Source of the DNA: Octopus sinensis | Lineage: Eukaryota | Length of the DNA: 64,000 nt | Direction of reading: 5' to 3' | Assembly (NCBI RefSeq): GCF_006345805.1 | Contig: NC_043005.1 | Coordinates: 51,646,001-51,710,000, forward strand | Part shown: in pieces, positions 1 to 64,000 of the stretch | Layout: every line of letters starts with the position of its first letter | How positions within the stretch are numbered: position 1 is the first letter of the stretch | Translations under genes and position numbers: made by a program | Notes under the pieces: generated by a model | What the model saw: only the letters and a program-made list of their open reading frames with translations | Database searches by the model: none | Told to the model about the DNA's origin: nothing

Positions 1-242
1 CGATGATGTAAACACACCAACAGCGGTTGTCAAGCGGTGATGGGGGACAAACACAGACACAAAGACACACACATATACGACGAGCTTCTTTCAGTTTCCA
101 CCAACCAAATCCACTCACAATACTTTGATCAGCCCGAGGCTATAATAGAACACACTTGGTGAAGGTACCGCGTAGTTGGACTGAACTCGGGATCATGTGC
201 TTGAGAAGCAGACTTCTTACCATGAAGCCACGCCAGCGCCTA
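1..242 (-). mobile_element. tRNA-derived SINE, family A (truncated by window edge)
   Basis: Reverse complement of the head seen at 41526 (tggtaagaag...gagttcagtcca...accttcaccaagtgtgttct). Confidence 0.8.
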
Positions 243-282
243 TGTATGTGAATAGGTGGCAATATTTTCACGTGACTAATGC

Positions 283-388
283 AGTGAGCTAGTAGAATCG
301 TTAGCACTCCGGGCGAAATGCTTAGCGGCATTTGGTCCGTCTTCAGGTTCTGAGTTCAAATTCCACCGTGGCCGACTTTGCCTTTCAT
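283..388 (+). mobile_element. 5' part of SINE family B, cut off by (TA)n and the following element
   Basis: gagctagtagaatcgttagcac...gagttcaaattcc...gactttgcctttcat matches the 36598 copy. Confidence 0.75.
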
Positions 389-406
389 ATATATATATAT
401 ATATAT

Positions 407-1131
407 ATATTTAAATAATGAAGGAGATAAATTAATATTAATTTTAATATCAATTTAAAACCAGTAGTCTAGCATACAAAAATCTGAGAAGTCAGAGAAA
501 ATTCTAATATATGTGTATATTGGCAGGGCAAGACTGCTAGGTAGTCGGCCGTATGCTAGAAATAGATCATCAACGATCAAACTACAAAGAAAATTCTCTA
601 GAGGAAAAATTCAGCGAACACCAGAACCAAATTTGGCGGGCAGGACATGAAAATTTATATAAAAAACAGAATTAAATGCATACCTCGGTTTCGGTCTTTA
701 CCAACAGAATTACTTACATAATTCAAATGTCCGTGGCTTCATCAGTGCAATCGTTCAGTGTAAATGCAATCCGAAAAACTAACCCCAGCTTTCTGTGCCA
801 AGACAGACACGTGCTTAGTTTTACCGATTACATTAGGGATAACATTTCAAATGTCTTGGTTCCGGCGCGCTAAGAAATTCCTGAAGCAAAGAACTGCAGT
901 AAATAATTCACTGCGGTTAGTGCTTGCTACTAGAGAACGTATTTATTTCAATATTTAAATAATGAGGGAGATAAATTAATATTAATTTTAATATAAATTC
1001 AAAACCAGTAGTCTAGCATACAAAAAATCTGATAAGTCAGAGAAAATTCTAATATATGTGTATATTGGCAGGGCAAGACTGCTAGGTAGTCGGCCGTATG
1101 CTAGAAATAGATCATCAACGATCAAACTACA
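407..1131 (-). mobile_element. Non-autonomous Penelope pLTR/retrozyme-like element: ~545 bp unit plus ~180 bp terminal direct repeat, flanked by (TA)n
   Basis: 407-586 is repeated at 951-1131; hammerhead-like motif at 677-749 on the minus strand; (TA)n on both sides. Confidence 0.7.
677..749 (-). ncRNA. Type I hammerhead ribozyme-like motif
   Basis: Minus strand UGCA-CUGAUGA-(long helix II incl. GAAUUAU/GUAAUUC)-GAAAC-CGAG-GUA-UGCA; base of helix II imperfect. Confidence 0.55.
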
Positions 1132-1415
1132 TATATATATATATATATATATGTATGTATATTTCTATAGATATATATATATATGTACAGACATGTACAA
1201 ATATATATTATTTATAATATACATATATATATATACATATATACACATATAGATGTGTATATGTATACGCTTATATACAGGGGTGTATATATATATATAT
1301 ATATTATAAATTATATATGTATATTATAAATAATATATATTTGTACATGTCTGTATATATACATATATAGAAATACACATGCATATATATATACACATAC
1401 ATACATAGATACATG

Positions 1416-1447
<32 letters not shown>

Positions 1448-1684
1448 TACAAGTAAAAATGAAAACACAAATCATATTTTCTTTTGTCATGCCTAGTAAG
1501 GGAAGGTAACAAACTTCAGGATGAAAATTGAAGTTGATCTCGGCGGAATTTGAATGCAAGGTATGCGTGTGTATGGAATATTCAACTACTTGAGCGATAC
1601 GAAATATCGCAACGAAACGAAATAAATAGGAAAACCTTAGTCAACAGCCCTTTTATCCAATGCAGAATTTCTCCACACCAGTAG

Positions 1685-1915
1685 AACTATAATTATTTCT
1701 TTCTTCAACAAGCTCAAGACCTGGAATTTTGGGGGTAGGAGTTAATCGATTACATCGACCCTAGGGTTCAACTTGTATTTATTTTAATGATTCCCGAAAA
1801 GATTGAAAGCCTGAATCGATCTCAGCGGCATTTAATCTCAGAACTTAAAACCGGAAGAATTGTCGCTAAGTGTTTTGTCCGGCGGACTAACGATTCTGCC
1901 AGTTCGCTGCCCTTA
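1685..1915 (-). mobile_element. Degenerate SINE family B
   Basis: Similar to the reverse complement of the 36598 copy; ends in aacgattctgccagttcgctgcc. Confidence 0.65.
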
Positions 1916-2054
1916 GACGTGTAATAGGGATATAATACATACAATATAGCGCAATATTAAGATAAACACACCAGTAAAATGCAGTATTCACAAATAAAAA
2001 CAATGGACCAACGAATGAAAGCAGAACTTAAAATTCCCATGTGAGCATCTACAC

Positions 2055-2133
2055 CAGTGGTTCCGAACCTGTGGCCCGTGGAGTCCTGATGGTCTGCAAA
2101 GGTAGTACCGGGGATTCGTGAACTAAATTCAAA

Positions 2134-2186
<53 letters not shown>

Positions 2187-2275
2187 GAATAAGCATATTA
2201 AAAGGGGTCCGTGAGAAAACTGATTTAAATAGAAGGGCTGGCTGGGAACCACTGTAAAAAGGTTGGGAACCACTG
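2055..2275. mobile_element. hAT (Charlie-like) MITE
   Basis: TIRs cagtggttccgaacct / aggttgggaaccactg; 8 bp TSD not preserved; internal (TA)n. Confidence 0.7.
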
Positions 2276-2711
2276 ATGATATATACCAATCACATTGATC
2301 CTGCTTGATATGAAGAAGCAACAAATACACACCTACAGCACTTTATCTCGAAGACTTGGGTTAAGGAAAGTCAATGCTCCCAACAAGCTGAAAGGAAAGC
2401 AGAAAAAGACAAGTTAAAAAAAAAATAAATAAATAAAATAATTCTTCTTTAAAAAAGCTCTTCTCTCTCTCTCTCTCTCTCTCCTCTTATATATATATAT
2501 AATATATATATATATATAATGAGAGAGAGAGAGAGAGAGGTGTACACCACATATAGATGTATGTATATATGTATGTATATATGTGTATATATATATATAC
2601 ATATATACACATATAGATGTGTATATGTATACGCTTATATACAGGTTATATATATATATTATAAATATATATATATATGTATATTAAATTATATATATTT
2701 GTAAATGTCTG

Positions 2712-2742
<31 letters not shown>

Positions 2743-2922
2743 ATATATATATACATATATATATGTATATATGTTATAATTATATTATATATATATATAT
2801 ATATATATATCTATATATATATATATATTATATATATATATATAATATATATATATATATATACGTATATATATATATTTTTTCTAGTTTCAGCTCAGAG
2901 CTGCGGCCATGCTGATGCACAT

Positions 2923-2958
<36 letters not shown>

Positions 2959-3014
2959 GCACACACACACACACACCACACACCAACACACACACAACAC
3001 ACACACACACACAC

Positions 3015-3053
<39 letters not shown>

Positions 3054-3629
3054 ATATATCAGCAATACTTCTTCCATACATAGCATGCAAATGGTTTCAT
3101 GAATCGAATTTGTTGCTTTTAGTAGTCGGAGTATCGATTTTCTTTTTTTTTCTTTTTGCTGTTTTGCTTTGTTTTCATTATTATTATTATTATTATTATT
3201 ATTGACACTACAAAGTAACTTACAGTCTGGACATAAATGAAATCGAAATCAACGCAGAATGAAAAAAAAGAAACAAAAATAAAATGAGCTAAAGAAGTGT
3301 GTATTATATTGTGAGAACGTACCTTTTCCTTTTCCACCGAAACGGACATTTTAAAGAATTAATTACTGACCTAATTTACTTGAAACTAGGTCACTAAGAC
3401 TCGTTGAGAATTTACAGTCTTTCTCCTCGAAACAGCCAGGAACCTCTGTAAATGAAATTGTTACTGTCATGACCGTCCCTGTTGTCGACGTCATCGTCGT
3501 CGTCGTCGTCGTTGTCGTTGTCATTTTTGTTGTTGTTGGACCCCAGCTTTATAGCAAAAGATCTAAGCAGAACTACGATCAAAGATATTCCAGCCGTGAC
3601 AACTTCGTCGTGCTATGTATGCACTGATT

Positions 3630-4033
3630 CTTTTATCTTTTATTTGTTTCAGTCATTAGACTGCGGCAGTGCTGGGACAACGCCTCGAGGACTTTTAAGT
3701 CGAGTGTATCGACCCTAGTACTTACTAATTTTTTTTAAAGTCTGGTACCTTTTCTATTGGTATCTTTTGCTGAAATATGACTTTATGGGGACTTAAAAAC
3801 ACCAACACCGGTCGTCAAGTGGTGGTGGCCACACGTACACACACACTCACACACATACAAACACTCACACACACGGGTTTCTTTCAGTTTTCGTTTACCA
3901 GATCCACTCACGAGGCTCTGGTTAGCCTGAGGCTATAGACGAAGACACTTGCCCTAGGTACCATGCAGAGGGACTGAACCCGGGGCAATGTGGTTGAGAA
4001 GCAAGTTTTTTACCGCAGAGTCACGCATGGGCC
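3630..4033 (-). mobile_element. SINE family A, full length, diverged
   Basis: gtttcagtcattagactgcggc ... gaagacacttgccctagg ... ggactgaaccc. Confidence 0.8.
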
Positions 4034-4451
4034 TGGGACTAGATTATCTTCTGAGACTGGATTATCTTCTAAGACGATGCTTTTGTCTTTTTAAGATGGC
4101 AGGATTCTGATTTGAGGCACCATTTTGGCTGTTATTTCAAGCAGGTCAAATACCTCGTAGAAGCATATCCTCGTTATCTCCCTTTGCATACGGGTTGTGT
4201 AAAGTGATGGCCTTGTTTGTGTAGTTCTGCTTAGTGCAGATATTATGTGTGGCCTTTGCATATGTTAATTGCAAAGGCCACACATGCAATAATAATTATA
4301 GTTGCAAAATTGGGTGTGAATGATTGGGTGAATTATATACGTCGCTGTTATTGTTTAGCACCGGTCAAATCTAGTCGAGCAGACCTATGGTTAAAACGTC
4401 GTATACAAGATCATTCTATGTTATTTTCAGACAATGTATGAAGAACTGTTA

Positions 4452-4742
4452 AGGCGTATGGTTCAATAGTCAGAACGTTTGGCTCACAATCATGGGGTTG
4501 TGAGTTCAATTCCAGGACCGGACTGTGTTTTGTGTTCTTGAGCAAGACACTTTAGCTGTAGGAATGAGTTGCGACGTCACTGGTGCAAAACTGTGTCAGC
4601 CTTTGCCTTTCCCTTGGATAACATTGGTGGCACGGAGAGGGGAGAATTGTATGCATGGGTGACTGCTGGTCTTTCATAAACACTCTTGTCCGGACTTGTG
4701 CCTAGGAGGGAAATTTTCTAGATGCAATCTCATGGTCATTCG
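4452..4742 (+). mobile_element. SINE family C
   Basis: tRNA-like head (ggcgtatggttcaatagtcag...gagttcaattcc), tgtgttcttgagcaagacac core; matches copies at 41936, 45912 and 59190. Confidence 0.8.
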
Positions 4743-5462
4743 TTATCAACCTGAAAGAACTATATTCGCTCATATTTGTTGCAAGGCATGTTTTAAATTT
4801 GGATGCTCTTTCTAGCGGGCTGGTCGGTCATTGGGCCCCCCTTTGGATATTACAGTTGTGTAGTTTAACCTGAGGTCATACTCGACCAAACAAATCTGTG
4901 TTTAAAGACAATCCATTTGTGACTACCCGGTCTTTTTTCGATTATAGTGTATCTAACACACCATGATCAAATATATCCCTTCTCTTCAAAAAAACAAAAA
5001 CAAAACAAAACAAAACAAATAACAAATAAATAAAGAAATAAAGAAAGAAATAAAAAAAGAAAGGAAGAAAAAGAGGAAAGAAAAACATCTTGAATGTGAT
5101 TTCATTGTTTAAAGTTGACTAGCGAATCATTTAGGAAACTGTAATTAAACTATTTTAAATGGATCTCGGGTATCTAAAATGTACTGCATTCTACATTAGT
5201 AGTAGTAGTGGTGGTGGTATGGGATATGCGCTGTAACTGCGTCGAGGCTATAGTAGAAGACACTTTCACAACGTGCCACACAGTAAGACTGAACCCGAAA
5301 ACCTTTACTTAGGAAGCAAACTTCTTAGTACGCAGCCACAGCAGCGATTAACGTATTTGCATTCGAGTATGCATTGACGTATTAAGAATAAATATGAAAG
5401 TCACCGTTTCAGTCTCGTTTTTCACAAACCAAATAACGACTTACTCTTATTTATTGTTTACG

Positions 5463-5499
<37 letters not shown>

Positions 5500-5502
<3 letters not shown>

Positions 5503-5761
5503 CCAATTAAGGACTGAACACGAAAAGTGGACAGTCAACATGCTAGATATAGACGTCAAATCGCCATTCTCCACAAAAGATTATGTTCTCAACATAATCT
5601 TTTGTGAAGAATGGCGATTTGACGTCTATATCTAGCATGTTGACTGTCCACTTTTCGTGTTCAGTCCTTAATTGGTATATATAAATATTTAATCTTCGGA
5701 TTCTTTTTTTAATATGCTAGACCACTGGTTTTAATTGATAAATATTGATTTCTACCCTTAA

Positions 5762-5765
<4 letters not shown>
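5500..5765 (+). mobile_element. Fold-back element 1: 88 bp inverted arms (5500-5587/5591-5678) plus 3' tail related to the 407-586 repeat
   Basis: Arms complementary with one mismatch and a 3 nt loop; tail tatgctagaccactggtttt matches the reverse complement of aaaaccagtagtctagcata (457-476). Confidence 0.8.
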
Positions 5766-5797
<32 letters not shown>

Positions 5798-5800
<3 letters not shown>

Positions 5801-6053
5801 CAAAATTAAGAGGAATGACCACTAAAGTGGACACCCTATATGCTAAACATAGACGTCAAATCACCGTTACCACGAAGAATATGTTTTCAACACATTCTTC
5901 GTTGTAATGGCGATTTGACGTCAATGTTTAGCATATAGGGTGTCCACTTTAGTGGTCATTCCTCTTAATTTTGTATGTAACAATTTTAATCTTCGGATTT
6001 TTAAATATGCTAAGCCACTGTTTTTAATTGAATAACATCAATTTCTACCCTTA
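5798..6053 (+). mobile_element. Fold-back element 2, same family as 5500-5765
   Basis: Inverted arms 5798-~5885/~5890-5976 with few mismatches; same tail (ttaatcttcggatt...tatgctaagccactg...atttctaccctta). Confidence 0.8.
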
Positions 6054-6077
6054 TTATATATATATATAATATATATA

Positions 6078-6112
<35 letters not shown>

Positions 6113-6431
6113 CTGGTTGCAAGTTCGGATTGGAAGAATGTTTAAGTTTTTGATATTGCTAACAAAGGCTTCTGGGTTTTGGACCATAATATTTACATAT
6201 TATCATATACTTTTATATTGACACTGTTTACATAGGCGCAAGGTGTCAATTGTATTGATCTCATGAACAACTGGTGTTTTGATCACAAAAGGTTGAAAAG
6301 TAAATTTGATTTACGCGCGATTTGCACCCAGGTTGTAGAAAGCCGGAAAAAATGTTGCAAAAAGTTTGTCCGGCTACCATACTAATGTGCTTTTTACACA
6401 CACACACAAGCACACGCACACACACATAGAG

Positions 6432-6750
6432 GTAAGGGCGAGGGTTTGGGGTAAAAAAGTTTGCTTCTCAGTTACATGGTTCTGGGTTCAAGTCCACTGC
6501 GTGTCACCTTCGGCAAGTGTCTTCAACTTCAACCTTGGGTGAAACAACCGCATTGTGAGTTGGTTTGTGGAGGGAAACATAAAGCAGTCCATCGTACACA
6601 CACACGCACGCACGTGCATGTGTGTATCTCTGTGTGTGCATGTGTGTGTTTGCGTTTACTCCCAATGCCATTTGAAAACAGGTCTTGCCTTTTTTAGGTA
6701 CACGTAACAATAAAAGACCAATACTATAAGTACCAGGCTTAAAAATATAC
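6432..6750 (+). mobile_element. Degenerate SINE family A
   Basis: acatggttctgggttcaagtccactgcgtgtcaccttcggcaagtgtcttc. Confidence 0.65.
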
Positions 6751-7288
6751 TTTTCTACTCTCGGCACAAGGTCCAAAGTTTTTGGGGAGTGGGCCAGTCG
6801 ATTAGATCGACCCCAGTACGCAACTGGTACTTAATTTATCGACCCCGAGAGGATGAAAAGCAAAGTCGACCTCGGCGGAATTTGAACTCAGAACATAAAG
6901 ACAGACGAAATACCTATTTCTTTACTACCCACAAGGGGCTAAACACAGAGGAGACAAACAAGGACAGACAAACGGATTAAGTCGATTGCATCAATCCCAG
7001 TGCGTAACTGGTTCTTGACCCCGAAAGGATGAAAGGCAAAGTCGACATCGGCGGAATTTGAACTCAGAACGTAACGGCAGACGAAATACCTATTTCTTTA
7101 CTACCCACATGGGGCTAAACACAGAGGAGACAAACAAGGACAGACAAACGGATTAAGTCGATTACATCAACCCCAGTGCATAACTGGTTCTTAATTTATC
7201 GACCCCGAAAGGATGAAAGGCAAAGTCGACCTCGGCGGAATTTGAACTCAGAACGTAACGGCAGACGAAATACCGCTAAGTATTTCGC
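6750..7288 (-). mobile_element. SINE family B (Nin/Deu-like domain) with ~180 bp internal tandem duplications
   Basis: Three repeats of gaccccga(a)aggatgaaaggcaaagtcgac...ggcggaatttgaactcagaac; gcctttcatcctttcggggtcgataaa resembles the Nin/Deu SINE domain. Confidence 0.8.
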
Positions 7289-7422
7289 ACAGACTTAAAA
7301 ATATAAAATATAAGCTATGGTCGATTGCTCGACTAAACTTTTCAAGGTTGTGATCCAGCATGACCGCTGTCCAATGATTGGAACAAACAAAAGATAAAAG
7401 ATATTAATATTCTAAAAATGTT

Positions 7423-7640
7423 AGGCGATGAGCTGAGAGATTCGTTTGCGCTGGTCAAAATGATTAGCGGCATTTCATCCGTCTTTACCTTCTGCGTTCA
7501 AATTCTGCAAAGGTCAACTTTACTTTCCTTCCTTTCGAGATGGATAAAATAAATACCAGTTGAACACTAGGGATTAATGTAACTGGCTTGCCCTTCCCCA
7601 CCGACATTGCTATTCCTGTTCCAAAATTTTAAATCAATAA
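7423..7640 (+). mobile_element. Degenerate SINE family B
   Basis: ggcgatgagctgagagattcgtt...gttcaaattctgcaaaggtcaacttt. Confidence 0.65.
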
Positions 7641-7756
7641 TCTAAAATGTAACAGCTAAATCGCAAGGGAACGAACCTAAGATTCTTGAGACAAGATTTG
7701 GATATTTTATCAATTCCACCAAACCATCAACGCGTGTTTCATAAACTTAACGTTAA

Positions 7757-7937
7757 ACCACCACCGCCACCACCACCACCATCACCACCACCACCACCAA
7801 CAGCACCACAACCACCACCACCACCACAACCACCATCACCACCACCACCACCACCACCACCACCACCACCACCACCACCACCACCGCCACCACCGCCGCC
7901 GCCGCTGCAACAACAAACACAACAACAACAACAACGA
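7757..7937. repeat. (CCA)n/(CCG)n/(CAA)n triplet microsatellite
   Basis: Direct inspection. Confidence 0.95.
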
Positions 7938-8574
7938 CATAAAAATAAAACCAAAAACTAAAAACTACATATAAAATAAAAAGGATATAAAAATAAAATA
8001 AAAGAATATTAAAAATAAAATAAAATAAAAACAAAGTAACAACTAAAATCTCAAATAATTTTGTTCCAGATAATAAAATCTCTCTCTTGAGGACTTTGGC
8101 GAAACCTCTAATTTTCAACTATACGAGTACTAAATGAAGTTAGTTTATCTTACTTAAATGGAATATCACTGCAAGAAAAAGTCTCATTTAGCCCGGGAAT
8201 AAAACGGTTTTTAGTTACTTAGCAGACTCTCTCTCTTATAATGTAGTTTTTACTCGCTGTATTGAAAGAACATTGTAGCTAAGTTGATTTTCTTCTGCTT
8301 CTCATTTCGACCTTTGCTACATAGAAGAAATCTTCTTTCTGTTAAAATCTTTCATCAGATCTAGATCCACTGCAGGTCTTATTTGTTAATATTCTCGTTT
8401 TCAATAGTGCTTTTTCACATCAGATTCCATTCTCTTTACACTTACCACCTCCTCCCTCATCCCTACTCGCGCCTTAATCTACTTATTCGCTTACTCTTTC
8501 TCGTTTCTTATATTCTTCGATTCGACTCGACTGTGATTTTGTACTTTCGCCTAACTCCATCCACAAATCCCCCT

Positions 8575-9432
8575 AGCACCACTACCACCACCACCACCAC
8601 CACCACCACTACCGCCGCCACCGCCGCCACCACAACTACAATTGCCACTACCACTACCACTACTACGCGCGCTATCGCATATCACATCTCCACCACGAAC
8701 GACTACAGGCATGCGCATAAGTCGACAAGTCTCCTCCATACGTCAGCACTACCACCGCAACCACCGTCATAACCACAACCGCAACCACCGCTGCTGTTAA
8801 CGTCTCCTCCTCCTCCACCTCCACGTCTACCTCCACCGCCATTACCATCACCATTACTATCACCACCATTTGTATCCTACCATTACAATCATCAAAACCA
8901 CTACCACCACTCCCACCACCACTACCACTACAACCACCACCATCATCATCACCACTACTACCATTGCAACCACAAACACCACCACCACCACCACCATCAT
9001 CATCACCACTACTACCATTGCTACCACAAACATCACCACCACCATCATAACCACCACCGTTACCACCACCACCACCACCATAACTAGCACCACTATCACC
9101 ACTATCAGCAGCAGCAGCACCACCACCACAAGATTAACACCCGTTATTACACTTATTACGCCTATAGCTTTTCTAACTCCGGTTTTCTATGACCTATCAT
9201 ACCATGAGCACCACCAACACTGCCACCACCACCACCACCACACCACCACCACCACCACCACAACCACTACCACCACCACCATCTCACCATTGTCACCAAC
9301 AACATTATTACATCACCTCCAGCAACATCATCACCGTCATTATTATCAGCACCTGTACCTACCTCCACGACCATATCCATGCCGCCGCCGCCTCCACCTC
9401 CACCACCGCAACCGCCACCGCCGCAACCGCCA

Positions 9433-9497
<65 letters not shown>

Positions 9498-9945
9498 TCC
9501 ACAGCCGCAGCCACCGCTGCCGCCGACAACCTCCTCCACAACGTCCATCACCGGCACCACCAGCTCCGGCAATACCACCACCACCAACACCACCACTATC
9601 ACCATCACCATCACCGTTATCATAAAAAAAAACCACCATCACCATCACCGTCATCATAAACACCACCATTACCATCATCCTAACTCCACCACCACCACCA
9701 CCACTATTACAAACAGTAGCAGCACCATCACCTGCACCACCATCGCGACCACTATCGCGACGACGATGACCACCAGCACCACCATCGTTACCACCACCAC
9801 CAGCGCCACCACCATCATCACCACCACCACCACCACCACCACTACCACCACCACCACAACCACCAGAACCACCACCACCACCACACCACCATTACCACCA
9901 CCACCACCACCATCACCTCTACCAGCACCAATACCAATAACAACA
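8575..9945. repeat. 1.4 kb imperfect (ACC/ACT/ATC/GCC)n triplet tract
   Basis: Direct inspection; source of the poly-T/P/H/R/A ORFs. Confidence 0.95.
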
Positions 9946-10083
9946 CGAAGACCACTAGCAATACTTATTTTACAGATATGGTTAGCACCATTCCTTATTT
10001 CGGTACAGCTTACATTTCAATGCCTTCTAAATATCCGAAATCCATTTAACTTGATTTCTCCTTGCAGATTTCATCCACTCAAC

Positions 10084-10144
<61 letters not shown>

Positions 10145-10980
10145 GCGCATATATAAATGTTGATGATGATGGTGATGGTGATGGTGATGGTGGTGTTAGT
10201 GATAGCTGAGGACTTAACGGAGCTTTCACTAACTATCTCTCTCTTTCTAGTGACTCTGTTTTGCTGTTCCTTTGTGTATTTGCCCGGTTCTCAATCTCTT
10301 TGTGTTTCTATTTCTTTTTTCTACTTCTCTCTTTCGTCACTTTCTATGCCTGTCTGTCTGTCTATATGTCTATCTCTGTGTGTGTCTCTCTTTCTCTCTC
10401 TCTCTCTGTAACCCTCTCTCTCTGTAACTCTCTCTCCCTCTCTGTGGCTATCTCTCTTTCTCCCCCTTTCTCGCTCTTTATTTTCAAACACACAAAGGAG
10501 CGAAACGCATAAACTAACAATTCCATACACACACTCAAGCATTCGATTCTTACGCGCAGCTGAATACATATACACACACATCTTGCATAAGCATACACAC
10601 AAACATGTATATAATATATATATATAATATATATATTATATATATATATACATATAGACACCAACATATATATATTTTAGACACATTTACACACATACGC
10701 ATATATACACACACAATACATATACATTACCTATATATATATATATACATATATGTATGTGTTAGTACATACATATACTGCATGCATACATACATTCATA
10801 CATACATACATACATATGCATGCATGCATACATACATTCATACATATATACATATACATGCATACATACATATATACATACACACATACATACACACGCA
10901 TATATATATATATATAATATATATATATATATAGACATGTATAATATAGACATGATTATATATATATATATATATAGACG

Positions 10981-11037
<57 letters not shown>

Positions 11038-11260
11038 AATATATATACATGTCTGAATATAAATAATACATATAAGTATATGTAAGTGTGCATAATATGA
11101 GTGGATGTATAATTGTATTTGCATACGGTCATATATGTATGTGTGCATATATATACATACATAAATACATACATACATACATACATACACACATATGTAT
11201 ATGTATATACATACATATATGTATATGCGCTCATGCACACACACGGGCACACATATATAC

Positions 11261-11317
<57 letters not shown>

Positions 11318-12283
11318 CATATACAAACAGACAGCTCCTCGTTGTTACATTGAAAAGAAAAAAAACACAAAGAAAGGTAAACAAAAAGACAGCAAAGAAA
11401 ATAACGGCATTGCAACACCTCGCAGTTAGCTTTTAATTATAGTCACCCCCCTCTCTCTCTCATATGGACACTTACGCACGCACGCATACATATATTGTCT
11501 AATGCTTTCTTTCTATTCTTCAGGCCCCCCGAGCTATTAAATTCCCTTTTAGTGATTTCTGTCATATCTTTCATGTGGTGGCTTTAAATAATCCAATTCC
11601 AGACCTAATTCTCATTTCCACGCCTTCTGACTTGTATAATCTATGGCCCAAAGTGATTTTTCAGTCACTAAGTATCCTTATAATCTATAATCTACACGAT
11701 TAAATTAAGACTGATATATTTCAAAACATTACAATAGCTAATGAATATTTTCTTACTACAGTTGTAAGTACTTTTAGTAACTTTCTCCAATCTGAACTCG
11801 AAAGAATCAAATATTTCGTTCCACTTATTCTTGTTTTCTTTCCCGTTTGGTTTTTGTACTGTTTCTTGGCTGTATCAGCATAGCGGATTTTTGAAAAGCT
11901 TAAAGGAAAGTGAATAAATATATAGTTGCACCAATACGTTATTTTTGAATCCACTGAGAGCTAGAATCCATAAATTGATGTACCAGTAATTCACAAGTGT
12001 TCATACAATTCAATATACAGACAATGATAATATCTTATAAGCTTCAAGATTAGAAGGGATCACCGTCTATTGACTTAAGAACAAAGTCTAATATTGGGGC
12101 ATATCAGTCCTCGGCGGAATAAACGGGGTTTTCCGTACGCATGCGACTCGTGTGCTAACCATTACACCAAAGTGCTCACTCTCTTCTTCCCGTAAGTTTA
12201 AGAATTATAATCTATCTATCTATACTTTAGAACTAGCTACTCTGCTTATATATACATATATATATATATATGTATATATATAT

Positions 12284-12425
<142 letters not shown>

Positions 12426-12656
12426 GTAATTAGATATTGACTATTACTGATATTAGACTATTGGTGGGTTTCTTACCTAGAAATTAATACTTAAAAATTA
12501 AAATTAATATTTAACATTATAATTGATGTTTTGATTTAATCATAATCGTTAAGTTTCTAGTTTGATAATAGAGTTTTTTATAAGTAAAATTATTATATAA
12601 TTTATTTCTTAAAAATATTGTTTAAATATTTCTGTTTACTTATTAAAATATTACAA

Positions 12657-12754
12657 TTAACCTGATGATTGACTGTAACCATAATTCGAATTATTAATTG
12701 AATTTAAATTATTGTTATTGGAATTGGTTACGGGCATGAAACGATCGTAGTGTT
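12657..12754 (+). ncRNA. Type I hammerhead ribozyme-like motif
   Basis: CUGAUGA (12662-68); helix II UG-A-CUGUAACC/GGUUACGG-G-CA; GAAAC-GAUC-GUA with palindrome ACGAUCGU; helix I weak. Confidence 0.65.
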
Positions 12755-13150
12755 TTTACTATTTATCTTATATTAAACTTTTAATACATTTTGATAGTTA
12801 TATAATTTACAAAAAAATAATAATAAATGAATAAATAAATAAATAAATAAATAGAATAAAATAACAAAATAATTAAATAATAATAATAATAATATATATA
12901 TATGTATATTTAAAATTTATAAGTTTAAATTATTTAAATAATTTTTAAAATTTTAACTTTAATTTAAATATTTTAATTTGGAATTTTATATTTTATATTT
13001 TTTATATTTATATTTTATATTTTTTAATTAATTTTTTTCTATGTATTGGCTTATGATTTTCACTGTTTGATTTGCCTTATAGTGGTTTTATCTCTAATTT
13101 AATATAATATATATATATATATATATATGTGTTGTGTGTGTGTGTGTGTA

Positions 13151-13289
13151 GTGCAGGAGTAACTGCGTGGTAAGTAGCTTGCTTACTAACCACATGGCTC
13201 CAGGTTCAGTCCCACAGCATGGCAAGTGTCTTTACTATAGCCTCGAGCCGACCAAAGCATTGGCTGACGGAAACTGAAAGAAGTCCGTC

Positions 13290-13292
<3 letters not shown>
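13151..13292 (+). mobile_element. 5' half of SINE family A; its (TA)n tract abuts the tandem array
   Basis: gtgcaggagtaactgcgtggtaagtagcttgcttac...gacggaaactgaaagaagtccgtcgta. Confidence 0.8.
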
Positions 13293-13329
<37 letters not shown>

Positions 13330-13336
<7 letters not shown>

Positions 13337-16300
13337 TAATATATGGCCGGTGCTAGAAACACCAGCGAAAATAATTAATTTTATTTTATCGCATTTTGAA
13401 TTTGTTTACATATTTCTCGATAAATTTTGAGCGTTAGACTATATACCAGAAATCCCTATTTTGTCGGGTTCGTTCTGCGTCTGCGCAGTGATCTGATTAG
13501 TTAGAAAGAGCAAATTATTAGACGCACATGTGTCTATCGAGTTGCCCTTCATAATAACAAGAATCTTACCGAAGAGCCTACCTGAGTAAATAAATATTAT
13601 ATTTTTTTGCTGAACAAGGCGAACTGCAGTCTAAGATGAACAGAGTTAGTAAAAGTTTTTATCTTCATTTCACTAAATTTATCAAGCTTCTGTGTTTCTA
13701 GTACGTACTTCGCCTTTAATCTACTTATATATGAATAATATATAGCCGGTGCTAGAAACACCAGCGAAAATAATTAATTTTATTTTATCGCATTTTGAAT
13801 TTGTTTACATATTTCTCGATAATTTTGAGCGTTAGACTATATACCAGAAATCCCTATTTTGTCGGGTTCGTTCTGCGTCTGCGCAGTGATCTGATTAGTT
13901 AGAAAGAGCAAATTATTAGACGCACATGTGTCTATCGAGTTGCCCTTCATAATAACAGGAATCTTACCGAAGAGCCTACCTGAGCAAATAAATATATTTT
14001 TTTGCTGAACAAGGCGAAACTGCAGTCTAAGATGAACAGAGTTAGTAAAAGTTTTTATCTTCATTTCACTAATTTATCAAGCTTCTGTGTTTCTAGTACG
14101 TACTTCGCCTTTAATCTACTTATATATGAATAATATATAGCCGGTGCTAGAAACACCAGCGAAAATAATTAATTTTATTTTATCGCATTTTGAATTTGTT
14201 TACATATTCTCGATAAATTTTGAGCGTTAGACTATATACCAGAAATCCCTATTTTGTCGGGTTCGTTCTGCGTCTGCGCAGTGATCTGATTAGTTAGAAA
14301 GAGCAAATTATTAGACGCACATGTGTCTATCGAGTTGCCCTTCATAATAACAGGAATCTTACCGAAGAGCCTACCTGAGCAAATAAATATTATATTTTTT
14401 TGCTGAACAAGGCGAAACTGCAGTCTAAGATGAACAGAGTTAGTAAAAGTTTTTATCTTCACTTCACTAAATTTATCAAGCTTCTGTGTTTCTAGTACGT
14501 ACTTCGCCTTTAATCTACTTATATATGAATAATATATAGCCGGTGCTAGAACACCAGCGAAAATAATTATTTTATTTTATCGCATTTTGAATTTGTTTAC
14601 ATATTTCTCGATAAATTTTGAGCGTTAGACTATATACCAGAAATCCCTATTTTGTCGGGTTCGTTCTGCGTCTGCGCAGTGATCTGATTAGTTAGAAAGA
14701 GCAAATTATTAGACGCACATGTGTCTATCGAGTTGCCCTTCATAATAACAGGAATCTTACCGAAGAGCCTACCTGAGTAAATAAATATTATATTTTTTTG
14801 CTGAACAGGCGAAACTGCAGTCTAAGATGAACAGAGTTAGTAAAAGTTTTTATCTTCATTTCACTAAATTTATCAAGCTTCTGTGTTTCTAGTACGTACT
14901 TCGCCTTTAATCTACTTATATATGAATAATATATGGCCGGTGCTAGAAACACCAGCGAAAATAATTAATTTTATTTTATCGCATTTTGAATTGTTTACAT
15001 ATTTCTCGATAAATTTTGAGCGTTAGACTATATACCAGAAATCCCTATTTTGTCGGGTTCGTTCTGCGTCTGCGCAGTGATCTGATTAGTTAGAAAGAGC
15101 AAATTATTAGACGCACATGTGTCTATCGAGTTGCCCTTCATAATAACAGGAATCTTACCGAAGAGCCTACCTGAGCAAATAAATATTATATTTTTTTGCT
15201 GAACAAGGCGAAACTGCAGTCTAAGATGAACAGAGTTAGTAAAAGTTTTTATCTTCACTTCACTAAATTTATCAGCTTCTGTGTTTCTAGTACGTACTTC
15301 GCCTTTAATCTACTATATATGAATAATATATAGCCGGTGCTAGAAACACCAGCGAAAATAATTAATTTTATTTTATCGCATTTTGAATTGTTTACATATT
15401 TCTCGATAAATTTTGAGCGTTAGACTATATACCAGAAATCCCTATTTTGTCGGGTTCGTTCTGCGTCTGCGCAGTGATCTGATTAGTTAGAAAGAGCAAA
15501 TTATTAGACGCACATGTGTCTATCGAGTTGCCCTTCATAATACAGGAATCTTACCGAAGAGCCTACCTGAGTAAATAAATATTATATTTTTTTGCTGAAC
15601 AAGGCGAAACTGCAGTCTAAGATGAACAGAGTTAGTAAAAGTTTTTATCTTCATTTCACTAAATTTATCAAGCTTCTGTGTTTCTAGTACGTACTTCGCC
15701 TTTAATCTACTTATATATGAATAATATATGGCCGGTGCTAGAAACACCAGCGAAAATAATTAATTTTATTTTATCGCATTTTGAATTTGTTTACATATTT
15801 CTCGATAAATTTTGAGCGTTAGACTATATACCAGAAATCCCTATTTTGTCGGGTTCGTTCTGCGTCTGCGCAGTGATCTGATTAGTTAGAAAGAGCAAAT
15901 TATTAGACGCACATGTGTCTATCGAGTTGCCCTTCATAATAACAGGAATCTTACCGAAGAGCCTACCTGAGCAAATAAATATATTTTTTTGCTGAACAAG
16001 GCGAAACTGCAGTCTAAGATGAACAGAGTTAGTAAAAGTTTTTATCTTCATTTCACTAAATTTATCAAGCTTCTGTGTTTCTAGTACGTACTTCGCCTTT
16101 AATCTACTTATATATGAATAATATATAGCCGGTGCTAGAAACACCAGCGAAAATAATTAATTTTATTTTATCGCATTTTGAATTTGTTTACATATTTCTC
16201 GATAAATTTTGAGCGTTAGACTATATACCAGAAATCCCTATTTTGTCGGGTTCGTTCTGCGTCTGCGCAGTGATCTGATTAGTTAGAAAGAGCAAATTAT

Positions 16301-19300
16301 TAGACGCACATGTGTCTATCGAGTTGCCCTTCATAATAACAGGAATCTTACCGAAGAGCCTACCTGAGCAAATAAATATATTTTTTTGCTGAACAAGGCG
16401 AAACTGCAGTCTAAGATGAACAGAGTTAGTAAAAGTTTTTATCTTCATTTCACTAAATTTATCAAGCTTCTGTGTTTCTAGTACGTACTTCGCCTTTAAT
16501 CTACTTATATATGAATAATATATGGCCGGTGCTAGAAACACCAGCGAAAATAATTAATTTTATTTTATCGCATTTTGAATTTGTTTACATATTTCTCGAT
16601 AAATTTTGAGCGTTAGACTATATACCAGAAATCCCTATTTTGTCGGGTTCGTTCTGCGTCTGCGCAGTGATCTGATTAGTTAGAAAGAGCAAATTATTAG
16701 ACGCACATGTGTCTATCGAGTTGCCCTTCATAATAACAGGAATCTTACGGAAGAGCCTACCTGAGCAAATAAATATTATATTTTTTTGCTGAACAAGGCG
16801 AAACTGCAGTCTAAGATGAACAGAGTTAGTAAAAGTTTTTATCTTCACTTCACTAAATTTATCAAGCTTCTGTGTTTCTAGTACGTACTTCGCCTTTAAT
16901 CTACTTATATATGAATAATATATAGCCGGTGCTAGAAACACCAGCGAAAATAATTAATTTTATTTTATCGCATTTTGAATTGTTTACATATTTCTCGATA
17001 AATTTTGAGCGTTAGACTATATACCAGAAATCCCTATTTTGTCGGGTTCGTTCTGCGTCTGCGCAGTGATCTGATTAGTTAGAAAGAGCAAATTATTAGA
17101 CGCACATGTGTCTATCGAGTTGCCCTTCATAATAACAGGAATCTTACCGAAGAGCCTACCTGAGTAAATAAATATTATATTTTTTTGCTGAACAAGGCGA
17201 AACTGCAGTCTAAGATGAACAGAGTTAGTAAAAGTTTTTATCTTCATTTCACTAAATTTATCAAGCTTCTGTGTTTCTAGTACGTACTTCGCCTTTAATC
17301 TACTTATATATGAATAATATATGGCCGGTGCTAGAAACACCAGCGAAAATAATTAATTTTATTTTATCGCATTTTGAATTTGTTACATATTTCTCGATAA
17401 ATTTTGAGCGTTAGACTATATACCAGAAATCCCTATTTTGTCGGGTTCGTTCTGCGTCTGCGCAGTGATCTGATTAGTTAGAAAGAGCAAATTATTAGAC
17501 GCACATGTGTCTATCGAGTTGCCCTTCATAATAACAGGAATCTTACCGAAGAGCCTACCTGAGCAAATAAATATATTTTTTTGCTGAACAAGGCGAAACT
17601 GCAGTCTAAGATGAACAGAGTTAGTAAAAGTTTTTATCTTCATTTCACTAAATTTATCAAGCTTCTGTGTTTCTAGTACGTACTTCGCCTTTAATCTACT
17701 TATATATGAATAATATATGGCCGGTGCTAGAAACACCAGCGAAAATAATTAATTTTATTTTATCGCATTTTGAATTTGTTTACATATTTCTCGATAAATT
17801 TTGAGCGTTAGACTATATACCAGAAATCCCTATTTTGTCGGGTTCGTTCTGCGTCTGCGCAGTGATCTGATTAGTTAGAAAGAGCAAATTATTAGACGCA
17901 CATGTGTCTATCGAGTTGCCCTTCATAATAACAGGAATCTTACCGAAGAGCCTACCTGAGCAAATAAATATATTTTTTTGCTGAACAAGGCGAAACTGCA
18001 GTCTAAGATGAACAGAGTTAGTAAAAGTTTTTATCTTCATTTCACTAAATTTATCAAGCTTCTGTGTTTCTAGTACGTACTTCGCCTTTAATCTACTTAT
18101 ATATGAATAATATATAGCCGGTGCTAGAAACACCAGCGAAAATAATTAATTTTATTTTATCGCATTTTGAATTTGTTTACATATTTCTCGATAAATTTTG
18201 AGCGTTAGACTATATACCAGAAATCCCTATTTTGTCGGGTTCGTTCTGCGTCTGCGCAGTGATCTGATTAGTTAGAAAGAGCAAATTATTAGACGCACAT
18301 GTGTCTATCGAGTTGCCCTTCATAATAACAGGAATCTTACCGAAGAGCCTACCTGAGTAAATAAATATTATATTTTTTTGCTGAACAAGGCGAACTGCAG
18401 TCTAAGATGAACAGAGTTAGTAAAAGTTCTTATCTTCATTTCACTAAATTTATCAAGCTTCTGTGTTTCTAGTACGTACTTCGCCTTTAATCTACTTATA
18501 TATGAATAATATATAGCCGGTGCTAGAAACACCAGCGAAAATAATTAATTTTATTTTATCGCATTTTGAATTTGTTACATATTTCTCGATAAATTTTGAG
18601 CGTTAGACTATATACCAGAATCCCTATTTTGTCGGGTTCGTTCTGCGTCTGCGCAGTGATCTGATTAGTTAGAAAGAGCAAATTATTAGACGCACATGTG
18701 TCTATCGAGTTGCCCTTCATAATAACAGGAATCTTACCGAAGAGCCTACCTGAGCAAATAAATATTATATTTTTTTGCTGAACAAGGCGAAACTGCAGTC
18801 TAAGATGAACAGAGTTAGTAAAAGTTTTTATCTTCACTTCACTAAATTTATCAAGCTTCTGTGTTTCTAGTACGTACTTCGCCTTTAATCTACTTATATA
18901 TGAATAATATATAGCCGGTGCTAGAAACACCAGCGAAAATAATTAATTTTATTTTATCGCATTTTGAATTTGTTTACATATTTCTCGATAAATTTTGAGC
19001 GTTAGACTATATACCAGAAATCCCTATTTTGTCGGGTTCGTTCTGCGTCTGCGCAGTGATCTGATTAGTTAGAAAGAGCAAATTATTAGACGCACATGTG
19101 TCTATCGAGTTGCCCTTCATAATAACAGGAATCTTACCGAAGAGCCTACCTGAGTAAATAAATATTATATTTTTTTGCTGAACAAGGCGAAACTGCAGTC
19201 TAAGATGAACAGAGTTAGTAAAAGTTTTTATCTTCATTTCACTAATTTATCAAGCTTCTGTGTTTCTAGTACGTACTTCGCCTTTAATCTACTTATATAT

Positions 19301-20964
19301 GAATAATATATAGCCGGTGCTAGAACACCAGCGAAAATAATTAATTTTATTTTATCGCATTTTGAATTTGTTTACATATTTCTCGATAAACTTTGAGCGT
19401 TAGACTATATACCAGAAATCCCTATTTTGTCGGGTTCGTTCTGCGTCTGCGCAGTGATCTGATTAGTTAGAAAGAGCAAATTATTAGACGGACATGTGTC
19501 TATCGAGTTGCCCTTCATAATAACAGGAATCTTACCGAAGAGCCTACCTGAGTAAATAAATATATTTTTTTGCTGAACAAGGCGAAACTGCAGTCTAAGA
19601 TGAACAGAGTTAGTAAAAGTTTTTATCTTCATTTCACTAAATTTATCAAGCTTCTGTGTTTCTAGTACGTACTTCGCCTTTAATCTACTTATATATGAAT
19701 AATATATGGCCGGTGCTAGAAACACCAGCGAAAATAATTAATTTTATTTTATCGCATTTTGAATTTGTTTACATATTTCTCGATAAATTTTGAGCGTTAG
19801 ACTATATACCAGAAATCCCTATTTTGTCGGGTTCGTTCTGCGTCTGCGCAGTGATCTGATTAGTTAGAAAGAGCAAATTATTAGACGCACATGTGTCTAT
19901 CGAGTTGCCCTTCATAATAACAGGAATCTTACCGAAGAGCCTACCTGAGTAAATAAATATTATATTTTTTTGCTGAACAAGGCGAAACTGCAGTCTAAGA
20001 TGAACAGAGTTAGTAAAAGTTTTTATCTTCATTTCACTAAATTTATCAAGCTTCTGTGTTTCTAGTACGTACTTCGCCTTTAATCTACTTATATATGAAT
20101 AATATATAGCCGGTGCTAGAAACACCAGCGAAAATAATTAATTTTATTTTATCGCATTTTGAATTTGTTTACATATTTCTCGATAAACTTTGAGCGTTAG
20201 ACTATATACCAGAAATCCCTATTTTGTCGGGTTCGTTCTGCGTCTGCGCAGTGATCTGATTAGTTAGAAAGAGCAAATTATTAGACGGACATGTGTCTAT
20301 CGAGTTGCCCTTCATAATAACAGGAATCTTACCGAAGAGCCTACCTGAGTAAATAAATATATTTTTTTGCTGAACAAGGCGAAACTGCAGTCTAAGATGA
20401 ACAGAGTTAGTAAAAGTTTTTATCTTCATTTCACTAAATTTATCAAGCTTCTGTGTTTCTAGTACGTACTTCGCCTTTAATCTACTTATATATGAATAAT
20501 ATATGGCCGGTGCTAGAAACACCAGCGAAAATAATTAATTTTATTTTATCGCATTTTGAATTTGTTTACATATTTCTCGATAAATTTTGAGCGTTAGACT
20601 ATATACCAGAAATCCCTATTTTGTCGGGTTCGTTCTGCGTCTGCGCAGTGATCTGATTAGTTAGAAAGAGCAAATTATTAGACGCACATGTGTCTATCGA
20701 GTTGCCCTTCATAATAACAGGAATCTTACCGAAGAGCCTACCTGAGCAAATAAATATATTTTTTTGCTGAACAAGGCGAAACTGCAGTCTAAGATGAACA
20801 GAGTTAGTAAAAGTTTTTATCTTCATTTCACTAAATTTATCAAGCTTCTGTGTTTCTAGTACGTACTTCGCCTTTAATCTACTTATATATGAATAATATA
20901 TGGCCGGTGCTAGAAACACCAGCGAAAATAATTAATTTTATTTTATCGCACTTTGAATTTGTTT
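13330..20964 (+). repeat. Tandem array of 19 x ~398 bp hammerhead-containing units plus partial 20th (retrozyme-like satellite)
   Basis: Marker gccggtgctagaa occurs 20 times at ~396-400 bp spacing (about 13346 to 20903); units nearly identical; flanked by (TA)n on both sides. Confidence 0.97.
13961..14033 (+). ncRNA. Type I hammerhead ribozyme motif (representative copy, unit 2; one per unit, 19 in total)
   Basis: Helix I AUCUUA/UAAGAU (6 bp); core CCGAAGA; helix II GCCU/AGGC extended by AGCAAA..AAAUA/UAUUU..UUUGCU; GAAAC-UGCA-GUC; predicted cleavage after C14027. Confidence 0.85.
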
Positions 20965-21693
20965 ATATATATATATATATGTATACATACATATATATAT
21001 ATATACATAGTTGTTTGTTGTCACTTCAACATGGCTGTTCCATACACAACGATGTCTCTACTATTTTTACCCCAGGAGAACACACGCACGTTCGCGTGAG
21101 GGTACACGGTCTAGTGTTTAGGGTGTTGCAGTCTAGTGGTTACGGTGTTGATTTCGATTCGTAGACATTCAACTCACCTTGCTCTGGGACTACTATATAC
21201 ATCTGTTTAGGCAAAGTCTATTTGATCGAGGGAGTGAGCTAATATGCAACACATACATATGATCATTATAAAGAAATTGTTTGTGCAGGTTGATTGGAAA
21301 ATTTAAAAAACTGCATATTCATATATACAAATATGTGTATGTTCATATACATACGCCTATTGATCAAAATAGCTGGAAGTATCGTTCTGAGTATTGCATT
21401 TTCGAAAACTGAAGTCATGTTTGTAAATATGAAAATCCGGCACAGCGACAGCCCATAAAAGTCAACGAAAGATGGCAGCAGAAACGTGTAATATGAATAA
21501 ATTACCTGTGAATGAAATAATAACTTGTAATAATGAAAAGGTGAAGAATAATGACTAACTTTATCCATATATATTCATATGTATACTCGTATTTGCTCAT
21601 GGAAACCGGAACACCTACATGCACTTTTCTCCTCTCCCGTGCGTAAAACAACGCATTTACACACACACGCACTCACATGTGTAAATCCACACA

Positions 21694-22072
21694 TCTATTA
21701 TATAAAACCCGTTCTGTCTGCCTGTGTATGTGTCTTCTAGGATCTCGGGCATCCTCCATCCGATTGCGCTCAAATTTGATATGTAGATACCGACGGTATC
21801 AGGGCGTGTATAAGTCTTGAAAAAATTGCAAAAATCTATTCCAGGTGAGAATGCGATCAATAAAGCCGTGGGAACGTGCATTTGTAAAATCGTTTTTCTT
21901 GGAATAGAAAAAAGTCTATCTTTATTTCTTCTTTTGCTGGTTTCTCAAATTTAGGTTAAATCAGTGTTTCTCAAAGGGGAGGCCTATGGGAAGGTCGGAC
22001 AAGTTGTTTTGAGAAAATTTGGTTTAAAAGTTTGACTGCAGCACCGTCCATTGGCCGGGGGCGTTTTGCTCG
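21694..22072 (+). mobile_element. Non-autonomous Helitron-like element
   Basis: A|TCTATTATATAAAA 5' end followed by (CTGT)-like tract; 3' GC hairpin ccgtcca-t-tggccgg then CTCG|T (CTAG variant); no TSD. Confidence 0.6.
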
Positions 22073-22100
22073 TATGTATGTATTCACACATATATGTATA

Positions 22101-22467
22101 TGGAAGCACTCCGTCGGTTACGACGATGAGGGTTCCGGTTGATCCGATCAACGGAACAGCCTGCTCGTGAATTTAACGTGTAAGTGGCTGAGCACTCCAC
22201 AGACACGTGTACCCTTAACGTAGTTCTCGGGGATATTCAGCGTGACACAGAGAGTGACAAGGCCGGCCCTTTGAAATACAGGTACAACAGAAACAGGAAG
22301 TAAGAGTGAGAGAAAGTTGTGGTGAAAGAGTACAGCAGGGATCACCACCATCCCTGCCGGAGCCTCGTGGAGCTTTAGATGTTTTCGCTCAATAAACACT
22401 CACAACGCCCGGTCTGGAAATCGAAACCGCGAGTCCGCTGCCCTAACCACTGGGCCATTGCGCCTCC
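22101..22467 (-). mobile_element. SINE family D, full length
   Basis: Head ggaggcgcaatggcccagtggttagggcagcgg on the minus strand; same head at 28774; related sequence at 32430 and 55365. Confidence 0.85.
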
Positions 22468-23029
22468 ACATATGTATATATCCACACATATATGTAAATA
22501 GATAGTGGGCGAGAACTTTTGGATTTTACCAATTTTCTTTTGAGGAGGAACCCGAAGTTCTAGCAATATCTCTGTGTGCTTATTTACGGGTTACATACCC
22601 AAGACATTTTACTCATTTCATCTGCAAATTATGAATTTTACGATAATTACATCATTCCGAGCGTCCTGTAATAGCTGCCGAGTGAAGAAATTATGTAATT
22701 CTTTTCGCATATATACCTGTGTGTCTGTCTGCGCGTGCGCGTCTGTGTGTATGTATGTATGTTTGTGCATGTGTGTGTGTATGTATATACCCATCTTTAT
22801 GAGTATATGAAGCTATATACGTATAAAGTCAAACGAGTACATGATGTATCATCTGGAGACATACATCTTTGGGTTTTGCACAGAACCATATACTGGACCT
22901 GGCATTATTTTGAGAATTTGAATTACTCGCTCCGCTAAGTGTTGAATGGTTAGGCACCTGGGTGGAATTTGAACTAATGTTGAAGTACTGCTTTAGGTGG
23001 TTCACCCGAACATATCAAGCCCAGCACTT

Positions 23030-23350
23030 ATTTTTTTAAAAGTCTGGTACTTAGCCGATCAGTTTCACTCGCTGTTAGAGGTTTGTAAAAAGCCCAACGC
23101 TGGTTGACAATTGTTGGTTGTGTAAGGGATAATGACACACGCACAATCGCGCGTGCACGTACGCACACGCGTACGCTCGTACGCACGCTTACACACACAC
23201 ACACATGACGAGCTTCCATGCAGTTTCCGTCTACCAAATTTCCTCTCGACGTATTGGTCCGCTCGGGTTTATAGTTGCGCAGTGGGGCTGAACATGAAGC
23301 GGCGTGGTTGTAAAGTGAGTTTCTTAACTGCACAACCATACTTACGCCTA
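23030..23350 (-). mobile_element. Degenerate SINE family A
   Basis: cagtttccgtctaccaaattt; gcgcagtggggctgaac. Confidence 0.6.
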
Positions 23351-23480
23351 CACAGACAGACACACACCCACACATACTCTACTCACACACATACACACAC
23401 ATATATTCATCTAACCATACTTATAAACAACACACACACACACATACAAATATATATTCATCTAACCATGTTTCCAAACG

Positions 23481-23520
<40 letters not shown>

Positions 23521-24728
23521 ACACACATACACACACGCGCACATACACACACACACACAACGAACAATCTAACGACAACAGCATTACAAAATGTAACTAA
23601 AAAAAAAAACAACCAACAAATACACCAAGAGCACTATATATATAAACTCCCTCCAACCATCCACCATCACAACCACAACCACAACACCGCAACCGCAACC
23701 GCCACCACTAACACTACCAGTACCAACACTATTACAATAACAGCAACAAAAACAAGAACAACAAGAACAGCAACAACAATAACAACAATAGCAATAGCAA
23801 TGACAAGAACAAAAAAATTTTCAAGATAACATCATAAAGAACAAAACTAAAAGTAATCGCACACTTAGTCTCAACGTTCTGTGTATTTACATCTGCTGTG
23901 TTGCGTCTCTTTACTATTTACTATATACCGTATACTATATGTATATATATATATAAATATATATATATATATGTATGTCTTATTTCCCAACTCCCGCCAT
24001 ACACATGACAGCCTTGCACCACTTGAAAGCATTATATTGTACAGTAAACAAGCCATTATCTATGCGACAGTTTTTAACATTGAATACAGCTTACTCTAAA
24101 GTATTCTAAGTTTTCCACATTTCACGCTGTTCAGTATGAACTAGTCTGGTTTAGACCGGCCAAAACTTGTCTGATTTGTCTGGTTTTGTATGATCTGATC
24201 TGATCTGGATATTTGTTTTTTTTATTTTGTTTTGTTGTATTTTGTCGTTTTGCTTTTATCTGGTATCATTTCGTTCGTTCGGCTCGGTTCGGTTCGGTTC
24301 GGTTCGGTGTGGTGTGTGTGATATGGTCGTGTGATAAGACGTGGTGTATGTGGCCTGTTGCGTTTTTGTATGATCTGTCCTGATGTTGACTGGTGCTGAT
24401 GTGATTTGGTGTTTTCTTGAGTGTCTTCGTGGTTCACTTTGTTTTGTCGTGGTGTCGTATGATTTGGCATATGCATACATACTCCCCACCACGCATGGTT
24501 ATATAATATATATAATATATATATATATATAATATATATATATATATACGCATCTATACATATACATGCATACATATATATGTATATACATATATACATA
24601 TGTACATATATGCACATGTATACATACACTTAAATACACATATACATATATGTATATATTTATACACACACATATATGCATATATATGTATGCATATATA
24701 CATATGTATATATGTGTATATGCATATA

Positions 24729-24790
<62 letters not shown>

Positions 24791-25308
24791 CATATACACA
24801 TGTGTGTGCGTATGCGTTTATATGTATATGTATATGTATGTATATATATATATATATATACACACAAATATATATATATATCTATCTATGTATATATGTA
24901 CGTATATATGTGTAGAGTGTTAGGTGCATAAACATGTACTCACACAAACACACACATACACACACACACATATATAAATATATATATATATATTATCTAC
25001 ACACACAAGGATTGATGGCTAGAATTGTATGTATGTAAGGAATTGTATGTATGTATATTTTTCTTTCGTTCAATATATAGTACTACTCGATACCTAAATA
25101 CACAATGTCTAGAATTATCTTAATATCATCTATTACATATGCAAACTATAATTCCTAAATATCTTAATTTTATACGTTACGACCGTAGGTTTCATGCAAT
25201 CATCAGCGACTGATATTCATAGCAGGAAGCTATACAAGTAAACACTTTCAATTATTTGGTTCTATTATACAGTAGCTATAATATATATATATATTATTTT
25301 ATAGAAGG

Positions 25309-25359
25309 AGCTTCTACAGGAATAGAACTGTTTCATTCAAATGAAATCATCAGGAAGCT
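25309..25359 (-). ncRNA. Type I hammerhead ribozyme motif with canonical core
   Basis: Minus strand AGCUUC-CUGAUGA-U-UUC(AUUU)GAA-U-GAAACAG(UUCUAUUC)CUGUA-GAAGCU: 6 bp helix I, 4 bp helix III, GUA site. Confidence 0.8.
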
Positions 25360-25490
25360 TGCTGTCAAAGTAAGTTCTGGCATTTATACATTTAGGCAGA
25401 TTTAACGGGGTGGTGGTGGGGGACTTTTTTGGGGTAAGCAGGGCACAAACTGTCTTTCTTAGGGGAGTGGTCAAAAGGATCAGTGATAAA

Positions 25491-25579
25491 GTAGATAAAT
25501 GAATAAATAGAATAATAGAATAGAGTTTTAGGTAAATAAGAAGACTATCGCTTTATATATATATATATATATAATATAT

Positions 25580-25613
<34 letters not shown>

Positions 25614-26314
25614 ATTACACATATATATATATACATATATATATATATGTACACATACACATACATAACACACACATATATACATACACATATATATATA
25701 TATACAAATACACATACACATACATGCCAACACGCGAGCACACGCACACATATGTCTACACATATATATATATAAAATATACACACCCATACACACCCAT
25801 ACACACCCACATATATATACACATATATATACATATATATACAATTTTTTTCTTTTTCCTCCTCATCTTCCTCCCTTATTTTTTATTATTTTTTATTTGG
25901 ACCGCTTCAGAGTCATAAAAGGTATAATATATATACCTTTTATGACTCTGAAGCCGGTCAAAATAAAAATAAAATAAAATAAGGGAGGAAGATGAGGAGA
26001 GAAAAAATATGTATATATATGTGTATATATATGTGGGTGTGTATGGGTGTGTATATTTTTTTATATATATGTGTAGACATATGTGTGCGTGTGCTCGCGT
26101 GTTGGCATGTATGTGTATGTGTATTTGTATATATATATATATATGTGTGTATGTATATATGTGTGTGTGTATGTGTATGTGTACATATATATATATATGT
26201 ATATATATATATATTATGTATATATATGTATATATATATATATATATATATAAGCGATAATCTTCTTATTTTCCTAAAACTCTATTCTATTATTCTATTT
26301 ATTCATTTATCTAC
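25491..26314. repeat. ~825 bp imperfect palindrome centred at ~25929
   Basis: gtagataaatgaataaatagaataatagaatagagttttagg (25491) vs cctaaaactctattctattattctatttattcatttatctac (ends 26314); centre cttcagagtcataaaaggtata/tataccttttatgactctgaag. Confidence 0.9.
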
Positions 26315-26329
26315 ATATATACATATTTG

Positions 26330-26363
<34 letters not shown>

Positions 26364-26949
26364 TGTATGTTTATGTGTGTGTATGTATGTGTGTATCACT
26401 GTGTCTTTGCCTTGGCGTCGTGTGATAAACTTATGCAAATGACATCGTGCAAGCGGTGTCCAGTCTTCTGTGAATACATGTTTGGTCATGGGGAAATCGC
26501 CAGAAATCGCTTGTTTCTAATAAAGTAGGCGTTAAAAGTGAACGTTAAAAGGATGATTCAAGCAAAAAAATTATTTACAGATATTTACGAGAAACAATGA
26601 TCCTCATTCAGGATGACTTTTAAAAAACGCTCGATTAAAATATCATGCAGCTGGTGCCTGAATATGAAGAACTTTATCACTCGTTAGCATTACCAAGAGA
26701 CCACACCCAATTGTAACTGCTTAGATCCTGAAGCGTGCTCATTTGACCAGTCGTATATGATAAACTCTAGTCTGTATGAAGCAGACGTCACACTAACATT
26801 TCAAGACAACGTAACTGAAAAAAAATTATATCGCTTTATACGATAGCGATTTCAAAAGACCATGCAAACCACCTATTTTCTTTCCGGCATATCGACAAAA
26901 CTAAAGCCACTAAGTTAGTTGGCTAGCCACGTATAGGGTTTTAAGACTA

Positions 26950-27340
26950 ACTTCATACCACGTACGATCAAGCGCCGAATCGTAGAGAAATCCATGCCAC
27001 ATGTAAATAGATCTATGAAATGCGACATATTCTTTTTAGATTTAAGAATTTCACCACACTAATTAATTCCAGATCCGAAATATGCATATGAGCAAATTTA
27101 TTATGGTGAACTGGAAGATACCACTCTCCCTGAATAGAGCAGCTGTCTCGCAGATTTTGGGCTCCCCTCCGTTGAATAATTCTATAACAACTAGTTTAAT
27201 TATAACCTTTATAAACAAAGGGAACGTAACTCCGATTTTCTTTCTTTTTTTTTTCACCCTTCCAATTTTTGCATCTACTTTCTCGTTTTTTTCTAATGAT
27301 TTATCATGTATCAGCCTTCTGATTTTCAAACAGAACAGAC
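26950..27340 (-). pseudogene. Possible highly decayed DNA-transposase relic
   Basis: Fragments KIRRLIHDK...E, KFAHMHISD and EYVAFHRSI loosely recall the QIR.LI.D / KIHFLHSHLD / EHGERFHQDI transposon-derived protein family; weak. Confidence 0.25.
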
Positions 27341-27543
27341 TAGATACTCAAGCATATTGATCGCTCGCTTACAGACACAAAATGTTTTATAAAAACCTGT
27401 ATAGATACGTGTTTTCACAGCAAGAAACTATAGTAGAACGTATCTTTATACTGTGTACTTTATATATATATAACATACATGTAATGATTTGATTGGCAAA
27501 GTATGTTATATTTGTAACGGGCAATTTAACTTAAATGTATATA

Positions 27544-27592
<49 letters not shown>

Positions 27593-27633
27593 CATACATA
27601 CATATATATGAAAATACATACATAATATATTAT

Positions 27634-27671
<38 letters not shown>

Positions 27672-28040
27672 GCATAAATCAAGGGATGTTCACAGTTAAT
27701 ATCATAAGGTTAACACGCAATGAAGGAAGAAGAAGTACGAAGGAAAAGAATAACATTTCGTATATAATCCTCGTCGGACATAGAGAAGGGGAAAAAGAAC
27801 GAAGGAAAAGCGAGAACAATGGACCGCCAAGAAGAGCGCGTATTTAACTTGCATTTTCCTGATACAACACACACACACACACGCACACACACACACACGC
27901 ACACACACAAATATACGTAAACAATTATTTGTCATGTACATAAAAATGCATAATCGAATTTTAAGAGTATATTACGAAATAATTTAACAAACTCCGTCTA
28001 AGTAATAACCATTTGAAATTATATAATTTCTGCAGGAGAG

Positions 28041-28081
<41 letters not shown>

Positions 28082-28489
28082 GGAAAAGAGAGAGAGAGAA
28101 GGGTGTGTGTGTGTGTGTGTGAAATATTCATGACCGCCGTTGTTTGAAATCACTTGATCTTGAATTTTATACAAAGAAACAGGATAATAACGGTACATTG
28201 ACTTTATCTGAACATGGCGAAGATGTGAGTGATAATCAGAATGGTTTAGTTGCAATGTTGTTTAAGCATTTATAGAGAATACAAGAAGGAAATTTCCACC
28301 GGAACAGCATTGAAAATAGAAGCAATATACTGTGTCGAGAAAAGTGAATAATTTCTCTTATTGGAACTTATATATATAATGGCTAACATTCCACGAGCTT
28401 ACTGCTGTTGCTTTCGTTACAGTTTTAGTTGTTACTAATTTCGCTTTTAATTTTCTCTTGTCTCGGGTATAACAGGCAATATAGAGTAA

Positions 28490-28722
28490 CCTATTTCTTT
28501 ATTACCCACAAGGGGCTAAACACAGAGGGGACAAACAAGGACAGACATAGGTATTAAGCCGATTACATCGACCCAGTGCGAAACTGGTACTTTATTTATC
28601 GACCCCGAAAGGATGAAAGGCAAAGTCGACCTCGGCGGAATTTGAACTCAGAACGTAACGACAGACGAAATACGGCTACGCATTTCGCCCGGCGCGCTAA
28701 CGATTCTACCAGCTCACTGCCT
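28490..28722 (-). mobile_element. SINE family B, full length
   Basis: Near-identical to 59584-59817. Confidence 0.85.
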
Positions 28723-28773
28723 TCAATATAGAGTAACCACCATCACCACCACCACCACAACAACAACAACAAT

Positions 28774-28890
28774 GGAGGCGCAATGGCTCAGTGGTTAGGG
28801 CAGCGGACTCGCGGTCGTAAGAAAGCGATTTCGATTCCCAGATCGGGCATTGTGAGTGTTTATTGAGCAAAAACACATAAGCTCGACGAG
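28774..28890 (+). mobile_element. 5' part of SINE family D
   Basis: ggaggcgcaatggctcagtggttagggcagcggactcgcgg. Confidence 0.8.
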
Positions 28891-29184
28891 GTATCAGTTG
28901 CTCTCTAATATGTATGTGGTCGAGTGTGTAGCAGTGGATATCTCTAGCTTTCTCGCCCCCACCCCCTGGACCATATCCCTGCTCATCGCTATCGGGGTGG
29001 AGATGGCTGTTCGTAAGTGCGAACCCCGCATCTCCCTCGCCATCCTCCGGGGTAATGCATTTTCTATTTTGCTCCTTGGGGCCATGAGACGGACTGGCAA
29101 CCCTTTTTAGATATTTCTTTGCCATGAGAAAGATATGATGATTTTGGCAGGGCCCTTCAAATTTAGAAAGCTATTTCATTAAGT

Positions 29185-30085
29185 ATTATCTTTTATCTTT
29201 TAAGTCATTTGACTGCGGCCATGCTGGGGCACCGCCTTGAACTTTTAGTCGAATGAATCGACTCCGGTACTTATTTTTAAGCCTAATATTTATTCTCTCA
29301 GTATTACTTGCCGAACCGCTAAGTTACTGGAACTTAAACCTACAAACACCGTTTGTCAAGTGATGATGGGGGAACAGACACACACACACTACACACACAC
29401 ATATATATATACATGTATATACGACGTGCTTTTTTCAGTTTCGTCCACCAAGTTCATTTACAAGGCTTTGGTCGTCCCGAAACAATAATAGCAGACACTT
29501 GCTCTAGGTGCCACGCAGCAGGACTGAACCCGGAACCATGTGGTTGGGAAGCAAGCTTCTTTATTTCATTACATTTGCCATAAAGACAGTACATAGAGTA
29601 AAGTAGCTTTGCGGGCTGGACAAGGACATTAATTAAATGAATGATAATGAAAGAGAGATGATAAGGATGAGAGAAGACAAAAAGCGCCTGCCGACTTCTG
29701 CTTCTCTAAAACATTGTTCTTTAAAACCAAACACAAAACGAAGTATTAAACCTCTTACAACTTTCCAATTTTTGGACTTAACAGTCCATTACAAACAACA
29801 ACATAGTTCAATAATTACATATAATATATATAAATACAATACACAAATCCCCTCCTCCCAGACCTGGCTTACGCTTCCCTTAGGCAATGCACCAGCTCTA
29901 GATCGGGGCCCCAGAAGGCGTATCTAAACATGTCCTTTGAGAAGGTGTTCATTACCCTAACCATAGCGACATCAGATATGATCTTCGTAGTCACCTGCCT
30001 AGGCCACTCCTCGTCCTCTCTCCAGGGCATGTGCTCCTCCCTCCGGGAAGCAAGCTTCTTATCACACAGCCACTCCTGCGCTTAT
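29185..30085 (-). mobile_element. SINE family A split by a LINE insertion
   Basis: SINE body 29185-29561 resumes at 30045-30085 (atcacacagccactcctgcgc). Confidence 0.8.
29562..30044 (-). mobile_element. 5'-truncated LINE 3' end with 16 bp TSD
   Basis: TSD gggaagcaagcttctt at 29546-29561 and 30045-30060; minus frame REEHMPWREDEEWPRQVTTKIISDVAMVRVMNTFSKDMFRYAFWGPDLELVHCLREA*, then an AT-rich UTR ending in AATAAA; clade not determined. Confidence 0.75.
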
Positions 30086-30429
30086 GAGAGACAAATGAGA
30101 TAAATGAAAAACATAAACAGAACGGCTCCAGCTTGTGTCGAATGATTTAGAAAGTATAAACTTGTAATCTCATCGATAACCAAACGATTAAAAATAATCC
30201 TGACTAGTTTAATTACTTTTGTACTAATTGAAAGGCAAATTTCTTATAATTTATAACCTTTTGCCTGCGTTATTTAGTGCAGAAACCACTTACCAGAATT
30301 ATCTAATAAAGTCACCGCTGGTCAATCAGTAGACATACTTCAGCAGGTTTTTCTCTTTTTAAGAATTGTCTCTTCTCAACCTCCTTGAATTCTCACAAAA
30401 ACACGGACTACGAAGCGACAAGCAGGGCG

Positions 30430-30593
30430 CTGCTGCTGCTGCTACTACTACTACTACTACTGCTGCTGCTGCTACTGCTACTGCTGCTACTACTACTACT
30501 ACTACTACTACTATAACTACTACTACTACAATGATAACGACAACGAAGACAGCTACCACGATCACCAACACCATCACTACCACCACCACCACC

Positions 30594-30644
<51 letters not shown>

Positions 30645-30682
30645 GCTGCTGCTACTGCTACTGCTGCTGCTGCTGCTGCTGC
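30430..30682. repeat. (GCT)n/(ACT)n/(ACC)n triplet tract
   Basis: Direct inspection. Confidence 0.95.
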
Positions 30683-31179
30683 CACCTGCCCAAAGCCAAG
30701 TCGTCTCCTACTAGTAGTATGTGGGGCAGTGAAATCAAACACAAAAACACATGCATAATTGTCATCCTTCGATAAGATAACCTACGCGTAGGTGAGACGT
30801 GACATACGTATATATCAACGAGATGGTTGCCGAGATAAAAACACTCTTATTGATGTATACTTGTAGTGTTTTGACGCGTTAACAACATTTCATTGACTAA
30901 ACGTGTTCTATACTAAACTCTGGTAAATAAAAGTGTCGGAAAAACTAAAATAACAGACATCGAACTTCCTCAGAATAAAATGTTTCTGAAGGTTTTTATG
31001 GTTCTCTTAATTTGATTTGTGTCGTTAAAGATGAGAGACAAGTGGTTAGTTTATAGACGTGTAGGTCACTGTCCAATGGATTGCTACGAGCTAGCTTAGT
31101 GGTGATATACAGTAGGTTTAGGTATTTGGAAAGCATGTTAGAATTCTAATGGGCGAAAGCTATTATTTAACTATTTATT

Positions 31180-31213
<34 letters not shown>

Positions 31214-31498
31214 GGGGGGAGGGAGGCAGTATTAATATCAAGAAGTGATATTTATCCCCGCTTGAACGTAGACGTTCTACAAGAATAAACTATACGGCAA
31301 TAGTTACCATGTTTCATGTTGGCTTTTAACGCAAAACGCACCTTTGTTTACATAGGTAGCGGGGAGATAAATCCCTGACATCTTCAGAGCTGAGACCACC
31401 AGATGACGTGATTTCGACCTGCCTTGGTCTCATCAATGATGGACATTCGGCCGCTAGAGATAGCAGCGACTCATCTCCATGCAATCAATATGTGTGTT

Positions 31499-31540
<42 letters not shown>

Positions 31541-31541
<1 letters not shown>

Positions 31542-31929
31542 TCTTTACTTGTTTCAGTCATTGGACTGCGGCCATGCTGGAGCACCACCTTTAGTCGATC
31601 AAATCGACCCCGGGACTTATTCTTTGTAAGCCCAGTACTTATTCTATCGGTCTCTTTTGCTGAACCGCTAAGTGACGGGGACGTAAACACACCAGCATCG
31701 GTTGTCAAGCAATGCTAGGGGGACAAATACAGACACACAAACTCCCCCGCCACACACACATATATATATATACATATATACGACAGGCTTCTTTCAGTTT
31801 CTGTCTACCAAATCCACTCACAAGGCATTGGTCGGCCCGGGGCTATAGCAGAAGACACTTGCCCAAGATGCCACGCAGTGGGACTGAAACCGGAACCATG
31901 TGGTTGGTTAGCAAGCTACTTACCACACA

Positions 31930-31933
<4 letters not shown>
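31541..31933 (-). mobile_element. SINE family A, near full length, little diverged
   Basis: Clean reverse complement of the 41526 copy. Confidence 0.9.
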
Positions 31934-31995
<62 letters not shown>

Positions 31996-32189
31996 ATATA
32001 TATAATATATATATATATATATGTAATATATAGTAGTATATATATATATGTATATATATATGTATATATATGTATATATATAGGTATCTATATATATATA
32101 TATGATATATATATATGTTATATATATATATGTTATATATATATATATGTATATATAATATATATAGTATATATATAATGTATATATAA

Positions 32190-32227
<38 letters not shown>

Positions 32228-32230
<3 letters not shown>

Positions 32231-32368
32231 AAGCGGTTCGGCAAAAGAGACCAATAAAATAAGTACTGGGCTTACAAAGAATAAGTCCCGGGGACGATTT
32301 GCTCGACTAAAGGCGGTGCTCCAGCATGGCCGCAGTCAAATGACTGAAACAAGTAAAAGAGTAAAAGA

Positions 32369-32370
<2 letters not shown>
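32228..32370 (+). mobile_element. 3' half of SINE family A, inverted relative to the 31541 copy
   Basis: agcggttcggcaaaagagacc...tgactgaaacaagtaaaagag. Confidence 0.85.
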
Positions 32371-32408
<38 letters not shown>

Positions 32409-32429
32409 GCACACACACACACACACACA

Positions 32430-32715
32430 CGGACAACGAAGCGACAAGGATCGCAGGTTTGAATCTCAGACCGGGCGATATGTATGTTTATGAGCGAAAC
32501 ACCTAAGCTTCACGCTGCTCTGGCAGAAGGTAAAGACCAACTTCTGCTGACTTTGTCGGCACAACTTTCTCTCACTCTTTTCTCCTGCATCTAGCATCTC
32601 ACCTGCGTAGGACCGGCGTCCCGTCCAGGTGGGAAATCCTATACGCCAAGGAAACTGGGAAACCGGTCCTCATGAGGCATGCATGTCTCGAGAAGGAACA
32701 AACAACAATAAACAA
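32430..32715 (+). mobile_element. SINE family D variant with a different 3' end
   Basis: cagaccgggcgatatgtatgtttatgagcgaaacacctaagct; caactttctctcactctt; (AAC)n tail. Confidence 0.6.
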
Positions 32716-32754
32716 CATTATTTAACTAGTAAAAGCTTGAAAAGTTGCTGATCT

Positions 32755-32989
32755 CATCTTATCTTTTACTTCTTTCAATCATTAGACTGCGGCCATGCTG
32801 GGGCACCACCTTCAAGAATTTTACGTATTCTATTGATCTCTTTTACCAAACTACGGATACATAAACACACCAGTATCAGTTGTCAAGCGGTGGTGACCCA
32901 CAGACACAGATACACAGATGCACACATACAAACACATGCACGCACGCAAACACACACACAAACACACACGCACAAACATACATGCATAC

Positions 32990-33065
<76 letters not shown>

Positions 33066-33215
33066 GATGGGCTCTATTCCGTTTTCGACTATCACATCCA
33101 CGTCAGCCCGAGACTATAGTAGAAGACACTTGCCCAAGATGTCGCGCAGTGGGACTGAACCCGGAACCATGTGGTTGAGAAGCATGCTTCTTACTACACA
33201 GACAAGCTTGCGCCT
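32755..33215 (-). mobile_element. SINE family A with expanded internal microsatellite
   Basis: gaagacacttgcccaagatgtcgcgcagtgggactgaacccggaaccatg. Confidence 0.8.
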
Positions 33216-33902
33216 ATTTATTTATTTGTAAATTTTCTTAAGAGAAATTTAAAGAATAGAGATTCATCATTTTCATTCGATTTTGCAATAAATACTATTC
33301 TCAAAAAGGAAACAATGGTCTAAACCTTTTAAAGATTGTGTCGAGAAATATGTGTGTGCATGTATGTGTACATACATACAGAATGAAAGAGTATGCTAGA
33401 GAGAAAGAGAGAGTGAGAGAGAGAGAGAGGTGGGGGAGCCGCGAACTAAAACCGGAAGTTCTATTATAGATATACAGATTTGACAAAATTTCTTATAGCG
33501 ATTCAATCAAGGTTTGAGTTGCTGGTGCATAGAAGCTCTCCAGAACTGTATTAGGTAGAGTTCAGTAGCGTGGTGATATAGAATTTTGCTTTGCTATGTT
33601 ATTAGCACTACCACAAATGCTGCCGAGTTCTGTTTTTGTATTTAATTGCCTTCTCATAATCGGGGATATCCTTTATAAACTTTATTAGTACTCCCATATT
33701 TTCACACGTTTTAGCCTATTCACTTAATGTATACATCTGCAATGCATTTTGTGTGTGTATGTATATATATATGTATATATATATATCACCGTGATCACCG
33801 TGACCAAACCGGCTATCAGATTGCTACAGATCGCTGGTCACAATGCGCTTCGCATTGTTTTAGCCTTCAAATGACACCATCCCGCTGGCTAAGCGAGCAG
33901 GT

Positions 33903-33948
<46 letters not shown>

Positions 33949-33967
33949 TATATATATAGATATCTAT

Positions 33968-34009
<42 letters not shown>

Positions 34010-34255
34010 GTGTGTGTGTTGTATGTATGTATGTATATATCCAAATGGAGGGGGTGAAGTAGGTGAAATCCAGACAACATTGGTTTCTGAGTTAACAGAT
34101 CCTCTGATGTAATAATTACTCAACGAGGAGAAACTCAACTAGCTACCCATCAGACCCAAAGATACCTTAATTATATGAAGGTTACATTGCAGTTAAAAAA
34201 TCCCAAGTTTACTTGCCGAAGATATTATTTGAAATTATATATATATCTATATATA

Positions 34256-34313
<58 letters not shown>

Positions 34314-34696
34314 CGTGTGTATGTATATATATATATATATAAATATGTATATGCATATGTGTGTATGTATGTGTATATGTATGCACATGTTTGTGTGTGT
34401 AAAGATAAACTTTATTGAGTTAGATGATTGCTAATTAATAAAGTAGTAAATACGTTTTAAGACGTTGCTTCGGTATTATCAGGCTTAAAGGATACACGCA
34501 TGTGCGTATATACATACATACATACATACATACATACATACATACATACATACATACAGACATACATACATACATACATGCATATTACTTATAAATTCCT
34601 AGTAATGTGAATTAAATATCATCATTATTATCACCACTGCCCCCACTATGACCGCCACTAGCATTTTGTTCGACGTGCCAATGATTCTGACGCCGC

Positions 34697-34752
<56 letters not shown>

Positions 34753-34966
34753 TAATAATAATAAACTATTACTACCCAAGTATTTTAATTTAACTTTAAA
34801 AAAAAATTAACGAACTAGTGAGTTTAGTTTAATGGCCTACAATGTATACTATGAGTTTTTTTTCCCTAGGAGTCGGGAAGACACTCGGCAAGAAATGGAA
34901 GCAAAATTTGAAAGAAGAAGAAAAAACGATAATAATATATAATAATTAATAATAATGATAATAAAA

Positions 34967-35040
<74 letters not shown>

Positions 35041-35089
35041 TATTAATTATTATTATTATATTATTATTATTATTATTATTATAATGATA

Positions 35090-35144
<55 letters not shown>

Positions 35145-35145
<1 letters not shown>

Positions 35146-35510
35146 GGTGGCAAGCTGGCTGAGTCGTTAGCAATCCAGAGACAATATTTAGAATCCTTTT
35201 CTTTACGTTGTGAGTTAAAGTTCCGCCGACGAGTCGATAAATTAAGCACCAGTTACGTACTGGGGTTGATCTAATCAACTGGTCCCCTTCCTCAAAATTT
35301 CGGGCCTTGTGTCTACAGTAGAAAAGAATATTTAACGGCGTTTCATCTGTCTTTATGTTCTAAAAAAAAAAAAAAAAATCTGCAGAGGTCGACTTTGCCT
35401 TCCATTTTTTCGGTGGGAATGAAATAAGTACCAGCCCCGCATTGGGGTCGATGCAATCGACTAGCTCCGCTTTCCGAAAATTTCAAGGTTTGTGCCTCTA
35501 GTACAAAGGC
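35145..35510 (+). mobile_element. Two partial SINE family B copies
   Basis: ggtggcaagctggctgagtcgttagc; gtcgataaattaagcaccagttacg; gaggtcgactttgccttcc. Confidence 0.7.
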
Positions 35511-35779
35511 TTGTTACTATAATTCAGTACTTTTGTTCAATGTCATGCTTTCACCGCCCCGCACAACAACCTACTTTGAGTACGTGCAATGTTTAATGTA
35601 ACATTAACAAAAGTAATAAAAAGCTTTACAGCAACAATGAAATTATTACACTCAAAATTACGCGTTTTAAGAATACCAACACAGGCAACAAAACACTAAG
35701 CGTTGATTTCTGTTTCTTTGAAAGTACTCAACGTAATATCTATGCAGTATCTAGTATCACTGTTTCATGCATGTTAAGT

Positions 35780-36330
35780 ATATTTCAAGATTTCTTTATA
35801 AAAATAGGTTTCCAAAATGTTTCCAATGTTTCTATAGCCTCTATCAACCTCTATTTTATTACCGTTTTATATTCGTATAGAATTGTTGCAGCTTATTTTC
35901 AAAGGCCTGCTTTTTGAGAATATCATGTGTTTTTTTTCTTCTCTCTAACACTATATCTTTTTTGATCTGTTATGTAGAGCAGCCACTTTTTATTGTTTTA
36001 GGCATCCAAATGTTTATCTTGCTTTTAATTATCATGTTGTAGGTAGGGTATTTTTTTGTAGATGTTTTCCCGAACGTATATAATAATACACAGTCATGTG
36101 GCCTATTTCACTTACTTTGCTACATAGAATATCTATTCAATACTTTAATTTCATCCTCCAGTTGTTTGGTGTATATTTGTAGATTTTATCTTTTGTAACG
36201 ACACATGGTTTATTTAACCATGCATAGTCAATTGTTGTGAGTATGCAAGCGTATAGGAAATTGTGTTTAACTGCGTTGGATAACTGCTGATCGCGTCTTT
36301 TGATCTGTGTTGATCTTTACGAGAGGGTCA
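35780..36330 (-). pseudogene. Possible decayed N-terminal region of an R4/Dong-type non-LTR ORF
   Basis: Minus-strand fragments NFLYACILTTIDY, TPNNWRMKL, LKKQAF and TLETFWKPIF resemble the pre-RT region of R4/Dong proteins; many disruptions. Confidence 0.35.
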
Positions 36331-36597
36331 ATTAAACCTATGCCTATAATTCACACAACAACCTGTTGTAAACATCTTAGCACAAACGTTGATCATGTAT
36401 CGTCAATTTCTTTTGGTTTCACCTCAATGGAATGTTGCCAAATTCCAGTAACAACAGCAAATGCTAGACTTTATGTAGTTGAATAAATACCGTAACAAGA
36501 AGTGGTAAGGTCAACACTATTGCTTCTTTTTCCTTATTTTTTTACCAATATTAGTAATATTATTATTATTATTGTTATCAACTTTATTTTCATCAAA

Positions 36598-37190
36598 GAC
36601 GGTGAGCTGGCAGAAACGTTAGCACGCCGGGCGAAATGCGTAGCCGTATTTCGTTTGCCGTTATGTTCTGAGTTCAAATTCCGCCGAGGTCGACTTTGCC
36701 TTTCATCCTTTCGGGGTCGATAAGTTAAGTATCAGTTACGCACTGGGGTCGATGTAATCGATTTAATCCGTTTGTCTGTCCTTGTTTGTCCTCTCTATGT
36801 TTAGCTCCGTGTGGGTAATAAAAAAAGCAGATACTTCTTTGACCTTTATGTTCTGAGTTCAAATTTTGCCAAGGTCGACTTTGTCTTCAATCTTTTCGGG
36901 GTCGATGGAAAAGTATCAGTTGATCATTGAGATCGATGCAAACGGCAAGTTCTCTCCCCAAAATTTTAGGCCTTGTACCTAAAATAGAAAGGAGTATTAA
37001 AGCGGTGAGCTGGCAGAGTCGTTAGCACGATGGAAAAAGGCTTAGCGGTATTTCTTCGGCTTCTACCTTTTGAACTTAAATTTCTCCGAGGTCGAATTTA
37101 CTTTGCCGCCTTTCCAGGTCGATAAAATAAGGATCGGATGAACAAAGGTCGATGTAATCGGCATACCCCCAGCTCCCAGATTTCAGGCTT
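36598..37190 (+). mobile_element. Cluster of three SINE family B copies (36598-36823 intact)
   Basis: ggtgagctggcagaaacgttagcacgccgggcg...gagttcaaattccgccgaggtcgactttgcctttcatcctttcggggtcgataa. Confidence 0.85.
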
Positions 37191-37219
37191 CTCTTTCACT
37201 ATTATTATTATTGACATGA

Positions 37220-37685
37220 CTTACTTAAGCCCTTCGTTGCTCCCTTTGAAAGATAGGTAATCGACAACGATTCTCCACTATTTTTTACTCTGGGACATCT
37301 TTTCTGATCCTTTCCAGTTGGACTCCCCGTTTTTCAGCTCTGCATCGTGTGCGTTCAGGTCAGGGCCTAACGGGTAATACAAGATGCTGGTTTCCTTTCG
37401 GCTGTTGCTGCATTGCGTCACATGTTTCCCTGAGGAAAAGCCTTCCTCTCTCAGGTTGCGTTGGTTTTATCATCGATACTTCTGTAACTTTGGTTTTATT
37501 CTAGGTAGGAATGCTCGCCCTAGCAAAACAGCTTTTACATTTTTTGAAGAGTTGGTCTAGATTAGTGCGGCCTCTATCCTTTGAACCGTTTAACATGGGA
37601 GGCCGTACTAAGAGCTTGCATTCCACTGGAATAGCTCACAGGGTCATTAAGTCATACAAGCCACGACACCGCAACAAGGTCTGGA
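37220..37685 (-). mobile_element. Internally deleted RTE-like LINE (5' UTR-like part joined to 3' end)
   Basis: Minus-strand 3' end reads AELKNGESNWKG...WRIVVDYL, like an RTE ORF C-terminus; 37600-37685 (atagctcacagggtcattaagtcatacaagccacgacaccgcaacaagg) resembles RTE 5' termini from memory. Confidence 0.5.
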
Positions 37686-38666
37686 TCTTATGGTGCATTA
37701 TTAACATTATTACCATTAGTCTTTAGAGCCTCAACTTCTAACTTCGTCAACCAATGTCCTCTGAATAATTTTCCTTTATCACATATTTGTTGTTCAATGC
37801 AAGATGTATCCCTGAATATTTCTTTTCATTACAGTGTGAAACAAATTAAAAAGTTTTATTGTCTTTCGTTTGTAAGTGTTATTTCTTATTTGCTTCTATC
37901 GAGAAGTCAAGGAAAAATATTATCATTCCCTTCAAACATTGCTTTTGTGGCCAGGACATCAATATTTTGAAACTGACCTATTTTCCATTACATCTTAGAC
38001 AGATTCAGCGTTGAGTTGCTGAAGCAGAAATATCGTTATGGCAAATATTCTGCTCAATGCCAAGAATTTCCTTGTCAGTTGCTTGACCTTAACCGCTTGG
38101 CCATGTTCCTTAGTGGCTGGCAATATGTGCATATCTGATCATGTACAGGAGTAGTGGGAGAGCATCATAGTCATGTGTTGAAAGGGATTTTGGGTGTTTT
38201 AATAAATGTAACAAAAGCAATGTTTGAAGGAAATATTAGCCATTTTTCGTACATTCTAGGGTTAAGCAAAAAGGAAGTAACAGTTGCTACCCAAGGACAA
38301 AAATCGTGTTAGACAGTGTGTTATCTAATCATTTATTAGAAGTATGCTAACCGAAAACGAACATTTATGACGGCTTGAAAGCAGCGTCGAAGAAAACATT
38401 AACATTTATTTCTGGATTTCTTGTGCCCATCATGTTCTTAGTCCTACTGTCGTTGGTGCCGGATTATTTTGCCGCTCTGGTCTCATTCGTATTAGTGTAT
38501 CCTGACAAGCAGATAGTCGGATTTCAAGGAATATGTTTTTTATAACTTCAAATTAGAGATGTGATAATCACTTCCGGCTGGCAGTAAGTTGTTGCTGTTG
38601 TTATTGTTATTGCTATTCTTCTTGTTGTTGTTATCATCATAATCATCGTCATTATTATTATTATTA

Positions 38667-38724
<58 letters not shown>

Positions 38725-38742
38725 GTTACTATTCGATCAGGG

Positions 38743-39130
38743 GGTGGGGTAGCGGTGTTGCTCAGAAAAGGCCTTGTTCTTGAGATATGGTTGGTCTTTC
38801 TGGACCCGGAAGGTAAGTTGGTGGTCCTGGACATGACTGATAATGAAGGCAGTGCTTTTAGACTGGACACTGTGCATGTACCAATTGAGTTATCAACGAC
38901 ATTAGCGGCAGCGAGTCGTTAAAAAAATCTATAGTAATTTGCGTGTGAAAAGAGCTTCCATCACTAGCTGGTGATTAACACACTCTAGGGACGGGTAACT
39001 CCCTAGACTCGAGTCTGTGTGTATCACGTAAGACAAGAGATGGAAGCGATGACCTCTCCTAGCAACTGCTAATCGGACATAGAATGTGCGTGGTTAGCCA
39101 GCTGGAGGAGATGTCTTCCTAGGGCTATAA
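38743..39130 (+). pseudogene. AP-endonuclease fragment of an L1/Tx1-like LINE ORF2
   Basis: GGVAVLLRKGLVLEIWLVFLDPEGKLVVLDMTDNEGSAFRLDTVHVP, later LAGD*; matches APE motifs GGVAVL / D..GR / VYAP / GDFN. Confidence 0.7.
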
Positions 39131-39536
39131 ACATCAGTAGCACTGTCCTGTATAGGACGCCGCTCTTAGTTGGCAAATATATGTATGTATATATATATAT
39201 ATATATATATTATATATTATACATACATACATACATACATACATACATACATACAACATAATACATACATACATAAATGTACATATATATATTCATATAT
39301 ATATATAATACTTAGATAAAACTTAGATATGTTTCGACCAAGATGGTCCAGGCCATGTCTACTTGATAGCACCACCTGATAGGATTATGAATCCTGTTAA
39401 GTCAAGTGTGTTTATGGTCCATTCAAGTAGTGAGTTTTTGTTGGGTGAGTTGTATCCAATTATAGGTGGCTTATCTGGTATTCTTGAAGGAATCTATCAG
39501 ACTCCGTTTAAAAATATATATAGAATATTCATATTA

Positions 39537-39598
<62 letters not shown>

Positions 39599-39812
39599 TT
39601 TATATATATATATATATATATAATATAATATCATTTATATATATATATATATATATATATAATATCATTTATATATATATATATAATATCATTATATATA
39701 TATATATATATATATAATATCATTTATATATATATATAATATATATATAATATATAATATCATTTATTTATATATATATATATATATAATATAATATAAT
39801 ATAATATAATAT

Positions 39813-39867
<55 letters not shown>

Positions 39868-40019
39868 TATACATGACATTTCTCAATTTCAAAATGTGAA
39901 ATTCGTGTGATAAAGCAGGATACTAAAACCCGGTGGTATATACACACCCACACACTATCTACCTGTCTGCCTGCCTGTCTGTCTGTCTGTCTGTCTATTG
40001 TTGTCTGTCTGTCTCTCTA

Positions 40020-40106
<87 letters not shown>

Positions 40107-40981
40107 ATGTGCGTATATATCTATCGCTTGTTCCCGTTGTATATATATATATATATATACACACACACATATATATAACCTTCGAAACACCCTGGAGTTG
40201 AACTAGGGACAGCTGATGAAGGGGATTTTTCCTTGTGTAGTTTGTCTTGTAGTCTGTTTTTTTTTCGTTTAGGTCCGTTTCCACGTTTGTTTTTACGTTT
40301 TCATTTCTCGTTGAGTTCTACGTCTATTTGTGGTGTCCTGTACTCACGTATATATATTTATATATGCATGTATATATACATGTAGATGTAGGTACGTAAA
40401 TATATGTATGTATGTATGCATATATTTTATTTATTACACCATTATATATATATATACATACGCAGGCGATCGTGTGTACATGTGAGTGTATGTGTACATA
40501 TGTTTGTATGTGCATGCATATACGCACGTGTGTGTTAGTGCGTATGTATGCCATGTGTATGCGTACAAACTTATACGACTCCATTTTGTTATCCAATATT
40601 ATTGCTCCAGTACATTTCTCGCTGTCGTACTCATTGCACTCAACATTCAACAAAACCCAACTAACAACAGACACGCTCTCCACATCTTTAAAAGGTGCGG
40701 TGCCGGTGCACACAGAATTACGTTGACCTCTTTAAAACTTGTATGAAGCAATGGTGTTTAATGCATCTTAGGAACAAGAAAGAAAGCCATTTCTAGAAAA
40801 TAGTGTTTTAATAATCAGGTTAGTCACACCCTAGAATCACTCTCATTCACGTGACACATTACCTTCCATGAAAACCTCAATATTAGCGGTAGTGTATTCT
40901 TTCTCATCTTTATCTACTCTTCTCTATCCGTTGTTTTTGCCTAATAATCTATATATCTATCATCTATCTATCTATCTATAG

Positions 40982-41016
<35 letters not shown>

Positions 41017-41027
41017 ATCTATATATC

Positions 41028-41101
<74 letters not shown>

Positions 41102-41107
41102 ATATAT

Positions 41108-41472
41108 ATACTTTCAACAATATAAGGAATGGCCCTGATAGGCCTTCGACTCACTAGAAAGAGCAGCCAAACTCAAACCGCTAAATAGTTGTAATTCTGA
41201 AATTGAAAGAGAAATAAAAACATTTACCCTTTTCATTGGACTATGCATAGTTTCGACAAACTTTTGTAAACAAATTAATTAATTAAATTAAATTTATTTA
41301 CAACTGGCGTGTCTCGTCAGCAGAGAAGCCGAGGACGAGAATACGTCCACGAGGCGACAGCAAGGAAGCCTCAAGCCTATATGCTCTAAATTTTCAAAAT
41401 CCACCGCCACCGCGCGGTGACACGCCAGTTGTAAATAAATTTAATTTTTCTAGGATTTTTTTGCTACCCCTA
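41108..41472 (-). mobile_element. Hammerhead-bearing pLTR/retrozyme-like element within (TA)n, with 29 bp inverted arms
   Basis: Arms 41285-41313 / 41419-41447; ctagaaagagcagccaaa motif; (TA)n both sides. Confidence 0.65.
41232..41327 (-). ncRNA. Type I hammerhead ribozyme motif
   Basis: CUGACGA-GACA..UUGUAAAUAAAUU/AAUUUGUUUACAA..UGUC-GAAAC-UAUGCAUA-GUC; 12 nt palindrome ACUAUGCAUAGU; helix I imperfect (UUCUCUG/CAAUGAA). Confidence 0.75.
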
Positions 41473-41525
41473 TATTTATATATATATATATAATAGTATA
41501 TATATAATATATATATATATATATA

Positions 41526-41912
41526 GGCGTAGGAGTGGCTGCGTGGTAAATAGCTTGCTTACCAACCACATGGCTCCGGGTTCAGTCCCACTGCGTGGCA
41601 CCTTGGGCAAGTGTCTTCTACTATAGCCTCGGACCGAGTGGATTTGGTAGACGGGAACTGAAAGAAGCCCGTCGTATATATGTTTATATATGTATGTGTG
41701 TATATGTTTGTGTGTCTGTTTGTCCCCTCAACATCGCTTGACAACCGATACTGGTGTGTTTATGTTCCCGTAACTTAGCGGATCGGGAAAACAGACCGAT
41801 AGAATAAGTACTAGGCTTGCAAAGAATAAGTCCTGGGCTCGATTTGCTCGAATAAAGGCGGTGCACCAGCATGGCCACAGTCACATGACTGAAACAAGAA
41901 AAACAGTAAAGA
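41526..41912 (+). mobile_element. SINE family A, full length
   Basis: A-box-like tggctgcgtggt, B-box-like ggttcagtccc, CORE-like accttgggcaagtgtctt. Confidence 0.9.
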
Positions 41913-41935
41913 GAGTGTATATATATATATATAAA

Positions 41936-42410
<475 letters not shown>

Positions 42411-42799
42411 TATATTATATATATACATGCATGTATGTAGACAGATTCTTATATGTATATATATATATATATATATTATATATTATCAGAATCTGTCTAC
42501 ATACATACAGATGTGTGTTGGTACGTATAGAGTGTTGGCTACTCGTCTACTCATTTAGCATACGCGCGCACACATAGCTTTATATATAGAAACACGTACA
42601 CACGCATATACACATTCGCGTGCTACAAACTATTCTCAATTAAATAACTTAAGGTAGGATTAAATGTCAAGAATAATATATATATTACATTAGATTAAGA
42701 TAGTATATATATGTATGCATTTGATGAGTATACTTCGAAGAAAATATTTCCATTTGGCATAGTATACGTTAAGAGCAATGAGCATTTATTTTTAATTAT

Positions 42800-43620
42800 T
42801 TGAAAGCTGGTTTGTAACAAAGATATAAAGCTTCTCCATCGTTGGATTGCAGATAAGAAAACCAATTTCACATTTTGAAATTGAGAAATGTCATGTATAT
42901 TTACCGATGTATATTTATAATGTATGAGTTAGCTGGTAGGCATTTACTCACAAACCCAAGTACAATAATATGGTATGAATATGAGTTTATTATAATATGT
43001 GAAAAGAAAACGGATGTTTCGAAGCAGTTGTTCGTAATTACACTCTTACTCTTTGATTTTCGAAGCGCTTTTCACATAAGGAGGGCAGCTGATCTGTATG
43101 ACAGTACGTACTTTTATGTCACAGTCCCAAATAACAATATCCGGCATGTTATGTTTACACTTGGTAGAAGTTTTGATGGGAATGTTACAATATATCTTGA
43201 GTTGATGTTTGAGTATGTATTTAGTAACAAGGGGTTGTATATATTTATTCCAGGACAGTCCTTTCTCGAACGACATTGTATATTGTTTCAATGACATCAT
43301 GTCGCATTGGAGGATAGTGCCTTGATATTTTGGGGTAAGATATCATATATATGATATCCCTCACAGAAATGTGACATGATTTATACTTTTACGTTTGCAT
43401 CTTGGGGCTTCAAGAGCTTTGTTGTCTCTTGGGTTTATTAGGTTCTTTGTAGCAATCTCCTGTTCTTGTATTATAAACGTATAAGATTCGAAGTGTGAGT
43501 GATATAGCGGTCACGTGTCCAAGAGAAGCTGCAATTCATCTCAATATTATGTCGTCTTCAAGTTTCGGTAATGTACCATGCATAACCTTTTCTTGTTATG
43601 CTGAGTCTTCTTTGACGAAT
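42800..43620 (-). pseudogene. Decayed C-terminus of an R4/Dong-type non-LTR retrotransposon (zinc knuckle plus restriction-like endonuclease)
   Basis: Minus-strand motifs in order: KVMHG, SHFESYTFIIQEQEIATKNLIN, PKISRHYPPMRHDVI, KCKHNMPDIVIWD...IQISCP, LGFVSKC. Confidence 0.8.
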
Positions 43621-43632
43621 ATGCTAATCCAG

Positions 43633-43890
43633 CTGTAATATAATAAGTGACAATTATTCGGCTGCCATAATAAGACTCCGAGTTTCGGATGTCGGGGCGG
43701 AAACCTGCTCCGGCATCTTTGCAGTTATCGAGGCATTGATTGCCTCGATAACTGAAGAGATGCCGGTACAGGTTTCCGCCCCGACATCGGAAACTCGGAG
43801 TCTTATTATGGCAACTGTATAATAGTCACATATTATAATACAGATAAATTCCTCTATTTACATAATATCAAGGTCTCTTTCATTCTTTTA
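43633..43890 (+). mobile_element. Fold-back element with ~103 bp arms (43633-43735/43741-43843) carrying a hammerhead in the right arm
   Basis: Direct complementarity around loop ttgat. Confidence 0.8.
43747..43807 (+). ncRNA. Type I hammerhead ribozyme motif
   Basis: GAUAA-CUGAAGA-GAUG..CGG/CCG..CAUC-G-GAAAC-UCGGA-GUC-UUAUU; one extra G before GAAA; near-palindromic ACUC-G-GAGU. Confidence 0.7.
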
Positions 43891-44099
43891 TAATTATTTG
43901 TTGTTTGGGTTAGACCTCACTTTTGCAGAGCCCTTTTTTCTTGAAAATAGCTGTATTAAAGTGATATGCTACTCGATATATACAGTGTCATATGGAATCA
44001 GTAAAACGACAGTGAACGATGGTTACATAGTTTAGAATGCATGAAGTCAAATACATAAAATTTTGATACTCAGATTCTTACAAAATGAGAGACATCCTT

Positions 44100-44475
44100 T
44101 TGCTTGCCCAGGCTTCATCACACCTGACGGAAGAATCCCTCCATGGACTCTTTCCCCTGTTGTCTGCCTCTGGCCAGGTAGCGGGTGAGATCATCCCGCC
44201 ATCTTGCCTTTGGTCGGCCTCTTGATCTTGTCTACTGTCTTTACGTCAATTCAGCCACCCAGATTATTTGTCTGTCATCATTTAGTCGTGCGATGTGGTC
44301 AGCTTATCTATATTTATCTCCTTTGATGGTTCTCCTGATGTCGTTGACTCTCATACGCTGTCGAATCCAGGCGTTGGTTTTCTTGTCCCGCAATGTGATT
44401 CCGAGCATGATTCGTTTCATTTTCCGTTGGGCTACAATGAGGACTTTCATGATGGTAGTGTTGATGGCCCATGGT
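44100..44475 (-). pseudogene. RTE-clade LINE ORF C-terminal fragment
   Basis: WAINTTIMKVLIVAQRKMKRIMLGITLRDKKTNAWIRQRMRVNDI...*ADHIARLNDDR...RSRGRPKARWRDDL with in-frame stops. Confidence 0.9.
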
Positions 44476-45911
44476 TACATTAGTGAAGCAAAATGAAAGA
44501 CATTGAGTAATTTTGTCTCATTGTTGGAAAAAGGTTAACAGATATGTCGAACAAATATATTTCGAAAATTATTCTAAATATGATTTTGGAAGACTTTCAT
44601 TTAATTCTCCGACATATGTTTGGATAAATTTGCTATTAAATTTGAGTTTATCATTCGGCGAAGTTGGCGGATCCTTCTTTTTATTTTGTCATTTTTCTTT
44701 TCTTGTAAATAAAGATCTTGCAATTGAAAATTTCTTTAGATAAATTATTTTATTTTTGAATACTAATGAAATAGAAATCTTTCAGACTGTTAACATTATC
44801 GTTCCTGTTTTATAAAACACAAATTTAAATGCGACGATATTCGTCACCTAACGACGAATGGAGATCAAACCTCATGAAAGACAGTGTTTTTGCAAAAAGA
44901 AAAAAAAAACAACAAAAAAACAAAAAAAACAAAACAAACATGAAAAAAATGGAAAAGAAAAGGAAAAATTTTAGAATAGTAGACTAGATTAGTTTAACAA
45001 TTATTAGCCGAAAAAGTTATTCCATCAGTATGTAAAATATAGATGTAATAAATAAATGAATAAATAAATAAATCGATAAAGATATCAAATTTAATAGAAA
45101 TTGTGGATGCATTATCACAGACTGAACTAGTTCTTCTTTATAATCTATCTTACATTTTTATAGCAGAAGCTAATAAACGGTTTCGTTTGACCGGATGAAC
45201 GCTTTATAGAATCTTTTTTAATTCATTTTTATCACATTAAGAAATTCGCTGACACTTATATTCAGCATTCACTAATTTATATCTGCTGTTGTCTTTATGA
45301 GAGCTGGAAATATGTTAATAGTCCTATTGAAGTTTTTGTTGTTTTGCCAATGATCGGATCTTGTCGAGCAGACGCATAAACAAATGCGTTCTAGCCATGA
45401 CTTATTCTGTATATTTCTTCGTAAATAGTACATCATGGTTTAAGTTATTCCAATGCATCCTCTTTATTACAAGATTGTGCTATGTATTTCGAATGATATT
45501 TAACTGCTCTTTCACGCATATCAAGCGTCTCAGTTAAGACTTCGAACCATCTTAGTTCATTCTTAGTTAAAATGTGTGAAAATTTCTGAAATAGAAATTT
45601 ATGCTATGTTATAACATGAGAGAAAGATACATTGGTTTGTTAGACGAAACCACTTGTGCTATTTGAAGATCTTTAGTGCTGTGAAGTCTCCTACTTTCTC
45701 ACCTCGCGTGTTATTTATTCCCTTTTTCTTATTTAAGAAGGTAGAGTGTGATTTGAAGGACGATTGACTTCTAATAAGTTGAATGACGATGTGATAGGGC
45801 TTCACGTAAAACAGTTCATTTTCACATGTTTAAATTCACATAATTATCGAAAACAGATACAACTTTTGAGACATGTTATTTATGAAAGACCATCATTCGT
45901 GTACTCCTGTT

Positions 45912-46244
45912 TGAGACCCCCTTCGGTCACGACCCAGACCATGGGATTGCACCTAGAAAATTACAAGGCACAAGTCCGGGCAAGGTTGGTTATGGAAGAC
46001 TAACAGTCGCCCATGCATACCGACCTCCCCTCTCCACGCCACCAATGTTATCCAAGGGAAAGGCAACGGCCGATACAGCTTGGCACCTCTGACGTCGCAA
46101 CTCATTTCTACAGCTGAGTGAACTGGAGTAACGTGAAATAAAGTGTCTTACTCAAGAACACAATACGCAGCCCGGTCCGGGATTCGAGCTCACAACCTCA
46201 CGATCGTAAGCTCGACGCTCTAACCACTGAGCCATGCGCCTTCA
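45912..46244 (-). mobile_element. SINE family C, full length
   Basis: Near-identical to 41936-42270. Confidence 0.9.
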
Positions 46245-46639
46245 CCCCTGTAGCTGTGTGCATATGTTTGTGTGTATGATGTAGAGTTTTCTCTTATCTA
46301 TGGTTTAGAAATATGAAAAAAGTATCGGTAGGGATAAGACTGATAGCATTGGTACAAAAATTAGTAATTTTCTGGCAAGCATTATCGACTTTAAAGGCAG
46401 TGTTTGAAGAGTCGTGTAAGTTTCGGTTAGAATGACTTACAGCATTTATTCTAAAACACTTTGCTTTGAGTTCAAATCCAGCCGTGATCAACGTTACCGT
46501 TGATATTTTGGAATCTGTAAATGACGCATTGGTCCAGGAACACTGGAGTCAATTTTGTCCCTCCCTTGATCACATTTATCTCTGTTTCTGAAACTTTAGG
46601 TCTGTGTTCAGACCTAAAGTGGAATGAGATCCGCCAGTT

Positions 46640-46860
46640 TTTAAAAAATGTTTTCAAATTTTGGCACCAGGCCAGCAAGTTCAGAAGAGTGGGTAAGACG
46701 ATTATATCAACCTTAGTTCTCAACTAGTACTTATTGTAGCGACTTCGAATGAATGAAAGGCAAAGTCGATCCCAGTGGATTTGAGATGAAAACGAAAAAA
46801 CGTATGAAATGCCGCTAAGCATTTTGCCTGGCGTGCTAACGATTCTGCCAGCTCACCACC
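46640..46860 (-). mobile_element. Degenerate SINE family B
   Basis: gaatgaaaggcaaagtcgat...gctaacgattctgccagctcacc. Confidence 0.7.
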
Positions 46861-47289
46861 AAGTTTAGACAAAATGTCTCAAAGACATCCTATGACACTA
46901 TAGCACCCTTACAAACTCTAGCAAGTGTTGAAGGTTCAACAAGGAAAGAAAATCGATTTTATCTTTTTAGGTAGTACTAATTTCATCAATACCTGGAGGT
47001 GCGAAAGGTAAAGTTGGACGCAATGGGATTTGAATTCTAGCCATGAGATAGAGGTAATTAATAGTGCAAGACATTTGATACTCAGCTTTGCCAATGCCGC
47101 CATATCTTTAGGATGGGAATATGTTCAAAGGTTTATCCTGTTCATATTCCTGTCTGATTCACTAAAAGAAATACACGAGTAGAATGCGCTTCAAGGTTTT
47201 GCTGAAGGATAATGTTGAAATACAAATATATAAATAAATAAATAGGTGTATTCATAAGAGAGAGATAAATTGATTGCTAGCGTGATTGA

Positions 47290-47352
<63 letters not shown>

Positions 47353-47561
47353 AGACACTCACACACACATTTATATACATTGAAGGACAGACACGCAGAT
47401 ATAGATTCATAAACGCACTTGACATAAATACAGATTGCGAAAGAAGGAAATAGGGAAATAGATAAATCTACATATATCAATCAAATTATCAATCAATAAA
47501 TCTATCATTTTTTCTCTGTTTTCCTCTTTTCCTTGCTACCACTCCCTCCACCCTTTATATA

Positions 47562-47599
<38 letters not shown>

Positions 47600-47712
47600 G
47601 TGTGTGTGTGTATGTGTTTATGTGCGCGTGTGTATATGTGTGTGTATGTATATACACACACACCACATATATAATATATATATATATCTGTATGCATATA
47701 TATATATATATC

Positions 47713-47744
<32 letters not shown>

Positions 47745-48479
47745 CTGTATGCATATATGTACATACATACACACACATATATACGTCTATATTACCGTTG
47801 CAATCTGAAAATTTCAGAAAAGCAAAGCTTTGCAGATCGCGCCCAACTAATGCAGTCCACGCTGAAGGTGTTTTGATGTTTCTAATGAGACTTTATTTGT
47901 TATTCTTATTTTTCTTCTGAATTTTTAAAATTGATAATATAATTAATGTACACTCTGTATAAGTATATAGTTTTCTCGTTTCTCACCGATGTAGGTTTGT
48001 TTATGTCATGATAGCAGTTAGGCAAAAGAAAAAAAAAAAAAAAAGAAAGGGATAAAAACGAGAGTAGAGAAACACAGAATATACCCTGAGGTCCAGCTGA
48101 TCAAATCGATCGATGAAAACCTTTCAGTGCCCCAGTTAGGCCACAGTCCAATGACAGGAAAAGAATAAAAGAATGAAAGAATTAAAGAAATACATAAATA
48201 CAACCTACCAACTAACCGACCGACCGACCAACCAACCAACAAACAAACATACATACATAAAAAACTTGGAACCTACCCGGTTGACCAATTATAGCACTTA
48301 CTCAGTGTACGTATTCGTTTAGATTACCAGCGAACGAAATCCCTCGTATTTTATACATACGTACGTACATTCAAACATATACAAGTACATACATATATAT
48401 ACATATATACATATACAAATATATACGTACAAATGTGTATAAATACATACATACATACACACACCCCACACACACACAA

Positions 48480-48511
<32 letters not shown>

Positions 48512-49341
48512 TATATATAATATATAATATACACATGTATATATTTAATATATGTGTGTATATATTATATATATATAACAATATATATATAACAATATAT
48601 ATAACAATATATATATATAACAATATATATATATATGTATATATATATGTGTATATGTATGTATGTATGTATGTATATGTATGCATGTATGTGTATGTAT
48701 GTATGTATGTATATATGTATGTATATAACATATAGAAATACATATGTACATACATACAGGATACATATTTACTATTGCGTGGTTAATAACGTAGATAGAT
48801 GCATAAATAGATAAGTCGGTCGTGTATACAGATAGATAAATAGATAAAGGAGGTGACAATACGTCCATCCATTGAATGAGGAAGTACCGCGATAAATAAT
48901 GGTTTATTTTTGTTATTATTCCGGTGTCTGCCTGTCAATGCTTCTATCAATCTGTTTATCTTTCAATGAGCCTTAACAATTCAATGACTATACATTTTTT
49001 CTGGTTTTCCTTTCTCCACACCAGTCACGGTTTCAAGCAAGCTATCTAACCATGCCGAGCAAGAGTATTCTTGTACATAGAGGATATATTCTCTGTGTAC
49101 GAATAAGGTAGTTTTCAATCCTTGATCGTTAGGAACAAAGCTGCTTGGTCATGGTTGGAAAGCCTATAAAACGTTGATCTTCTTTTGGCAACAACAATGA
49201 CAACAGCAACAAAAACAACTCGTCGATCATTCAGTCAGCTTTAACTAAACATTCTTTCTCGATCCGTAATATTTCTCACTCTATATCTGTCTATCTGACT
49301 GTCCTGTGTACATCTTACTTTTACGTCTGTCTGGTCATCAG

Positions 49342-49397
<56 letters not shown>

Positions 49398-49414
49398 ACA
49401 TACAGACACACGGA

Positions 49415-49573
49415 GGCCTAAGCATAGCTGTGTGGTAAGAAGCTTGCTTCCTAGTCACATGGACCTGGGTTCAGTCCTATTGCGTGGCACCTTGAGCAAG
49501 TAACTTCTATAGCCTGGGGCCGACCAAAGCTTTGTGAATGGATTTGACTGAGGAAACTGAAAAGAAGCCCGTC

Positions 49574-49613
<40 letters not shown>

Positions 49614-50212
49614 CGTATATATTTGAGTGTGTATGTCTTTGTTTCTGTCTTAACGCACCAGGCTGGTGTGTTTACGTCTCCGCAAAAGTAACCGATAGAA
49701 TAAGCACTAGTCTTACAAAGAATAAATTCTGGGGATCGATATCTTCGACTAAAACCCATTAAGGCGGTGCTCCAGCATGACTGCAGCCAAGTGACTGAAA
49801 CAACTAACAGAATAAAAGAATATATATGAGTGGCTGCGTGGTAAGAAGCTTGCTTCCTAACCACCATGGTTCCAGGCTCAGTCCTACTGCTTGGTACCTT
49901 GAACAATTGTCTTCTGCTTTAGCCTTGGGAGCGGATTTGGTAGACGGAAACTGAAAGAAGCCCGTCGTATGTATATATGCCTATGCATCTATATGTGTGT
50001 GCGTATGTGTTTGTCCTCTCATCACCACTTGACAACCAGTATCGGCGTGTTTACGTACGCGTAACTTTAGGGGTTCGGCAAAAGAGACCAATAGAATAAG
50101 TACCATGCTTAAAAAAAAATAAGTATTGGGGTCGATTCTTTTGGCTAAAAATTCAAGGCGTTGCTCCAGCATGGCCGCAGCCTAATGACTGAAACAGGTA
50201 AAAAAATACAAG
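49415..50212 (+). mobile_element. Two head-to-tail SINE family A copies (49415-49820, 49828-50212)
   Basis: Each has the tggtaagaagcttgcttcc head and the tccagcatg...tgactgaaaca tail. Confidence 0.85.
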
Positions 50213-50265
50213 ATTAAAGATACATATACATACTTACATATATACATATACATACATACATATAT

Positions 50266-50309
<44 letters not shown>

Positions 50310-50333
50310 GTATACACACACACACGCACACAC

Positions 50334-50369
<36 letters not shown>

Positions 50370-51021
50370 GCGTAGTGCAGTGTTCGAATTCGCTGCTCAA
50401 CATTTCAAGCTACTGTCTTCCGTCGGCTGCCTATGCTTCGGGTCATTCCGGAAATTGATGGTGTTGTTTTTGTGTAACTTCAAGATCCAACAGGGCAATG
50501 AATAAATGAAAGCATTCCAGCTACGAGTATTCTGGTTCCTTTTGTTTATTTATTATCTATTCATGTTTCTTTTTCTTTCTTTCTTATATATCGGACATAC
50601 CTAGGACAATATTATCGGAAATTGCACGGAAGACCATCAAATGGACTGTCTTTTTTCTTGGGTAGTAGTCATGAGCGGTAACCCACAATAAAGGTCGTAA
50701 GGTCAGTCTTTTCACCTCAGACAACAAAACGTCTCTCTCTCTCTCTGTCTATCTCTCTCTTTCTCTATCTGTCTGTCTTTCAGCCTATCTGTCTTCTACC
50801 AGTCGCTTTGTCTCTTCAAGTCAGACTGTCTATCCATCAGTCTTTTCAAATATTTCAAGCTTCCTTCATCGTTTACTCTTCACTGATCCAGCAGACGGAG
50901 AAATAAATAGCTTGAAAATAATGCAAAATGATAGATAGTCATTTGGATAAATGCACGCATACGCTAACAAATACAAATTCACAGATTTGAATGTATGTAC
51001 GTGTGTAGGTATGTGCATGTG

Positions 51022-51094
<73 letters not shown>

Positions 51095-51307
51095 ATATAT
51101 GTATGTATGTATGTATGTGATTGTATGTGTGTGTGTGTGTGTGTCTGTGCTCGTGTATGTGTGTGTGTCTGCATATATACATAGATGTGTATATATGTAC
51201 ACATATGTATATATATATATATAGTTATATACATATATGAATATACTATATATCTATACAGATATAGACGTGTTTACATGTACGTATATATACATACAAA
51301 CGTATAT

Positions 51308-51344
<37 letters not shown>

Positions 51345-51420
51345 GAGTGTATGTAATGTATATATATATAAATATATGTATGTAGATCTATATCTATATA
51401 TCTTTGTCTATCTATCTGTC

Positions 51421-51523
<103 letters not shown>

Positions 51524-52062
51524 TTATCTATCTATCTATGTATATACTGATAGAGAAGCTGCAGGGAAAGACACAAAGAGAAAGAGAGAGAAACAGCTGT
51601 AGTGTTTCTGTTTGTATATGTTTACTGGTTGTATATGTTTACTGGTTGTATAAGTGAAGTTTTACAAATGACGAGTAAAGGAAATTACTCTCTGTATCAT
51701 TATTCACCCTTGTCAACGTACGGCCATTTTTACTTCTTTCTTTCTCTATTTACAATCTTTAAATCCTACCCGGTCTGTTTTTCTTTTTATTTTTTCCTTT
51801 TTTCCTGAACTCTCTTATACTATTTCGTTTCCCTTTTAACTCTGACCATTGTAAAAGCGACGACATTAGGTGATGACCAATGTTCTAATAAATTAGCAGT
51901 CCTTTAACCTTCTGTTTCCTGTTAGGATGAAGAAAAACCAATCCCAATTGATGTCCGAATGTAATTTTCAAACATGGAGAATGCTGCCATAATTACATAA
52001 AAAGACCTGCTCGAAGTATTATATGAATCATTGATGTCGTTATAGGTGTTAACGCAAAAAAG

Positions 52063-52113
<51 letters not shown>

Positions 52114-52192
52114 TTGTATACACAGACATATATATATGTACAATATATATACATACACGCAATATACACACACACATATATGTATACATTGC

Positions 52193-52225
<33 letters not shown>

Positions 52226-52620
52226 GTGTGTGTGTGTGTACATATATAGATAGATATATCTATATAGAAGAGAGAGATATATAGAGTAAGGGAGTGAGAC
52301 AGTGAGTGAGTAAAACTAAGTAGGAGAAAAAGAGATCTTTGTGTCATGTTGTGTCGTTGTATACAATAATTATAACACACACAGACACGCACATACATGA
52401 ATATAGATTTGTGCTCGATCCATCTCTCTCCCTCTGTGTGTGTATATATACATATACACATAAGTGCGTACATCCGTTATTTATATACATTATTTACATG
52501 TGTGTTTACATATGCAGGTACTTATATATATGTATATATATATACACATACAAACTTCAATAGTTATTTTGGTTTCGCTATCCGTCCATCCATGCATCCA
52601 TCCATCCATCCATACATCAC

Positions 52621-52718
<98 letters not shown>

Positions 52719-52879
52719 GTCTGTCTGTCTGTCTGTCTGTCTGTCAATACATACATACATACATACATACATACATACATACATGTATTAATGTATATCT
52801 GTGTATGTACACTCACAAGATTGTATGTCTATTCATTACACAAGTTTGTTGATCGTGATTTCTATTTGTCGGCGCCGTT

Positions 52880-52883
52880 GTCG

Positions 52884-52920
<37 letters not shown>

Positions 52921-53092
52921 TTCCCGTCACCATTCCCTTCACCGTTGCCTACAACATCAACTACTACCGCTAATCGTTATCATGATCCTTATAATGACTC
53001 CTGCCATCATCATCATCATCAAATCATCATCACCACCACCCTCATCATCATCATCATCACCACCACCCTCATCATCATCATCATCATCATCG

Positions 53093-53130
<38 letters not shown>

Positions 53131-53365
53131 TCCTCATTATCAAATCATCATCATCTTCATCAGCATCATCATCATCAAATCATCATCATCATCTCATCAT
53201 CATCATCATCATCATCAAATCATCATCATCATCATCAAATCATCATCATCATCATCATCACCATACCCACTGTCGTCTTCACGTCTTCGTCGCCGCTGCC
53301 GCCGCCGCCGCTGCCACTGCCGTTGCCGTCGTCGTGTTCGTCGTCATCGTACGTCGACGTCGCCG
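52880..53365. repeat. (ATC)n / (GCC,GTC)n triplet tract
   Basis: Direct inspection. Confidence 0.95.
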
Positions 53366-53526
53366 TCGCTTTATGTGCCATTCCATGGAACTGGACAACG
53401 CGAGTTAAATATTTCCGCGCTGTTCGGTGTTTTGATGTCATTAGGAGACACTAACATAAGAAGATGACTCACCTCAGATGAACAACATCGACTGGACAAT
53501 ATCGGCAAGAGATGAGGTCACTGAGC

Positions 53527-53558
<32 letters not shown>

Positions 53559-53943
53559 GAGAGAGAGGGGTGGTGGTCAGGGAGAGAGAGGTGGGGTGAG
53601 AGCGAAAGAAAGATAACGGATGTCTGACTGGACTTTGCGTAAACATAACTTGCCGTAGCTGTCACTTTCTTCACGTTACTCATTCCAGACCAGCGGTCAA
53701 TTTGACAGAAGTTCCGAAGCTTTGTGGAAAGGTCGATCCATCGAATGGTATACATACATACATACATTCATACCTACCTATCTACACACACACAAGTGTG
53801 TGTGTACATATATATATATATATATGTGGTGTCTGTGTGTGTGTGTGTGTGTATGTATATATATATATATTTATAGATACATATATACATACATTCATAC
53901 ATGCACACATGTACTACGTTATGCATATGTGTACATGCATGTT

Positions 53944-53996
<53 letters not shown>

Positions 53997-54559
53997 TTAT
54001 TTACAGCGTAATCCATATATACATGCATTCGTACATATATTCCTGCATACACACATACCTATTATATATATATATATATATATGTTAGTATGTTTATGTT
54101 TATATGTATATATGTGTATGCAAGTATGTACCTGTGTGTCTGTGTATGTATGCATATATATTTATATGCGTGTATATATTTTCTATCTCCCTTTATACAT
54201 ACATATTCATATATATACTAAAATACATATATGTGTATGTATATGCGTTTGTACATATATGTATACACATACATGTATGTACATATGTATATATAAAGGG
54301 AGATTATCTTTGTTTCGTTGATGGATTGACGCACACACACATCCACACACACAAATGGATAGATGGACAATCACAAAAAGGAAATTCATACGAACAGAAA
54401 GAGAAGAATTGTTAGACTTAGATTAACTGATTTGTACGTGACTAAAGAAATACGTTGAAAAGTAGATATACATTAAAACAAGATAAATACGTCATTATAT
54501 AGTTAGAAAGAAATACAGATTGATCGGTATGTGTATTCCTACGTGCATATATATATATA

Positions 54560-54704
54560 TATTTTCTTATGTTTCTGACAAAGATCTCCGCTCGAAACAT
54601 TAAACCCTCCTTCTTTCCTTCAGTACTGAGCGTCCAATAATACTATACTTGTTCCACGTCCTCGCGTTGTTGTGTTTTCTCTTTGTGTTTTCATGTTTGG
54701 ATTA

Positions 54705-54710
<6 letters not shown>
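54560..54710 (+). mobile_element. Short pLTR-like fragment with decayed minimal hammerhead (54571-54605), within (TA)n
   Basis: GUUU-CUGACAA-AGAUCUCCGCUC-GAAAC-AUU-AAAC; shares ctgagcgt...taatac with the 62310-62490 element. Confidence 0.5.
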
Positions 54711-54745
<35 letters not shown>

Positions 54746-54809
54746 GAGTAATGACGCTAAGCAATGTTTACGTATAATCACAATATTTCAACCAACCTAT
54801 ATATATATA

Positions 54810-54860
<51 letters not shown>

Positions 54861-54869
54861 GTAGGGTTT

Positions 54870-55165
54870 GGTCAAGTGTCTCTGCTGCTGTAGCCTCGGG
54901 TCGACTAAAGCCTCGTGAGTGGATTTGGCAGACGGAAACTAAAAGAAGTCCGTCGTATATATAATGTATATGTCTGTGTATGTGTCTTTGTGTCTGTGTT
55001 TGTCCCCCCATAACAATTTGACAATCGGTGTTAGTGTGTTTACGACCCCGTAACTTAGGGGTTAATGAAAGAGGCTGATAGAATAAATATTAGGCTTAAA
55101 ATTTATTCGACTAAAACCCTTCAAGACAGTGGTTCAGCATAGCCGCTGTCAGATGACTGAATCAA
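54870..55165 (+). mobile_element. 5'-truncated SINE family A
   Basis: gtgagtggatttggcagacggaaactaaaagaagtccgtcg. Confidence 0.75.
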
Positions 55166-55364
55166 GTATATATGCATACATACATACATACATACATAAA
55201 TACATACATACATACATACATACATACATACATACATACATACATACATACATGCATACATACATACATATATACATACATATATATATATACTCCGAGT
55301 AACAGCTTTTGTTATATTTCTGCTGCTTTTAAGTAATATATATATACACACACATATATGTATA

Positions 55365-55620
55365 TATATCACGTGATCACGTGATCACGTGACCGACCAG
55401 ACCATCAGATGTTGTTACACATCGCTGGTCACAATGCGTTCGCATTGTTTTAGCCTTCGGATGACGCCACCCCGCTGGCTAAGCGAGCAGGCCAATAGAA
55501 GAAAGAGTGGGAGAAAGAGCGGTGAAAGAGTACAGCAGGAATCACCAACCCCTGTCGGAGCCTCGTGGAGCTTTTAGGTGTTTTCGCTCAATAAACACTC
55601 ACAACGCCCGGTCTGGGAAT
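55365..55620 (-). mobile_element. SINE family D variant; its 3' segment also occurs at 33785-33905
   Basis: gttttcgctcaataaacactcacaacgcccgg shared with ~22380; atcgctggtcacaatgcg...cgcattgttttagccttc shared with ~33830. Confidence 0.75.
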
Positions 55621-55689
55621 CAGAAAAAAATATATATGAAGAAATTGGGGTGGTGAGGGAGAAAATTTAAATAGAGAATGTGTTTTTTC

Positions 55690-56300
55690 GTGGACTTTGG
55701 TAGTCATGACACTTGCATAACCATAACCCCATCCGACCTTATATCTCCTTTTCGTTACTCCGGTGAATAGCATCTGCTCGTAATGTGCCTCAATACCTAC
55801 CTCTTTATATTCTATACTCAAAAACAAATTTCTACTACTTTCATTATCATCCTACAATTTTCTTCATCTCTTTAACAACCTGATTAACGATATACTTTAT
55901 CGCTGTCCCAGATAAAGTCGTCTAAAAATGTGTTAAGAACTGGTATAAATGTGTTAAGAGTGGTATACTTTTTCACCTTGTCGTCCGATTTGTATATCGA
56001 CTTCAGTCAATGGGGGAAACATTTTTCTACACGTCAGACAAGGGCTACTTCTAATTGGCTTTTGATAGCCTGAGAATATCACCTGTGTTTTTCGAAATGC
56101 AGAGGTAGGCTATCGTCTTTCTTCACACTGTTCGACAGGAGCTTCTTTATAGCTACACCACCTCTTGTCACGCAACCCTACCACGCCGACTCTTTTCTTT
56201 CCGACAATTCATATCCAGAGCCCTTTTATTTGAAACTGCTTTAACGCACAAAAGAAAGGTAGCTCGTCTTTGCTATCTTTAAATTCAAACTCTCTCTTTA
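55690..56300 (-). pseudogene. Probable decayed Merlin/IS1595-type transposase
   Basis: Minus-strand fragments in the expected order: GSGYELSERK, KIVG..KVVEI, RGR, EQMLFTGVTK (cf. IGG...VEIDES...RGR...WVFGGVER); heavily frameshifted. Confidence 0.4.
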
Positions 56301-56877
56301 TTCTTTTGCCAGGTAAAATACACGTTTGTGTTATTGCTAACGTTGTTGCAGCCATTGTCATTCGAGCAAATGGCACTGTCTATTTTAGTCACAAAATAAG
56401 CAGTTTTCTGATTTTAAAATACTGTTTTCTATTGAGAAATCCAAAATGTTTACTTTTTACTGTTTAGAGCTCGTAAAAGCATGCTAGTTTCCGTAATTTT
56501 TGGTAGAGAGAAAATGTTTTTACATGTTGCAGTCATATTGTTAGTCTACGAATTGAACATTTTTCATCACAAATTAAGCTCGTTTTCTCAAAACGGTGGA
56601 ATCAAATTTTTCCACTTGATTTCCCTCGCTAAAAACGCATGATCCCAAATTTCCCCTGCAGATAAATTACTATAAAACACGCTATATTTTATCTGTATCT
56701 CAGACACTATTTTTATGAGTTCGTTTATATCACATAGTTTCAAGGTTAACAACAACGATTGGATATTTAGTTATATGATGAGATGTGTAGGTGCAGAGTC
56801 ATCAAAAGAAAGAATTAATATTAACGACTGCAAAGTATATGAATACGCAAATAAAAACTATAACTATCAGCATTCCG

Positions 56878-56984
<107 letters not shown>

Positions 56985-56985
56985 A

Positions 56986-57017
<32 letters not shown>

Positions 57018-57045
57018 GCCTATCTATCTATCTATTTATCCATCC

Positions 57046-57100
<55 letters not shown>

Positions 57101-58262
57101 CATTCATCTATCTATCTACCTATCTATCTATCTATGAATATATATTCTCTCTCTCTCTCTCTCTGTATGTTTGTGTGAGTGTGGGAGGGGCGTGTGTGTA
57201 GGTGCGTGTGTGTGTGTATGTGGGTGTGTGGGTGTGTGGGTCTGTGTGTAAAACTGCATGTTTGTGCGTTGACGTCTTTGAAGTAATACTCCCGTCATAT
57301 TTCAAAGAAATGATCCGCATTTATCTGATCATGTAACAAGTAGTGAGTTGTGTGACGTCATATTAGTTTCTAAAGAAAGTAATTCAATGTACACACTTTT
57401 TCAGCAGACAATTTTTAAAATCTATACTAAGTAATATTATGACTCTAGAACTAGTAATGAAAATTTATACTAACATTCGTCTTTGATCTTTTCTCTATAG
57501 CTACCATATTAATCAGACAGAAATAGCAAACATACCAACATAATATAAAAAGAAAAGAAATTGTGAAAAAAACAAAATTAAAAAACAAAACGAAAAATCA
57601 TGATAAACAACGAGGATTATCTTTTTGTCCTCTGCAATTTTGATTCCGTCGCAATTAACCTTTGGTGTTTGCATTTTGAAGAAAAATATGTCTGAATTTT
57701 TTTAATACATGTATGGGGAAATTGATTTTTTTTTACCTGCTTCTCAATAGAATATGAATAAAATTTAACAATTTTATAAGCTACTAAACCATTGCTACAA
57801 AAAAATATCATGCCAATAAACAGAAAGACATAAACGTTAAAAATAAAATAAAATAAAATAAAAATACGAATAGACGAGACTAAACAAAATAAAATGATGA
57901 CCAAAACATGGGAAATACTTTGAAATTTAAATGTTAAAGAAAGTAATTTTTGGTTTTCAAATTTTGTAAAGAAAATTAATCGTTTGAAAACAAAAATGTC
58001 CGCTCTATATAAAAGAAGATGAATAGAGGAGTCGGATGTATCAAACAAAGTGATTTTAACCTCTGTCGGAATCATATTTATTTACGCACGAGTATGTTTT
58101 GTGGCCTTCTATGGACACAAGCTTACATACAAGAAAAGAGACAACTATATCACCGGGGTTAAAATCTGAAAAGGCAAGAAGTGTTCCTCAGAAATTATAA
58201 GACTTTTATATGCAATTTCATTATAATTATAACTGATCTTCAGAACTACGCTTACAATACGT

Positions 58263-58344
58263 GGCAGCGTAGCGGAGCGGTCTAAGTCGCTGGTTTAAGG
58301 CACCAGTCTCTTTGGAGGTGAGGGAACGAATCCTATCGTTGCTA
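58263..58344 (+). pseudogene. tRNA-Leu(AAG) pseudogene
   Basis: 82 nt; GGCAGCGT..GAGCGGTCTAAG..CTGGTTTAAGGCACCAG, long variable arm; T-loop TTC mutated to AAC, with about a dozen changes from the canonical sequence as recalled. Confidence 0.85.
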
Positions 58345-58553
58345 ACGCAAAGCTGTTTGGTAAGTAGTTTTCTTTCACATCGTTTGGATTCAGGTTCAGC
58401 CCTACTGCGTAGCACTTTCAGAAAGTGTCTTTTACTGAAAGGAGCCTTCTTACACACACACACATGTATATTCGCACACATATGCACGTCTATCTACCAC
58501 TTGACAACTGACAAAAATCCTTGATGTATTTAATCATACGGTAGAGTCTCATA

Positions 58554-58948
58554 TCTTTATATATAAAAGTAAGTTTGTGTGTCTGTCTCCTACGATTTAG
58601 ATTCCTAACTACTCCCACATTTTGCGGTGCAGTGTAACCAAAACCGAGTATCTTATAGTCGTGATTCATATCGAGCCCTTCTGGGTATTAGCGCGCGTCT
58701 ACGATGAGTCTACGATTAAAAAAAAATTACCATAATTTTTTTCCATTTTAATGCATTTTTTTCGCTATTAAATAAGGGAAGTAACTCTCTAAAAATGTCT
58801 ACGATGAGTCAACGATTCTTAAAAAAATTTACCATCATTTTTTTCCATTTTAATGCATTTTTTTGCTATTTTTTGGCTATAACTCTCTAAAAATGCTTAT
58901 ATAGTTATTTCCCTTACAAACCCGAGCAATGCCGGGCGATACTGCTAG
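58554..58948 (+). mobile_element. Non-autonomous Helitron
   Basis: A|TCTTTATATATAAAAG...CCCGAGCAATGCCGGG hairpin, 8 nt, CTAG|T; no TSD; internal ~90-100 bp tandem duplication. Confidence 0.85.
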
Positions 58949-59189
58949 TAAGTAATAAAACGATCTTTTTAACAAAGGTAACCCGAGCTGGTAGAATCAT
59001 TAGCTCGTCGGTCTAAGGCTTAGTGATATTTCCTTCTAGCTCTACGTTCTGAGCTCAAAATTCCTCTGAGGTCAACTCTTCTTTTCATCCTTTTAGGCTC
59101 GATAAAATAAGTACCATATGGGAACTAGGGTCGATATAATCGAGTAATCTTCGCATCCCACAAACTTCCACGTCTTCTGCCTATGATAA

Positions 59190-59527
59190 AAAGGGTTAAG
59201 ACCCCGCTTCAGTCAAGAATAACCATGGGATTGCACCTAGAAAGACCCCCTCCAAGACACAAGTCAGAGCAATGTTGCATATGGAAAACCAGTTGTCGCC
59301 CATCTATACCAGCCTTCCCTCTCCATGCCACTGATGTTATCCAAGGCAGAGGCAAAGGCCAATATATCCTGGCACCAGTGACGTCGCAATTCATTTCTGA
59401 AAGAATTGGAGAAACGTGAAATAAAGAGTCTTGCTCAAGAACACAACACATAGCTTGGTCCGGGAATCGAACTCGCTACCTCATGAGTGTGAGCCCGTTG
59501 CTCTAATCACTGAGCCGTATGCCTTCA
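59190..59527 (-). mobile_element. SINE family C
   Basis: Similar to 45912-46244. Confidence 0.85.
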
Positions 59528-59583
59528 ATGCCTGTCGTTGGAGGAAAATCATATTTCTTTTTATGTATGCTTGATTTAGTGAT

Positions 59584-59817
59584 CCTATTTCTTTACTACC
59601 CACAAGGGGCTAAACACAGAGAGGACAAACAAGGACAGACAAACGGATTAAGTCGGTTACATCGACCCCAGTGCGTAACTGATACTTAATTTATCGACCC
59701 CGAAAAGATGAAAGGTAAAGTCGACCTCTGCGGAATTTGAACTCAGAACGTAACGGCAGACGAAATACGGCTACGCATTTCGCCCCGCGTGCTAACGTTT
59801 CTGCCAGCTCGCCGCCT
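59584..59817 (-). mobile_element. SINE family B, full length
   Basis: cctatttctttactacccacaagggg...tctgccagctcgccgcc. Confidence 0.9.
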
Positions 59818-60513
59818 CTGATTTAGTCATCCAACATGAATAAAACGCCAGTCAACATACTCGAATTTTAATTGCATGCTGTTATTCACAATGGCAGTAC
59901 TGGAGGAACAACAGAATCAATTGAAGGACTGAATATATTGCCTAGCTGCGTTTATTTACCTCTATTTGTTTTCTAAATTCAAATATCGCACAGAAATACG
60001 GTTCCTCGAGTCGATAAAAATGTACCTGTCAATCTCGAAATCAATACAATACAATTTACGTCCTCTCCCAGCCAAATTATACTTTTGGTGCATATATTAA
60101 AAAAATACTTATATTTATCTCTCTAATGTCAAATACTTTAACATGAGTACTGAATAAATATTGATTTTATACATAGCTACATACTTACATTTTTAATGAC
60201 AATAAACAATCGATTATTGATCTCAGTGATTGTCTGGTACTTAGTCTTATGGACCAGTGAAAGATAAAAAAAAGGCAAATTAGAGCAGGCGTGGATGTAT
60301 GGCTAAAAAGCAAGGTGTGCAATCACGTGGTTTCCGGTTAAATCCTGCACAGCACATTGAGGGAATGTTTACTAAAGCCTAGGAGCAGCCAATGCCTTGT
60401 GAGTGGATTCGATAGACGGAAATTGTGTGGAAGTCTATCATTTATATATATATATATATTTCATTTTGGGATTTGGTTTGCAAGATTCTTTATATGAGTT
60501 CGTGTGTTGAAGC

Positions 60514-60699
60514 ATATTCTGTTGTGTCTGGGGAAAGTCCTTTTTTTTGTGCCTTACAATGTAACACACTCACCGGTAAGGTTGCAAGACGCAACGAAAA
60601 TTTTAGGAGAATAAAAATATGAAATAAGTGGAAATTTTAATGGTGAGTGTGTTACATTGTAAGGCACAAAAAGAAAATGACTCTCCCCAGACACACAGA

Positions 60700-60703
<4 letters not shown>
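60514..60703. repeat. Inverted repeat, ~61 bp arms with ~67 bp spacer, inside the (TA)n of a decayed family A SINE
   Basis: ttgtgccttacaatgtaacacactcacc / ggtgagtgtgttacattgtaaggcacaa. Confidence 0.85.
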
Positions 60704-60736
<33 letters not shown>

Positions 60737-60833
60737 ATATATATTATATAATATATTATATATATATATACCTTTATATATGTATTTATATATATTTTTA
60801 TGTATATCTATTATATATAAATACACAAAAAAC

Positions 60834-60868
<35 letters not shown>

Positions 60869-60989
60869 ATATATATGTATATACATGCGTGTACGTGGAC
60901 ACGCCTATAGTAATATGTTAAAATATGGCACAGGAGAACTCAGAACAACTATAGAGAAAACATGAGAAAACTCAAGGAACATGGATACG

Positions 60990-62275
60990 CTCAACCCACA
61001 TCAGTTAAAAAAACACGGACGGGTCATTCGAAGCCTTTTATCTTCAGTCAAGAACCGGATCATCCTCGCAATTTCGGATGATTAATCTTGAGATTGCTCT
61101 AATCTGGCCAGCCCCAAGGAAAGACTAAGAGCATTAAATTCCTAGGAAATAAGCAACGAATGTATACGAAACAAGGATGAAAAAGCAGACGATGTTACAC
61201 GAATATAAATACAAAATACAATAAAAAAAGCAATAATAATAATAAGAGGACATAACAACAGGCGTCTTTCGACTGGGAACGAATTGAATTCAGCTAGCTT
61301 GTATGGAAATTAAGCCTTACAGCAGAGGGAAGTATATCGACGTGGCAGTGACTACAGTCAAACGCAAAAGGGTTAGCAGTCGGCCAACGGTCACGTGAAA
61401 AGAGAAGAGAGAGAAAAAGGGGAACAAAAGAATTAAGAAGGGGAGAAGAGAGAGAGAGAGAGAGAGAGAGAAGAGAGCGAGAGAGAGAGAGAGTGTGTAG
61501 AAGAAGTAAATAGACTGAAGAATCAAGGAGTGGCGAGAAAAAAAGAGAGGCAGGGACATAGTTAAGTGCAAAGTAAGAAAGGCAAAGAAATGTGAGAGAG
61601 AGGGAGGAGAAAGAGTTGAAAGATAGATAGATAGATACAGGGTTGGCCTAAAGGCATCTAACATCTAAAGTCATCTGACAGTAAATCAAAATTCCATAAA
61701 TATTTAATATTCAATTTTATTTATTCATGCCAATTATGAATATTTAATAATTGAATGCTGTGAGTTAAAATCACCGTTTATTTTCAACATTTGTCTATTT
61801 ATTCGCAAAGTCTCATAAAATAATTTATTGTTTTAATCTTGGAATTAAATCGTTTTGATTTACTGTCAGGTTACTTTTGGCCAATCCTGTGTGTGTGTGT
61901 ATATATATATATATTAAGGTATGTAGAAAAATACAACATGGACAAGAACGTATAACTCTTAGAGGACGATACAATAAACACGGACAGGACATTCGAAACC
62001 CTCAGTCTTCAGTCAAGAACCGGATCATCGTAGTAATTTCGGCTGATTAATCTTGAGATTACTAGATCACGGCCAGCCCTCCAAGAAAAACTAAGCAACG
62101 AGCATTAGAAAAACTAAGCTGGGAGCGTAGATTTCCTGGAAGAAGGATCGAATGCATACGAACACCAGGACAGCAAAAGGGACAGATATAAAAAACAAAA
62201 AACAATAATGGAATACAGAAACATGAAATACAGAAGCATTAACGGTGAAAACAACAACAAGTGTCTTACGACTGA
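60990..62275. repeat. Two diverged direct copies of a ~280 bp repeat (~61010-61270 and ~61975-62270)
   Basis: Shared aaacacggac...cattcgaa...tcttcagtcaagaaccggatcatc...aatttcgg.tgattaatcttgagatt. Confidence 0.75.
61638..61889. mobile_element. Tc1/mariner-like MITE
   Basis: TA|cagggttggcctaaag ... cttttggccaatcctg|TG; subterminal inverted ctgacagtaaatcaaaa. Confidence 0.7.
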
Positions 62276-62398
62276 TAACAAGCAAACAAATTTTTATATA
62301 TATATATAGGGAGAGTTTACGAAAAAAACAAAAGACGAAGACAGGTGGTGTTGAAAACAAACAGATGTATTAGTATAACGCTCAGGAATAGAAAAAGT

Positions 62399-62434
62399 CT
62401 TTTACGTTTCAAGCCTACGCTCTTCTACAGAAAG
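62399..62434 (-). ncRNA. Ultra-minimal hammerhead-like motif within a pLTR-like fragment (62310-62490)
   Basis: CUUU-CUGUAGA-A-GAGC(GUAG)GCUU-GAAAC-GUA-AAAG; A6U variant; no helix III loop. Confidence 0.5.
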
Positions 62435-62819
62435 CGACACAGAAAAAGGAGAGAAAAAAATGTGTGTAGTGGCTAACGATCTATCATGGCGAACACACGC
62501 GCACACGGAGCAGAGATAAGGGATTTGCGTATATCTCTCAATATAGACGTATATGTGGTTTAAATATGTATATATGTCGATCACCACAGTTGTTGGACTA
62601 AGTGCAGAAGAGCAAAAAGTTTGTAAGCTCATCAAGATTGTTTAAGAGATAAGGGAAGAATCGTAGACTATTGGGGTAAGAATCGTTATTCGGAGTGCGT
62701 ACGCGTTTTAGTGATTTTGTCCTGTGTGTCCGTGCGTGTTCCTTGACATTTTATACTCGAACTAAAGAGAAGACTAATTAAGGAATTTTGGGGGTGTAGA
62801 CACATATGGATATACGACA

Positions 62820-62850
<31 letters not shown>

Positions 62851-62972
62851 ATATATATATATTACATATATATGTATATACACATATATAACATAGGTAA
62901 ATGTATATACGCATGCACATACATACACAAACACACACACACCCACACACACACAACACACACACATACAAC

Positions 62973-63021
<49 letters not shown>

Positions 63022-63330
63022 AAACACACACATATATATATAATATATATATATATTATATATATATTACAGATACACACATTTCCATTAAAGTGTAGTT
63101 ATGGAAAAATTTTAGCTAGAAGAAGGAAATAATAGGGCAGTGTATGGGAAAAAGGTGTTAGGAAAAGATGTAAAGAAACAGTTACTTAATAGTTCATGGG
63201 AAGGTGAACAGGAAAGATCAAAAGAAAAACGTTAAAATGTAAATGCGCGCATATAGCTAAATTGAAAGGTTTGTAGATGTGAGTATATTTGCATATATGA
63301 GTGAGATTGAGAACAACGTTATTCAAGTTG

Positions 63331-63729
63331 TTAGCGATTTGGTTTACATGAATGGCTTAAGGTTTTAAAAAATTTGTGGTTATTCAGAAGTTGTGTGTCT
63401 GATAACAGGATATGGGTTGCCTCCTCGGTGCACACATGGCATGGTCCCCTTCTGCTCGTGTATGGGGTTGCGTGTTTTATCACACTCAAATAGAGCGAGT
63501 TCCTGATGCTTGAGTTTTTCAATTGCCATAACTACTTCGGTAGGGTTGTCGAAAGTGCTACTTTTGAGTTTCTGAATGAATGTAAGCGTGTGTAGTATCG
63601 TTTTTGAAGGAATTGGCCGTGCTCCTTAGCTGTTGTAGAAGTGATAACCTGACACCTGTAGACGATGCTTTTGGCGAGGCAATTTCTATTCAAAGGGCGA
63701 TCCAGCGATTTTCTACAGTTACAAGTTTT
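63331..63729 (-). pseudogene. Penelope-like element (Neptune-type) GIY-YIG endonuclease domain, disrupted
   Basis: KTCNCRKSLDRPLNRNCLAKSIVYRCQV...[YIG lost, frameshift]STANSFKKRYYTRLHSFRN...TTLPK*LWQLK...PYTSRRGPCHVCTEEATHILL...LLN; matches CNCR..CPL.G.C / VY / FK.R / C.LC..E..LN motifs. Confidence 0.85.
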
Positions 63730-64000
63730 AGTTATCGGAAGTAGACCGGTTTCGGAAGAGTTGAGTCAGATTGGAAGCTATTCTGGACGTTGGGCATTTT
63801 ATGTTGGTTCATATTTTTCTTGATCTTAAAGTTGTTAATGACGGCGATATTGTGAGCATGGTTGGTGGTTGCCGGCAAAGTTAGCGGGAGTAAATTCTCG
63901 AACTCCACATAATATTTGCTTTTCCCAGTGTCATCTCTTCGTTTCTATTACAACTCTATACTCATAAAACGCGTTCTGGACCATATCAATATTGATTACA

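Follow-up and report, generated by a model that had tools for sequence, protein, structure and literature searches.

The analysed window, a stretch of 64,000 nucleotides from contig NC_043005.1 of Octopus sinensis, harbors a tandem array of 19 units (395–400 bp each, starts 13333 ... 20493) that ends in a 76-bp partial unit at 20890–20965 (Table 1). Tandem Repeats Finder places the array at 13327–20970 with a period of 397, 19.2 copies and 98% matches, in agreement with the 19-copy, ~398-bp tandem described in an earlier note on this DNA. That the units are nearly identical and sit in a (TA)n context was likewise borne out, as they differ by a mean of 2.1 substitutions and (TA)n tracts adjoin both array ends. 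Their GC content is 0.32–0.35. The 5' junction of the insertion falls inside the unit's own TATATA and is thus ambiguous by a few bases. Many units carry single-base deletions in homopolymer runs that resemble long-read residue. The only open frames in the array, minus-strand stop-to-stop frames of 110–128 aa, are not conserved as genes and were set aside as chance. The upstream repeat whose tail received the insertion recurs at 58 of 254 fetched loci and at nine further places in the window and appears to be SINE-like, while the hairpin directly before the 3' end is a candidate recognition site for a reverse transcriptase.

Table 1. Features at the array locus (window coordinates; cut sites are predicted)
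Feature	Positions	Strand	Core	Cut after	Remark
Upstream dispersed repeat	13141..13290	+			outside the element; its (TA)n tail took the insertion
5' (TA)n target tract	13291..13332	.			tail of the upstream dispersed repeat
Retrozyme insertion	13333..20965	+			19 head-to-tail units and 76-bp partial unit; four-haplotype mosaic
Hammerhead, unit 1	13563..13637	+	U4C, GAAAC minus one A	13631	below Rfam cut-off
Hammerhead, unit 2	13961..14033	+	U4C	C14027	
Hammerhead, unit 3	14356..14431	+	U4C	14425	
Hammerhead, unit 4	14754..14828	+	U4C	14822	below Rfam cut-off
Hammerhead, unit 5	15152..15227	+	U4C	15221	
Hammerhead, unit 6	15548..15623	+	U4C	15617	
Hammerhead, unit 7	15948..16020	+	U4C (15955)	16014	
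Hammerhead, unit 8	16345..16417	+	U4C	16411	
Hammerhead, unit 9	16742..16817	+	U4G (CGGAAGA)	16811	below Rfam cut-off
Hammerhead, unit 10	17141..17216	+	U4C	17210	
Hammerhead, unit 11	17540..17612	+	U4C	17606	
Hammerhead, unit 12	17937..18009	+	U4C	18003	
Hammerhead, unit 13	18334..18408	+	U4C, GAAAC minus one A	18402	below Rfam cut-off
Hammerhead, unit 14	18731..18806	+	U4C	18800	
Hammerhead, unit 15	19131..19206	+	U4C	19200	
Hammerhead, unit 16	19529..19601	+	U4C	19595	
Hammerhead, unit 17	19926..20001	+	U4C	19995	
Hammerhead, unit 18	20326..20398	+	U4C	20392	
Hammerhead, unit 19	20723..20795	+	U4C	20789	
Predicted hairpin	20922..20949	+			directly before the fixed 3' end; shared by the two subfamilies
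3' (TA)n target tract	20966..21009	.			adjoins the fixed 3' junction common to the family (GTTTA|TATA, unit position 76)

The hammerhead and its core

All 19 units display the helix I/II/III layout of a type I hammerhead that is open at helix I and whose loop II is an extended stem-loop of ~35 nt. The motif that the earlier note assigned to every unit recurs letter for letter in 16 of them (not in units 1, 9 and 13), and C14027 is indeed the predicted cut nucleotide of unit 2. In the Rfam search proposed there, 15 units exceed the gathering score of Hammerhead_1 (RF00163; 36.8–37 bits vs 34, E ~1e-5) and four fall short. The quoted core CCGAAGA is present as well, but its departure from CUGAnGA at U4 had gone unremarked. 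U4 is absent from all 19 cores (18 U4C, one U4G), and in units 1 and 13 GAAC replaces GAAAC. The canonical core CUGAnGA ... GAAA ... UH is thus found in none of the array units and in most copies of the family. The U4C exchange "considerably decreases activity in vitro", while a viroid carrying it was still infectious (PMC3088659). Given the lack of U4 throughout, efficient release of monomers from the array is doubtful, and the proposal that cleavage of its transcripts yields ~398-nt monomers or circles is not supported as it stood. In thermodynamic folding, helix III was never recovered and helix I was weak in long contexts, with canonical copies behaving alike, so that the folds carry no information on activity; helix III amounts to +2.9 kcal/mol as a monomer hairpin versus −12.5 as a self-duplex. 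The unit circle folds weakly better than shuffled sequences (z −2.1 for the plus and −1.5 for the minus strand).

Across the family, core and helices were counted in 174 unit records (107 loci, a few of which were retrieved twice), using a pattern that tolerated only 3–4 substitutions and is hence biased toward conservation. The helix II pair 10.2/11.2 is CG in 156 records, UA in 17 and other in one, and pair 10.4/11.4 is AU in 80, UA in 80 and other in 14. The core varies mainly at N7 and H17, the latter never being G. This variation pattern, together with the covariation among homologues, whose absence had been named as refuting, argues that the hammerhead is not a product of chance. U4 is kept in 164 of the 174 records, and 48 of 59 copies in another sample have the canonical core. 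Half-core matches in the assembly number 441 for the canonical form, 41 for the control and 29 for U4C, with 18 of the 29 located in the window array. The array belongs to a U4C clade of eight loci (99/94), whose other insertions are shorter than two units, and a lineage with two core defects (U4C and A10.1-C11.1) comprises four loci (100/99). In the array copies, U4C is a derived change that likely slows cutting. Contigs of one public DNA run, perhaps the assembly's own sample, show C at U4 in some cases and T in others. A higher U4C share in one DNA run was set aside, as summed contig depth does not give copy number. No run recorded as RNA was found to contain the repeat; of four runs viewed as contigs, two guessed to be RNA yielded 4 and 19 contigs at a depth below 40, which has no bearing on expression. 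An Rfam search of the genome returned seven matches, all to other hammerhead families and none like the unit.

A dispersed family with a single 3' end

The assembly contains 729 candidate copies of the repeat, 40 of which were scored. They form two subfamilies, A and B, that are 82% alike, and exact 3' junctions were found for 106 and 165 copies, respectively (271 in total; controls 0). Among loci chosen by whole-unit likeness, 36 of 39 end at unit position 78–82 according to BLAST. The fixed 3' end lies ~180 nt beyond the cut site. The 5' ends are truncated: insertions measure 40–1363 nt in subfamily A (96 insertions) and 28 to >2645 nt in subfamily B, for which only the first 76 of the 165 junctions were read, so that the power of this replicate is limited. 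Most copies are shorter than two units and scattered over many contigs, mostly in (TA)n; in subfamily B, arrays extend to 6.5 units or more. The 5' end likewise has (TA)4+ no more than 25 nt away in 75 of the 96 subfamily A insertions. What moves is a run truncated at its 5' end and terminating at this fixed site, not the array, which had been taken as the element. A plain or lone satellite was rejected in view of the dispersal, the prevalence of copies below two units and the one fixed 3' end. The single 3' end, the 5' truncation and the (TA)n sites are as expected from Penelope-type target-primed reverse transcription with a fixed internal start. Convincing target-site duplications were not seen in the 21 insertions whose 5' flank is not TA, nor was an autonomous element joined to the 3' end in 101 junction records (up to 3.5 kb upstream). 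A pattern search for a second reverse-transcription start ("tail") gave no matches, and a single copy terminates at unit position 131.

The insertions are plain truncated tandems with no LTR, PBS or PPT layout, PBS and PPT being judged from the layout alone. As in non-LTR retrozymes, the repeat is tandem, with units within ~150–450 bp, a GC content below 50%, a type I hammerhead per unit and no protein-coding capacity. It is multi-copy and dispersed with signs of retrotransposition, and an autonomous Penelope family of the Hydra clade resides in the same genome. The family, which is young and non-coding, belongs with the known non-LTR retrozymes. The earlier assignment to a young retrozyme-type family is supported; the family is dispersed, bears Penelope-like insertion marks and resides in a genome with a close relative of an Octopus Hydra element. 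A published description of this family was not found in the literature covered, and it may already be listed, e. g. in Repbase or Dfam.

The closest kind are the animal non-LTR retrozymes (PMC7229834; Cervera and de la Pena 2020), especially those of Mytilus galloprovincialis with units of 350–390 bp. Shared features are a type I hammerhead in each low-GC, non-coding unit of a few hundred bp, arrays from dimers to tens of units, the lack of LTR, PBS or PPT, a short palindromic helix III and Penelope elements in the same genome. In contrast, the octopus repeat has the ~35-nt stem-loop II, and its window copies carry U4C. The fixed 3' end and the (TA)n targeting are features of the octopus repeat for which the main text of PMC7229834, where the words "octopus" and "cephalopod" do not occur, offers no account. 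The weak palindromic helix III that favors dimeric cleavage is common to newt satellite 2, axolotl HHR_Amex1-2 and Schistosoma Sm-alpha, and monomer and multimer RNAs are expected as in these systems; axolotl has ~126,000 copies compared with ~400 canonical cores of the octopus repeat (PMC7229834, PMC4209133). Non-autonomous Penelope-like elements and pLTR-derived retrozymes (Craig et al. 2021, PMC8557442; preprint by Li, Clavereau and Pollet 2026, 10.64898/2026.07.22.740005) show similar 5' truncation, partial tandems and microsatellite targets. They also share the lack of a detectable target-site duplication and a fixed internal start of reverse transcription, as in PMC11167929. Unlike those elements, the repeat has no DNA homology to the pLTR or 3' end of the single Penelope family used for comparison, lacks 5' inversions (0/173) and has no 30–40-nt tail.

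Template and candidate enzyme

In subfamily A, 64 of 96 insertions cross a cut site and 40 exceed one unit; hence, either a circle or a multimer that had escaped cutting served as template. Rare alleles, i. e. those present at no more than one further locus, occupy every overlapping unit of a given insertion in nine cases in A and eleven in B, over up to six units, and both copies in insertions of 1.2–1.7 units carry private alleles. Such sharing by all units of an insertion would be predicted for a circular template. Among within-insertion differences, 2 of 45 in subfamily B and 16 of 70 in subfamily A (six at one site) are alleles shared with other loci, and one circle would not give those of subfamily A. 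The 5' ends of subfamily A are enriched just 3' of the cut (23 in 50 nt vs 4 upstream, p = 7e-4), with the best step among 399 positions at 297–298 and the cut at 299. A pooled Poisson term for this step is +0.79 ± 0.26 after TA and AT covariates. The pre-stated replicate in subfamily B was not significant (14 vs 8, p = 0.22), while a post-hoc test against the whole unit gave 13 of 46 5' ends (p = 0.013). Stalling of the reverse transcriptase at the ribozyme fold would yield an identical step, and two of the four loci with two core defects also end in the segment just 3' of the cut.

A plausible driver is the Hydra-clade family, which has an intact 717-aa frame with RWK, DKT, CxCX5C, CxxC and CxH, the marks of Hydra elements (PMC8557442). 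The frame is visibly homologous to Hydra-1_Obim and falls into RT/GIY-YIG clusters of the Atlas at 0.96–0.99; Pfam and PDB sequence searches gave no matches. The family's putative hammerhead, so called from its layout and the matching Hydra-1_oBim annotation, occurs in 2641 exact copies in the genome, is not recognized by Rfam and carries U4C in 37 of 39 copies. Like the repeat, the family ends on (TA)n at a fixed site, in keeping with Hydra-clade elements such as Hydra-1_Obim, which have a hammerhead shortly before the 3' end (PMC8557442). Hydra elements are, however, autonomous (RT plus GIY-YIG), whereas the repeat encodes nothing and has no detectable derivation from the family found here: across 30 Hydra loci, the DNA similarity to the unit does not go beyond low-complexity 15–28-mers. 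Direct descent from the pLTR of this family was rejected, as neither pLTR nor 3'-end sequence is shared. Despite the common (TA)n ends, head-to-head inversions affect 20 of 78 Hydra loci versus none of 173 retrozyme 5' flanks. Other Penelope-type fragments were seen at two loci (L069 and L096). The Penelope reverse transcriptase of the anole starts internally, nicks AT-rich DNA and can dispense with hammerhead cleavage in vitro (PMC11167929). Taken together, this young (TA)n-targeting family is the best candidate driver, with chances that we place slightly below even.

A possible cycle and its alternatives

We consider it likely that the repeat is a non-autonomous, non-coding non-LTR retrozyme that moves with the help of a Penelope-like reverse transcriptase and was locally expanded at the window locus. 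Tandem copies would be transcribed, and the type I hammerheads would process a portion of the RNA to monomeric and multimeric fragments, with the 2-bp palindromic helix III favoring cleavage as dimers. Some of these fragments may then be circularized by ligation. (TA)n DNA could be nicked in trans by a Penelope-like reverse transcriptase/GIY-YIG endonuclease, and copying would begin at one internal site (unit position 76–81, ~180 nt beyond the cut). The enzyme would run round or along the template and halt at a variable point, which would afford head-to-tail, 5'-truncated insertions with a single fixed 3' end. The window locus could represent an insertion of a derived U4C sublineage, followed by local duplication to 19 units.

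Conceivably, the element instead moved as linear read-through multimers, with the hammerhead as a passenger, no circles, and tandems arising from tandem sources and unequal crossing-over. Lineages with damaged cores have still spread (the eight U4C loci and the four with U4C and A10.1-C11.1), U4C prevails in the Hydra family itself, cleavage was not needed by the anole Penelope in vitro, eight of nine Xenopus retrozyme dimers failed to cleave, and alleles are shared within subfamily A insertions. Yet the compensatory changes in helix II and the concentration of variation at N7/H17 imply selection on an active fold, private alleles in both copies are hard to obtain without copying one molecule twice, and the 5' ends of subfamily A step at the cut, so that we regard this alternative as unlikely.

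The length of the array is far beyond what is usual in the family. Its units fall into four linked, interleaved haplotypes (7, 6, 4 and 2 copies) whose blocks recur along the array, e. g. as an exact two-unit duplication, which indicates local expansion; later local duplication probably brought the array to 19 units. Alternatively, slowed U4C ribozymes might have left a long transcript or circle intact, of which 7.6 kb were reverse-transcribed in one event. In favor of this, the 3' junction of the array is exactly that of the family and its 5' end is joined at TA, no longer array than the U4C one was seen, and subfamily B attains its multi-unit lengths. The four haplotypes with their repeated blocks are nevertheless impossible from one monomer circle, which rules out a single rolling-circle pass; a linear template would presuppose a source array of similar length, yet most U4C matches are the array itself, and the remaining insertions of its clade stay below two units. 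We therefore hold a single event to be quite improbable. Least probable of all is a DNA-level satellite or assembly artefact with the hammerhead as a relic without a role. The homopolymer deletions would fit such a reading, which is largely refuted by the dispersal of hundreds of copies that share a fixed 3' end, are truncated on the 5' side and target (TA)n; the helix II covariation, the occurrence of C and T at U4 in the public DNA contigs, and linked haplotypes that speak against a collapsed or duplicated read also oppose it. The kind of element represented by this long array is known, and its ribozyme is probably present here in the least active version.

To date, the movement of animal retrozymes is still a proposal: copying of circles by Penelope enzymes has been suggested in the literature, and the proposals in the literature covered show neither priming site nor enzyme. 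A bolder joint reading, which we regard as speculative and rather doubtful, would see the insertions as a fossil record of rolling-circle, target-primed copying of a ribozyme-made circle from one internal start. Here, the Hydra-clade enzyme would recognize a hairpin instead of shared sequence, the excess of 5' ends at the cut would mark cleavage in vivo, and a ribozyme slowed by U4C, a change that arose at least three times in the repeat and is fixed in the driver family, would be tolerated or favored by keeping templates intact. If true, this would constitute the first named pair of driver and retrozyme not linked by sequence homology, and it would lend genomic support to a step that the literature covered has only proposed. 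With a young family, at least 271 junctions, a single start, a defined target, copies of more than one unit and an intact 717-aa candidate, the existing in vitro Penelope priming assay becomes applicable, and the natural U4C series provides a built-in test of whether the cleavage rate matters for spread. While the kind of element is known from other animals, the octopus copies show unusually clearly how retrozymes get copied.

The 19-unit array and its hammerhead

The proposed 19-copy array of ~398-bp units is borne out by Tandem Repeats Finder (period 397, 19.2 copies, 98% matches) and by cutting at a common anchor, which gives 19 units of 395–400 bp followed by a 76-bp partial unit. Substitutions between units average 2.1. 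The layout of a type I hammerhead is found in all 19 units, and 15 pass the gathering score of Rfam Hammerhead_1, the search proposed in the earlier note. The exact motif quoted there for every unit holds in 16; the exceptions are unit 9, whose core is CGGAAGA, and units 1 and 13, in which GAAAC is one A short. This missing A may be a long-read residue, because most single-base deletions in the array fall in homopolymer runs. No convincing gene was found among window frames of at least 110 aa.

The array retains the family junctions, but its units fall into four linked haplotypes (7, 6, 4 and 2 copies) arranged as a mosaic with repeated blocks. A single pass round a monomer circle cannot yield such a mosaic and is ruled out as origin of the 19-mer; local duplication after insertion appears to be the simplest reading. 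The longest insertions elsewhere comprise 3.4 units in subfamily A, to which the array belongs, and at least 6.5 in subfamily B. The window also carries two abundant dispersed repeats, which we take to be SINE-like, and old fragments of Penelope endonucleases.

Coordinates of the array and of further features in the window and at other loci
Feature	Location	Remarks
Array, Tandem Repeats Finder	window 13327-20970	
Array, common anchor	window 13333-20965	ends with the partial unit
Unit position 277, example	window 15997	upper stem of helix II
Dispersed repeat	window 6796-7274	176-bp tandem, 2.4 copies; matches 53 of 254 fetched loci
Dispersed repeat	window 13141-13290	matches 58 of 254 fetched loci
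GIY-YIG fragment	window 26604-27029 (+)	26% identical to Hydra frame
GIY-YIG fragment	window 63421-63726 (-)	26% identical to Hydra frame
L005, U4-bearing unit	G000:C3:138466779-138467510	99% identical to window units
L061, adjoining A and B insertions	L061:2668-4247 (oriented)	A insertion in (TA)n
L202, palindrome	L202:757-2437 (oriented)	1.68 kb, near-perfect
Hydra family, example	L157:211-2364 and 2549-2620	young, abundant family (L155-L184)
Different hammerhead family	L153/L154, G000:C16:25146363-25146839	canonical core; also L148, L151, L152

Conservation was counted over 174 unit records drawn from 107 fetched loci, with some loci entering twice and 3–4 substitutions tolerated in matching. 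C3, G5, A6, A9, A13 and A15.1 are invariant, while N7 is A, U or C and H17 is A, C or U. Covariation of the helices, whose absence the earlier note had named as refuting, is seen in helix II at pairs 10.2/11.2 (CG 156, UA 17) and 10.4/11.4 (AU 80, UA 80). Among nine sequences chosen by hand, pairing holds in 95% of cells and the covariation score was reached by 2 of 500 shuffles, which, the rows being related, gives support rather than a probability; in four of the nine, the sixth helix I pair does not form. These patterns point to selection on the hammerhead within the family. Helix III has 2 bp and a palindromic loop (+2.9 kcal/mol alone versus −12.5 as self-duplex), matching the dimer-type design described in PMC4209133.

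The conserved U4 is absent from all 19 array units. The U4C units of the window, with C at this core position, form a group with seven other loci, six of them U4C and one U4 (support 99/94; 100/98 on longer units, bootstraps not being fully settled), and U4C requires 3–5 changes on the tree. The window array is a derived variant. According to PMC3088659, U4C considerably lowers activity in vitro and a viroid carrying it stays infectious; monomer release from the array is accordingly likely to be slow. A second lineage of four loci (L085, L094, L096, L102; at least four insertions of 345–777 nt) combines U4C with an A10.1–C11.1 mismatch. Since both lineages extend across several loci, copies with damaged cores still spread. 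L005 is nested among the window units on the tree, yet has U at position 4; it is possibly a daughter of the array, or a reversion.

A dispersed family with a fixed 3′ end

The genome-wide search suggested earlier uncovered a dispersed family. One unit retrieved 729 candidates, of which 40 were scored; 39 loci lie elsewhere than in the window, and 36 of these have their 3′ end at one unit position (78–82 by BLAST), mostly with the junction after position 76 and nearly always on (TA)n, and 5′ ends differ. The exact 3′-junction pattern gave 106 matches for subfamily A and 165 for subfamily B (404 bp, 82.5% identical), with 0 in either control. The canonical half-core matched 441 times versus 41 for a reversed control, and the U4C half-core of the window 29 times, 18 inside the array.

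Several loci deserve separate mention. At L061, the A insertion and the B insertion each break up or border a SINE-like repeat, the same one as in the window. The L202 palindrome, either an assembly hairpin artefact or a Penelope-type inversion, has its centre in a piece of subfamily B that ends abruptly 9 nt past the cut site. The different hammerhead family, probably a second retrozyme family, has two copies at L153 that are spaced by 431 bp within a tandem of 96% identity; at L151 it lies in long inverted repeats. The dispersed family itself is present in DNA or unlabelled sequencing runs of two further organisms, reaching shares of 0.47 and 0.26 at most; in one run of the first, canonical U4 alone is seen, on one contig.

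Insertion ends and the copying template

The 106 subfamily-A junctions gave 100 listed entries and 101 recovered records, of which five were dropped (one duplicate, two truncated at a contig start, one mis-chained and one carrying an internal deletion). The remaining 96 insertions measure 40–1363 nt; 64 cross the predicted cut (position 299), 40 are longer than one unit, and (TA)4+ lies close to the 5′ end in 75. No clear target-site duplication appeared among the 21 insertions with non-TA 5′ flanks. The ribozyme does not generate the fixed 3′ end, which lies ~180 nt past the cut and directly follows a predicted hairpin retained in both subfamilies. This end is consistent with a Penelope enzyme that starts copying internally; for such an enzyme PMC11167929 describes internal initiation, nicking of AT-rich DNA and, in vitro, dispensable hammerhead cleavage.

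Copies longer than one unit require a circle or an uncut multimer as template. Some alleles occur in no more than one further locus yet in every overlapping unit of an insertion (9 in A, 11 in B), and in B only 2 of 45 within-insertion differences are common to other loci. Both findings speak in favour of circular templates. The same outcome could arise from source arrays that had been homogenised or from gene conversion afterwards. In A, 16 of 70 such differences are shared alleles, which argues against a single circle; six of them fall at one recurrent site. Position 277 changes recurrently from C to A or G, both across unrelated lineages and from unit to unit within an insertion (6 of these 16); it may mark a hot spot of reverse-transcription errors, e.g. 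at a modified base. The 5′ ends of A insertions show an excess immediately 3′ of the cut (23 versus 4, p = 7e-4), and the best step among 399 positions lies within 2 nt of it. When the test was repeated in B as planned, on the first 76 of its 165 junctions, the direction was the same without significance (14 versus 8, p = 0.22; post hoc against the whole unit, p = 0.013), and a pooled model gives about 2.2-fold enrichment after TA and AT covariates. Stalling of the enzyme at the ribozyme fold may also generate this step; two of the four double-defect loci end in the same stretch just 3′ of the cut. Overall, we regard the outlined mechanism as probable.

A candidate Penelope partner and the place among retrozymes

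A candidate source of the reverse transcriptase is a Hydra-clade Penelope family, traced from a fragment beside one retrozyme insertion (30,109 candidates, 123 scored, 86–100% protein identity); further Penelope families occur in the genome, this being the one compared in full. Its 717-aa frame contains RWK, DKT, CxCX5C, CxxC and CxH, marks of Hydra-clade elements, which insert into (TA)n according to PMC8557442, and by eye is a close homologue of Octopus Hydra-1_Obim in the supplement of that paper, a likeness that also speaks for an octopus-like host. The 3′ hammerhead motif (2641 exact copies) has the layout annotated for Hydra-1_oBim, with CCGAAGA, a U4C core, in 37 of 39, in contrast to the canonical core of the published relative. 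This motif has an extra U before GAAA, and the 5′ strand of its core finds a complementary segment within loop II of the same motif. No DNA shared between this family and the retrozyme unit was found, and inversions occur in 20 of 78 Hydra loci (first contig) versus 0 of 173 retrozyme flanks. Both observations argue against the pairing, and we regard this family as a tentative partner.

The features of array and family agree with the non-LTR retrozymes of PMC7229834, which describes mussel units of 350–390 bp and coral arrays of up to 62-mers and proposes a circle-plus-Penelope route. A 2026 preprint links Xenopus retrozymes to Penelope pLTRs and reports cleavage in one of nine dimers; it covers no mollusc. 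A search of literature listings and of the papers named here returned no cephalopod retrozyme. Judged by sequence, the window repeat belongs to this already known kind. It is unsurprising as such, yet offers a good natural system to test how animal retrozymes are copied.
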